This document shows, in pieces, positions 1 to 38,961 of a stretch of 38,961 nt of DNA. The notes under the pieces are model-generated. The model saw only the letters and a program-made list of their open reading frames with translations. It did not search any database and was not told the origin of the DNA. Every line of letters begins with the position of its first letter. Positions within the stretch are counted from its first letter, which is position 1. The stretch comes from Candidatus Bathyarchaeia archaeon (GTDB taxonomy: Archaea; Thermoproteota; Bathyarchaeia; 40CM-2-53-6), in NCBI GenBank assembly GCA_035637575.1, contig DASPWY010000189.1, positions 1-38,961 of the forward strand, read 5' to 3'. Made by a program: the position numbers and the translations under genes.

Positions 1-1277
1 GGGCCGTTCCCGCCTTGGACTGCCGCAGTAAACGTCACCGTCTGTCCAGCGTCGGGGATTGTCGGACTGGCCGTGAAGCTCGCGGCCAGAGGAAGAACGG
101 AGAGTACTCTGACACTTTGAGTAGACGTTGCGGAGCCGCCCGCAGAGTCGTGGGCAGTTAGAGTTACCGAATAATTTCCTGTAGCAGTGTATGCATGGGT
201 CGTAGTCAGTCCTGTGCCTGTCGCACCGTCTCCGAAACTCCAGGAGTAGCTGTATGGAAGTGCGCCGCCAGATACTATTGCTGTAAGATTGACGGTGGCA
301 TTGACAATGGGAGTCAACGGCAGGAGGGTGAAGCTTGCAGAAAGTGGTAGTGGGCCGATTGTTCCGAAGATGTCCGTCATCTGAAGGGCGTTGGCGCTGT
401 TAACCAGTGTCCCGAGGTTCCAGTTGGTCTCCAGCATGCGGAGAGAGTTGAACTCGTCATAGCTCGCAGTCGACGTGTAGCCTTTCTTGATCATGTTACC
501 ATACTCTACGTTTGGCGAAGGATCGTACTCGTCCCACCAAAGGTAGAGGAGAGTGCGATACTGCGAATTTGTGAAAAGGGATGAAGCGAGAAGTGAGCCC
601 GATGCGGGAGTTAGTACAGTGCCATTACCTACCAGAAATTTCTTGAGATAAGAGTCTCCCGATGATACGCTGTTGTCGTGCATGTTGTGATTATCGGTGG
701 GAGTGAACCATAGGAGGTTGGGAGGATTAGCGGAGTTAGCCGCGGTGATGAACTGGCTCGTGGTTACGGATGAGCCTGTGAAAATGTCCGGGGTATTCGC
801 ATCGCTTGCAAATCCTGTGAATGGAAAATGGTCGTTTCCTCTAGGGCAGCCGCTCTCGCAATAAGCTTGCCATGTGAGTCCTGCGCTCTGCAGTTGATCA
901 ACGAGCGTGGTGCCGGTAAGACAGCATGAATAACCATCTGAGACTCCATTATCTGATCCTGAAATCAGAGCTACATAGCAAGCAGCCGAACATCCGTTGA
1001 TGTTGTCGCCCGAGAACGCGTTTGCTCCGTAGCTGTGGTAATTGGTTATTGTGGTACCTTGGGCGGCGAGGCTGTTGATGAACGGAGCCGAAGAACTTCC
1101 TATGACACTACCGTAATTCTGGTTCTCCATTGCGATAATAACAATATGATCGAACTGGAGGCCAGGCGGCGTTGCTGCAAGGGGAAGTAGAGACGTGAGG
1201 AGTGTGACACTGAATACGGAGAGAGCAAGGAGTAGTGATACTCGCGCTATTCGTCGCGGACCACATCCTACAGCCAT
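1..1277 (-). CDS. Secreted phosphoesterase-family protein (phospholipase C / acid phosphatase-like, PF04185-type) with C-terminal PKD repeats; 3' end runs off the window
   Basis: My own translation from ATG at 1277 begins MAVGCGPRRIARVSLLLALSVFSVTLL (signal/anchor). It continues FDHIVIIAMENQNYGSVIG (phosphoesterase N-terminal motif), then WSFGDGATGTGLTTTHAYTATGNYSVTLTAHDSAGG (PKD signature), and a second PKD repeat begins. The frame stays open to position 1, so the ORF is missing from the supplied track. Confidence 0.7.
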   Translation of the reverse strand, partial: MAVGCGPRRIARVSLLLALSVFSVTLLTSLLPLAATPPGLQFDHIVIIAMENQNYGSVIGSSSAPFINSLAAQGTTITNYHSYGANAFSGDNINGCSAACYVALISGSDNGVSDGYSCCLTGTTLVDQLQSAGLTWQAYCESGCPRGNDHFPFTGFASDANTPDIFTGSSVTTSQFITAANSANPPNLLWFTPTDNHNMHDNSVSSGDSYLKKFLVGNGTVLTPASGSLLASSLFTNSQYRTLLYLWWDEYDPSPNVEYGNMIKKGYTSTASYDEFNSLRMLETNWNLGTLVNSANALQMTDIFGTIGPLPLSASFTLLPLTPIVNATVNLTAIVSGGALPYSYSWSFGDGATGTGLTTTHAYTATGNYSVTLTAHDSAGGSATSTQSVRVLSVLPLAASFTASPTIPDAGQTVTFTAAVQGGNG

Positions 1278-1965
1278 GAAACTGCTCTCCACTTTTGGTC
1301 TTCTGGTTCTCCGAACTGTTCTCCGTAGGGTTCGTCATATCGAGGGGAAGGAGCTAGGCTCAGTCTAGTTGAGCGAGTCCTCTGGCCAGCAGAGTCGACC
1401 GCGGGGACTAACCATTCGTCTTTTTCAATTCTAGTTTTTTGGCTCAAATACTTCCCTCTACCAGCAATTCTGAGGAGGAAACGGTGAGGTTCGGCTACGA
1501 CGGTAGGACTAGTTTCACGAGTTCGGATGTTTCATACCGAACTTTGGCTCGGCACTGGCGCCGTAGACACTACTGAAAAAAAGGTTGGACTTCGAAGCGC
1601 CTGCGGTCACCATTATGGGTGAACCCTCGTCGGGGTTCAAGAGAAGGGCTAGGAAAAGAGTTTCCAAGACCCGACTCGAGGCGTCATAGTGATCGCTGGG
1701 AATAGAGAGACATACCGTCTCCATCGCTCGACAGTCGCCGTAAAGGAAGGATGAGTAATTAACGGTTGGGTATGACTGAAGATACCGAAGTCTTCATGTC
1801 TGGAGCGGCCTCGGGATATCCACGTCTATCGCCCTCTGAAGTGGGTCTGTGAGAAAAAAAGGGTTCTCTCTGAGTCTTGCGCGTTACCCTTGATTATGAG
1901 ATGGCTCGATTTTGCGTCGAAAAACTTAACGTCTAGTTTGTCCGGGCTCATTTGATAGGTAGCTC

Positions 1966-3873
1966 ATGAGGGCCATCAAGCCAGCCGGGGGAAAGAGAGG
2001 TGGGAGGGCCATTGCCTTCAGGGCTCAGAGTTCAGGGAGAGTATTCTCCGGTGGGCCAGAGCCGTGGCTTGAAGAGGTTGAATTCAAAAGGCTAGCCGTT
2101 CTTATGGCGTTGGGCACCGCGGCTATTTCATCCTGGCTTGTCACCGCGGCGACTGTTCGGATCCCTGAATTGCCGCCGGATGCTTTCTTCTATGTACACC
2201 AGCTGCCATCCATTTACTGGCTCGGACTCATCTCGACGTTCGCCCTCTTCGCATTACGAAACCTTGTCAAGAGCCGCGCGAGGACTTTCTTGGAGATTTC
2301 GGCTCTTCTTCTTCTCGCAATGTACTTGTTCGCGCTTCCATCCTTCGTATACCAAGATCCGAGGTTCCTGGACACGTATCAGCATGAGGGCAACGCGCTG
2401 GCTCTCTTGGGTTCAGGAGGTTGGTTCAACGGGCCTGTCTGGTATGTATACCAGTTTCCTGGAGCCTACGTGTTCTTCGCCCAACTGACTGCCATCGCGG
2501 GGATCGATCCTTTCCTGCTGATGAAATACTACCCTGCAGGGATCTCGTTAGTGCTTGCCTTCCTGATTTATGCGACTGCGAGAAGTTACGGCCGCAACTA
2601 CGCAGCTATCTCTACAGCTTTCATTCTCAGCGGTTTCTGGTTTCAGCTTCACCTCTCTCCTCAGAGCCTGGAACTAATTCCATACTTTGGTGTTCTATTC
2701 GTGCTCCTAAAGATCATCGAGGACCCGGACCGGAGGAGACTCTGGACTCTCATCGCCATCGGAGTCACGCCGGTTCTAGTGATGAGTCATCCTGAGACTC
2801 CATTGGTTTTGGCCGTTGGAATGGTGGCCTTTTTTGTTTTGAGGCCCTTATTCATTCGTGGTAGAATAATGGCGATCAGGTCAAGCCTCTCGACCATTGG
2901 GCCTTTCTTCGTCGCTTTGTCTGTTGTGACCGCGGCTTGGTGGTCTATCATCGCTGCTGGTGCGACGGGCGCGGTAAGGGGGATTCTTAGCGGCGCGCTT
3001 TCAATCGGTATCTCGGGGCTTGCTCACGGTGCTCCGGCTGTTCCCGCGACCCCAGCGCCCAGCTATGAGTTTGCAGTTCTTTCGCAACAGTTGATTTCAG
3101 CGTCGGTCTGGCTGATCGGGCTCTTTCTCCTACTCGTAATCAGAAAATTCCGTATGAGCGAATACTTCTTAGCAGGATTATTTTTGGCAGCAATATCGAC
3201 TATCCCTATCGCTCTCTTCGCGAACGCGGACGTGCTTCAGAGAGCCTACCTGTTCGCTCTCTTCCCTGAAGGTCTGCTGTTGGCCTCACTTCTGGAGCGG
3301 AGGGATGTTATGAGACTAAGGAGTATGTCTTTGGTACCCTTAGTCGGGAAGGGACTGATCCTCATCGTGCTCGCATTTTCGATCCTCATGCCGGTAACAC
3401 GCTATGCGGGTGACTCCTTTGATCAGCTTACCCAATCCTCTCTCTCTACGTCGAACGTTGCGGCCGGCCTCACGTCCTACTCACTTCTCCTTCTCCACCC
3501 CGGCTGGTACGGGTGGAGATATGCTGTACCATTCCACGGCTTTTATGGGGCGATTCTGCTCGAGCAGAAGAATATCTCGGTCTTGCATGGGGGCTATGTC
3601 AAAATCGGGACATACGACGCGTACAACTTGACGTTCAAACCTGCAGATGGAACGGCCAATTACTTGCTGTTATCTGACTATTTTCAGAACTTGTACACTC
3701 TCAGATACGGGTCCAACTCCACCTTCTATTCGGGAGAGAAGATTGCCTTCGAGAACAATTTTGCGTGTCTAAGCGGATGCCCTCAGCCCATCTTCCTTCA
3801 GCCTATTTTGAGGTTCAACTTGGTATATTCGACGGGCACAGACCGCCTTTACGAGAACTCGAAACTAGGTTGA
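1966..3873 (+). CDS. Large polytopic integral membrane protein, possibly a GT-C-like glycan transferase/polymerase
   Basis: 635-aa ORF with a basic N-terminal tail, then many hydrophobic helices (IYWLGLISTFALFAL, LLLLAMYLFALPSFVY, ILIVLAFSILMPV and others). A soluble C-terminal part of about 130 aa carries sequons (NIS, NLT, NST). I saw no WWDYG AglB motif, so I do not call it an oligosaccharyltransferase. It sits in a glycan-gene neighbourhood. Confidence 0.5.
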   Translation: MRAIKPAGGKRGGRAIAFRAQSSGRVFSGGPEPWLEEVEFKRLAVLMALGTAAISSWLVTAATVRIPELPPDAFFYVHQLPSIYWLGLISTFALFALRNLVKSRARTFLEISALLLLAMYLFALPSFVYQDPRFLDTYQHEGNALALLGSGGWFNGPVWYVYQFPGAYVFFAQLTAIAGIDPFLLMKYYPAGISLVLAFLIYATARSYGRNYAAISTAFILSGFWFQLHLSPQSLELIPYFGVLFVLLKIIEDPDRRRLWTLIAIGVTPVLVMSHPETPLVLAVGMVAFFVLRPLFIRGRIMAIRSSLSTIGPFFVALSVVTAAWWSIIAAGATGAVRGILSGALSIGISGLAHGAPAVPATPAPSYEFAVLSQQLISASVWLIGLFLLLVIRKFRMSEYFLAGLFLAAISTIPIALFANADVLQRAYLFALFPEGLLLASLLERRDVMRLRSMSLVPLVGKGLILIVLAFSILMPVTRYAGDSFDQLTQSSLSTSNVAAGLTSYSLLLLHPGWYGWRYAVPFHGFYGAILLEQKNISVLHGGYVKIGTYDAYNLTFKPADGTANYLLLSDYFQNLYTLRYGSNSTFYSGEKIAFENNFACLSGCPQPIFLQPILRFNLVYSTGTDRLYENSKLG

Positions 3874-3897
3874 CGCTTTCCTTATCGGAGCTTCTGT

Positions 3898-4494
3898 CTA
3901 TGCGGATGTGCTAAACCAGACCTGAAGCCAGGTGCCGATCTGCGCGAATTCCCCAGGATATCCATACTCGAAAGAACCAGAAGAGAGATCGAAAGTCCAG
4001 AGTTCAAAGATCAGCCTGAAGTTGCTACCTAAAACACTGCCGATCGGTGCTGAGCTGAGTGATTGACCATTAATTTGCAAGTTTAGGAAGACTAAGTCTC
4101 CTGTCTGGTTAGTCGACTCCACCGTCCAGGTAAAGTTGATGTTAGAAGTCTCTCCATCACCGACAAACCTGTCCAATCTTCCGAGTTCCGGGAGAGGCGT
4201 TGCTGGGGAAGTGACGTTAGGTGAAAAAGTCGTCGAGTTCCCTATCCGGACAATGACCATTATGAACTGTTCTCTGCCTGTTCTATTTGCCACCGTAAGG
4301 TTCCAATTGAGGGTCTGAGGGGGAGTAATTGTCATGTTGCCTGGCACATAGCCCTGGAGTCCCTGCTGTGAATATATGCCGAATCCCATATACGACTGGA
4401 CCGGCTTGGGGCTGATAATGTAGAATGTTGCGGAAGTGAAGATCGTAGTGAGACTTAGGAAAACCACGAGGTAGGTGGCCAGTCTATGTTTCAT
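3898..4494 (-). CDS. Membrane-anchored, sequon-rich extracellular protein resembling the C-terminal half of DUF1616 proteins
   Basis: 198 aa with an N-terminal anchor (LATYLVVFLSLTTIFTSATF) and a beta-rich ectodomain. It has 7 NxS/T sequons (NMT, NLT, NRT, NST, NVT, NFT, NQT). The start lies 1 nt after the stop of the upstream gene. The DUF1616 resemblance is from memory, not from a search. Confidence 0.5.
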   Translation of the reverse strand: MKHRLATYLVVFLSLTTIFTSATFYIISPKPVQSYMGFGIYSQQGLQGYVPGNMTITPPQTLNWNLTVANRTGREQFIMVIVRIGNSTTFSPNVTSPATPLPELGRLDRFVGDGETSNINFTWTVESTNQTGDLVFLNLQINGQSLSSAPIGSVLGSNFRLIFELWTFDLSSGSFEYGYPGEFAQIGTWLQVWFSTSA

Positions 4495-4495
4495 C

Positions 4496-5002
4496 TTACC
4501 TTTCCCTGTAGTCGATCTTCGCTTTCAGTAGTCTTCTTCGGCCTACAATCCGCCAGATTCTGTTTGATTCAAGAACAGCGACCGTTGAAAAGACGGCTGC
4601 TACAATTGCGATGATGTATGCCAATATGGTTCGATACGAAGACGCATTCTGCGCCTCGTTTCCCAGAGCTTCCGCCGCTACCGCAACCTGCGTCGAGAGG
4701 TTGATTGATTGGACCGCGTACGAGTATGCGCCGCTGGCGTTTCCCTGCTCGGAGAGCATTTCTGCAGCTTCTTCATACTTCAGTGCAGTGTTTAGTTGGA
4801 TCGAGAGCGGGAGAAGATCTGTGTTGGAGGCACCCTGCTGTTCTGCCTTCTGTATGGACTGAAAGGCTTGTAGTAGGTCCTGTTTTGCGACTAATATCTG
4901 AGCTGACTGGCCCGACGCTGGGTGTGTGATTATGCTCAGAAATGTTGAACAGATTAGAAGACACGCTAGTAAGGCTGGGGAGTGTAAGCGCAACCTTCTC
5001 AT
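4496..5002 (-). CDS. Secreted helical protein with a C-terminal TM anchor (hypothetical)
   Basis: The track ORF is 4496-5092. I prefer ATG at 5002, which gives MRRLRLHSPALLACLLICSTFLSIITHPASG, a Sec-type signal peptide. An A/Q/E-rich helical ectodomain with 3 sequons follows, then a C-terminal TM (ILAYIIAIVAAVFSTVAVL) and a basic tail. Confidence 0.45.
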   Translation of the reverse strand: MRRLRLHSPALLACLLICSTFLSIITHPASGQSAQILVAKQDLLQAFQSIQKAEQQGASNTDLLPLSIQLNTALKYEEAAEMLSEQGNASGAYSYAVQSINLSTQVAVAAEALGNEAQNASSYRTILAYIIAIVAAVFSTVAVLESNRIWRIVGRRRLLKAKIDYRER

Positions 5003-5625
5003 CCCAGCTCGAGATAGATGAATGTGCTGAGATCTTGACCAATATAAGGAGGGAGACTGTCCTCGTGTGCCTTCAGAAGTATCATCCCTCATCGATCTCT
5101 GAGCTAAAGAAGAGACTGAACGAGGAGGGGATTCGATCAGCTGACGAGGATCTTTTGGAAATTGTGCGGGAGCTACAGAGCGATGGCGAGATAGGTTTGC
5201 TTGATCCGGTCATGCTCGATTCGTTCCCTCGATTCCTTCTGGACGCTAGCAATTCTTGGGCGGTCTATGCCGTTGTGTCGTTTTCCATTTTAGAGCTATT
5301 TCTGGTCGCGTATCCAACTCAGAATACGATCTTGGTGAGCTTGAGGCTTCTGTTCGGGCTTGGCTTGCTCGGATTCTTGCCCGGATATTCTACGGTTCAG
5401 ATTCTTTTCCCCACAAACGAATTGCATATCTTGGAGAAGCTTCTTCTGAGCATATTTCTAAGCTTAGTGATTTCAATAGCGATTGGAGCGGCGCTCGGTG
5501 CAGGATATTTCTTTACGGGCGTTTCCAGCGCGTCAGCTTCCACTGGCTATGTTATTGTGGCAACCATCTTTGCTTCTCATCGAAGATATTCCGCGTTAAG
5601 AGCCATTGCAGGGAGAGAGCACTGA
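4942..5625 (+). CDS. Winged-helix plus DUF1616 N-terminal-like membrane protein
   Basis: 227 aa. The N-terminus looks like a wHTH (SISELKKRLNEEG...LLEIVRELQSDGEIGLL). TM helices follow, containing GFLPGYSTVQILFP and LEKLLLSIFLSLVISIAIG, which match my recollection of the DUF1616 FxPGYxLxxxLFP signature. The start is uncertain: ATG 4942 overlaps the divergent gene, and in-frame GTG 5065 follows AGGAGG at 5047-5052. Confidence 0.5.
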   Translation: MLNRLEDTLVRLGSVSATFSSQLEIDECAEILTNIRRETVLVCLQKYHPSSISELKKRLNEEGIRSADEDLLEIVRELQSDGEIGLLDPVMLDSFPRFLLDASNSWAVYAVVSFSILELFLVAYPTQNTILVSLRLLFGLGLLGFLPGYSTVQILFPTNELHILEKLLLSIFLSLVISIAIGAALGAGYFFTGVSSASASTGYVIVATIFASHRRYSALRAIAGREH

Positions 5626-5768
5626 AAAGTCCACGACCCGATTACAGCTAAGACGGAAGACGTTTTGGATCAACTCGCAGAACATTACTGCAATCAGTAG
5701 GCTCCTTTCGTCGTAGAATGGCCCGCTCTTGTTATGGATTGACTGGGACCCTATGATCAGCGTTGGTT

Positions 5769-6941
5769 CTATGTTGCTGCGATCGTTTGGCTGGGTACCT
5801 GCACTACCGGCCGATTCTCGTCAATCTTCGTCCATACGAGCTGCTTGTTTCCTCTTGCTTCTTGGATGATGGCTGCCACCATCGTGAGATTGTTCGAAAC
5901 ATAGGTGGTGGCGGTAGTTCTTAGGCTTGGTATAGCCAAGGTGACAACGATTGCAGCTGTCACGAAGTACGCGATTATTGGGATCGTTGCCATCACGAGT
6001 CCAGTCAGGACGAGCAGTGGCAGAAAGAGCAGTGGGTTGATGGCGTAGATGAAGAACTCCATCGGGAAGATTACTCTAGAAAATACGCCTTTGCCCCACA
6101 AGAGTCTCTTGTGTTTGAGAAAGGCTTGGAGAACATGTTGACCCCGTCTTATCTTCTGCCTGAACCTAGCTCTCCACGCTGGAGGAGCTGGGTCGTAGAA
6201 AACTACGTCATCAGCGTTGATAGCCCGCAGGCCCTTCTCTACCATACATAGGGCGGCGCATGTGTCGTCTCCTCCTACATTGGTGTCAAAATGATCGAGG
6301 TCTCTCCGTCGGAACAGCTGGATCTCGCCCTCACCAATTGGGGTGCTGTCGAATTTGGATTCTGCCACTCTTAGCATTCGATAGACTGACCGGTATGAGC
6401 CTTCCACATTTCCCGCCATGGTCTCGCCTGAGGTTGGCACGTAGTGGACTCCAGAGACGGAACCCACTGTCGGGTCCGAGAGATATCGCACGGCGTTTCC
6501 GAGCGCGTTTTTGTCCCATCTGCACTCCGCGTCGCTGATGCAGACGAGTTCTCCTGTCGCCTTGCCAAGGCCTATGTTGAGCGCGGCAGATTTTCCAGTT
6601 CTCCGGTTCTCTTCAATCACTTGTCCGTTGAGATGGTTAAGATTCAAGAATTCTCTCGCGATGTCGGCTGTACCATCTGAGGAGGCGCTGTCGACGATGA
6701 TCAGTTCTAGTCTGCTTAACGGGTATGCTCCCTGAGCTATGTTCGACAGTTTCTGTTCGATTACGCTCGCTTCGTTGTATGTCGGAATTATGACGCTTAC
6801 CGCTGGTTGTGTGTTCGATTGGAGCACGAGATGGTAGTCGCGCTTTGCAGTGAGTCTTTTCATAAGGGCAAAGTATCCAATGGGGACCCCAACTTGGATT
6901 GAACCCACGACAATCCAGACAACGAGAAGAAGGTTGATCAA
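5769..6941 (-). CDS. Membrane-embedded family 2 glycosyltransferase, processive synthase-like (PgaC/IcaA/NodC-like architecture)
   Basis: 390 aa with an N-terminal TM. Motifs seen: VSVIIPTYNE, IIVDSASSDGT, ISDAEC, GGDDT and QKIRRGQH (QxxRW-like). There are 3-4 C-terminal TM helices. The TTG start overlaps the stop of the upstream CE4 gene (TTGA). Confidence 0.8.
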   Translation of the reverse strand: MINLLLVVWIVVGSIQVGVPIGYFALMKRLTAKRDYHLVLQSNTQPAVSVIIPTYNEASVIEQKLSNIAQGAYPLSRLELIIVDSASSDGTADIAREFLNLNHLNGQVIEENRRTGKSAALNIGLGKATGELVCISDAECRWDKNALGNAVRYLSDPTVGSVSGVHYVPTSGETMAGNVEGSYRSVYRMLRVAESKFDSTPIGEGEIQLFRRRDLDHFDTNVGGDDTCAALCMVEKGLRAINADDVVFYDPAPPAWRARFRQKIRRGQHVLQAFLKHKRLLWGKGVFSRVIFPMEFFIYAINPLLFLPLLVLTGLVMATIPIIAYFVTAAIVVTLAIPSLRTTATTYVSNNLTMVAAIIQEARGNKQLVWTKIDENRPVVQVPSQTIAAT

Positions 6942-8476
6942 GGGAGAGGCTCCGTTATGAATCCATCAGATCCGTACCCAGTAACCAACTCGGTTCGAAG
7001 CTCTTCTTGGCTCTCCGCGCCTGTGGAGAGTCCGGGTTGGCTGTCGCCCATTTTCCAAGAGGCTCGCGATCTTAGCTTCCACCAGCTAGACAGTTCGCCG
7101 AGCGTCATGATTTCGCACTCCGGATCCTTGGAGAATCCCTCGAGAAGTCGCCTATACTCGCCTTGATGTTCTGGCATACCAAACTCATAGTCCGGATGGA
7201 CTAGCAAGACGCATGGTCCGGCTAAACTGCGAATCCAGCTTGAGAGTCGCAAGAGGAGGTCAACCGCGGCTGAAGGCCGCTGCCCGGCTATTCTAATCAG
7301 TTGATGATCCTGTGGGAGCGATACCGGGATCTCTAGTATTCCGTTGATTTCAAACGGGAATATCGTTCCAACGCCGTGTGCCCTCAAGGATGTCGGGGAC
7401 AGTATTTCCCAAGAAGGGCAGGACGAGTCGTAGTCGAAACCCGCCCTAGTCGCGGACTCTGCTAGTTCTCGGCTGTGTTGCAGCAGAGGTGCTCTGAAAC
7501 CTCTAACCTCTCGACCGGTAAGTTGTTCTAGCCTGTTCTTGCACTCTCCTAGTCGACGGATCTTCTCGTCAATATTCAGAAATGTAAGCCGCCCGTCGTG
7601 TTTGGTGTCGTGACCTCCAATCTCTCCCGAGTTCTTCAATTTGTCTAAGGAGTGAACCGATAGAGGGTAACGGTCGCTCGGAAGGTTCCAGGACGAGCGA
7701 ATCCGGAGGTTACGCTCAACCTCTAGCAATTGAGCTGTTCCTCTCTCCAAACCAGAGGCTCCTTCAACGTCGTGTGACACGACCAGAGCGTATGATTTTC
7801 CTCGCCTCCAGAAACCGATTCGAGGAATCGGACCAGAAGATATGACTAGGCTCGCCAAGAACAAAGTTCGAAGGCATTCGACGGGGGCCAGTTTCTCGTA
7901 CACGCTCTCTCCAAGATCTTCCTTCGTTCGGAAGGATCGTTCCCTTACGAACCGAGGAATCGCTGAGTAGGAGAATGGCAGTCTAGTGGCCATCCGGAAT
8001 TTCCAGCTAGGGGTCTCTTCAAAGCCGTCGTAGACTCTCTTGGAGAACTCGCCGACAAGATTCAACGAAAGGAGATAGACTCTCTCGCCTCTTACTTTGG
8101 TGAGAACCTGTGTGTTCCCTGACTTGAGAAGTGGTTCTGCATCGGGTCCTGAGAATTCACAGACATCGGTTCTGACGGATACGTTGGTGCCGGGGCCCGC
8201 CGGAAGAGAGATCAGGGAATTCCTTACAGATATTCCCAGTCCGTAGCTTCTAGCAATCCTCCCTGCTTCCTTCATTCCATTCGGAGATATTATCAGCGGG
8301 GAATCTTTCGGGTCAGAAGCCGTAGCATTGCCCGTAGCGAAAATCGCGGCTCCCTTGGTGCTGCTGTTGAGTTCGTAAGGTATCTTCCAGAAATCTGCGT
8401 ATTCTCGCAGAATGTTGGATTCAGTGTCTGAGTCCGATTTCAAGACAACAGGTCGAGTCCGAGAGATCTGAATCAT
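6938..8476 (-). CDS. Polysaccharide deacetylase (CE4/NodB-like) with a long N-terminal domain
   Basis: The track ORF extends to 8674, but its first 66 codons overlap the upstream GT2 gene. ATG at 8476 (MIQISRTRP) lies 2 nt after that gene's stop. CE4-like motifs are present: LVVSHDVEG, GFRAPLLQ and LLVHPDYEF. Confidence 0.7.
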   Translation of the reverse strand: MIQISRTRPVVLKSDSDTESNILREYADFWKIPYELNSSTKGAAIFATGNATASDPKDSPLIISPNGMKEAGRIARSYGLGISVRNSLISLPAGPGTNVSVRTDVCEFSGPDAEPLLKSGNTQVLTKVRGERVYLLSLNLVGEFSKRVYDGFEETPSWKFRMATRLPFSYSAIPRFVRERSFRTKEDLGESVYEKLAPVECLRTLFLASLVISSGPIPRIGFWRRGKSYALVVSHDVEGASGLERGTAQLLEVERNLRIRSSWNLPSDRYPLSVHSLDKLKNSGEIGGHDTKHDGRLTFLNIDEKIRRLGECKNRLEQLTGREVRGFRAPLLQHSRELAESATRAGFDYDSSCPSWEILSPTSLRAHGVGTIFPFEINGILEIPVSLPQDHQLIRIAGQRPSAAVDLLLRLSSWIRSLAGPCVLLVHPDYEFGMPEHQGEYRRLLEGFSKDPECEIMTLGELSSWWKLRSRASWKMGDSQPGLSTGAESQEELRTELVTGYGSDGFITEPLP

Positions 8477-8478
8477 GG

Positions 8479-9207
8479 CTAGTGCCTTGCCCCGAGTCTC
8501 AGAAGGACTATTGGCGTCACTATTTGACGCCAGTCTTTCAAAGGAGATATGTGCGAATATCCCCTCTTCTGAGTTTGAGAATACGTCTTCGACACAGGAC
8601 GTTCGGTGAACCTGTAGCCGAGAGTCAGGACCTTGTAGTGAAGGTAGTATTCCAGCTCGTATCCGTTGAGCCATTCCTGCGAGACGTTGATTTCTGGGTC
8701 TTGCAGCAATGCGGCCCTATACGCTCTGAATCCGTTGGTGACCTCGGTGCAGTGGACTCCCGTAAGTAGGGTCCAGGCGAAAGGGAACAAGCGCGTGAAT
8801 ATTCTTCGCAAGAATGGTGTTCGCTCGCCTCTTCCGCCTGGGAGGAATCTCGATCCCTGGACGTAGTCGAAGCCGTCTCGGATGATGGGGCTGGTTAGCC
8901 TCGGTATTTCCTGGGGGTCGTCCTTTCCATTTCCTGCCATGACTACGATAATATCGGCTCTCTCGGACAGTGCAGAGGTGTACCCTTGCTTGATCGCGTA
9001 TCCAATGCCCTGCCTGACAGGGTTTTCGATGATTCGAATTGGAACCGTGGTCTGTTTCCTACTTGACTCTATCTCGGCCAATATGGCGGCATTAGGATTG
9101 TCGACAATTATATAGATCTGGTCGACAGAGTCGGGCGCAAACCTCTCGATCACGCGCCCAATCTTTCCGACTTCTCGATAGACCGGGATGATCGCAACGC
9201 GTCTCAT
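8479..9207 (-). CDS. Family 2 glycosyltransferase (soluble, Dpm1/GtrB-like size)
   Basis: 242 aa. Motifs: VAIIPVYRE, IYIIVDN, VVMAGNGKDDPQEI (DxD-like region) and YVQGSRF. ATGA overlap with the upstream acetyltransferase gene. Confidence 0.75.
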   Translation of the reverse strand: MRRVAIIPVYREVGKIGRVIERFAPDSVDQIYIIVDNPNAAILAEIESSRKQTTVPIRIIENPVRQGIGYAIKQGYTSALSERADIIVVMAGNGKDDPQEIPRLTSPIIRDGFDYVQGSRFLPGGRGERTPFLRRIFTRLFPFAWTLLTGVHCTEVTNGFRAYRAALLQDPEINVSQEWLNGYELEYYLHYKVLTLGYRFTERPVSKTYSQTQKRGYSHISPLKDWRQIVTPIVLLRLGARH

Positions 9208-9707
9208 CGACGAATTCTCTTACTGGGAAGTTTATGGCCGTTTATCTGCAAGGGGGGAGGTCTGTAGCCTACCACTTTCGCGGGGATTCCGATTGCGATA
9301 GCGTTGTCTGGAATGTTCTTTGTAACGACTGATCCTGATCCTATCAGCGCATTCTCTCCGATCCGCACTCCGGGATTGATTGTGCTTCCGGCCCCGATAG
9401 ACGCGAACTGTTTGACCCTCGTGTTGAGCCTCGTCCACTGTCCCTGTGCTCGCGGATGTTTGTCGTTGGTGAACGTGACGTTTGGGGCAATAAACACGTT
9501 GTCTTCTATGACTACACCTGTTGGGATGAAGACGAAAGGCCGAATCTTGCAATTGTCGCCTACCTTGACGCCTTCCTCGATGTACACGTAAGAGTCTATC
9601 TTTGTGTTCTTGCCTATCTCGCAGCCGTAGAGGTTTACTTGGTCGTAGATTCGCGCGTTGCGTCCTATCTTTGCATTGTTGATGATGGAGTATTTTGTTG
9701 GCTTCAT
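9204..9707 (-). CDS. Left-handed beta-helix sugar N-acetyltransferase (WbpD/WlbB/QdtC-like)
   Basis: 167 aa. Hexapeptide repeats run throughout (IGKNTKIDSYVYIEEGVKVGDNCKI...). NVTFTNDKHPR and the IGAGSTINPGVRIGENALIGSGSVV segment are typical of amino-sugar N-acyltransferases. ATGA overlaps at both ends. Confidence 0.75.
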   Translation of the reverse strand: MKPTKYSIINNAKIGRNARIYDQVNLYGCEIGKNTKIDSYVYIEEGVKVGDNCKIRPFVFIPTGVVIEDNVFIAPNVTFTNDKHPRAQGQWTRLNTRVKQFASIGAGSTINPGVRIGENALIGSGSVVTKNIPDNAIAIGIPAKVVGYRPPPLQINGHKLPSKRIRR

Positions 9708-10729
9708 TTCCTGACCGGGATTTCAGGCATAAATGGTAATGAGACCTGTACTGTGCGGTCTTGGAACATAGACTCTCTTGAAGCTTCCAACAGGGAGACG
9801 ACGCGGGCTCCAAGTATCCCGTCGGAATGATTCGCGTAGGGAGTAGAGTCTTGATTGTTCCGGATGCAGTCTGCGAAGTGAATGATCTCGCTAGCGAGCG
9901 TATTGCTTTGCACCACTGGGATCTCGCGTTTTCCCTGCGGTCCCTCGATGGAAAGTTTCTGCGTAACGCAGTCTAAGTGCGCCGTCCCTTCACTGCCTAT
10001 GACGGTGACTTCCCGCCTCTTCTCCCTGTCGAGCCAGCTGACCTCGATGCGTGCCATTACCCCTCCCTTGTGCTCTGCCGTGATAAACGCTACTTCCTCA
10101 TTCTGCTTCGTCCTGTATCCCCGCCCCTTGGCCGAGATCCTATCAGGCCATGAATCAAGAACATAGTTGCAGATGTCGAAAGGATGCGGAGCGAGGTCGG
10201 TTACGACTTCGCGTTGCAACTGTGGGCTCATGAACGCGGTCCATCTCAATCCCAGATAGTAAGGGTCGCCTATCCCGCCCTCTTCCAGCAAACGGCGGAG
10301 TTCGCGAACGCCGTTATTGAACCGGTGAATGTGTCCAACGCATAGAACGCGGTTGTTCTCCTTTGCGATCCTTACGAGTTCGTACGATTCCTCCGTCTTG
10401 AGTGTTAGCGGTTTTTCCACCAGCACATTCTTTCCTTGTCTAAGGAATCTTGAGGCTACTTCGAAGTGGGTACCGTTCGGTGTGCAGACATGGACCCCGG
10501 AAAGCGAAGGGTCAGACGTGAGTTCTTGATATCCCATCCTATAGCCAATGCCAGCACCGAATTCCTCCTGGCACTGAGCCAGCGACTGGGGAGAGCTGTC
10601 GACAATTGAATGAAGCTGGATCTGCCCGGTGGCTCGTCCTATCTCGAGTGTCTCCCGGATCACCTTTCTTCCCCAGTAGCCGGAGCCTATGACCGCTATT
10701 CGGAGAGGATTCATTCTTGAAAAAATCAC
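9704..10729 (-). CDS. Gfo/Idh/MocA-family NAD(P)-dependent sugar oxidoreductase (WbpB/WlbA-like)
   Basis: Rossmann motif RIAVIGSGYWG, the LVEKPL (EKP) motif and a GHIHRFN region. The track start is GTG 10729; ATG 10714 (MNPLRIAVIG) is an equally good start. Confidence 0.8.
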   Translation of the reverse strand: MIFSRMNPLRIAVIGSGYWGRKVIRETLEIGRATGQIQLHSIVDSSPQSLAQCQEEFGAGIGYRMGYQELTSDPSLSGVHVCTPNGTHFEVASRFLRQGKNVLVEKPLTLKTEESYELVRIAKENNRVLCVGHIHRFNNGVRELRRLLEEGGIGDPYYLGLRWTAFMSPQLQREVVTDLAPHPFDICNYVLDSWPDRISAKGRGYRTKQNEEVAFITAEHKGGVMARIEVSWLDREKRREVTVIGSEGTAHLDCVTQKLSIEGPQGKREIPVVQSNTLASEIIHFADCIRNNQDSTPYANHSDGILGARVVSLLEASRESMFQDRTVQVSLPFMPEIPVRK

Positions 10730-10827
10730 ACTCTGTTTAACAGTGCAACGATTGACTTCGTCGCGGCAAGACGACCTGCGGGGTAACTGGCAAGGTTCCG
10801 AGCCTCCCGCGCCAGATTGCCGGATTC

Positions 10828-11034
10828 TTACCCATATCTTCTACGCTGAATGTGCCGATCCCGATCTTTTGCTCTTAACTTAATCGGTGAGGAGGGATAT
10901 TCGTCAATAAAAATATGTCTGAAGATATGCCTAGATACATAATGAATAGCGATATGTTCTTCAAGAAATCCGCGTTCGCGGCTGCTCTTCCTGCACTTCG
11001 CGAATTGAAGGTCTGAGAGCTCTGGTTCAATCAT
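10828..11034 (-). CDS. Small basic hypothetical protein (doubtful)
   Basis: 68-aa ORF whose ATG overlaps the epimerase stop (ATGA at 11031-11034), which suggests coupling. I recognise no motif. Confidence 0.25.
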   Translation of the reverse strand: MIEPELSDLQFAKCRKSSRERGFLEEHIAIHYVSRHIFRHIFIDEYPSSPIKLRAKDRDRHIQRRRYG

Positions 11035-11981
11035 TGAATTCGTGATTTAACGGTTAGCTCGATCGATTCTCGACTGTCATGTACCGGCCTCCATCCTCTA
11101 GCTTTGAGTTTGCTGATGTCCAGGAGCATATTCTTCACATCTCCCAACCAGCCGCTTCCATCTCGCTGACCACCGGAAAGATTGAACCTTACTTCCTTCA
11201 GTCCCATCGTCTCAACTACCGTCGCGGCAATTTCCCTCACGCTGATCTGGTCGATAGAGCCGACGTTGAAAACCTCAATTGGCCTGCGGGCAGCTTTGAC
11301 TGACGATAGTATAGCCTCGACAGCATCGTCGACGTAGAGATATGATTTGGTCTGGTTACCATCTCCTAGAATCTGAAGCTCTCTTGGGTCTCGAATTAAT
11401 CTTCTAACAAAATCGTTCACTACCCCATGTGTACTCCTTGGACCCAATATGTTGGCGAACCTCAGGACTATACCCTGTCTGTTGAAGCTGTGGCAGTATG
11501 CGGAGATCATCGCCTCGCCAGCGAGCTTGGATGCACCGTAGAGTGAGATAGGCTCAAGGGGCGCATATTCCTCTGGGGTGGGAAGGGTCTTTGCCCTCCC
11601 GTAGATCGTGGATGTGGAGGCGAAGACGATCGTTGAAGCCTTGCTAGTTCTGAACGCTTCAAGCACGCAGTATGTAGCGTAGACGTTCTGTCGATAACAT
11701 TGTTTAGGATTGTTTAGTTCCATCCTGACTTCGGGGTTCGCAGCTAGATGGAACAGAATGTCGCAGTCGCGAGCCGCTTTGCGAATCTGAGCGGGCCTAG
11801 TGCAGTCTCCTGATACGATATCAAATCTGCTCTTGCCAGTCTCATGCAAAAGCGGACTAATGTTCTTCCTTGAGCCTACGGTAAAGTTGTCGAATGCTCT
11901 TGCTTCCCAGCCCGCCGCTATCAAAGCCTCGCAAAGGCTTGATCCGATGAATCCAGCACCCCCCGTAACCAGCGCTTTCAA
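11031..11981 (-). CDS. NAD-dependent nucleotide-sugar epimerase/dehydratase (extended SDR)
   Basis: 316 aa. MKALVTGGAGFIGS (GxxGxxG), STSTIYG and YGASKLAGE (YxxxK) are present. Confidence 0.85.
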   Translation of the reverse strand: MKALVTGGAGFIGSSLCEALIAAGWEARAFDNFTVGSRKNISPLLHETGKSRFDIVSGDCTRPAQIRKAARDCDILFHLAANPEVRMELNNPKQCYRQNVYATYCVLEAFRTSKASTIVFASTSTIYGRAKTLPTPEEYAPLEPISLYGASKLAGEAMISAYCHSFNRQGIVLRFANILGPRSTHGVVNDFVRRLIRDPRELQILGDGNQTKSYLYVDDAVEAILSSVKAARRPIEVFNVGSIDQISVREIAATVVETMGLKEVRFNLSGGQRDGSGWLGDVKNMLLDISKLKARGWRPVHDSRESIELTVKSRIQ

Positions 11982-12290
11982 AAGGCTTTTCCTCTCTTCC
12001 CGAAATGAAATAACCCGCCCCTTAAATTGATGAAGAGCCGATAGAGCGGCTCACTCGGATTGGATAAAATCTGCTTCGAACCGGAATGGAGTGTTCAAGT
12101 GCCTCCCTTTCGTATGCTATAGGATGAACTGAATGTTCCCCGACCAACATCGTTTGAACCTAAAATACGGAATAAGCCGCAATAAAGGCGCATCCCAAGA
12201 TATGTTTGGATACCCAAGGATCTATAGCTTGTCTAAGGTCAAGAATTGAATAAATAGCTGGCGGAGAAAACATCTAGCTAAGGATGCGAT

Positions 12291-13397
12291 GTGGATCTCG
12301 TGGATAGTATAGTATTGGTGAGTCCACGATACCCCCCGTACATTGGGGGAGTAGAGACCCATGTCTCGCAGATGGCGAAGAGAGCCAGGAAATTCTTTGA
12401 TCACGTGTCGGTGATAACCACGGACCCATCGTGGCATCTTGGGCACATTCAGAAGACTGCTGATGGACTGACTATTCATCGGATCCGATCCTTTGCCCCT
12501 AGCGAGAATTATCACTTCCCTTCTCCCATCGAGCTCTTCGCACAACTGAAGGAATCGCGTCCGCAAGTGCTTCACATACATGCCCTCCATGATCTTCCGG
12601 GCCCGGTTGCAGGTTTCATGGACTCTCAGAGTTCTCTCATTTTCACCCCTCACTATGTCGGAAGGATCAATTCGAGACTTGGCAGAGTCCTATTCAAAGC
12701 GTATCGGCCTCTAGTCCACAAACTGATCAAGAAGGTTCCGAGGATTATTTGCACGTCTCGTTTTGAAGCGCGCTTGATGGCCGCGACTTTTCCGGACTCT
12801 TCGGCAAAGATCGAACTTATCCCAAACGGTGTTGACCGCGAGTTTCAGGAAAAGTACCCTTGGAGAGAACCTGCAGAGCCGAGGATTCTCTACGCGGGAC
12901 GATTGGAGAGGTACAAGAACGTAGACAAGATCCTGAGGGCTGTCGCACAACTACAGCCAAAGTATGAAGACCTCAAGACAACAATCGTGGGCAGAGGCCC
13001 CTTCAAACCGGAACTGTTGAAGCTGGCTGCGAGCCTCAAGGTAAACGGTGGAGTAGAGTGGCTTGAAGGCTTGACGCGTGACGAGCTCTTCGAGCTCTAC
13101 TCGTCGGCTACCGCCGTAATCGTTCCTTCTGAGTCTGAGAGTATGGGCGTGGCAGCAGCAGAGGCTATTGGCGTTGGCGCGCCAACAATCGTCGCAGACG
13201 CGTCGGGACTCGCCGAGTTCGTCGAGGAGGGCCTCGCTCAGCCTATCGAGCCGCCTGTGACTTATGTGAAGCTCGCTCAAAAGATTGAGGAGGTTCTAGA
13301 GGATCCCAAGCGGTTCTCGCCAACTGGAATGAAATCGCCTTTGATCAAGACATGGGACGAGGTCGCGGAACAAACCTATCGCTCGTGTGCATCATGA
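12291..13397 (+). CDS. Family 4 (GT-B, group 1) glycosyltransferase
   Basis: 368 aa. N-terminus VSPRYPPYIGGVETHV. The C-terminal half has ILYAGRLERYKNVD and the EX7E region PSESESMGVAAAEAIGVGAP. Confidence 0.85.
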   Translation: MDLVDSIVLVSPRYPPYIGGVETHVSQMAKRARKFFDHVSVITTDPSWHLGHIQKTADGLTIHRIRSFAPSENYHFPSPIELFAQLKESRPQVLHIHALHDLPGPVAGFMDSQSSLIFTPHYVGRINSRLGRVLFKAYRPLVHKLIKKVPRIICTSRFEARLMAATFPDSSAKIELIPNGVDREFQEKYPWREPAEPRILYAGRLERYKNVDKILRAVAQLQPKYEDLKTTIVGRGPFKPELLKLAASLKVNGGVEWLEGLTRDELFELYSSATAVIVPSESESMGVAAAEAIGVGAPTIVADASGLAEFVEEGLAQPIEPPVTYVKLAQKIEEVLEDPKRFSPTGMKSPLIKTWDEVAEQTYRSCAS

Positions 13398-14478
13398 CAC
13401 CCATGCTAGGAGGAGTCTCCGAGTGAGCTTTCTCGAAAATCTGGGGATTGTGAAAACGGCTAGAAGAGAGGCTGAATCAGTTCTACTCCTCAAAGCCTTG
13501 ATCCAGAAGCAGGCCCTTCGTCCAGTAGACAAGAATCGATTCATAAAATTGGCAGAGAAAAACAAGGTAATCTTGAGAGCAGCACCGCTTCTAGACGCGC
13601 CAGATGGGGTCGTCAAGAAAGCGAAGATGGAGGCCGATGAGGCGATGCGCCTCTACGATCTGATGAGCGACGAATTCGAAAGGATAGGAGTCCCTTTCGT
13701 CGTGATAAAATCATTTGACTCGCTTCCAGATATCGGTCACGACCTCGACTTTCTCTTACCTGACTCTTCAGGATTCCGGAAGGCTGAGAAATTGCTGCTC
13801 GGCAAGATGAAGGTTCGGCCTCAGCCGTTGACGCACTGCGACAGGCTCGTGGGCAAGTTTAGCTGCTTCCTTCCGGGCTTCGACCACGACTTCGAGCTCT
13901 ACCCTACGATCAGCCAACTTGGCGAAGAACACGTGGAGCCCAGCAATATTCTCAAGGGTCGGAAAATCGAGAGTATCAAAGGCAAGAATGTCTGGGTGAC
14001 CTCTGACAAAGATCGAGTTCTGATAAGAATAATTCACGCAATGTTCCGGCACAACTTTCTGAAACTATCGGACATCATAGACTTTGAGGTTTTGATGCGC
14101 AACTGCACTACGAGAGAGATTCTCGACGAAGCGCAGAAAGCGGACATCGGAGATGCCTTTCTCTTCTTCATCGAGTCTATCGACCGATTCCTTACCGCAT
14201 GCAACGTCCTGGATCCTAAGATGAAGGAGATGAAAACAGAAGGCGAAAAGAGGTTTGGAAGGGATCGGCTTGGAGTCTTTCGGAGAGACAGGCTCGTCCT
14301 GCCCTACCGGATACCCACTATGGCGCTCATTATGATTTTCCTTCTCAAGGGAGTCAGAGAGGCCTCGAGAGGGAGATGGCAGAGCTCGCTGAAATGCCTT
14401 GTATCTCCCCCTCTACTCTTGCTGGATTTCGTCAACGCTGTCTTCGGGTTCAAGCTGCTCCGAGGGCGGTTATGGTAG
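13387..14478 (+). CDS. Uncharacterised nucleotidyltransferase-family protein (PF14907 / NTP_transf_5-like)
   Basis: 363 aa. IKSFDSLPDIGHDLDFLLPD resembles the GDxDLLV signature of this family. The track start is GTG 13387, overlapping the GT4 end by 11 nt. An alternative in-frame GTG at 13423 is preceded by AGGAGG at 13408-13413. Confidence 0.55.
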   Translation: MHHDTHARRSLRVSFLENLGIVKTARREAESVLLLKALIQKQALRPVDKNRFIKLAEKNKVILRAAPLLDAPDGVVKKAKMEADEAMRLYDLMSDEFERIGVPFVVIKSFDSLPDIGHDLDFLLPDSSGFRKAEKLLLGKMKVRPQPLTHCDRLVGKFSCFLPGFDHDFELYPTISQLGEEHVEPSNILKGRKIESIKGKNVWVTSDKDRVLIRIIHAMFRHNFLKLSDIIDFEVLMRNCTTREILDEAQKADIGDAFLFFIESIDRFLTACNVLDPKMKEMKTEGEKRFGRDRLGVFRRDRLVLPYRIPTMALIMIFLLKGVREASRGRWQSSLKCLVSPPLLLLDFVNAVFGFKLLRGRLW

Positions 14479-14479
14479 C

Positions 14480-15121
14480 GTGAAGACGGTACTGGTAACT
14501 CTGAGCGGGACGCACGGGAGTGGAAAGTCGACAAACGCGGGCAGGGTCTACTACTTGCTGAACGGATCGGGAAGAAAATTCTCCTACATACGGCACCAGG
14601 ACCTGCTCGACCCTTTTGGTTTCATAGTTAGGAGAATGGCGAGGATTCTTCATCTGGACGTGAACTACCTTGAAGGAACTGCCCCCGTCAGGCTTCTATG
14701 GTCATTCTACTTTCTCTTCATCTACTATCCCCTTCTGGCGGGCGGAATAGGTCTGAGACGTCGCGTGGGGTACAGCGTCGTCGCAGACCGGTATCTCTAC
14801 GACCTAATTGTCGGGTTTTGGGGGGTCAAACAGAGAGTCCCATTGGAGCATGTTCTGATATGGGTCCTTCCCCGACCTGACGTCTCATTCGTCTTCGAGG
14901 CTGACGAGCGAAGGATTCTAGCAGACAGGCCAGAGCACTCAGCGGAATTCATCAGAAACGAGAAGAGGCTGTACAACCGACTGGCAGAGCAATTCCATCT
15001 AACGAGAATTAACACGTCAGAATCCATCCAGTCGGTTTGGAAGCGCGTGGTCACAGAGATAGAAGCGTCAATGGAAAATCTTCCTGATGGAACAGACAGA
15101 CCGAGGGGCTATGAACAATGA
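14480..15121 (+). CDS. Thymidylate-kinase-like P-loop kinase with a hydrophobic insert
   Basis: I moved the start to in-frame GTG 14480, 1 nt after the upstream stop (TAG 14476-14478). LSGTHGSGKST is a Walker A, ADRYLYD is a DRY-type motif, and PRPDVSFVFEAD is also present. An unusual stretch, VRLLWSFYFLFIYYPLLAGGIGL, lies between the motifs. ATGA overlap with the next gene. Confidence 0.6.
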   Translation: MKTVLVTLSGTHGSGKSTNAGRVYYLLNGSGRKFSYIRHQDLLDPFGFIVRRMARILHLDVNYLEGTAPVRLLWSFYFLFIYYPLLAGGIGLRRRVGYSVVADRYLYDLIVGFWGVKQRVPLEHVLIWVLPRPDVSFVFEADERRILADRPEHSAEFIRNEKRLYNRLAEQFHLTRINTSESIQSVWKRVVTEIEASMENLPDGTDRPRGYEQ

Positions 15122-16644
15122 AAGCTATGGTCATCGGCCTCGACGCAGCATCTCCTTCTCTAATAGACAGATGGGCTGACCATCTACCGAATATCCGATC
15201 GCTGTGCAGCACTGGTGTTCACGGAGTACTAAATTCCATAGTCCCACCCTCTAGTGTGCCTGCGTGGCAGTGCTTCGCGACCGGCAAGAACCCGGCCAAG
15301 ATCGGAGTCTGGGGATTCCTCTCAATCGGACCCGATAGAAAGCTAAGACATGCAAGGACGCCTCAAGACATCGGTTGCATCTGGGACATTTGTGGAAATG
15401 CGGGATTCAAGGTCGGAGTCTTCAACGTACCTGGAACGTTCCCACCGTATCCTGTAAACGGATTCATGGTGTCCGGATTTCCAACACCTCCCGGAAAGCC
15501 ATGGGCATATCCAAAGGAAGTGATGCGAAGACTGGACAAGGCGGTCGACGGCTACGAAGTCGACGTTCCCTTAACCAAGCCCTCAGAAATGAAGGGTGGA
15601 GAAGAAGCTTACCTCATACAAGTGGAACGCCTCCACACCAAAAGCGTCGACTCGGCCAAACTGCTATTGGAATGGTACAAGCCCGAGCTGTTCGTGATGA
15701 CGCTTCAGGGAATCGACCTGGTGCAGCACGACTTCAGCCGGTACATGAACCAGCCCGGTTCTGAACACACCGACGTGGTCAGAGACTGGTACATCAAAGT
15801 AGACCAGGCGGTCGGAGAGCTGAGGCGACTGGCGACACAAGACACTACTTTCTTGATTCTCTCGGACCACGGATCGATCCCGATCAGTACATCATTCCAT
15901 GTCAACGAATACCTCAGGTCCCAAGGGATACTGAGAACCAATCAGACAACAGAAAGAAGGAATCATGATTTGAACAGTAGCCTTCGAAAGCTGATCCTCA
16001 GAACACTTCCACCAAGCGCGATCAGTACTCTCTACCGGGTGGTGCCGGATTCGTGGTCGCACAGGCTCACAGTCTCGGCTCAGTTTGAGAGGATGCTTAC
16101 ACAGCTCGTCAGAAGCATAGACTGGAAGAACACAAAAGCGTTCTCGACTGGCGGCCCGCAAGCGGCCATATTCATCAACTCCCGAGACTATGATGGCGGC
16201 TCTCTACGGGATCCGGGAAGAAGATCCGAACTGCTGCAGGATCTCCGTAACAAGTTTGGTAATCTCACTCATCCCAAGACGGGGGAAAGAATACGAGCCG
16301 TGTTTCACGTCAGAGAAGACACGTTCGAAGGTCCTTACCGATTGGAAGCTCCAGATCTTGCCGTCGAACTATTCTCACAAAGTGAGAAGATACACATCAA
16401 TATCAAGTTCGGCTCTGGAGACTTGTGGAGCTTTTCGCCCCACCTCTCTTCTGAACACGTCCGAGAGGGATTCTGGGCAATGTCTGGACCGGGTATTAGG
16501 CAGGGCCGGGTAGTAGACGCGAGCATCCTCGACATGGCTCCTACACTTCAGAAAATATTTGGGCTCAGCATTCCCGACGATGTCGACGGCAAAGTGGTGC
16601 AGTCAATATTCGAAGAACATCTTGTCGCCAGGATTCCGAGCTAG
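15118..16644 (+). CDS. Alkaline-phosphatase-superfamily protein (type I phosphodiesterase/nucleotide pyrophosphatase, PF01663-like)
   Basis: 508 aa. The N-terminus MKAMVIGLDAASPSLI...SIVPPSSVPAWQCFATGKNP is typical of the family's metal-site/nucleophile region. LILSDHGS is a distal metal-ligand motif. Confidence 0.7.
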   Translation: MKAMVIGLDAASPSLIDRWADHLPNIRSLCSTGVHGVLNSIVPPSSVPAWQCFATGKNPAKIGVWGFLSIGPDRKLRHARTPQDIGCIWDICGNAGFKVGVFNVPGTFPPYPVNGFMVSGFPTPPGKPWAYPKEVMRRLDKAVDGYEVDVPLTKPSEMKGGEEAYLIQVERLHTKSVDSAKLLLEWYKPELFVMTLQGIDLVQHDFSRYMNQPGSEHTDVVRDWYIKVDQAVGELRRLATQDTTFLILSDHGSIPISTSFHVNEYLRSQGILRTNQTTERRNHDLNSSLRKLILRTLPPSAISTLYRVVPDSWSHRLTVSAQFERMLTQLVRSIDWKNTKAFSTGGPQAAIFINSRDYDGGSLRDPGRRSELLQDLRNKFGNLTHPKTGERIRAVFHVREDTFEGPYRLEAPDLAVELFSQSEKIHINIKFGSGDLWSFSPHLSSEHVREGFWAMSGPGIRQGRVVDASILDMAPTLQKIFGLSIPDDVDGKVVQSIFEEHLVARIPS

Positions 16645-16659
16645 CCGCAATCATCGAAA

Positions 16660-17211
16660 TCACGGCTTATCTCTCACATTTTCGACGTCAGCAACATTCT
16701 CTCGAATCATTCGGCCGATTATGAGCTCCGCCTCCTTCTTTACAGCTGGTTGAGTCTCAACGACCACTAATCCTTGAGAAGGTTGTCCGTATAGCACGAG
16801 CCCTCCATCCGGGGACTCTACTATGCACGGAAGGGCTAGAAGATCCTCCTCCCCCTCGACATAGATGACAACATCTTCCTCTCTCATGGCCTGCTTGATG
16901 ACCTCCCAGGATCTCATTGAAATCACCCCAGCCGGATTCCTGACGTGGTATGTTTTTCGAGCTTTTATCGCGAACGAGCGAGCGGGTTTTCGCATTGAGA
17001 TATGATCAATTATCCTCAGGTCGACCGGGATTCCTGCTGCAAGGGTCTCTTGTGAGACCACGTCTCCGACCGCCGTTACTCTGCTCGGATGGTTTCTTCT
17101 CACCAGCATATTCAGTTCGGGCATTGTCTTGGATGGGTCTCCTGGAAGCAGCTTTCCGAACGGCTCCTTCAATCTCGCGAGGTCGGCCTGGTTCGGTCGA
17201 AGCTGAATCAT
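16660..17211 (-). CDS. GTP-dependent dephospho-CoA kinase (archaeal DUF359/COG1909 family)
   Basis: 183 aa. VTAVGDVVS, RIIDHISMRK and VEGEEDLLALP are characteristic of DUF359, the family assigned this activity in Thermococcus. ATGA overlap with the upstream cupin gene. Confidence 0.7.
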   Translation of the reverse strand: MIQLRPNQADLARLKEPFGKLLPGDPSKTMPELNMLVRRNHPSRVTAVGDVVSQETLAAGIPVDLRIIDHISMRKPARSFAIKARKTYHVRNPAGVISMRSWEVIKQAMREEDVVIYVEGEEDLLALPCIVESPDGGLVLYGQPSQGLVVVETQPAVKKEAELIIGRMIRENVADVENVRDKP

Positions 17212-17591
17212 CTACTCTCCTTGGGCGGAGAGTCAACATTGATCACGGGAGGGCCGCTACCCACAAGAGTGTTGACAACAACTAGCTCGTGGTCCTTGTT
17301 TGGATTCAGATCCCTGTGAACTAGGCCCGCCGGGATGTGAAAGAAGTCTCCAACACTCAGGTCAGCTATTTCCTTTTTTTTCAGAAAGTACTCGAGTTGA
17401 AGTCGACCTGAGACGATGAATCCGTAGAGTTGACGAGTCCCGTGATGATGCCATCCCGAGACGACTCCAGGAGCGACCTGTGACTGCGAGACGATAGTAG
17501 TCTCCGATTCGAACGCCTTTTTTCTAACGATGCCTTCAGTCGAATACCCGGCTCCTAGTTCAGAGCCTCGAACGACCTCGATGCGAGACAT
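17208..17591 (-). CDS. Cupin-domain protein
   Basis: 127 aa. GWHHHG...LYGFIVSG matches cupin motif 1, and GDFFHIPAGLVHRD matches motif 2. Confidence 0.7.
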   Translation of the reverse strand: MSRIEVVRGSELGAGYSTEGIVRKKAFESETTIVSQSQVAPGVVSGWHHHGTRQLYGFIVSGRLQLEYFLKKKEIADLSVGDFFHIPAGLVHRDLNPNKDHELVVVNTLVGSGPPVINVDSPPKESR

Positions 17592-17700
17592 GGTTCACTA
17601 GTTATCAGAGAGTGCTACTAAGACTTAGCTTCATCCTGCAAGCTCAAACATTTGAGAAGTTGACAAGAGCGACCATGATATCTACTTCCTACCCGGAGAT

Positions 17701-18594
17701 TTGGTTAGGAGTGTGCAGCCGATAGATCTTCGAATTGCCGATCTTGGTCAGGTGAAACTGGCTTATGTTGAAGCTGGCAGCGGCGAACCGGTAGTATTTG
17801 TTCATGGAATACCGACCGATTATCGTGCTTGGAACAGCCAGATTGGATCCTTCTCTGGCAAGCATCACGTGATCGCTTACAGTCGACGCCTCGCCCAGCC
17901 GAATCAGAACACCCTGGACTATGAGAGGAGCACGATCGAAAACAATTCCGCAGATCTTGTCGGCTTCATCGAAGAACTCGGGATTTCCCCCGTTCATTTG
18001 GTAGGCCACTCCTACGGCGGGTTCGCTTCGGCGTTCTGTGCATCGACCAACCCACAATTGATTCGGACTCTCACACTGATTGAGCCAGCAGTCTCAACTA
18101 TTTTGCTGAAGAATCTAAAGAGTAAGTTAGAATTCCTAGGCCTATTGTTCGCACATCCTTCGATAGCCATCTCAGCCGCCAAGTTTCAACGAAACTCATT
18201 GGACCCCTCGCTTAGCGCTTTCCGCCGGGGAGATTTCGATGCCGCGCTCAGATACAATCTTGACGGCATCATGAATCGGCATGGAGCATTCGAAAGGTTT
18301 CCCGAACCAGAGCGCACGATGGTGAAGGAGAATGAGAGAACGGTTGGAGAATTAACGGCCGAGGTCCCGGTGTTTAGCAGTGAAGATGCGTCGAGGATAT
18401 CCGCGCCAACACTTCTGATCCACGGAACCGAGAGCCCGAAGGTACTGCACGCCATCATAGACCGCCTGGGAAAGGCGATTCCCAAGAGCGAAATCTCAAC
18501 GATATCTGGAGCCGCACACTTCCCGCACATCGAAAAGCCTCAGGAGTTCAATCAACTAGTGCTAGGGTTTCTCTCGAAGCACTCCTCTAATTGA
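17701..18594 (+). CDS. Alpha/beta-fold hydrolase
   Basis: 297 aa. VVFVHGIPTD (oxyanion region), the nucleophile elbow GHSYGG, and C-terminal GAAHFPHIEKP (catalytic His region). TTG start. Confidence 0.8.
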   Translation: MVRSVQPIDLRIADLGQVKLAYVEAGSGEPVVFVHGIPTDYRAWNSQIGSFSGKHHVIAYSRRLAQPNQNTLDYERSTIENNSADLVGFIEELGISPVHLVGHSYGGFASAFCASTNPQLIRTLTLIEPAVSTILLKNLKSKLEFLGLLFAHPSIAISAAKFQRNSLDPSLSAFRRGDFDAALRYNLDGIMNRHGAFERFPEPERTMVKENERTVGELTAEVPVFSSEDASRISAPTLLIHGTESPKVLHAIIDRLGKAIPKSEISTISGAAHFPHIEKPQEFNQLVLGFLSKHSSN

Positions 18595-18621
18595 TGAGAA
18601 TCGAATCTTAGGGCAGCTCAG

Positions 18622-19536
18622 TTGGAAGTCTACCTCGTCGATGGCACCTACGAGCTTTTTCGCCACTTCTACGCTATGCCTCCCCACTCGAACGGGCGGG
18701 GTGAGGAGGTCGCGGCGACGCGGGGAGTGTTGGGAAGTATTGCTGGAATGCTTGAATCAGGAGTTACACACATCGGGGTCGCGACCGACCATGTGATCGA
18801 GTCCTTCCGCAACGATCTCTGGCCTGGGTACAAGACGAGTGACGGCGTCGATCCTCGCCTACTTGCACAATTTCCCCTGCTCGAAGAGGCCCTGAAAGCC
18901 ATGGGGGTCGTGGTCTGGCCGATGGTCGAATTGGAGGCGGACGACGCTCTCGCCGGTGCAGCGTTGTCTCTTAGCAGAATCTCTGCAGTGTCCCGTGTTT
19001 ACATCTGCACCCCAGACAAGGACTTGGCACAGTGCGTGAGCGACGATCGCATAGTCCAATTGGATCGCCGAGCGCGACAGGTCCGGAATGAAGCTGGGGT
19101 CCGTGAAAAGTTCGGCGTCTCGCCAATGTCCATTCCTGACTATCTCGGGCTTGTTGGTGACACTGCGGATGGGTATCCCGGTCTTACAGGGTGGGGTGAG
19201 AGGTCCGCTGGGGCGGTTATCGGTTTCTACGAACACCTGGAAGCTGTTCCTAGATCAGCCGTGGACTGGAAGGTTACTGTTCGGAGAGCTGACCGTCTTG
19301 CTCAGACTCTCCGAGAGAACTTCAAGCTCGCATTGCTATTCCGAGATCTCGCCACCCTGCGAACGAAAGAACCGAGGATCCGCTCAGTAAACGGGATTCG
19401 TTGGCGCGGACCTGGCCCTAGCTTTACCGCCATATGCGAGCGACTGGATGATCCGCAACTAGTCAACCGGGTCGCTGACATTGCCGCTAAACGGCAAGCC
19501 AAGACTCACAGTTCAAGCCATCGACAAGAGGCCTAA
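18622..19536 (+). CDS. Bacterial-type 5'-3' exonuclease / flap endonuclease (Pol I N-terminal domain-like, Xni/ExoIX-like)
   Basis: 304 aa with a TTG start. YLVDGTYELFRHFYA, ELEADDALA and LVGDTADGYPGLTGWGERSA (H3TH) are present. Confidence 0.75.
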   Translation: MEVYLVDGTYELFRHFYAMPPHSNGRGEEVAATRGVLGSIAGMLESGVTHIGVATDHVIESFRNDLWPGYKTSDGVDPRLLAQFPLLEEALKAMGVVVWPMVELEADDALAGAALSLSRISAVSRVYICTPDKDLAQCVSDDRIVQLDRRARQVRNEAGVREKFGVSPMSIPDYLGLVGDTADGYPGLTGWGERSAGAVIGFYEHLEAVPRSAVDWKVTVRRADRLAQTLRENFKLALLFRDLATLRTKEPRIRSVNGIRWRGPGPSFTAICERLDDPQLVNRVADIAAKRQAKTHSSSHRQEA

Positions 19537-19571
19537 TGTAACTCGTCTGGAAGTCACGCTTCTTGGTCGAA

Positions 19572-20216
19572 ATGTCAACCGGCAAATTGTTCTTCGAAGT
19601 AGCTGCATCTCTAGACGGCTTTATCGCTCCAGAAGGAATGGATCTGGCCCACGCGAACCATCCAGAATTCAAGCAGTGGATGAGCCAATGGACGAAGTTG
19701 CAGAACTGGGTCTTTCAGCAACAGTTCTTCCGGAAAAACCTCAAGCTCGGCGACGGCGGTGAGACTGGCCGTGATAATCGAATGTTGGAAGAGACCTTCA
19801 ACCGCACAGGCGTGAGCATCATGGGAAAGAGAATGTTTGACGGGGGAGAACGATTCTGGCCGGAAGAAGCGCCCTTTCACACACCAGTCTTCGTCTTGAC
19901 TCACCAAGTGCGCAAGCCCTGGGAACGGCCAGGAGGCACCACTTTCTACTTCGTCAATGAGGGGATAGACGGTGCACTTGGACAGGCGCGAAAAGCCGCG
20001 GGCAACCGGGACATAAGAATCGCGGGAGGCGCAAATGTCATTCAGCAATATCTTAACGCTGGATTAGTTGACGAGTTTACAATCCACTACTCACCAGTAT
20101 TCTTCGGTCACGGAGCGCAGCTGTTTTCGAAAACAAGTAAGGACATTCGCGTAAAGATCAAAGAAGCATTTCCATCCAAGGAAGTTACGCATGTTACGTT
20201 CGAAGTAGAGAGGTGA
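19572..20216 (+). CDS. RibD C-terminal domain / dihydrofolate-reductase-like protein (paralog 1)
   Basis: KLFFEVAASLDGFIAPEG, VFVLTH and IRIAGGANVIQQYLNAGLVDEF. The track start is TTG 19563; I prefer ATG 19572. Confidence 0.7.
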   Translation: MSTGKLFFEVAASLDGFIAPEGMDLAHANHPEFKQWMSQWTKLQNWVFQQQFFRKNLKLGDGGETGRDNRMLEETFNRTGVSIMGKRMFDGGERFWPEEAPFHTPVFVLTHQVRKPWERPGGTTFYFVNEGIDGALGQARKAAGNRDIRIAGGANVIQQYLNAGLVDEFTIHYSPVFFGHGAQLFSKTSKDIRVKIKEAFPSKEVTHVTFEVER

Positions 20217-20248
20217 ACGATTCGATTCTGTTCTACTAACGGCTCGTC

Positions 20249-20704
20249 TTAGATAGAACCACAGAGATTCCCGTAGGCGGTGGCGTCGCGCAGCGTGACG
20301 AGAGTGTATAGGATCCATGCGATCAGCGCTACGACTCCTACGGCTGTTAGCCCTACGGTGAACAGTATCAGAGCCGGCTCCAATATTATGAATAGTGTCC
20401 CTAAGAGCCAGAATAGTGCTCCTCTCTGCATGCTTGCACGTTTCTTAACGTTGCTCAGCTTCAACACTCCTACTCGGTAGTAGTAGAGTCCTGACAGGCT
20501 GAATGTTAGGATAGTCAGAATTATGATTGTCAGGGTAAGCTGGAATAGGGTCGGGTCAATCCGCCCCGAGGAGTATTGTGGGTAGAGGAAGAAGAGCAGG
20601 AACGTGAAGACGGCAATTGTCGACCCTACAAGGGTCCCAGCTCGGTTCACGTTCGCGGCTGCCAGATCAAGGTCCAACCAGCGTTCTTCCTTGGAATCGG
20701 ACAC
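20249..20704 (-). CDS. Hypothetical membrane protein (4 TM)
   Basis: 151 aa with four clear hydrophobic helices. No recognised motif. Confidence 0.5.
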   Translation of the reverse strand: MSDSKEERWLDLDLAAANVNRAGTLVGSTIAVFTFLLFFLYPQYSSGRIDPTLFQLTLTIIILTILTFSLSGLYYYRVGVLKLSNVKKRASMQRGALFWLLGTLFIILEPALILFTVGLTAVGVVALIAWILYTLVTLRDATAYGNLCGSI

Positions 20705-20790
20705 TGAATAGGCCTCTTCTACGAGTTCGCTCGAAGCACCTCTCCAGTATTAAGGTAGTCGAAAAATCCCGCGAGGACCATCAGTCTAGA

Positions 20791-21117
20791 CTAGTAGCCT
20801 TCGATTTCGCGTTTCATGCGTGCAAGCAGATCTACTGCGTTATCTGCGTAGCTGCCGATCCACCGGTCGTGCAGTTCTTTTATCGGGAGCGGGTTGATGT
20901 AGTTCCAGCGAAGACGCCCCTCGCGCTTCACGATAACTAGGTCGGCTTTCACGAGAGCGCGTAGGTGTTGCATCACGGTGCACCTGTCTAACTGCTTGAA
21001 ACGCTGTACCAACTCGCCGGTTGTTCTGCTTCTGACTTTGAGCAAGTCCAGTATCTCGCGTCTTAGAGAGTTGCCTAGTGCCTTGAGAATCAGATCATAC
21101 TTTTCTTCCCGTGGCAT
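20791..21117 (-). CDS. ArsR/SmtB-family winged-helix transcriptional regulator
   Basis: 108 aa. LGNSLRREILDLL...TTGELVQRF..LDRCTVMQHLRALVKADLV is the classic ArsR HTH. Confidence 0.8.
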   Translation of the reverse strand: MPREEKYDLILKALGNSLRREILDLLKVRSRTTGELVQRFKQLDRCTVMQHLRALVKADLVIVKREGRLRWNYINPLPIKELHDRWIGSYADNAVDLLARMKREIEGY

Positions 21118-21184
21118 GCTACCACCTCCAATGTGAGACGTGTGTGCGAAGATTCAAGGCTGAAAGTTGAGTAGTGGACAAAGT

Positions 21185-21200
21185 GTTATAAAGATATAAC
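21185..21200. promoter_or_regulatory. AT-rich inverted repeat GTTATA-N4-TATAAC, a candidate TATA box/ArsR operator in the divergent promoter
   Basis: gttataaagatataac ends 24 nt upstream of ATG 21224, between the divergent ArsR and SRPBCC genes. Confidence 0.3.
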
Positions 21201-21223
21201 ATGTCGGCAGGTCTGAGATAGCT

Positions 21224-21718
21224 ATGGGGATGGACCTGAGATTCACAGTTCAGACGAAGATCCAGAAACCTGTAAGCGAAGTGTTCGACGCTGTATACAA
21301 CCCAAAGAAGCTCAGCAAGTACTTCACGACCGGAGGAGCCGACGGGCCGTTAGACGAAGGAAAAACCGTGATGTGGAGCTTCAACGATAATGGGAACAAG
21401 ATCCCTCCTTTCCCAGTGAAGGTGAAAAAGGTGGTGCGGAACAAGCTGATCCAATTCTCATGGGAGGCTAGCCAAGGGGTCTACGACCCGAAGACTGGCT
21501 CAATGCCGACCGGCGCTGGATACGACACTCTCGTCGAGGTTAGCTTCGAGCCTCTCAACGCGAACGAGACGCTCGTGAAGATCGTAGAAGGGAAGTGGAG
21601 GCCTACCAAGGGCGGTCTGCATGGCTCATACCAGAACTGTCAAGGCTGGACGCACATGAGCATGTGTCTCAAAGCCTACTTGGAATACGGTATCAACCTC
21701 CGGAAAGGATCTGTTTGA
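21224..21718 (+). CDS. SRPBCC-superfamily (AHSA1/START-like) protein
   Basis: 164 aa. The FTVQTKIQKPVSEVFDAVYNPKKLSKYF start and overall length are typical. It is divergently paired with ArsR, a common arrangement. Confidence 0.65.
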   Translation: MGMDLRFTVQTKIQKPVSEVFDAVYNPKKLSKYFTTGGADGPLDEGKTVMWSFNDNGNKIPPFPVKVKKVVRNKLIQFSWEASQGVYDPKTGSMPTGAGYDTLVEVSFEPLNANETLVKIVEGKWRPTKGGLHGSYQNCQGWTHMSMCLKAYLEYGINLRKGSV

Positions 21719-21764
21719 AAAAGTTCTGAAATCACAGGCAGCAGTCGCGAAAGCCTGGTACGAT

Positions 21765-22343
21765 CTACCTCTTCGCAACAGGGATGGGTTCGTAATCGAG
21801 CCGGACGACTCCGTTCTTGTACGCCTTGCTTGCGTTGAGTTCGAGGTTGAGCCGCTTTTCGCCGCGGAAGAATGGCTTGCCGCTTCCGAGTAGCGTGGGG
21901 TGTAGCCAGATATGGAACATGTCGACGAGACCGGCCTCGGCTAGGCTCTGCACAAGTTTAGGGCTGCCGAACGTGACGATATCTTTTCCAGGCTTTTCTT
22001 TCAGCTTGCGAATCTCTCGTAGGGTGTCGCCTCGGAGTAGGGTGGCGTTGGCGTACTTGCCCCATGGGGTTTCCTTGAGAGTATTCGAAGCGACCAGCTT
22101 TGGTGTATTGTTCATTACCTCCGCGCCGGGAGAGGTCGTTTCAGTCTGGTTTGGCCACGCGCCTGCCATGATCTGGTAAGTCTGACGGCCTAGGAGGAAG
22201 GTCCCCGCGTTGGCCTGTAGTTTACTCATGTCAGCTCCCATGCCCTCGATGTCGAAATTATTGATGACCCAGTCCATCTCCTCTCTGGGACCAACAACGA
22301 ATCCATCTAGAGATAGGAACATGGAGACGACAACTTTACTCAT
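21765..22343 (-). CDS. RibD C-terminal domain / dihydrofolate-reductase-like protein (paralog 2)
   Basis: MSKVVVSMFLSLDGFVVGP, IVTFGSPKLVQSLAEAGLVDMF. The track ORF extends to 22382; I prefer ATG 22343. Confidence 0.7.
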   Translation of the reverse strand: MSKVVVSMFLSLDGFVVGPREEMDWVINNFDIEGMGADMSKLQANAGTFLLGRQTYQIMAGAWPNQTETTSPGAEVMNNTPKLVASNTLKETPWGKYANATLLRGDTLREIRKLKEKPGKDIVTFGSPKLVQSLAEAGLVDMFHIWLHPTLLGSGKPFFRGEKRLNLELNASKAYKNGVVRLDYEPIPVAKR

Positions 22344-22550
22344 GGGTAACAGAATCCTCCCGACAGCAGGACTTCCATCCACCCAGTCCAGCTTATTTCT
22401 TTGTTTTCGGCTGCAAGAATTCCAGGATCACCCTGTTCGCAATGCTTGGCTTTATGACAATAAGAAGCACGTAGTCTCAGTCCCCAGATTCATTCTTCTG
22501 GAAATCTGCGAGCTTTTCTATGGAGCGGCGAATGATTCGCTGAGTTTTCT

Positions 22551-22662
22551 TGGTGGGCCCGCCCGGATTCGAACCGGGGACCGTCAGGTGTCTCTTGCCG
22601 TGGCTATGAGCCTGCCGCTCTTTCAGTCCGTTGGATGTGAAACCTGGCTGAGCTACGGGCCC
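22551..22662 (-). tRNA. tRNA-Met/Ile2 (anticodon CAU, elongator type) with two introns and encoded CCA
   Basis: The reverse complement reads GGGCCCG UA GCUC AGCCAGGU..[about 19-nt insert]..A GAGC G GCAGG CUCAUA [15-nt intron GCCACGGCAAGAGAC, 22590-22604] A CCUGA CGGUC CCCGG UUCGAAU CCGGG CGGGCCC A CCA. The canonical 37/38 intron has 3-nt bulges and a 3-bp+mismatch central helix (CUC/GAG). The exact borders of the D-loop insert (about 22622-22640) are ambiguous. Confidence 0.85.
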
Positions 22663-22687
22663 TCAAACCGGTGCCCTATGATCTGAA

Positions 22688-22696
22688 GTTTTAATG
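22688..22696 (-). promoter_or_regulatory. Candidate TATA box for tRNA-Met
   Basis: On the minus strand, CATTAAAAC ends about 26 nt upstream of tRNA position 1. This is the expected archaeal TATA-to-start spacing. Confidence 0.35.
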
Positions 22697-22853
22697 TTTA
22701 GTGAAATAGGTCAACGCTGAGCAGGATAGCGATTCCTACAGAGCGTTGCTGAGCGTCGCGGGGCAAGTGTAACTTGGCGTTTTCTTCACCAGTAACGATA
22801 CAAGCTTCAACAGAGCAGTTCTACACGTTGTTCAGTACACGAAGGTTCACGGT

Positions 22854-23327
22854 TTGCGATTCCGGCGATTTCTCAAGAACGAGCGCGGTATTGACACCAT
22901 TATCGCTTCAGTTCTAATGGTTGCCATTGTCGTAATCGCATCTGTAATGGTCTATATCTACGCGACGGGTCTATTTGGCGCAATTGCGACTCCTCAGAAG
23001 GTAGCGACAGAGTCGATTAGCCTGGAATACGCATCCTTCACTTCGAACAACACTGTGAACCTCTCCATCAGAAACATTGGCACTACTCCGATAACACTGA
23101 AGTCATACTACGTGAATGATTACACAGGGAACCAGTACACTAGAGCAAACTGGTCTGGACCTATGTTCAATGCCACAACTCAGACAAACGCGATAATCGT
23201 AATTTCGTCAGCGTGCCCTAGCTGCACTGCCAGCGGAACCGCGTTCGTCTTCCAGTCAGGATATCCCTATACGATAATAATGGTCACTGCTACGAATGAA
23301 CAATTCTCCTTCATGATCACTCGATAA
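22854..23327 (+). CDS. Archaeal type IV pilin-like protein (class III signal peptide, DUF1628-type N-terminus)
   Basis: MRFRRFLKNERG|IDTIIASVLMVAIVVIASVMVYIY is a prepilin-peptidase-type site followed by a hydrophobic helix. The beta-rich remainder has 4 sequons (NNT, NLS, NWS, NAT). TTG start. Confidence 0.7.
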   Translation: MRFRRFLKNERGIDTIIASVLMVAIVVIASVMVYIYATGLFGAIATPQKVATESISLEYASFTSNNTVNLSIRNIGTTPITLKSYYVNDYTGNQYTRANWSGPMFNATTQTNAIIVISSACPSCTASGTAFVFQSGYPYTIIMVTATNEQFSFMITR

Positions 23328-23437
23328 TGCATCGCAATCAATCAGAACATCCGACGGTCGGATTTCTAATGCTTTAGTTTACTGAAGTTAGAAATAGCGT
23401 CGTCCCGGTTCGGATTCGAATCGGGAGAACCCCACAA

Positions 23438-24685
23438 GTGAGCAGAGTCCTCAGAAACTATGCGGGTCTCACTATCACTTGCGTTGTGGGCGTAGCTTTT
23501 GTTCTAATATTCGCAGCCTCATCCACATCCTTCTCTTCCCTGACGCTAATTCTCGCCCTCTTCACTTTCGCCTCCGTAATTGCTGCAGCCATGATGATTG
23601 CCTGGGCTGCTGAAGCATCACAGTACTCTATCAGCCAGGGTCTTGCATTGGCGATTGTAGCAATCGTCCAGACGCTTCCAGAGTTCTTTGTCGAAGGAGC
23701 CATTGCCTGGAACGCGGGACAAGATCCTGTCGGCTGGCTTCCGAACGTGACCGCGAACTTTACCGGAGCGAACAGATTACTCACAGGGCTCGGATGGCCT
23801 CTGATACTGTTCACGGCTATGCTTTCGAGAAGTGGGAATAAGCGATCTGGACTGCACGTAATTGCGCTGCGCAAGGAACAGAGCATCGAAGTCGTGTTCA
23901 TGCTTGGAGCAACCTTGTACTATGTCCTGATCTGGCTCAGAGGTTCCCTAGAACTCATCGACACCTTCGTCCTCCTCGCCGCCTTCCTGGGCTATCTCTG
24001 GATGTTATCGAGGCTACCGTCCGAGAGGCAGGACCCCCGGGAAGCGCTTGACGCATCGCCCCGTGCGATAGTTGAACTCAGAACAAGAAAGCATCGAATC
24101 ATCGCCATCCTATGTCTCTTCAGCTTCTCCGGGCTGGTCTTCGTATTCATCTCGACGCCTTTCGTGGACTCGATCAATACTATTGCAGTAGCCCTGTTCG
24201 GCGCGGGTGCAGGATTCTTCTTCATTCAATGGATCGCCCCATTTCTGTCCGAGTTCCCTGAGAAAGTGACTGCGTTTCACTGGGCACGGAAGATCAAGCT
24301 TGCGCCCATGGCTCTGTTGAACTTCGTCTCATCGGCTGTAAACGAGCTGACGGCCCTCGTTGCAATCATTCCAATAGTCTTCGCTCTCAGCATCGGAGCT
24401 ATCGGACCGGTCTCTCTAACAGCTCACAGGGACGAGGTGCTGCTGACTATGGCTCAGTCGCTCTATGCTTGCGTTTGCCTGATGGATTTGAAATACGATG
24501 TTAGAAACGCGCTGCAGCTCTTCGGCCTCTGGTTAGTATCAACAGCATTCGTAGAGACCAGATTCGCAATTTCAATCGTCTTCCTTCTCGCGTCCCTGGT
24601 CGAATTGATTATCCAGCGGCGCCGCATCACTGTATTCAGCTCGTTCAAACAGACCCTTCAACAATACTTCTCGCGGCACTCCTGA
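23438..24685 (+). CDS. Polytopic membrane protein, possibly a CaCA-type (Na+/Ca2+ exchanger-like) cation antiporter
   Basis: 415 aa with about 10 TM helices. Two alpha-repeat-like segments are present: AIVQTLPEFFVEGAIAW and APFLSEFPEKVTAF. GTG start. Confidence 0.4.
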   Translation: MSRVLRNYAGLTITCVVGVAFVLIFAASSTSFSSLTLILALFTFASVIAAAMMIAWAAEASQYSISQGLALAIVAIVQTLPEFFVEGAIAWNAGQDPVGWLPNVTANFTGANRLLTGLGWPLILFTAMLSRSGNKRSGLHVIALRKEQSIEVVFMLGATLYYVLIWLRGSLELIDTFVLLAAFLGYLWMLSRLPSERQDPREALDASPRAIVELRTRKHRIIAILCLFSFSGLVFVFISTPFVDSINTIAVALFGAGAGFFFIQWIAPFLSEFPEKVTAFHWARKIKLAPMALLNFVSSAVNELTALVAIIPIVFALSIGAIGPVSLTAHRDEVLLTMAQSLYACVCLMDLKYDVRNALQLFGLWLVSTAFVETRFAISIVFLLASLVELIIQRRRITVFSSFKQTLQQYFSRHS

Positions 24686-24720
24686 CGAGTAATGAATAAC
24701 CGCACTTTGAAGCTTGGTAA

Positions 24721-25389
24721 CTATCCTGAAAGGTCAGATTGTTTCTTTGACCTATCATTTCTCCTAAAAATTCCCTTCAAGAGTCTCCTGATCATCCCTC
24801 GTCGGCCTTCAACAAGAACTTCCTCCCAGTCGACCCTCATCAACAGGATGGCGACTAAGACCACGATCACAGCTGACAGTATGGACACGTAGAGACCGCC
24901 GCCCAGAAGGTCCTCGAGCCCTCCCTGAGAACTCCTTGCCGCGTAGGTTATCAGTATCGTCAGAACAAACTTTCCTGAATAGAGCGCGATGAACGTTTTT
25001 ACCGGACTATACTTGATAATTCCGAGAGGCACAAAGACGATATCGTCAGGCAAGGGCAAGGCCGCGAAAACAAGTGCGAGGAGGAAGGAGCTGCCGCCCA
25101 CGAGTTTTCTGAACGAGTCGAACCTTGCGGCGCGTCCACTCAGCGCTCGTCGAGCTCCGTATCCCACCCCATAGCTTACGAATTTTCCTATAGAAGCTCC
25201 CAATGCGGATACGGCCGCTATCTGAAAGAGCCCCAGACCGGGGAAGCCGGATGCGATGGTGATCACGAACAGCAGATACGGTACGGGGAAGAATGGGATC
25301 ATGTTGCCTATGATGCTCACCAGAAAGACAACGAGGATCGGGTTGCCCCCAACGAGAACCATGATTGCGCCTACGATGTCGAAGGCCAT
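24721..25389 (-). CDS. DedA/Tvp38 (VTT-domain) family membrane protein
   Basis: 222 aa. GNMIPFFPVPYLLFVI and ALPLPDDIVFVPLGIIKYSP fit the SNARE-associated/DedA pattern. Confidence 0.5.
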   Translation of the reverse strand: MAFDIVGAIMVLVGGNPILVVFLVSIIGNMIPFFPVPYLLFVITIASGFPGLGLFQIAAVSALGASIGKFVSYGVGYGARRALSGRAARFDSFRKLVGGSSFLLALVFAALPLPDDIVFVPLGIIKYSPVKTFIALYSGKFVLTILITYAARSSQGGLEDLLGGGLYVSILSAVIVVLVAILLMRVDWEEVLVEGRRGMIRRLLKGIFRRNDRSKKQSDLSG

Positions 25390-25599
25390 TCTTGGCTAAG
25401 ACCATCGACAACCCAGCAATAAGTCCGTACGTCCTGTGGAATCCCGCATAGATCTCAAGCTTCTCGAAGGGCGGATCCCGAGAGCCTCTGCGTATTCGAA
25501 TCGTGATCAACACAAATGGCTCGAGCCCAGAATCTTCCTGTCCTTCGCCGGAAAGTGCTTTAGCTGTAGAGAGAGCACGTCTCCAGCCAAGCCCAACTT

Positions 25600-26769
25600 A
25601 TGACCACGACCTTTCTCTTCGATCTAGCAATCGCGGTCGCAGCAGCCCTCCTCTTCAGTCTACTCTTCTACAAACTTCGACTTCCAATGATCGTAGGACA
25701 GCTAGTGGCGGGAATGGTCGTAGGACCCTTCGGTCTCGGCCTAATCCGAGACACAACAGCCATTGACTTTCTCAGTACTCTAGGAATAATTCTGCTGCTA
25801 TTCGTAATAGGTCTCGAGCTAGATCCTCGCCATCTCAAGAGCGTCGGATCAAAAGCCATAGTACTCACCACTGTAGAGTTTCTCGTAGCCTTCACACTTG
25901 GCGTTCTCTCAGGACTCGCTGCAGGATGGAACCTTGGCACTTCTCTGTTCCTAGGTTCGGTACTAGGCTTGAGCAGCACGGCAATCGTGGCGAAGATTGT
26001 CGCCGACCGGACTCATGAACACGGCGAAAGCCTCGCCGCTACAATAATGATGGTTATGGTCGTCGAGGATCTAATAGCTGTCTTTCTACTCTTCCTCACA
26101 CCAGAGCTTGCCAGCGGAAACCAAGTTCAAGCCGCGGCATTTTTGATTGTAACTGGCAAGGCCGGCTTCCTCTTCCTTACCACCTTTGGTTTCAGCAGGT
26201 ACCTCGGCCCGAGAATCATCAACCGAGTAAGCCAGTACGAGATCGAAGTTGGAGAAATCTCATTTCTCCTAGCTCTATCATTCGGGTTCCTCTTCGGAGT
26301 CTTATCCGATTACCTTGGCTTCTCACCGGGCATAGGCGCCCTGCTGACAGGATTCTTTCTGCCGGTCAAGCATTCCCGTTACGTGAGGGAGAAGATTCTG
26401 CCTCTCAAAGAAGCCTTCATCGTGTTCTTCTTCCTCTCCATGGGGGCACTCATTGATGTTAGGGCTGCACTGTCCGTAGGGCTTCCACTGGCCATCATAC
26501 TAGGAGCAGCAATCTTCGGAAAACTAGTCGGCGGCTCACTGGGCGCACGTCTGGCAAAAACCGGGGTCCCATTGCTCATAGGCAGCATACTAGTTCCCCG
26601 CGGAGAATTCTCACTAGTGCTCGCCAAAGCCGGAGTTGATTCCGGTATCGTGAGCTCGCAACTCTACCCGGTTGCAGGATTGGCGGTCCTGGCTACGACT
26701 CTCGCATCGCCAATAATTGAAAGGTCGCTGCACTCTTCTAGAACTGAGAAATTGGTGACGGAGTCTTAA
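25600..26769 (+). CDS. Cation:proton antiporter (CPA2 / Kef-NapA type, PF00999)
   Basis: 389 aa. FYKLRLPMIVGQLVAGMVVGPFGLGLI is the family's N-terminal signature, followed by LLLFVIGLELD. There are about 12 TM helices. Confidence 0.85.
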   Translation: MTTTFLFDLAIAVAAALLFSLLFYKLRLPMIVGQLVAGMVVGPFGLGLIRDTTAIDFLSTLGIILLLFVIGLELDPRHLKSVGSKAIVLTTVEFLVAFTLGVLSGLAAGWNLGTSLFLGSVLGLSSTAIVAKIVADRTHEHGESLAATIMMVMVVEDLIAVFLLFLTPELASGNQVQAAAFLIVTGKAGFLFLTTFGFSRYLGPRIINRVSQYEIEVGEISFLLALSFGFLFGVLSDYLGFSPGIGALLTGFFLPVKHSRYVREKILPLKEAFIVFFFLSMGALIDVRAALSVGLPLAIILGAAIFGKLVGGSLGARLAKTGVPLLIGSILVPRGEFSLVLAKAGVDSGIVSSQLYPVAGLAVLATTLASPIIERSLHSSRTEKLVTES

Positions 26770-27011
26770 CAGCGGACCGACTTTGGATGGTGGTTAGGAT
26801 TTCTCAGGGAGAGATGCTTCTTGACAACAACTGCATACGGTGCAGGTTGGTGACATAGGGCTGATTGAACCATCATCGTGCAACAGGAACACTTCATGTC
26901 TAAGCATCGGCCTCGGAGGCCATGACGGCAGTCTTGGCAGGAACAGCTGCTTCCAGAACCCGTGAGAATAATGAATCCCGTCGGCCCGGTCTCAGAACGC
27001 TTCTTCTTCAA
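26766..27011 (-). CDS. Small cysteine-rich protein (Cys7His motif, copy A)
   Basis: 81-aa ORF with a TTG start. The core is CSCQDCRHGLRGRCLDMKCSCCTMMV, which aligns residue-for-residue in its Cys/His/Leu positions with the unlisted ORF at 32810-32983. Confidence 0.45.
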   Translation of the reverse strand: MKKKRSETGPTGFIILTGSGSSCSCQDCRHGLRGRCLDMKCSCCTMMVQSALCHQPAPYAVVVKKHLSLRNPNHHPKSVRC

Positions 27012-27070
27012 GCCAAACTGGATAATTAACTGGATAAGCTGTTTAACTGGTTGCCGTTACCGAGAATCAC

Positions 27071-27567
27071 TTGGCCAACGTCAGAACTCCTAAGGCTTAC
27101 GAAAAACATGCGTGGACGCTTCTCTTCGCATTCTGGACACTCCACTTCGTCCTATCGGTGCGCGACTTTTTCCCGAGTTTGCAAGACTTCTGCCTAGCGT
27201 GTCTGCCTGGGGCACAGACCGCGATACAGACTTCAACTGGTATGAGCTGGAGCCAGCTGGCCTCGACGAATCCGAGACTCGCCAGTTTCTTCGGCTCCAC
27301 ACTCATCGATGACGGAATCTCAGAGTCGGCCTAGCTATTTTCGGAATGTTCGTCTCACTGACGAGTTTTAGGAGCGGCGAGAAATGGGCCTGGTACGTGT
27401 CGTGGTTGATGCCGATTGGAATTCTCCCTGCTCAGCTCAATGTATACCTGTTAACCGGGTCCGTAATGGTAATCGTGCTAGCCATCGTGTTTGTCGTGGT
27501 ATCTCTTCTGGCCGTCTTCCTCCCGTACAGACAGTTCTTTCCCAAGAAGATGTTGCCCGTTTCCTAG
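27071..27567 (+). pseudogene. Four-TM membrane protein split by a -1 frame change (pseudogene, sequencing error, or two small genes)
   Basis: ORF 27071-27334 ends ...FFGSTLIDDGISESA*. The frame of ORF 27346-27567 is already open from 27313 (RNLRVGLAIFGMFVSLTSF...), so a 1-nt indel near 27313-27320 would fuse them into one hydrophobic protein of about 165 aa. Confidence 0.4.
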
Positions 27568-27604
27568 AATCTTTTTGACCCAGTTCCAGAGGTCAGCCTT
27601 ATCC

Positions 27605-27613
27605 TTTAATAAA
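27605..27613 (+). promoter_or_regulatory. Candidate TATA box for tRNA-Asn
   Basis: TTTAATAAA lies about 40-48 nt upstream of tRNA position 1, which implies a short 5' leader. Confidence 0.3.
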
Positions 27614-27652
27614 CGGAGTTTCCGGATTGCCGTTGCCGCCGGCTAGAAGCGG

Positions 27653-27814
27653 GCCGCCGTTCCCTCAAACAGGGGCGCGAGCTCAGTGGTAGAGCAGCGG
27701 GCTCAGCTCAAAACTGAGGCTGAAGCTGTTAAAGAAAGCCACTGCAGCAACCCGTTGGTCAGAGAGCCCACAGGACGGGCCCGGCCAGAGGTTCGAACCC
27801 TCTCGGCGGCGCCA
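27653..27814 (+). tRNA. tRNA-Asn (anticodon GUU) interrupted by four BHB introns; encoded CCA
   Basis: Exons are 27653-27660, 27680-27700, 27725-27731, 27750-27762 and 27789-27814. They join to GCCGCCGU AGCUCAGUGGUAGAGC A GCGGG CUGUUAA CCCGU UGGUC AGAGG UUCGAAC CCUCU CGGCGGC G CCA (75 nt, all stems paired). The introns are 27661-27679, 27701-27724, 27732-27749 and 27763-27788, and each has a 4-bp central helix flanked by two 3-nt bulges. The Asn assignment rests on GUU in a CUGUUAA loop, G73 and a GCCGCCG acceptor (recollection of archaeal tRNA-Asn). Confidence 0.8.
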
Positions 27815-27940
27815 AAACTTCAACGAAATTGAATCTAATTTGAACAGGTCTTCCGTGGTAGTCTTCGTCCGGGGTCCGATCGTGTCCCATTCACAGAGCA
27901 AAGGCTTCTTCTCTAAGCGTCCCGATCTTCCTCGGCGAAC

Positions 27941-28996
27941 ATGAGTATCGACGGCCGCGACTCCAGCAGGTTTCCCGTGGGTGGTGGGTTTCTTAGAGGA
28001 CTACCTTTCTGGCTTGGCGCTGTTATCGTTAGCTTCGTTCCGACAAAAACACTTTCGACAATAGACTTTGTGCTCGCTCCTCCGCAGGGAATTGGAAACC
28101 TAATCTTCGATGATGCTCTCTTTCTCTCCCTCATTATGCTCTACTTCCTGTACGCGATGCGATACATTACTAGAAGAATAGATCGATTAGGCGAGTACGT
28201 GAAAGATATGAGCATTGGGAACACGGCGTTACACTTGGGAACGTCCTACCGACTGTCAAGAGTTTTCCTAATTTGGATCATACTCCTCGGAATCATCACA
28301 CTACTCTCGCCCATTCCCGCGACAATTGAAAAAGTTGCCTTGGAACAGATTCCCGTCTTCGCATATTTCTTCCTCATCCTAGCACTCTTCCTATGGACGT
28401 ACGGCTCTTCCATGCTTGCGATATATCGAGCCGGTAGACTTCCGTTTCAGCTGAAACCCTTCACTGAAGACAGAACCCTCGGATTGAAGCCGTTCGGCAC
28501 CGCCTCCATGAGGCTGGCAAGTGTCTACGCCATCTTCCCGATAATCGTAACAATCACCCAACTCTTCAAAATCAACGTGGAAGTTCCTGGTGGGGTAACA
28601 GTTGAGCCGGGACACTTCGAAGCGGGCACTGCGATTTTCCTGGGCGGACTGATACTCGTTGGAATCGCCCTCTTCCTCCTTCCCTTAGTTGGCATCCACC
28701 GTCGGCTCCAAGAGGCCCAGCGTCGGGAGCTCGATTGGATAACGCCACGTTACACTACTCTTGTCCAACGACTGAAAGATCGAATGTCGCGTTCAGACCA
28801 CTTGGAGAGCGCGGACGAGAAAGACGCTTTGGCGAGTGAGCTCTCAGCTGTTCGTCAAGTCGAGAGTGACATTCACAGGATTCAGACCTGGCCCTTCGAC
28901 ATCGGAGTCATCACCCGACTCGCAACCGTTCTGGTTCTGCCTCCAATTCTCGGTGTAATCGCGAGAATAATGATCCTCATATTCCTCCACATATAG
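27941..28996 (+). CDS. Hypothetical polytopic membrane protein
   Basis: 351 aa with about 6 TM helices. A charged helical segment (RRLQEAQRRELDWITPRYTTLVQRLKDRMSRSDHLESADEKDALASELSAVRQVESD) precedes the last TM. No recognised motif. Confidence 0.5.
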   Translation: MSIDGRDSSRFPVGGGFLRGLPFWLGAVIVSFVPTKTLSTIDFVLAPPQGIGNLIFDDALFLSLIMLYFLYAMRYITRRIDRLGEYVKDMSIGNTALHLGTSYRLSRVFLIWIILLGIITLLSPIPATIEKVALEQIPVFAYFFLILALFLWTYGSSMLAIYRAGRLPFQLKPFTEDRTLGLKPFGTASMRLASVYAIFPIIVTITQLFKINVEVPGGVTVEPGHFEAGTAIFLGGLILVGIALFLLPLVGIHRRLQEAQRRELDWITPRYTTLVQRLKDRMSRSDHLESADEKDALASELSAVRQVESDIHRIQTWPFDIGVITRLATVLVLPPILGVIARIMILIFLHI

Positions 28997-29078
28997 AATG
29001 AAATCAGCGATTTCACGGTTACCGGGGACCGAGAACCATTTCAACCCAAAGCCTAGGAAATCGTAGTTCGAATAACTG

Positions 29079-29486
29079 ATGAGCAAGAGGAAGGATGCGC
29101 CATTCGGTCGTCTCCGATATCTCTACATGGGAACCTCTAATGTCCAGAAAGACGTCGACTACTATACCAAGGTCTTGGGGGCCAGGAAGATCTGGGATAT
29201 CTCGAGTTTTGGCACTAGAGTCGCTGCCCTTCGGCTCGGTGAAGGCCCTCTCTTTCTTCTCGCAGATCATCGGCCCGCGCCTAGCTGCATACTGATCTTC
29301 CAGGTAGACAATTTGAAAGCGGTATCAGAGGAGCTCCGACAGAGGGGCTGGAAGCCCGAAGGAGAACGGTTCGAAATTCCCGAAGGCCCGTGTTACAGGT
29401 TTAATGATCCAAGCGGCAACCCGCTCGCTCTCCTACAAATAACAAGACCCAACGTACTCGGAATAACCACTGAAGAGACGGAATGA
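29079..29486 (+). CDS. Glyoxalase/bleomycin-resistance/dioxygenase (VOC) superfamily protein
   Basis: 135 aa. The L.YLYMGTSNVQKDVDYYTKVLGA start and FEIPEGPCYRFNDPSGNPLAL end fit the VOC beta-alpha-beta-beta-beta module. Confidence 0.55.
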   Translation: MSKRKDAPFGRLRYLYMGTSNVQKDVDYYTKVLGARKIWDISSFGTRVAALRLGEGPLFLLADHRPAPSCILIFQVDNLKAVSEELRQRGWKPEGERFEIPEGPCYRFNDPSGNPLALLQITRPNVLGITTEETE

Positions 29487-29556
29487 CACTACTGGACTAC
29501 CTCAACAGAATTTGCTTTGTATTGGTGGCTACTAGGAAACGCGGACGGGATCAAAT

Positions 29557-30180
29557 TTGACGAGGAAGATTACGGTGAACATGTACATGACTCTCGACGG
29601 ATACGGCGAGTTTCCCAAGTATCCCGGGTCCGACGTTCCTTCGAAGGAACCTGGTGAGGGTTTCACTGACATGTGGATCAAACGATATGATTCGGTGGAC
29701 ACGATCTTGTACGGTCGGAAATCCTACGAAGGTCACGTTGCCGTACACTCCGAATCAGCGAGGAAAGCATCAGATCCGGAGTACCTGTTCGAGTTCTCAC
29801 GATTCCTAGGCCGAAGTCAGAAGATCGTCCTCTCTCACGTCCTGAAAAAGACCGAATGGCAGAATTCTAGGATCATGAAAGGAGACCTCAAACGAATCGT
29901 CGCCCGCCTGAAACGGGAACCGGGAAAGGACATCATCGTGGACGCGGGCCCCTCGCTCGTCCAGGAGTTCATCCGGCGGGGTCTAGCAGATGACTACCGT
30001 ATGATAGTGTGGCCAGTCATCCTCGGACGCGGGAAACACTACTGGGGGTCGATGCTGAAACAGCAGACGCTAAATCTCCTTTCTGTCAAGAGCCTAAAGC
30101 ATGGCGAGCTTATGCTACACTACGAGACGGTCCGATCCGGGAAGCGACAGGGGCCCCGCCGAGGGGTCCGAACCCCTTGA
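29557..30180 (+). CDS. RibD C-terminal domain / dihydrofolate-reductase-like protein (paralog 3)
   Basis: KITVNMYMTLDGYGEF, DTILYGRKSYE, IIVDAGPSLVQEFIRRGLADDY. TTG start. Confidence 0.65.
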   Translation: MTRKITVNMYMTLDGYGEFPKYPGSDVPSKEPGEGFTDMWIKRYDSVDTILYGRKSYEGHVAVHSESARKASDPEYLFEFSRFLGRSQKIVLSHVLKKTEWQNSRIMKGDLKRIVARLKREPGKDIIVDAGPSLVQEFIRRGLADDYRMIVWPVILGRGKHYWGSMLKQQTLNLLSVKSLKHGELMLHYETVRSGKRQGPRRGVRTP

Positions 30181-30242
30181 CAAGAAATCCTCCTAGGATT
30201 CCTACTGAATGATAGACTTTGAGAATGATGGTGAGGGCTCAA

Positions 30243-30482
30243 CTACTTTCTGGCTTTCTCTCTCTTTGCGTCTTCCAGTAGCTTCTTCTTGGCGCGTTCA
30301 GGGTCCTTAATGTACAGAATCATCGCGTTGGCGTGACCGTGTCCCAATCCACAGTCCGATTTGAGCCAAGAGAGTAGCTCAGTGTGCTTTACTAGCCCTT
30401 TCTCTTTCGCGAGTTTCTGAAAGTACTCGGGGTCCTTACCGGTCTTGGCCTTGATGTTGTCTATGTACGCTTTGTATGTCAT
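30243..30482 (-). CDS. DUF4287-like small protein
   Basis: I prefer ATG 30482 (MTYKAYIDNIKAKTGKDPEYFQKLAKEKGL..HTELLSWLKSDCGLGHGHANAMILYI). The track ORF extends to 30596. Confidence 0.55.
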   Translation of the reverse strand: MTYKAYIDNIKAKTGKDPEYFQKLAKEKGLVKHTELLSWLKSDCGLGHGHANAMILYIKDPERAKKKLLEDAKREKARK

Positions 30483-30771
30483 GTTCTCACGACGTGTCAG
30501 ACCCTTCAAGTTCGAATTTGACTTAACTCTTCTCCAAAGAAGAGAACAATCAAGGAGATGCTCGTCAGTCCCCAAACAGTCAGCAACGGACAACATTCAT
30601 TGATGGTGGTGGAGCTGTTCGTTTGACGTTTTCACGGAATCGCTGAAACTCGTGGAGGTTTGATGGATGTTCCACGCGCGGGACGCGTGGGTTGCGATAC
30701 GGATTATAAGCGGCGAAGCATCTAGTTACCCGTAGAGCACTGTTCCTATATCTGCTCTGGCTGGTTGAGAC

Positions 30772-31083
30772 ATGAAGCTTGACCCAGGTGGCATAGGCGA
30801 ATTGCGAGTCTTAGACTCGGGATATACAGACCAGGTCTTACTAGACACTATCAGCGAGGAGGTTCTGCGGATCAAAGCGACAGTCTGCAACAGTCTCCAA
30901 GATCTCAACAGGCTCTACATGGTCGACCGCGCACTATACACCAACACGCCCGGCATACCTCTCTACATGGAATTCACGCCGCAAAACATGAAATCGATCA
31001 AGACGCCACTCATAATCAGCGAAGTCAAACTCTACACCGTGGAACGAGTCTGGGGCGTGCGAACCCTAAGAATCACTAGGTAA
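30772..31083 (+). CDS. Hypothetical protein
   Basis: 103-aa ORF with an ATG start. No recognised motif. Confidence 0.35.
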   Translation: MKLDPGGIGELRVLDSGYTDQVLLDTISEEVLRIKATVCNSLQDLNRLYMVDRALYTNTPGIPLYMEFTPQNMKSIKTPLIISEVKLYTVERVWGVRTLRITR

Positions 31084-31456
31084 ACTGAACTAGTCACTCC
31101 TTACAGTTGAACTGGGTGACTACGCTTACAGGAATTGCGTAATAATCTGAGCAGGATCCATCCTGAACCCCGGCACGATCAAGAAGAGCACGGAACGAAG
31201 TTCGACATAGACGATCTGGGCCTGGCTAACTTCTATCCCGCCAAGATTCACCAAGAGATCTCACTATACACTCTTCGTCGGAGTCACCCCATCCTGTCCA
31301 GCTTCTTAGGAGTTGCTCTGCTGGGTCCAAGTATAGGAGGCTATCCGTATCAATATCGAGATTCGGAAGTTACTTCGAGTATGCGTGTATAGTTTCGTTC
31401 TGCTTAGATTGAACAGACGAGTATCAACCATAGAACAAAGGAAAGGAACTCTGTCG

Positions 31457-31927
31457 ATGTCACACTCCTCAACTGAGCAATCTAATCATTCTTACACAGC
31501 CATGCCGGGCTACGTCAAGATCATCATCCTAGCCCAGGCAGCCACGATCCTCTCGTTTGCTGTCTGGATGTACCAAGAATACCTGAACGACATATATTTC
31601 CAAGAATACGTTATCAGCCTCCTCAGGTCAAACATAATCGCCGACGCACTCTTGCCCATCGTCACAGCTTCAGTATTCGCCCTCGGCACCTTCACCCTGC
31701 TAGGCTCAATGCGCACAGCACGCCTAGCAAACAAGGCATGGCGTCTCCTGTCAGAGAGAGAGGAAGATTCACACCAGTCCCTACTGCCTAGCTTGGAGCC
31801 AGTCGAACCATCTGCGAAACCGCGGAGCACAAGCCGCCGACGGGGCACTCGAAGACCGAGGGTGGATACGGACCGGATCCTTGATTCTATGCGTCACTTT
31901 GGGGACGACCGCAGACAATCGAACTGA
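31457..31927 (+). CDS. Hypothetical membrane protein with a basic C-terminal tail
   Basis: ATG 31457 (MSHSSTEQ...) is preferred over GTG 31385. Two TM helices (VKIIILAQAATILSFAVWMY, LLPIVTASVFALGTFTLLG) are followed by an R/S/P-rich tail. Confidence 0.4.
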   Translation: MSHSSTEQSNHSYTAMPGYVKIIILAQAATILSFAVWMYQEYLNDIYFQEYVISLLRSNIIADALLPIVTASVFALGTFTLLGSMRTARLANKAWRLLSEREEDSHQSLLPSLEPVEPSAKPRSTSRRRGTRRPRVDTDRILDSMRHFGDDRRQSN

Positions 31928-31970
31928 CAGTCTCTACCGTACTCGCGGATTCCTCTTGGCTTGTAAAGGG

Positions 31971-32549
31971 TTAGATCTGCGACTGTTTTGCCTTGGGAGT
32001 CTTAGGGGCTATGGCCTGTTCCTTGTCGACACGACGAATTTTGCATACGAGTTGATCGTCGGTCTCTTCTAGCTCCACTTCCATTCCAAGTCGAACACTC
32101 AAGGCTTTGAGGGACGCGCCATAGTAGGCGGACGCGCTCTGTCCCATGCTATGCCTCAGAATTATCGTGCGGTTGCGGTCATCGCCCGACTCGGAGTAGG
32201 CGAACGCGTTGGAGTATTCCGCGCCTATCACCCGGAAGGTCTTCAGAACAGACTCTAGATCGAACTTGCGGAAATAGTAGAGAATGAACTCGACGACTGC
32301 GCTGTTACCGTTCTGGAGCCCCATTTCTCGAGCCTCTTCAACAGTTAGGTGCGACCAAAGCAGTTTCATTAGTCGGGGATCGCTGATGACCAGCTTGAAG
32401 TTCTCAACGAATCTTCCCCATTCGAGGTAGTGTCGCAGGGCCTTGTTGATGAGCAAGTTGGCCTCTAGAGTATGACCATCTACAAGAGCGTCTATTTTCT
32501 CGCTGACGTCTGGCTCAATGGCAAATGTTCGACGCGTCAGTCGTGCCAT
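31971..32549 (-). CDS. Ribbon-helix-helix (CopG/Arc/MetJ-like) regulator with a C-terminal putative ligand-binding domain
   Basis: 192 aa. The N-terminus RRTFAIEPDVSEKIDALV....ANLLINKALRHYLEW fits a beta-strand plus two helices of RHH. The C-terminal part of about 130 aa is unassigned (possibly V4R-like). Confidence 0.45.
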   Translation of the reverse strand: MARLTRRTFAIEPDVSEKIDALVDGHTLEANLLINKALRHYLEWGRFVENFKLVISDPRLMKLLWSHLTVEEAREMGLQNGNSAVVEFILYYFRKFDLESVLKTFRVIGAEYSNAFAYSESGDDRNRTIILRHSMGQSASAYYGASLKALSVRLGMEVELEETDDQLVCKIRRVDKEQAIAPKTPKAKQSQI

Positions 32550-32567
32550 GAGGGTTGTCGCAACTAG

Positions 32568-32609
32568 CGCTGGGCGGGATCAAGCGTATAGGAGTTGCCT
32601 AGCCCAGCG
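32568..32609. promoter_or_regulatory. 8-bp perfect inverted repeat CGCTGGGC-N26-GCCCAGCG upstream of the RHH gene (candidate operator or leader hairpin)
   Basis: The arms are at 32568-32575 and 32602-32609. The near arm lies 19 nt upstream of ATG 32549. Confidence 0.3.
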
Positions 32610-32809
32610 ACTATCATGTGGACCCTAGCATAGTCCAGATCACAAGAGGCTACCCCAGGCAAAGACTTTCAGAGATAGTATGACTCTTCTATGACTTGGC
32701 CGGAATCCCCTTGTCTGATACTGTTGCAATCTCCGGACCTTGAGGAGCGTGGCGAGAATGGCTTCTCATCAGAGGTCGATTGATAATCTCAGAAAGCGTT
32801 AGTTGACGG

Positions 32810-32983
32810 TCACTGGCTTACCTGTGTTGTGCAGCACCAGCAACCTTTGTTGAGACAGTCACTCTGAAGATGATGGTCGCAGTGTCCGCAGACGCAGAAG
32901 AACTTGCCCCTCTTGACCTTGCCCATCGTCGAATTGTGAACCTCGATGGTATTCGATACCAATGCCTGCTTGGTCAGCGACAT
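32810..32983 (-). CDS. Small cysteine-rich protein (Cys7His motif, copy B); not in the ORF track (57 aa)
   Basis: My own translation gives MSLTKQALVSNTIEVHNSTMGKVKRGKFFCVCGHCDHHLQSDCLNKGCWCCTTQVSQ*. It shares the CxCxxCxHxLxxxCLxxxCxCCTxxV pattern with ORF 26766-27011. An internal ATG at 32926 would give a 38-aa form. Confidence 0.5.
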   Translation of the reverse strand: MSLTKQALVSNTIEVHNSTMGKVKRGKFFCVCGHCDHHLQSDCLNKGCWCCTTQVSQ

Positions 32984-33177
32984 CTCTCAACGGTGGTGGA
33001 AAGATGCGATTGAGGATAACTCGGTGTTGTAACTCTGAGTGATCGATACCGGGTTTCCTAATCCAGAGGTTTCATGAACAGTTACTCCGTTTCTCACCAT
33101 TGGCTAGAACCCGAGAGTCAATACACGGGTTGCAGATCAAAAGAATACGCGCGCCCCCAATTGCGGGCAGGATTAAG

Positions 33178-33750
33178 ATGGCGTCACAAACCAAAGGAAG
33201 AGAGTCGTGGACCGAAGAAGAGTCTACGAGGACAACCATTCGGCAGTCGAGCCCGCTAAAACTGTCAAGGGTTTTCAGATTCGTCGACCAGCAGACTGGG
33301 GCTCCACAGATCTCAGACTTTCCAGACTCCAACCCTACAGGAGACACTCCCCTAGAAATCAGGATGAAACATTTCACGGAGATCGAGAACTTCACCTTTC
33401 TAGCCTACACGCTCTCCCACGAACTTGGAGGGACTACTCCGAGGCCCATTCGGACCGTAGCTGATCTACAGGTTCCCGACGAGGAGTTTCAGAACTTCAT
33501 CAACGAAGCGAAGACCGCGAACCTGACTGACGAGGAACTTGCGGACACTGTGCTGGATGTGGGAATTAACTGGGAGCACTTCGTTGCCTCAACCGATAAT
33601 CTCCTAATCCCTGAACATCCGCTGAAGATAACGGATGTTCTGATGCAGGAGAAGATCGACTCCCTCGACATCATCACAGAAGCATTCGTCCGAGAGGTCA
33701 ACCTCCGCAGCATCGAGAAGAAGACCGGGACGAAAAGCAGAGAAAGCTAA
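33178..33750 (+). CDS. Hypothetical acidic protein
   Basis: The track ORF starts at 33100 (TTG); I prefer ATG 33178 (MASQTKGRESW). No recognised motif. Confidence 0.4.
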   Translation: MASQTKGRESWTEEESTRTTIRQSSPLKLSRVFRFVDQQTGAPQISDFPDSNPTGDTPLEIRMKHFTEIENFTFLAYTLSHELGGTTPRPIRTVADLQVPDEEFQNFINEAKTANLTDEELADTVLDVGINWEHFVASTDNLLIPEHPLKITDVLMQEKIDSLDIITEAFVREVNLRSIEKKTGTKSRES

Positions 33751-33813
33751 GAACGATTAGCGCAAAAGACAATCGACGTCTCGAGTTCTTACCTGTCGGA
33801 TGGAGATAGGTTG

Positions 33814-35367
33814 TCATGCGAGATTGTCGTATGCCATTAACGTCATGAACTCGGGGAAGCTATCGCTGGTCGTCAGTCTGTCAAGTAACTCTCCCGCGCC
33901 TCTGTAGTTGCTCGTATGATAGGCTCTCAATCCGATCTCTTCCGTTATTCGCGCCTTTTCTTCTCTCAGCATTGAGCGGAACAACCGGCGCGTAATGGTG
34001 GGTCCTTCGACTAGTTTGGCAGAGTGATGAATCCACTGCCAGATCTGTGCCCTACATATCTCCACCGTCGCCGTGTCTTCCATCAGGTTGTTGATCGCAA
34101 CGCACCCTAAGCCTCCCAACCACGACTCTAGATATCTCAGGCTCACGGCAATATTCGCTCTGACAGCTTGCTCGCTTATCTTCGGCTCCGGGACCTTGAG
34201 GAGATCCTCGCGGCCCACCTTTACTATCTCGCCACCGTCGTTGGATTCCAGAGGATGGTCGTTGAATACTTTCATGACGACAGGCACTAGTGCTGGGTGA
34301 GCGACCCACGCGCCCTGGTATCCCTCTGAAGCTTCGCGCTTCTTGTCCGCGAGCACCTTGTCGATTGCCTCCTGAGAACGCGGGTCACCTCTGATAGGGA
34401 CCTGTGCAGCCATTCCTCCGATTGCATAGGCGCCTCGTCTGTGGCACGTTTGAGCTAACAGTATCGAGCAGGATTTGAGGAAAGGCGTGGTCATGGGCAG
34501 TAGTGGTCTTTCGGGGACGACGAATCTTGGGTTCTCACCGAGGAATTTGATGAGGCTAAAGATGTAGTCCCAGCGGCCGAAGTTGAGGGCGGTTATCCTT
34601 TCGCGTAATGAGTAGAGGATTTCGTCCATCTGAAAAGCTGCAAGAATAGTCTCGATAAGGACGCTGCATTTGATGCTGGCGTGGGCAAGCTTGAGAGCCT
34701 TCTCCGTATAGTCGAAGATGTCGTTCCAGAGACGCGCCTCCTGATAGCTCTCTAGCTTGGGGATGTAGATGTAGGGTCCAGTCCCGCGACCTGCTAGCTT
34801 CTTTGCGTTGTGGTAGACGAAGAGGCCGTAGTCGAAGAGGAAGGCCGGAGTCGGATTGGACCCGAAGTGAGTATGCTTCTCGGTGAGGTGTAGGCCTCGA
34901 GGTCGGACGAAGAGTGTCGCAAGCTTTTCTCCGAGCCTATACTCTCGTCCATCCGGACCCGTATATGCGATGGTCCGGTTGACTGCATCTCGAAGATTAG
35001 CCTGACCCTGCAGGGTTCCCCTCCAGGTTGGCGAGTGGGAGTCTTCGAAGTCGGCCATATAGACGTCAGCGCCGGAATTGAGAGCATTGATCACCATCTT
35101 CCGGTCGACTGGACCAGTGATTTCGACGCGCCGCTGGCGAAGGTCGGCTGGGATAGGTCCGATTTTCCAGTCGGAGTTTCGAATTTCGCGCGTCTCGTCG
35201 AGGAAATCGGGAAGTGTTACGGTGCGGAGGCTCTCATGGACGAGGATTCTCTTCTGAAGTAGGAAGTCTAGGCGTGGAGAAAATTCTCGGACCAGATCGC
35301 GGACGAAGGCGAGCGCATCGGGGGTCAGTATCTCTTCGAAGCCCTCGAGGGTCGGGGATGGGATCAT
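33814..35367 (-). CDS. aceB: Malate synthase A
   Basis: 517 aa, collinear with E. coli AceB. Shared segments include RRVEITGPVDRKMVINALNSGADVYMADFEDSHSPTW, GRWDYIFS, HRRGAYAIGGMAAQ and LMEDTATVEICRAQIWQWIHH. Confidence 0.93.
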   Translation of the reverse strand: MIPSPTLEGFEEILTPDALAFVRDLVREFSPRLDFLLQKRILVHESLRTVTLPDFLDETREIRNSDWKIGPIPADLRQRRVEITGPVDRKMVINALNSGADVYMADFEDSHSPTWRGTLQGQANLRDAVNRTIAYTGPDGREYRLGEKLATLFVRPRGLHLTEKHTHFGSNPTPAFLFDYGLFVYHNAKKLAGRGTGPYIYIPKLESYQEARLWNDIFDYTEKALKLAHASIKCSVLIETILAAFQMDEILYSLRERITALNFGRWDYIFSLIKFLGENPRFVVPERPLLPMTTPFLKSCSILLAQTCHRRGAYAIGGMAAQVPIRGDPRSQEAIDKVLADKKREASEGYQGAWVAHPALVPVVMKVFNDHPLESNDGGEIVKVGREDLLKVPEPKISEQAVRANIAVSLRYLESWLGGLGCVAINNLMEDTATVEICRAQIWQWIHHSAKLVEGPTITRRLFRSMLREEKARITEEIGLRAYHTSNYRGAGELLDRLTTSDSFPEFMTLMAYDNLA

Positions 35368-35422
35368 AAAGCTCGAGAGTCGGGACTAGACTTTAGATCC
35401 ATAGTCAGGTTAGGTTGGTGAT

Positions 35423-36778
35423 TCAATTCTGTTGACTCTTGTCGTGATCGTTTTCCGAGCGGTGGATCGGAGGCGTGACCATGGCTGTTTGATCTTTGAA
35501 CTGAGCTGTCTCTGTAGACTCATCCATCGCCGTGGTTGAGGATGTTCCGCTCGATATTACGGTCGAAACCTCGTCGAAGTATTCAGTTCCGACGAAAGCC
35601 TGGTGTTTGACCGCTGCGTAGCCTTCCCTTTCGGCCTCGAACTCTTTTCCTTGGACACGAACGTAGGCCGACATTCCTTCAACAGCGTACTGTCTGGCGA
35701 GTTCGAACATGGAGACTGAGAGGCTGTGGAAGCCTGCGAGGGTGACAAATTGGAACTTGTAACCCATCGAGGCTAGGTCCCTCTGGAAGCTCCGGATTAC
35801 ATGAGGATCGAGATGTTTCTCCCAGTTGAATGAGGGCGAACAATTGTACGCGAGTAGCTTACCCGGATAGACTCTATGGATGCCTTCAGCAAATCTTCGA
35901 GCCTCGTCAAGGTCTGGCGTCGCAGTCTCACACCATACGAGGTCGGCGTATGGCGCATAGCTGATGCCACGCGCGATTGCCGCTTGTAGTCCGGGTTTGA
36001 GTCTATAGTAACCCTCCGCGGTTCGTTCCCCTGTCGTATACGGAAGATCCCGCGGGTCAGCGTCGCTGGAGAGGAGCTTCGCTCCGACTGCATCCGTTCG
36101 CGCTACTAGATAGGTAGGGACGCCCATCACGTCCGCCGCAAGCCGGGCAGCGACTAGGGTCCTGATGAACTGGTGAGTTGGGACTAGGACTTTGCCGCCT
36201 AAGTGGCCGCACTTTTTCTCTGATGCAAGCTGATCTTCGAAGTGTACTCCCGACGCTCCCGCTTCGATCATTGCTTTCATCAGCTCGAACGCGTTGAGGG
36301 GGCCTCCAAACCCGGCCTCGGCGTCGGCGATTATCGGGGCGAACCAGTCGATCTTTCCTTTCCCGCTCAAGTATTGTATCTGATCGGCTCTCTGGAAAGC
36401 TTGATTGATTCTCTTTACGAGATTCGGAACGCTGTTGGAAGGGTAGAGGCTCTGGTCCGGGTATGTCTGGCCTGAAAGGTTAGCGTCCGCGGCTACCTGC
36501 CAGCCGCTCATGTAGATGGCTTTTAGGCCGGCCTGAACCATTTGAACTGCCTGGGCTCCTGTAAGTGCGCCTAGCGTTGGAATGTAGGCCTCATCCGCCA
36601 GGAGGCGCTCGAATTTCTCTGCACCTATTCTAGCGAGCGTATACTCGGGACGGATTGTACCACGAAGTCTGACAACATCCTTTGCCGAGTAGGGTCGACG
36701 AATCCCATTCCAACGATCGGAGAGCCAGCTCTGCTCTAAGCGTCCAGTCTCGTTGCTGGCATCAGCTACGCTGGTCAC
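35423..36778 (-). CDS. aceA: Isocitrate lyase
   Basis: 451 aa with a GTG start. The ICL signature [13 protein letters not shown] is present, along with [18 protein letters not shown] and CSPSFNW. The C-terminus extends about 24 aa beyond the usual ...TETAQF end. Confidence 0.93.
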
Positions 36779-37147
36779 GAAGCGTCTAGCTTTCAGTGAC
36801 TGATCGGCCGATAATAAGCCTTGATGATATGTCTAATCAATTTCTATCCTTGGATATACTTGTATGCACAGCTAAACCCGAAAATTCCCGAGACTCGGAA
36901 CGCCTAATTTGCTTTGGACCAGATGGATGATGCGATGGAGAAAGGATGGATTCTTCGAGCAGGTGCCGTTTACGCCACGCCCATATGTCCCGCGTCTCCA
37001 GCATCATAACGATCCAATAATCGCAGGTCCGCTCCTCCGTCGGGATCTTCCTGTTGCTCTCCAGAACTTGCAGGTCTCATTCTTGGAACCAATCACCTTC
37101 AGATTCAGATTTTAGCTTCTCATCTGAACTGAGAATGGACTCAAGCC

Positions 37148-37732
37148 TTAGCGCCTAGTGGCAAACAATTGGGCAACCAAGGAAATTAGGCCAACACCGA
37201 TCCAGAATAATTCCCCACCACGAATCCATTGGTTAGGTTCCACAACCAAAACGGGCGCTAAGACCAAAGTCAAAGCTGTAACACACAAACTGGTAATCCC
37301 AAGACCAAACCCGATGGCGCGGAACAAAGTCCCAGGTAAACATTGAGTCTTGTATTCGGCATCGTAAGCTTGGTCTGATTCTACGATGTTGGCAACCTCG
37401 GCTTGCATGGCGTCTGTGGAGTATCGGTTGCTGAAGACTCCTACGGGCATGTCGTCGGTGTAGACTCCCATTTTCTGGCTGTGAATGCCCACTATCCTGT
37501 TTCGGTTGCCAACGTCTTCGACCCGTGCGAGCGCAAGGTCGCCGACCGTTGGGTTTGAGGAGTCGCATGCTTGGACGTGATATCCAGCAGATTCTAGGAT
37601 TCTACAGGCGGATGAGCATTTTACTCTGGGGCTATGAAGATTGATCTGCCTGTCGACGAGAATCGAGGTCTGCGGGGCCCAGCGTTCGTTAAGCTTAGTG
37701 ACTTGGGTCGTTGTCCGTTCACACATCATCAT
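37148..37732 (-). CDS. Hypothetical protein with two C-terminal TM helices
   Basis: 194-aa ORF. A soluble N-terminal part is followed by FRAIGFGLGITSLCVTALTLVLAPVLVV and LFWIGVGLISLVAQLF. Confidence 0.4.
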   Translation of the reverse strand: MMMCERTTTQVTKLNERWAPQTSILVDRQINLHSPRVKCSSACRILESAGYHVQACDSSNPTVGDLALARVEDVGNRNRIVGIHSQKMGVYTDDMPVGVFSNRYSTDAMQAEVANIVESDQAYDAEYKTQCLPGTLFRAIGFGLGITSLCVTALTLVLAPVLVVEPNQWIRGGELFWIGVGLISLVAQLFATRR

Positions 37733-38589
37733 AGGCTTGGATCGATATGAGTTGGCTGTACACGTTCAAACGCTAGAGAATTCGATAAAGAAAGAGAGTG
37801 ATTGATCGTCTATTGTTAGTCAAGTCAAGCAATAGTGCAAACATTCAACCACAATCGAACATATGTGGTGGATAAATTTCGGGGATCCTAGAATCTTGTA
37901 GGCATCTGTGTTCACCCGTGGACATAACCTATTTCCGGTTTGATGTAGAGATATTAGCCGATGCGCTTCCCATACCCCCTTGACAACTGCGAATGCGGGC
38001 ACTACAGGATTAGTCACAGCGGCAAGACAGGCGTGGGCGAGACCACGTGTAACGCGTGCATCTGCCACCAGTTTAGCCTGAAGCTGCCAGAGGATGGACG
38101 GAGCAAGGTGCAGACCCGGGCTTGAAGGACAAGCCGGAAACGTACGACTTCACCAAGCGATGTCCGTTCGATGTCCAGAGTGCGACCAAATAGAACAAGT
38201 TATTCAGTTAGGCGGTACATGGACCGGACTGATACAATGCGCCCACAGCGGCAACGTCCTCCGGGCATCACAAAACATCAGCCGCGATCAACAGCCAGCG
38301 TGAGCCCGACCTAGCGCCTTTAGGCAGGTCGGAGTCGAAGAAGCTAAGTGGTGCTTAATCATACATCGGGGCGGACTGCAAATGAGGACCAATGAAGAGA
38401 TCATCAAACAGGCAGGAAGAAGCCAGTCAATGATGGACTTTTACATGATCCAAATGGAAATTCTACTAGACATCCGCACACTGGTGAAAGAGCTCGTAGA
38501 AGCCAGCTCATCAAATACGCGAGCGGATGAAACCAAACGCCCCGGCACGTGATAGTCTGCGAATGCTGACAGCTCGGTTGCTCTCCGGA

Positions 38590-38961
38590 TCAGTTCTTTG
38601 CAATGGGCTGGACGTTTATAGCGGTACTTCGTGTAGGAATTCTTCCAACCACGTACTGGATCGAGTGCTCTATCAGAGAGCCCAGGACGAGGAACACTGG
38701 ACCGATGGGCCCATAAAGCAACCAGAGGCGTGCGCCGACACCCTCGCTGAGAGTCTCAAGAATTACACCAGCTGTGATCGCACCCCTCGCGTTCCTGAAC
38801 CGAAGATATGGCTGCTGCGTGATCACGTTCTCGGTAATCTGGTGTTCAATATAGAACCCGACGAAAAAGTAGAGCGAGGCAATAAGCGAACTCATCGAGA
38901 GCAAGGACGAAGAGTTTGAGAGGAGGGTCAGCCATACGCTCCAGTTGACCACTTCAAGCAA
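38590..38961 (-). CDS. Hypothetical membrane protein, probably 5'-truncated by the window edge
   Basis: The frame is open to the last base of the window. Hydrophobic helices are present (LIASLYFFVGFYI, LWLLYGPIGPVFLVLGSLI). Confidence 0.4.
   Translation of the reverse strand: MLEVVNWSVWLTLLSNSSSLLSMSSLIASLYFFVGFYIEHQITENVITQQPYLRFRNARGAITAGVILETLSEGVGARLWLLYGPIGPVFLVLGSLIEHSIQYVVGRIPTRSTAINVQPIAKN

Follow-up and report, generated by a model that had tools for sequence, protein, structure and literature searches.

A conserved and probably functional tRNA-Asn(GUU) gene with four bulge-helix-bulge introns and a putative acceptor-stem decoy in a soil Bathyarchaeota archaeon

The 38,961-nt stretch of DNA analysed here, in the following called the window, contains on its plus strand, at 27653–27814, what is with high probability a functional tRNA-Asn(GUU) gene of a soil Bathyarchaeota archaeon, divided into five colinear exons by four bulge-helix-bulge (BHB) introns, for which a processing pathway is proposed below. 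That the gene as such is real, conserved and functional appears almost certain from the comparison with its relatives. A functional tRNA-Asn(GUU) gene with four BHB introns and a 7-nt micro-exon had been proposed in a sequence-only reading of the window, whose description of this stretch is exactly matched by the sequence, and the proposal gains support from conservation, covariation, empty intron sites and a TATA-like box. The 351-aa protein encoded in the neighbourhood has relatives on three genome contigs, two of which are labelled Candidatus Bathyarchaeota (soil-depth MAGs BA_2 and BA_19) and the third, which is probably mis-binned, Dormiibacterota; exact copies of the protein are found on soil metagenome contigs. 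The window further encodes glycosyltransferases, an epimerase, members of the archaeal families DUF359 and DUF1616, malate synthase, isocitrate lyase and other ordinary genes, and no domain of a splicing endonuclease (EndA) or ligase (RtcB) was found in the 27 window proteins scanned.

All five exons lie on a single strand within 162 nt behind one promoter-like box. This TATA-like box (TTTAATAAA, 27605–27613) is a putative archaeal promoter, and in nearly all related loci among the matches listed it is kept as TTTAATAAAC or CTTTAAATA at the same distance, the sequence around it diverging between relatives and the box itself staying. Its centre is located about 26 nt 5′ of position 27635, and standard archaeal promoter geometry would place the start of transcription at or beside G27635. 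At 27635–27641, 18 nt 5′ of exon 1, the leader carries GCCGCCG, which repeats the 5′ strand of the acceptor stem exactly and is followed by a spacer (27642–27652) whose terminal GG (27651–27652) pairs with U12 and C13 and lengthens the outer helix of the first BHB. The exons measure 8, 21, 7, 13 and 26 nt and the introns 19, 24, 18 and 26 nt. Exon 1 (GCCGCCGU, 27653–27660, tRNA positions 1–8) is followed by intron 1 at position 8/9 (27661–27679), whose GGCG (27674–27677) pairs with C3–C6 of the exon and mimics the 3′ strand of the acceptor stem. Exon 2 (27680–27700, positions 9–30) comprises the D arm and A26 together with the 5′ strand of the anticodon stem and is matched by the Rfam tRNA model, while intron 2 at 30/31 (27701–27724) contains a 5-bp inner hairpin, CUCAG/CUGAG, and a central GCUG that pairs with C25–C28. 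The micro-exon (exon 3, 27725–27731, positions 31–37) consists of G31 and CUGUUA with the anticodon GUU and is separated by intron 3 at the canonical position 37/38 (27732–27749), the central GCAG of which pairs with C32–U35, from exon 4 (27750–27762, positions 38–50). Intron 4 interrupts the T stem at 50/51 (27763–27788); its central GGCC pairs with G45–C48 and both of its bulges read AG/A, the stroke marking the cut. Exon 5 (27789–27814, positions 51–76) provides the rest of the T arm, the 3′ strand of the acceptor stem (27804–27810), G73 (27811) and an encoded CCA (27812–27814).

Joining of the five pieces, whose positions had been given exactly, results in a 75-nt RNA that folds into the cloverleaf claimed for it and is called tRNA-Asn(gtt) by ARAGORN. 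All 21 stem pairs of this RNA are standard (7+4+5+5, one of them G-U), and each of the 24 invariant or identity positions checked carries the correct nucleotide, among them U8, A14, G15:C48, G18G19, U33, G34U35U36, G53T54T55C56, A58, C61, G73 and the CCA end. Asparaginyl-tRNA synthetase recognizes its substrate by the anticodon GUU and the discriminator G73, both of which are present, the former as G34, U35 and U36 within the 7-nt exon and the latter at 27811. The gene shows neither the separate transcripts of a split tRNA gene nor the changed exon order of a permuted one. Self-splicing introns of group I or II are likewise not what interrupts it: the introns are 16–27 nt long in the four-intron precursors among the matches listed, and no match to an Rfam intron was obtained.

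For the BHB motifs we applied the canonical topology as a fixed rule, according to which the four exon nucleotides before the 5′ bulge pair with intron nucleotides −6 to −3 and both strands are cut after the second nucleotide of each 3-nt bulge. In all four introns the central helix is complete (4/4) and in register, both bulges measure 3 nt, and cutting after the second bulge nucleotide yields the correct exon junctions. Shuffled introns reach 4/4 in 0.4–3.7% of trials per intron and random sites of the window in 2.0%, amounting to a joint chance of about 1.5 × 10⁻⁷, which agrees with the earlier claim that the BHBs would hardly arise by chance. The same reading had stated that the junctions were fixed by the cloverleaf first. 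This is correct for intron 1, the placement of which is unique, but the other junctions can be shifted without changing the product, to 4, 3 and 6 equivalent placements for introns 2, 3 and 4, respectively, and among these it is the BHB register alone that selects. Allowing for all 1 × 4 × 3 × 6 = 72 placements, the joint chance is still about 1 × 10⁻⁵. A complete central helix is obtained only at the placement given above, except for intron 4, where a second register (shift −2) also reaches 4/4 in the window and fails in relatives.

The claim that each intron folds as a BHB holds for the 4-bp central helices and the 3-nt bulges, but several outer helices are marginal and not all motifs appear to be of the strict hBHBh′ type. 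In the window copy, intron 1 has an outer helix of 4 bp and an inner helix of 2 bp, intron 2 one of 2 bp and one of 5 bp, and intron 3 an outer helix of a single pair, extended to 5 bp once intron 2 is gone, with an inner helix of 2 bp, whereas the outer helix of intron 4 consists of three G-U pairs next to an inner helix of 1+4 bp. The BHBs of the window can hence be regarded as relaxed motifs, which would imply a broad-specificity enzyme. Neither for the precursor nor for any of nine intermediates with part of the introns removed did minimum free energy (MFE) folding yield the geometry with 3-nt bulges as the MFE structure, and enforcing all four BHB cores together costs about 23 kcal/mol relative to the MFE. 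We therefore left MFE structures out as evidence for the BHBs or the splicing order and used them solely for the competition between the leader decoy and the true acceptor stem.

The comparison with related loci provides the main support for the gene. On two MAG contigs (L001 and L002) it is found at the syntenic position with exons identical to those of the window, and every difference from the window copy lies inside the four introns. Metagenomes were scanned with a pattern that reaches from exon 4 into exon 5, and at least 119 loci were retrieved and parsed by spliced alignment. All four introns, at 8/9, 30/31, 37/38 and 50/51, are kept in at least 52 loci (at least 38 distinct precursors), confirming that related genomes share the intron positions. 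At least 55 further loci (at least 38 distinct precursors) have three introns and are devoid of the one at 50/51, at least six (at least five distinct precursors) have two, at 8/9 and 30/31, and at least one (L105, one distinct precursor among the matches listed) contains a single intron of 139 nt at 37/38. Since relatives with four, three, two and one intron exist, each intron has a clean empty site in some relative; no intron-free locus is present among the at least 119 matches listed, all of which share the 3′ half of this gene. Over 77 distinct precursors among the matches listed the exons are almost invariant, and they covary correctly where they change, while introns and flanks diverge; the micro-exon is invariant in all listed loci that possess introns 2 and 3. 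The introns occur in at least 47, 46, 38 and 17 distinct sequences for introns 1–4, respectively, and nevertheless retain a complete central helix in 79 of 89, 89 of 89, 83 of 86 and 43 of 43 distinct precursors among the matches listed.

The helices are also maintained by compensatory changes. Counts anchored at the splice sites reveal CG, UA and UG pairs at one position of the inner helix of intron 1 and CG, AU, UA and GC at the next; the corresponding positions of intron 2 show AU, GU and GC, followed by GC, AU, GU and CG, and the inner helix of this intron is paired in 100% of cases. The pairing of the leader within the outer helix of the first BHB is conserved to 96.8% and includes changes from G-U to A-U. 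Taken over the 77 distinct precursors among the matches listed, decoy and BHB helices are 98.5% paired as compared to 35–48% for slid partners, double-sided changes in nine pairs fill 76 cells versus 15 expected, and 0 of 500 shuffles reach any of the observed measures of pairing or covariation. The T stem of the spliced product covaries as well (AGAGG/CCTCT, ACAGG/CCTGT and GCAGG/CCTGC), with GAAGG/CCTTC, ATCGG/CCGAT and GTCGG/CCGAC as further variants across lineages.

A second element conserved together with the gene is the acceptor copy in the leader. Its GCCGCC is invariant in all 77 aligned distinct precursors among the matches listed, and a copy of at least 6 nt is present in 61 of 62 distinct leaders of listed genes with an intron at 8/9, in at least ten leader families that share nothing else. 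The lone exception among the 62 leaders appears to be a stray regex match. As a control, none of 51 leaders of a neighbouring CAT tRNA copies its own acceptor strand, the background rate being 2.6%, and the copy is missing from L105, the only listed orthologue without the 8/9 intron (n = 1). The central helix of the first BHB requires C3–C6 of exon 1, which are otherwise held in a 7-bp GC acceptor stem. The unconstrained MFE structure of the primary transcript (27633–27814) has −78.6 kcal/mol and pairs the leader copy with the 3′ acceptor strand (27804–27810), as compared to −73.7 kcal/mol when the true acceptor stem is enforced and −75.3 kcal/mol when the core of the first BHB is enforced, in which case the decoy helix is retained. 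A transcript without the decoy (27646–27814, MFE −71.2 kcal/mol) adopts the true acceptor stem, which blocks the first BHB. From the conservation of the leader copy together with these energies we propose a swap of partners, in which the leader mimics the 5′ strand of the acceptor stem and the GGCG of intron 1 its 3′ strand, and we infer that the leader copy serves as a decoy, by which exon 1 is made available for the first BHB. The broader idea, to which we would give even chances, is that of a built-in RNA chaperone: leader and intron copies would exchange partners with the acceptor stem such that this GC-rich stem cannot lock exon 1, and the leader copy would be a required, co-evolving accessory of introns adjacent to the acceptor stem.

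It is unlikely, although it has to be taken seriously, that the leader GCCGCCG does not act in RNA folding at all but represents a DNA-level initiator or promoter-proximal motif, an element for processing by RNase P or of the 5′ end, or a relic of an origin of the 8/9 intron by duplication of the 5′ end of the gene. The position of the copy at the predicted transcription start would suit a promoter motif. Moreover, the decoy helix GCCGCCG/CGGCGGC is identical in all sequences and lacks covariation support because both of its strands are invariant. The proposed decoy is thus backed by conservation and co-occurrence instead, the absence side of the latter comprising one relative and the control tRNA. 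Awkward for a helper element is also that the decoy helix is still preferred over the true acceptor in silico in the fully spliced RNA, so that the decoy could hinder rather than help final folding in these models. Against a role outside RNA folding, however, conservation is confined to the 6–7 nt that are complementary to the 3′ acceptor strand, all other leader positions diverging across lineages, and in two loci (L093 and L035) the match shifts its register and still pairs with positions 67–73. That neither the 51 leaders of the neighbouring tRNA, which is transcribed in these genomes as well, nor the single listed orthologue lacking the 8/9 intron has the copy argues in the same direction, and a neutral relic would have decayed as its flanks did.

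The related loci also bear on readings that question the four-intron gene itself. It is quite improbable that the 26-nt insertion at 50/51 persists as a long extra arm of the mature RNA, its terminal AG replacing A49 and G50, even if the MFE structure of the unspliced RNA does build the T stem with the AG of the intron (27787–27788) and Infernal treats the piece as an insertion in the variable region. All 17 listed variants of intron 4 keep the 4-bp helix and the symmetric AG/A bulges in the exact cutting register. Besides, about half of the related loci listed precisely lack the intron and have the same mature sequence, reading GGTCAGAGGTTCG or GGTCACAGGTTCG unbroken, and presence and absence occur within near-identical backgrounds, once in the window clade as compared to L012, L030, L107 and L111 and once in L114 as compared to L035. 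A retained extra arm would also make a class-II-type tRNA-Asn, of which no example is known. Very unlikely, too, is a decaying pseudogene with junk insertions in a genome whose working tRNA-Asn is encoded elsewhere. Some helices of the window copy do look eroded, as intron 3 retains only the 3′ half of the 6-bp inner hairpin AGUGGA/UCCACU of its relatives and intron 4 contains an A-C mismatch. Yet exons stay constant or covary correctly where introns and flanks drift, the promoter and the encoded CCA persist, all BHB cores are retained, and the at least 119 loci listed that share this 3′ half include none without introns. A chance assembly of tRNA-like fragments in a flexible search by eye, for which the many degrees of freedom in choosing five pieces and the three of four junctions not uniquely fixed by the cloverleaf might speak, is refuted by the comparative data, decisively by conservation in more than 100 independent loci and in addition by the placement-corrected BHB probability.

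For the four-intron gene with its leader decoy we propose the following pathway. The first seven nucleotides transcribed, GCCGCCG, would pair with the 3′ acceptor strand at 27804–27810 and leave exon 1 free, such that the first BHB can build its central helix between C3–C6 of this exon and the GGCG at the 3′ end of intron 1; the corresponding outer helix would arise from pairing of the last two leader nucleotides, G1 and C2 with positions 10–13. In every 3-nt bulge the archaeal splicing endonuclease would then cut behind the second nucleotide, and a ligase of the RtcB type would join the exons. Introns 1, 2 and 4 possess self-contained central and inner helices and should be independently cuttable. 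For intron 3 the situation differs: before removal of intron 2 its outer helix consists of the single pair G31-C39, and the 2-bp outer helix of intron 2 (G24-C32 and A23-U33) overlaps its central helix. Since the outer helix of intron 3, the 5-bp anticodon stem, would become available only after intron 2 has been excised and the exons ligated, and since helices of the two introns share nucleotides, removal at 30/31 followed by 37/38 is expected, in line with the order implied by the sequence-only reading, and the 7-nt micro-exon would never be a free fragment. For archaeal introns that lie close together, a forced order of removal has been described before (PMC8450103). After ligation of exon 1 to the D arm, the decoy helix could give way to the equally stable true acceptor stem, and RNase P would finally remove the leader, the CCA end being encoded.

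Standard tRNA finders had been predicted to fail on this gene, and this applies to the two that were run, ARAGORN and the Rfam tRNA model. ARAGORN found nothing in the unspliced window with or without its intron mode, and for the orthologues L001 and L002 it reported a false tRNA-Gly(ccc) with a 108-nt intron, taking the leader copy as acceptor strand. Rfam yielded no match in the window at gathering thresholds; at a permissive threshold its tRNA model aligned to the unspliced DNA with 22.9 bits (E = 0.012, gathering score 29), covering exons 2, 4 and 5 and treating everything in between as insertions. The single-intron orthologue L105 likewise gave no Rfam match at gathering thresholds, presumably owing to its 139-nt intron, and this result is uninformative. 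tRNAscan-SE may well find the gene, since version 2.0.12 has called other four-intron genes (PMC11291895). The only visible tRNA-Asn gene and a neighbouring CAT tRNA are overlooked or mistyped by common finders, which probably biases figures on MAG completeness and on the tRNA complement of this abundant soil lineage.

With respect to intron number, three had been given as the documented maximum per tRNA gene, and reviews indeed say so (PMC4033280, PMC8450103). Four-intron tRNA genes of Freyarchaeia and Atabeyarchaeia are, however, tabulated in Supplementary Data 4 of Valentin-Alvarado et al. 2024 (PMC11291895): in that table, Arg-TCT and Ile2-CAT of Freyarchaeia have four introns by both tRNAscan and R2DT, and Leu-GAG of Freyarchaeia and Trp-CCA of Atabeyarchaeia-2 have three by tRNAscan and four by R2DT. 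Four introns are thus rare and not unprecedented. These soil Asgard archaea share the habitat of the present lineage, and 92–95% of their tRNA genes are given there as intron-bearing, but they belong to a different phylum, the tRNA-Asn genes tabulated for them carry two introns, and in the supplementary table the four-intron cases stand as entries, with neither a structural or comparative analysis nor a leader element described alongside. Our literature search found nothing on tRNA introns in Bathyarchaeota.

When compared to further known systems, the gene resembles the multi-intron tRNA genes of Thermoproteales (Pyrobaculum, Thermofilum and Caldivirga; PMC4033280, PMC8450103), in which closely spaced introns are removed in order, as would be the case here, and whose bearers belong with the present host to the same broad group, Thermoproteati, the endonucleases of which accept relaxed BHBs. 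Those genes have at most three introns, whereas the gene described here has four and belongs to a soil lineage of mesophiles; for the genes of Thermoproteales, the literature found does not mention an acceptor copy in the leader such as the one present here. Nuclear tRNA genes of Cyanidioschyzon merolae similarly contain ectopic BHB introns, located in the D and T arms and at 37/38, and removal of the flanking introns before the 37/38 intron has been shown experimentally (PMC3728597); unlike the present gene, they belong to a eukaryote, a red alga, have a maximum of three introns and are in part permuted. In the split tRNA genes of Nanoarchaeum equitans and Caldivirga (PMC4090602, PMC4033280), the endonuclease substrate is built by pairing between leader and trailer segments that do not belong to the mature tRNA, comparable to what we propose. 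Each half there has its own transcript and the BHB includes the leader helix, whereas here a single transcript is formed, in which the leader would act as a competitor by pairing with the 3′ acceptor strand at a distance from the BHB. We found no description of such a leader decoy; the primary SPLITS paper (PMC1852824) lay outside the search and a prior description is possible. New in the present case are the lineage, the isotype, the breadth of comparative support, the series from one to four introns and the leader decoy.

Taken together, the gene extends the four-intron, hyper-fragmented tRNA genes from soil Asgard archaea to Bathyarchaeota and does so with comparative support. Its relatives with one, two, three and four introns and clean empty sites offer a good system for studying the gain and loss of tRNA introns. 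For specialists in tRNA and archaeal RNA processing, the value lies in the decoy hypothesis and the annotation blind spot rather than in the intron count. If the hypothesis is true, the decoy together with the forced order of 30/31 before 37/38, which protects the 7-nt exon, would constitute a programmed folding pathway for a hyper-fragmented tRNA. The principle suggested by it is that an intron whose BHB borrows nucleotides of the acceptor stem needs a competitor for the opposite strand. If confirmed, such a decoy rule would improve the prediction of introns near the ends of tRNAs and would explain how these positions are tolerated.

The intron at position 50/51 (intron 4) of the tRNA-Asn(GUU) gene differs in its presence even between closely related loci. 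The fetched loci L114 and L035 have the leader and introns 1–3 in common, while the 50/51 intron is 19 nt long in L114 and absent from L035. Both belong to a clade whose T stem, GAAGG/CCTTC, is unlike that of the window. Intron 4 has accordingly undergone more than one gain or loss, or has been transferred between lineages. At 27787–27803 of the window, the dinucleotide AG at the 3′ end of intron 4 repeats the end of exon 4 (A49 and G50). This repeat allows six equivalent placements of the junction, and because the two ends share AG, a T stem is possible in the unspliced RNA with intron nucleotides. The minimum-energy fold of the unspliced tRNA-Asn RNA indeed builds its T stem with nucleotides of intron 4.

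Intron 3 (37/38) carries a 6-bp hairpin in the relatives (AGUGGA...UCCACU), of which the window intron (27732–27749) has kept only ...CCACU, with an inner helix of 2 bp. It thus looks like an eroded form of the relatives' intron.

Two further tRNA-Asn loci, L045 (WNGG01009822.1) and L072 (WNEZ01180979.1), harbor exons 2–5 and their introns intact and are devoid of the promoter, the decoy (the leader copy of the acceptor 5′ strand) and exon 1. In L045, the 3′-terminal nucleotides of intron 1 directly abut sequence that is found 5′ of the TATA box in L042, and in L072 the intact intron 1 is preceded by unrelated sequence in place of exon 1. Truncation of a gene copy, chimeric assembly or a 5′ exon encoded elsewhere could each account for these loci.

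The window contains a second tRNA gene with the anticodon CAT (Met or Ile2; 22555–22662, minus strand, 108 nt), which was called neither by ARAGORN nor by Rfam. It possesses the acceptor GGGCCCG/CGGGCCC, A73 and an encoded CCA. Compared to the 74-nt intron-free orthologues in L089 and L109, it harbors about 15 nt extra at 37/38 and about 20 nt extra in the D loop, the exact junction of the latter not being fixed by the bulge-helix-bulge rule. Its orthologues in the fetched loci are 74, 87–92, 104–117 or about 130 nt long and thus carry between 0 and 3 insertions. In a tRNA-Arg(TCG) gene (L003, 8372–8486, plus strand), the 36-nt intron repeats the anticodon-arm region almost exactly (GGGCCTTCGGAGTTGACCCAAAA and GGGCCTTCGGAGTTAGCCCAAAA), and either of the two copies might be usable.

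Contig L001 (DASPWZ010000004.1) is labeled Candidatus Dormiibacterota, a bacterial phylum. It bears the archaeal tRNA-Asn gene with four introns, together with a 76%-identical version of the neighbouring protein, and is probably an archaeal contig that was mis-binned. In the window, the gene at 18622–19536 (plus strand) encodes a protein with bacterial-type 5′–3′ exonuclease domains (PF02739 and PF01367); the rest of the contig around it is archaeal, and the gene may have been acquired horizontally. Three paralogous RibD_C-domain (dihydrofolate-reductase-like) proteins are encoded within 11 kb (19563–20216, plus; 21765–22382, minus; 29557–30180, plus). The adjoining malate synthase and isocitrate lyase genes (33814–36778, minus strand) together constitute a glyoxylate shunt.

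Follow-up and report, generated by a model that had tools for sequence, protein, structure and literature searches.

A question raised by the 38,961-nucleotide stretch of Bathyarchaeia DNA analysed here, termed the window, is whether a 57-amino-acid reading frame that is absent from the list of its open reading frames encodes a real protein, and what such a protein would do. A sequence-only reading of the window placed the frame on the minus strand and described it as a cysteine-rich paralog of a second small open reading frame. The frame, now termed CYSA, is present at 32810..32983 (minus strand, stop codon included), begins with ATG, and its translation is exactly the peptide that was given. 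The proposed pairing with the open reading frame at 26766..27011 (minus strand), termed CYSB, is reproduced by BLASTP: residues 30-55 of CYSA align without gaps to residues 23-48 of CYSB with 12 of 26 positions identical (pairwise E 5e-6), and the identities are the seven cysteines, a histidine, two leucines, a threonine and a valine. When the whole assembly (1.56 Mb in 195 contigs, 80.5% complete) is searched in translation, CYSA leads to CYSB at E 0.0085. The cysteine pattern itself, CxCxxCx7Cx4CxCC, has two matches in the six-frame translation of the assembly, CYSA and CYSB, where 2.5e-5 matches are expected from the cysteine frequency in 3.13 million residues. The observation is confirmed, and the likeness between the two sequences is not a product of chance.

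Cysteine accounts for 7 of the 57 residues of CYSA (12%), and the protein is mildly basic. A basic stretch was said to precede both cores. This is correct for CYSA, where GKVKRGK adjoins the core immediately on its N-terminal side, but in CYSB the KKKR run is about 15 residues upstream of the core.

Conservation in related genomes, on which the status of the frame was said to turn, is evident. Four other genomes of the genus carry CYSA orthologues with open frames and 75-85% identity. Among the five genome orthologues, variable columns are distributed 14/8/40 over the three codon positions, and the flanking sequences diverge, while the open reading frame and one upstream block are kept. A scan of metagenomes produced 178 relatives of CYSA, the best 80 of which were kept (71-100% identity); these loci were chosen by a pattern containing the last four cysteines and then by tblastn ranking. 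Stop codons and frameshifts through the motif were looked for, and an intact frame with seven cysteines is found in 80/80 of the kept loci, although this intactness is partly built in because the selection pattern includes the last four cysteines. A gap-free core of 53 codons accommodates 77 of the 80 loci, with the three outside that pattern left out, and these 77 give 44 distinct nucleotide sequences. In these, variable columns are distributed 22/19/51 by codon position. The comparison of synonymous and non-synonymous sites gives a median dN/dS of 0.089 and a maximum of 0.55, with no value above 1 (Nei-Gojobori, 850 pairs with dS > 0.1). TGC and TGT alternate at each of the seven cysteine codons and the ATG is invariant, as are several residues that are not candidate ligands: V15, K22, K24, G26, K27, V31, D36, Q40, L44, K46, G47 and W49. 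CYSA is under strong purifying selection.

Expression of CYSA is weakly supported by a single 186-nt contig, present in one of four soil metatranscriptome runs, which spans 32753-32938 with two differences; metatranscriptome contigs carry no strand information, and RNA libraries can include DNA. The neighbouring region 33178-33750 is covered by contigs in all four runs, and the gap in cover at 32963-33166 is uninformative. It is as good as certain that CYSA is a genuine gene.

The gene is situated in a variable stretch of the chromosome, with the isocitrate lyase-malate synthase genes and a 190-amino-acid gene on one side and a 103-amino-acid open reading frame on the other. Malate synthase (33814-35367, minus strand; PF01274, E 3.9e-84) and isocitrate lyase (35423-36778, minus strand; PF00463, E 1.4e-107) are adjacent; they represent a glyoxylate-shunt pair in this soil Bathyarchaeia genome and are found beside CYSA in many of the metagenome loci. 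The 190-amino-acid protein (33178-33750, plus strand) belongs to no known family and is conserved beside malate synthase. An open reading frame of 192 amino acids (31971-32549, minus strand) has no Pfam or NCBIfam match; its N-terminus appears ribbon-helix-helix-like by eye, and its position relative to CYSA varies between strains. The gene order of the window, that is, the gene without known family, CYSA and the 192-amino-acid frame, is present in 23 of the 80 metagenome loci. A membrane-protein gene immediately precedes CYSA in 33 loci, and three are truncated or ambiguous in gene order. The remaining context, found in 21 loci that form a clade of 71-78% identity, is unrelated and lies beside the histidyl-tRNA synthetase region. 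The chromosomal surroundings of CYSA are stable in 59 of the 80 loci.

Some loci display further features. The gap between CYSA and the 192-amino-acid frame is 260 nt in the window and about 2 kb in loci L075, L083-L091, L093, L094, L101 and L102, where it is filled, at the same position, by a gene for a 494-amino-acid KaiC/GvpD-like ATPase (in L084 at 8299-9783, minus strand; PF06745, E 1.5e-9; GvpD_bR2, E 5e-7). A diverged member of the family in locus L034 (G020:C146, 8038-8226, minus strand) is located between the aIF2-gamma gene and a PIN_9 gene, after which comes the gene of ribosomal protein S15; they share a strand, and the member looks like part of a translation-related gene cluster. 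In locus L032 (G015:C15, 3046-10898), six open reading frames that flank a family member are without a Pfam match, one of which (171 amino acids) looks helix-turn-helix-like by eye; this region may be a mobile element.

Relatives of CYSA and CYSB are few. A library of 1.84 billion representative sequences contains 11 at E <= 0.001. Members from this library include P0005, P0006, P0007 and P0010, the last a tandem pair with two copies of the module; P0004 lacks two of the seven cysteines and P0011 is frameshifted. P0009 and P0012, repeat proteins in which no more than 15-23 positions of the profile are matched, were judged spurious. Diverged members within the genus are found at L019 (genome G004), L008 (G015), L021 (G020), L010 (G006) and L009 (G021). 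Degraded copies are also present: in G013 the CYSA orthologue has a one-base insertion that shifts the frame, together with a CC to SC change, and the copy in G007 is broken by a stop codon and a frame change and has lost two cysteines. Some of the degraded copies may be assembly errors.

By profile search, the family is present in 10 of 401 genomes of the class, all from one genus (9 of the 21 other genomes of that genus, plus the window's own); the 379 genomes that represent 130 other genera of the class do not have it. A scan of the genomes of 185,579 species yielded seven loci, all on contigs of metagenome-assembled genomes of the same genus, and the viral contigs searched contain no relative of the CYSA protein or of the recombinase P0015 described below. 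Weak matches in other genera (E 0.01-0.4) were treated as noise, and none outside the genus appeared in the later profile search. Scans for cysteine patterns in individual loci added no members: a CxCxxC scan of L007, L009, L011-L015 and L018 found a single unrelated frame, in L012, and a looser pattern had no match in L045 and L049-L051. Translations of L007, L009, L045 and L051 were also inspected, and L051 proved unrelated.

The seven cysteines are invariant in an alignment of 11 sequences. In the larger alignment of 51 members, six remain invariant and C30 is a cysteine in 50 of 51. The proposed Cys7His ligand set is not upheld in its histidine, as 46 of the 51 members have H at position 37, four have D and one has R; the position is also R in the L066 orthologue of CYSB. 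A second histidine, at position 16, was absent from the first description and is better conserved (49 of 51), and every one of the 51 members has a histidine at position 16 or 37. All 51 also have a positive net charge, +1 to +8, with pI values of 7.6-9.6.

Database models offer no name for the motif. Pfam and NCBIfam scans of CYSA, CYSB and their relatives return sub-threshold noise only, and in neither collection does a zinc-ribbon or zinc-finger model match. Two such noise matches, bHLH_IRO3 (E 0.15) and Transpos_assoc (E 0.044, on P0005), were set aside, as were the best ESM Atlas scores of 0.81-0.82, which are within the range reached by shuffled proteins. A sequence-profile search of the PDB gives two chance rows (E 3.7 and 5.9). 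Among the titles and abstracts listed by full-text literature searches, none concerns this family. The sequence-only reading had allowed that a known family might cover the motif trivially; the Pfam scan finds none that does. The seven-cysteine module, of about 55 residues, defines a new family of small proteins, narrow in distribution.

The paralog CYSB begins with TTG and encodes 81 amino acids, consisting of the seven-cysteine core and a C-terminal extension. At its 3' end, 4 nt are shared with the convergent gene of a Na+/H+ exchanger. The orthologue of this exchanger in locus L037 (G011:C138, 12379-13532, minus strand) is split into open reading frames of 261 and 117 amino acids, the result of a frameshift or of an error in assembly. 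P0007 is identical to CYSB at 31 of 64 positions (48%, E 1e-22) and shares the C-terminal extension, with the motif PAPxAVVV; an orthologue 90% identical to CYSB is present in locus L066. This relative with the same extension and the L066 orthologue argue that CYSB is an old, maintained gene. The claim that both small frames are real genes, built as one family on a conserved seven-cysteine scaffold, is thus borne out, for CYSA by purifying selection and for CYSB by its 48%-identical relative.

The constraint on CYSB differs from that on CYSA, since the eight nucleotide differences between the window's CYSB and the L066 orthologue are all non-synonymous, with no synonymous change. The adjoining 150-nt flanks differ at 2/150 and 0/150 positions, and the divergence of CYSB is 3.3%, where that of the region is about 2.7%. 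Eight of eight non-synonymous changes have a probability of roughly 0.1 under neutrality by the author's own estimate. The pattern, from the one orthologue pair compared, may reflect relaxed or positive selection. A diversity-generating mechanism was considered and rejected, as the differences are not adenine-specific and the gene has diverged little more than its region has (3.3% against 2.7%). Among the differences are the loss of an eighth cysteine in the tail and an apparent swap of histidines, with L16/H37 in the window's CYSB and H16/R37 in L066.

What the module might do is suggested by its presence in a larger protein. A search for longer relatives of the library protein P0008 found P0015, a tyrosine recombinase of 509 amino acids. 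Residues 187-394 of P0015 match Phage_integrase (PF00589; 32.4 bits, cut-off 27.1), and its residues 1-57 align with CYSA end to end and without gaps, with 20 of 57 identical (E 5e-10). P0008, which is 84% identical to P0015, has the same front end, and its residues ~90-165 display a weak likeness to core-binding domains of the integrase SAM-like type (E 0.024 and 0.12, both sub-threshold). In P0015 the module is N-terminal to a core-binding-like part and to the catalytic (PF00589) part, which is where complex tyrosine recombinases have their arm-binding domain. P0015 belongs to a cluster of 45 sequences drawn from ENA, NCBI and JGI; the module stands at the start of P0015 and of 6 of the 14 other members listed, and the other eight begin further in. 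CYSA itself is free-standing, and this is the form in which the module is mostly seen.

A passage in a published study describes N-terminal arm-binding domains of recombinases as recognizing accessory DNA sites, and puts forward the proposal that simple recombinases, by gaining such a domain, gave rise to those of mobile elements (PMC8138268). The recombinase body of the P0015 type fits the view expressed in that passage, as it has relatives without the module: in another family of the class, 9 of 14 genomes encode proteins of ~350 amino acids that are ~39% identical over residues ~80-430. Genome G020 holds a body that is 35% identical. The best long frames of 10 other recombinase loci from related genomes do not contain the module, and the fusion of module and recombinase is known from one recombinase lineage only. 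Neither the window nor its genome contains a recombinase of the fused type or a remnant of the recombinase body. The seven-cysteine module constitutes a new type of N-terminal module in recombinases.

With a probability of about one half, CYSA is read as a metal-stabilized module that binds DNA. The two parts of this reading are not equally secure. Binding of metal, probably of two zinc ions, is likely, and DNA binding is a tentative proposal at somewhat under even odds. The module would consist of a hydrophobic strand ending in His16, a lysine/glycine-rich hairpin and a cysteine knot, C30-x-C32-x2-C35-x7-C43-L-x-K-x-C48-x-C50-C51-T. The seven cysteines, with His16 and/or His37, would hold two metal ions, probably zinc, and these ions would fold a chain that is too small for a hydrophobic core. 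In the recombinase the module would act as an arm-binding-like DNA-recognition domain, and the free CYSA and CYSB proteins would be small DNA-binding regulators or accessory factors, whose targets may be the GAGTTA/CAGTTA repeats in the promoters of the two genes themselves. The DNA-binding part is proposed because of the N-terminal position in the recombinase, the existence of a tandem form, the basic charge and the conserved non-ligand residues.

The putative target boxes are found upstream of both genes. A block conserved upstream of CYSA, GAGTTACAACACCGAGTTA (33017..33035, minus strand), contains two GAGTTA hexamers whose starts are 13 nt apart. In 50 distinct upstream sequences, this stretch, read as AGAGTTACAACAtCGAGTTAAG (33017-33035), is the best conserved, and the remaining upstream sequence diverges. 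Its downstream hexamer (GAGTTATC/GAGTTAAG; GAGTTA(A/T)) is ~35 nt before the ATG of CYSA. A second element, CCGTTGAGAG (32984..32995, minus strand), abuts the ATG and is conserved in the same 50 sequences, where it reads CCGTTGAGA(A/G) immediately 5' of the start codon; it is possibly a short leader or ribosome-binding region. Upstream of CYSB, CAGTTAAACAGCTTATCCAGTTAA (27026..27049, minus strand) consists of a repeated CAGTTAA and an AGCTTAT box and has a putative role only. GAGTTA-N5-8-GAGTTA occurs twice in the genome, and the sole genomic match of the pattern [CG]AGTT[AT]A-N3-12-[CG]AGTT[AT]A is the CAGTTAA...CAGTTAA upstream of CYSB.

These boxes can be compared with the general promoter signals of the genome. 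Over the whole genome (G000), TTAA, TTAT and TATA words peak at -45 to -25 from ATG starts, GCTTAA and TAATAT are enriched ~8-fold in the 80 nt before the ATG of long open reading frames, and GAGG peaks at -15 to -10. These peaks suggest the positions of the promoter box and of the Shine-Dalgarno sequence in this lineage. As the TTAA/TTAT/TATA words peak at -45 to -25, the downstream GAGTTA box is at the position expected of a TATA-like element, and the block at 33017-33035 is a putative promoter. The GAGTTA/CAGTTA repeats could be an operator. Since the downstream box stands where TATA-like elements are generally found in this genome, the GAGTTA pair may also be simply the promoter.

Structure prediction gives a partial view of the module. 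The best of five AF2 models of CYSA, built on 51 sequences, has a pLDDT of 78.1 and a pTM of 0.58, and the other four have a pLDDT of 43-50; an earlier run with 11 sequences (pLDDT 50.7) was not used. The one confident model predicts strands at residues 12-16, 22-24 and 27-29, a helix at 40-46 and a further strand at 52-56. A Foldseek search of this model against the PDB has no match at E <= 0.001, and VIA-align finds none of 48,161 chains at Z >= 2. As both searches are empty, a resemblance to arm-binding domains of the lambda-Int/Tn916 type is unsupported.

The N-terminal module of the recombinase could serve oligomerization instead of DNA binding. More generally, the module may be one for protein-protein interaction or oligomerization, with the free proteins binding a partner or acting as decoys of the recombinase; its role would then be like that of the N-terminal zinc domain of retroviral integrases. 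This is an unlikely explanation of the family, although an N-terminal place in a recombinase and the occurrence of free-standing and tandem forms are in keeping with it, and the fast change of CYSB at non-cysteine positions (8:0) is what interaction surfaces can display. Neighbourhoods of family members are heterogeneous, however, and no recurring partner gene is found beside them. The host genome is also without a recombinase of the fused type for a decoy to act on, yet CYSA is strongly constrained, and the uniformly positive charge fits nucleic-acid binding at least equally well.

A metallothionein-like role is distinctly unlikely. Here the protein would be a buffer or chaperone that sequesters zinc, copper or cadmium, and it would have no nucleic-acid role. 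The small size, the seven invariant cysteines with a histidine, and the CxC, CxxC and CC motifs all suit such a role, and the sequence-only reading was reminded of SmtA/BmtA metallothioneins. That link is unsupported, as no family member matches any Pfam or NCBIfam model; PF02069 in particular is unmatched by CYSA and CYSB at E <= 1 and by 11 members at E <= 10. Cysteines are only 7 of 57 residues, and the many invariant non-ligand residues and the regular secondary structure of the AF2 model are also at odds with it. Metal-transport or metal-resistance genes do not recur beside family members. Since the module is an N-terminal domain of a recombinase, binding to DNA or protein fits better than storage of metal, which the fusion makes implausible.

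An iron-sulfur or redox protein, that is, a small sensor or electron carrier with four of the cysteines holding a cluster, is an improbable alternative. It is compatible with the seven invariant cysteines and the histidine, and Rieske iron-sulfur subunits occupy the top, though insignificant, Foldseek rows of the AF2 model (E 2.1, probability 0.06). These rows are far from significance, with a TM score of 0.16 and an rmsd of 11 Å, and no iron-sulfur family model matches. Redox-enzyme genes are likewise not recurrent neighbours of the family, and the fusion to a recombinase is left unexplained.

It is very improbable that the small genes are leftover N-terminal fragments of a recombinase with no host function, such as those produced by integration of the SSV type that splits the int gene. 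The module does correspond to the first ~57 residues of the recombinase, several copies are degraded, and the family is patchy, being present in 9 of the genus's 21 other genomes. Against this stand the dN/dS of 0.089 in the 44 sequences, the conservation of the start, the stop region and the promoter block, and the stable neighbourhood in 59 of 80 loci. These selection data contradict an origin as functionless fragments, and so do the lack of a tRNA gene in the window and the lack of recombinase remnants in the window or genome. Scarcely credible is a precursor of a modified cysteine-rich peptide of the SCIFF/ranthipeptide type, for although a short frame with a cysteine-rich C-terminal half behind a leader-like N-terminal half recalls one, there is no NCBIfam match, no radical-SAM or other maturase is encoded among the flanking open reading frames scanned, and the "leader", which can be aligned to the recombinase domain, is conserved like the core.

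The preferred reading, a metal-stabilized module that binds DNA, can be extended in a more speculative direction, which is considered doubtful but conceivable. The module may represent a new metal-dependent DNA-recognition fold that originated in, or was taken up by, one genus of soil Bathyarchaeia and a mobile element infecting it, with the host copies controlling the element. The recombinase of the element would use the module as an arm-binding domain, and the free host copies would be repressors, directionality factors or decoys that act on the same or evolving boxes. CYSA would then be the fixed regulator, and the fast-changing CYSB a copy engaged in an arms race.

CYSA is located in an apparently empty stretch, yet few sequences in its vicinity are constrained so strongly. 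Its family has no Pfam, NCBIfam or PDB entry and no structural neighbour, and is so far confined to one genus of uncultured soil Bathyarchaeia. Through this family, genes of the host are connected with the N-terminal part of a site-specific recombinase. Should metal binding be all that the module does, the known small cysteine-rich proteins would be extended only modestly.

Small proteins are routinely overlooked in archaeal annotation. Haloarchaeal CPxCG micro-proteins have fewer than 70 amino acids and two CPxCG pairs (four cysteines), and their fold depends on cysteine-bound zinc. The CYSA family resembles these in being archaeal and of fewer than 70 amino acids, but has seven cysteines in the pattern CxCxxCx7Cx4CxCC and no zinc-ribbon match in Pfam. 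The SmtA/BmtA metallothioneins (PF02069), in which a Zn4 cluster is bound by Cys9His2, are similarly small and rich in cysteine and histidine, with an opening CxCxxC. The seven-cysteine family differs in having only seven invariant cysteines and one or two histidines, a lower cysteine density (12%), conserved non-ligand residues, a predicted regular structure and a fusion to a recombinase.

Multi-zinc cysteine clusters that bind DNA are found in eukaryotes, in the fungal Zn2Cys6 and the CXC/tesmin Zn3Cys9 domains. The module shares with these the close CxC/CxxC spacing, a basic surface, and several cysteines that may together hold two to three metals; its overall spacing differs and there is no Pfam match. 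The N-terminal HHCC zinc domain of retroviral integrases is helical, and the enzyme that carries it is of the DDE type and comes from eukaryotic viruses. Like the seven-cysteine module, a candidate for metal binding, it is a small domain with which an enzyme of DNA integration begins, but no similarity between the two was found.

The arm-binding domains of lambda Int and Tn916 Int are the remaining comparison. These N-domains have a fold consisting of a three-stranded sheet and a helix, and seven-cysteine metal knots are not known as a feature of arm-binding domains. The module differs from them in being mostly free-standing and in having no sequence or fold match to solved chains. It is like them in its N-terminal position in P0015 and its length of ~55-60 residues. 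In the best AF2 model, the one of five that is confident, three short strands followed by a helix recall their fold, a likeness that no PDB match supports. The P0015 body has relatives without the module, as would be the case for an acquired domain in the sense of the passage cited above. If the module does bind DNA, it would add a novel type to the arm-binding domains known from recombinases and would be a small DNA reader that depends on metal; it would also offer a handle on the mobile elements of Bathyarchaeia.
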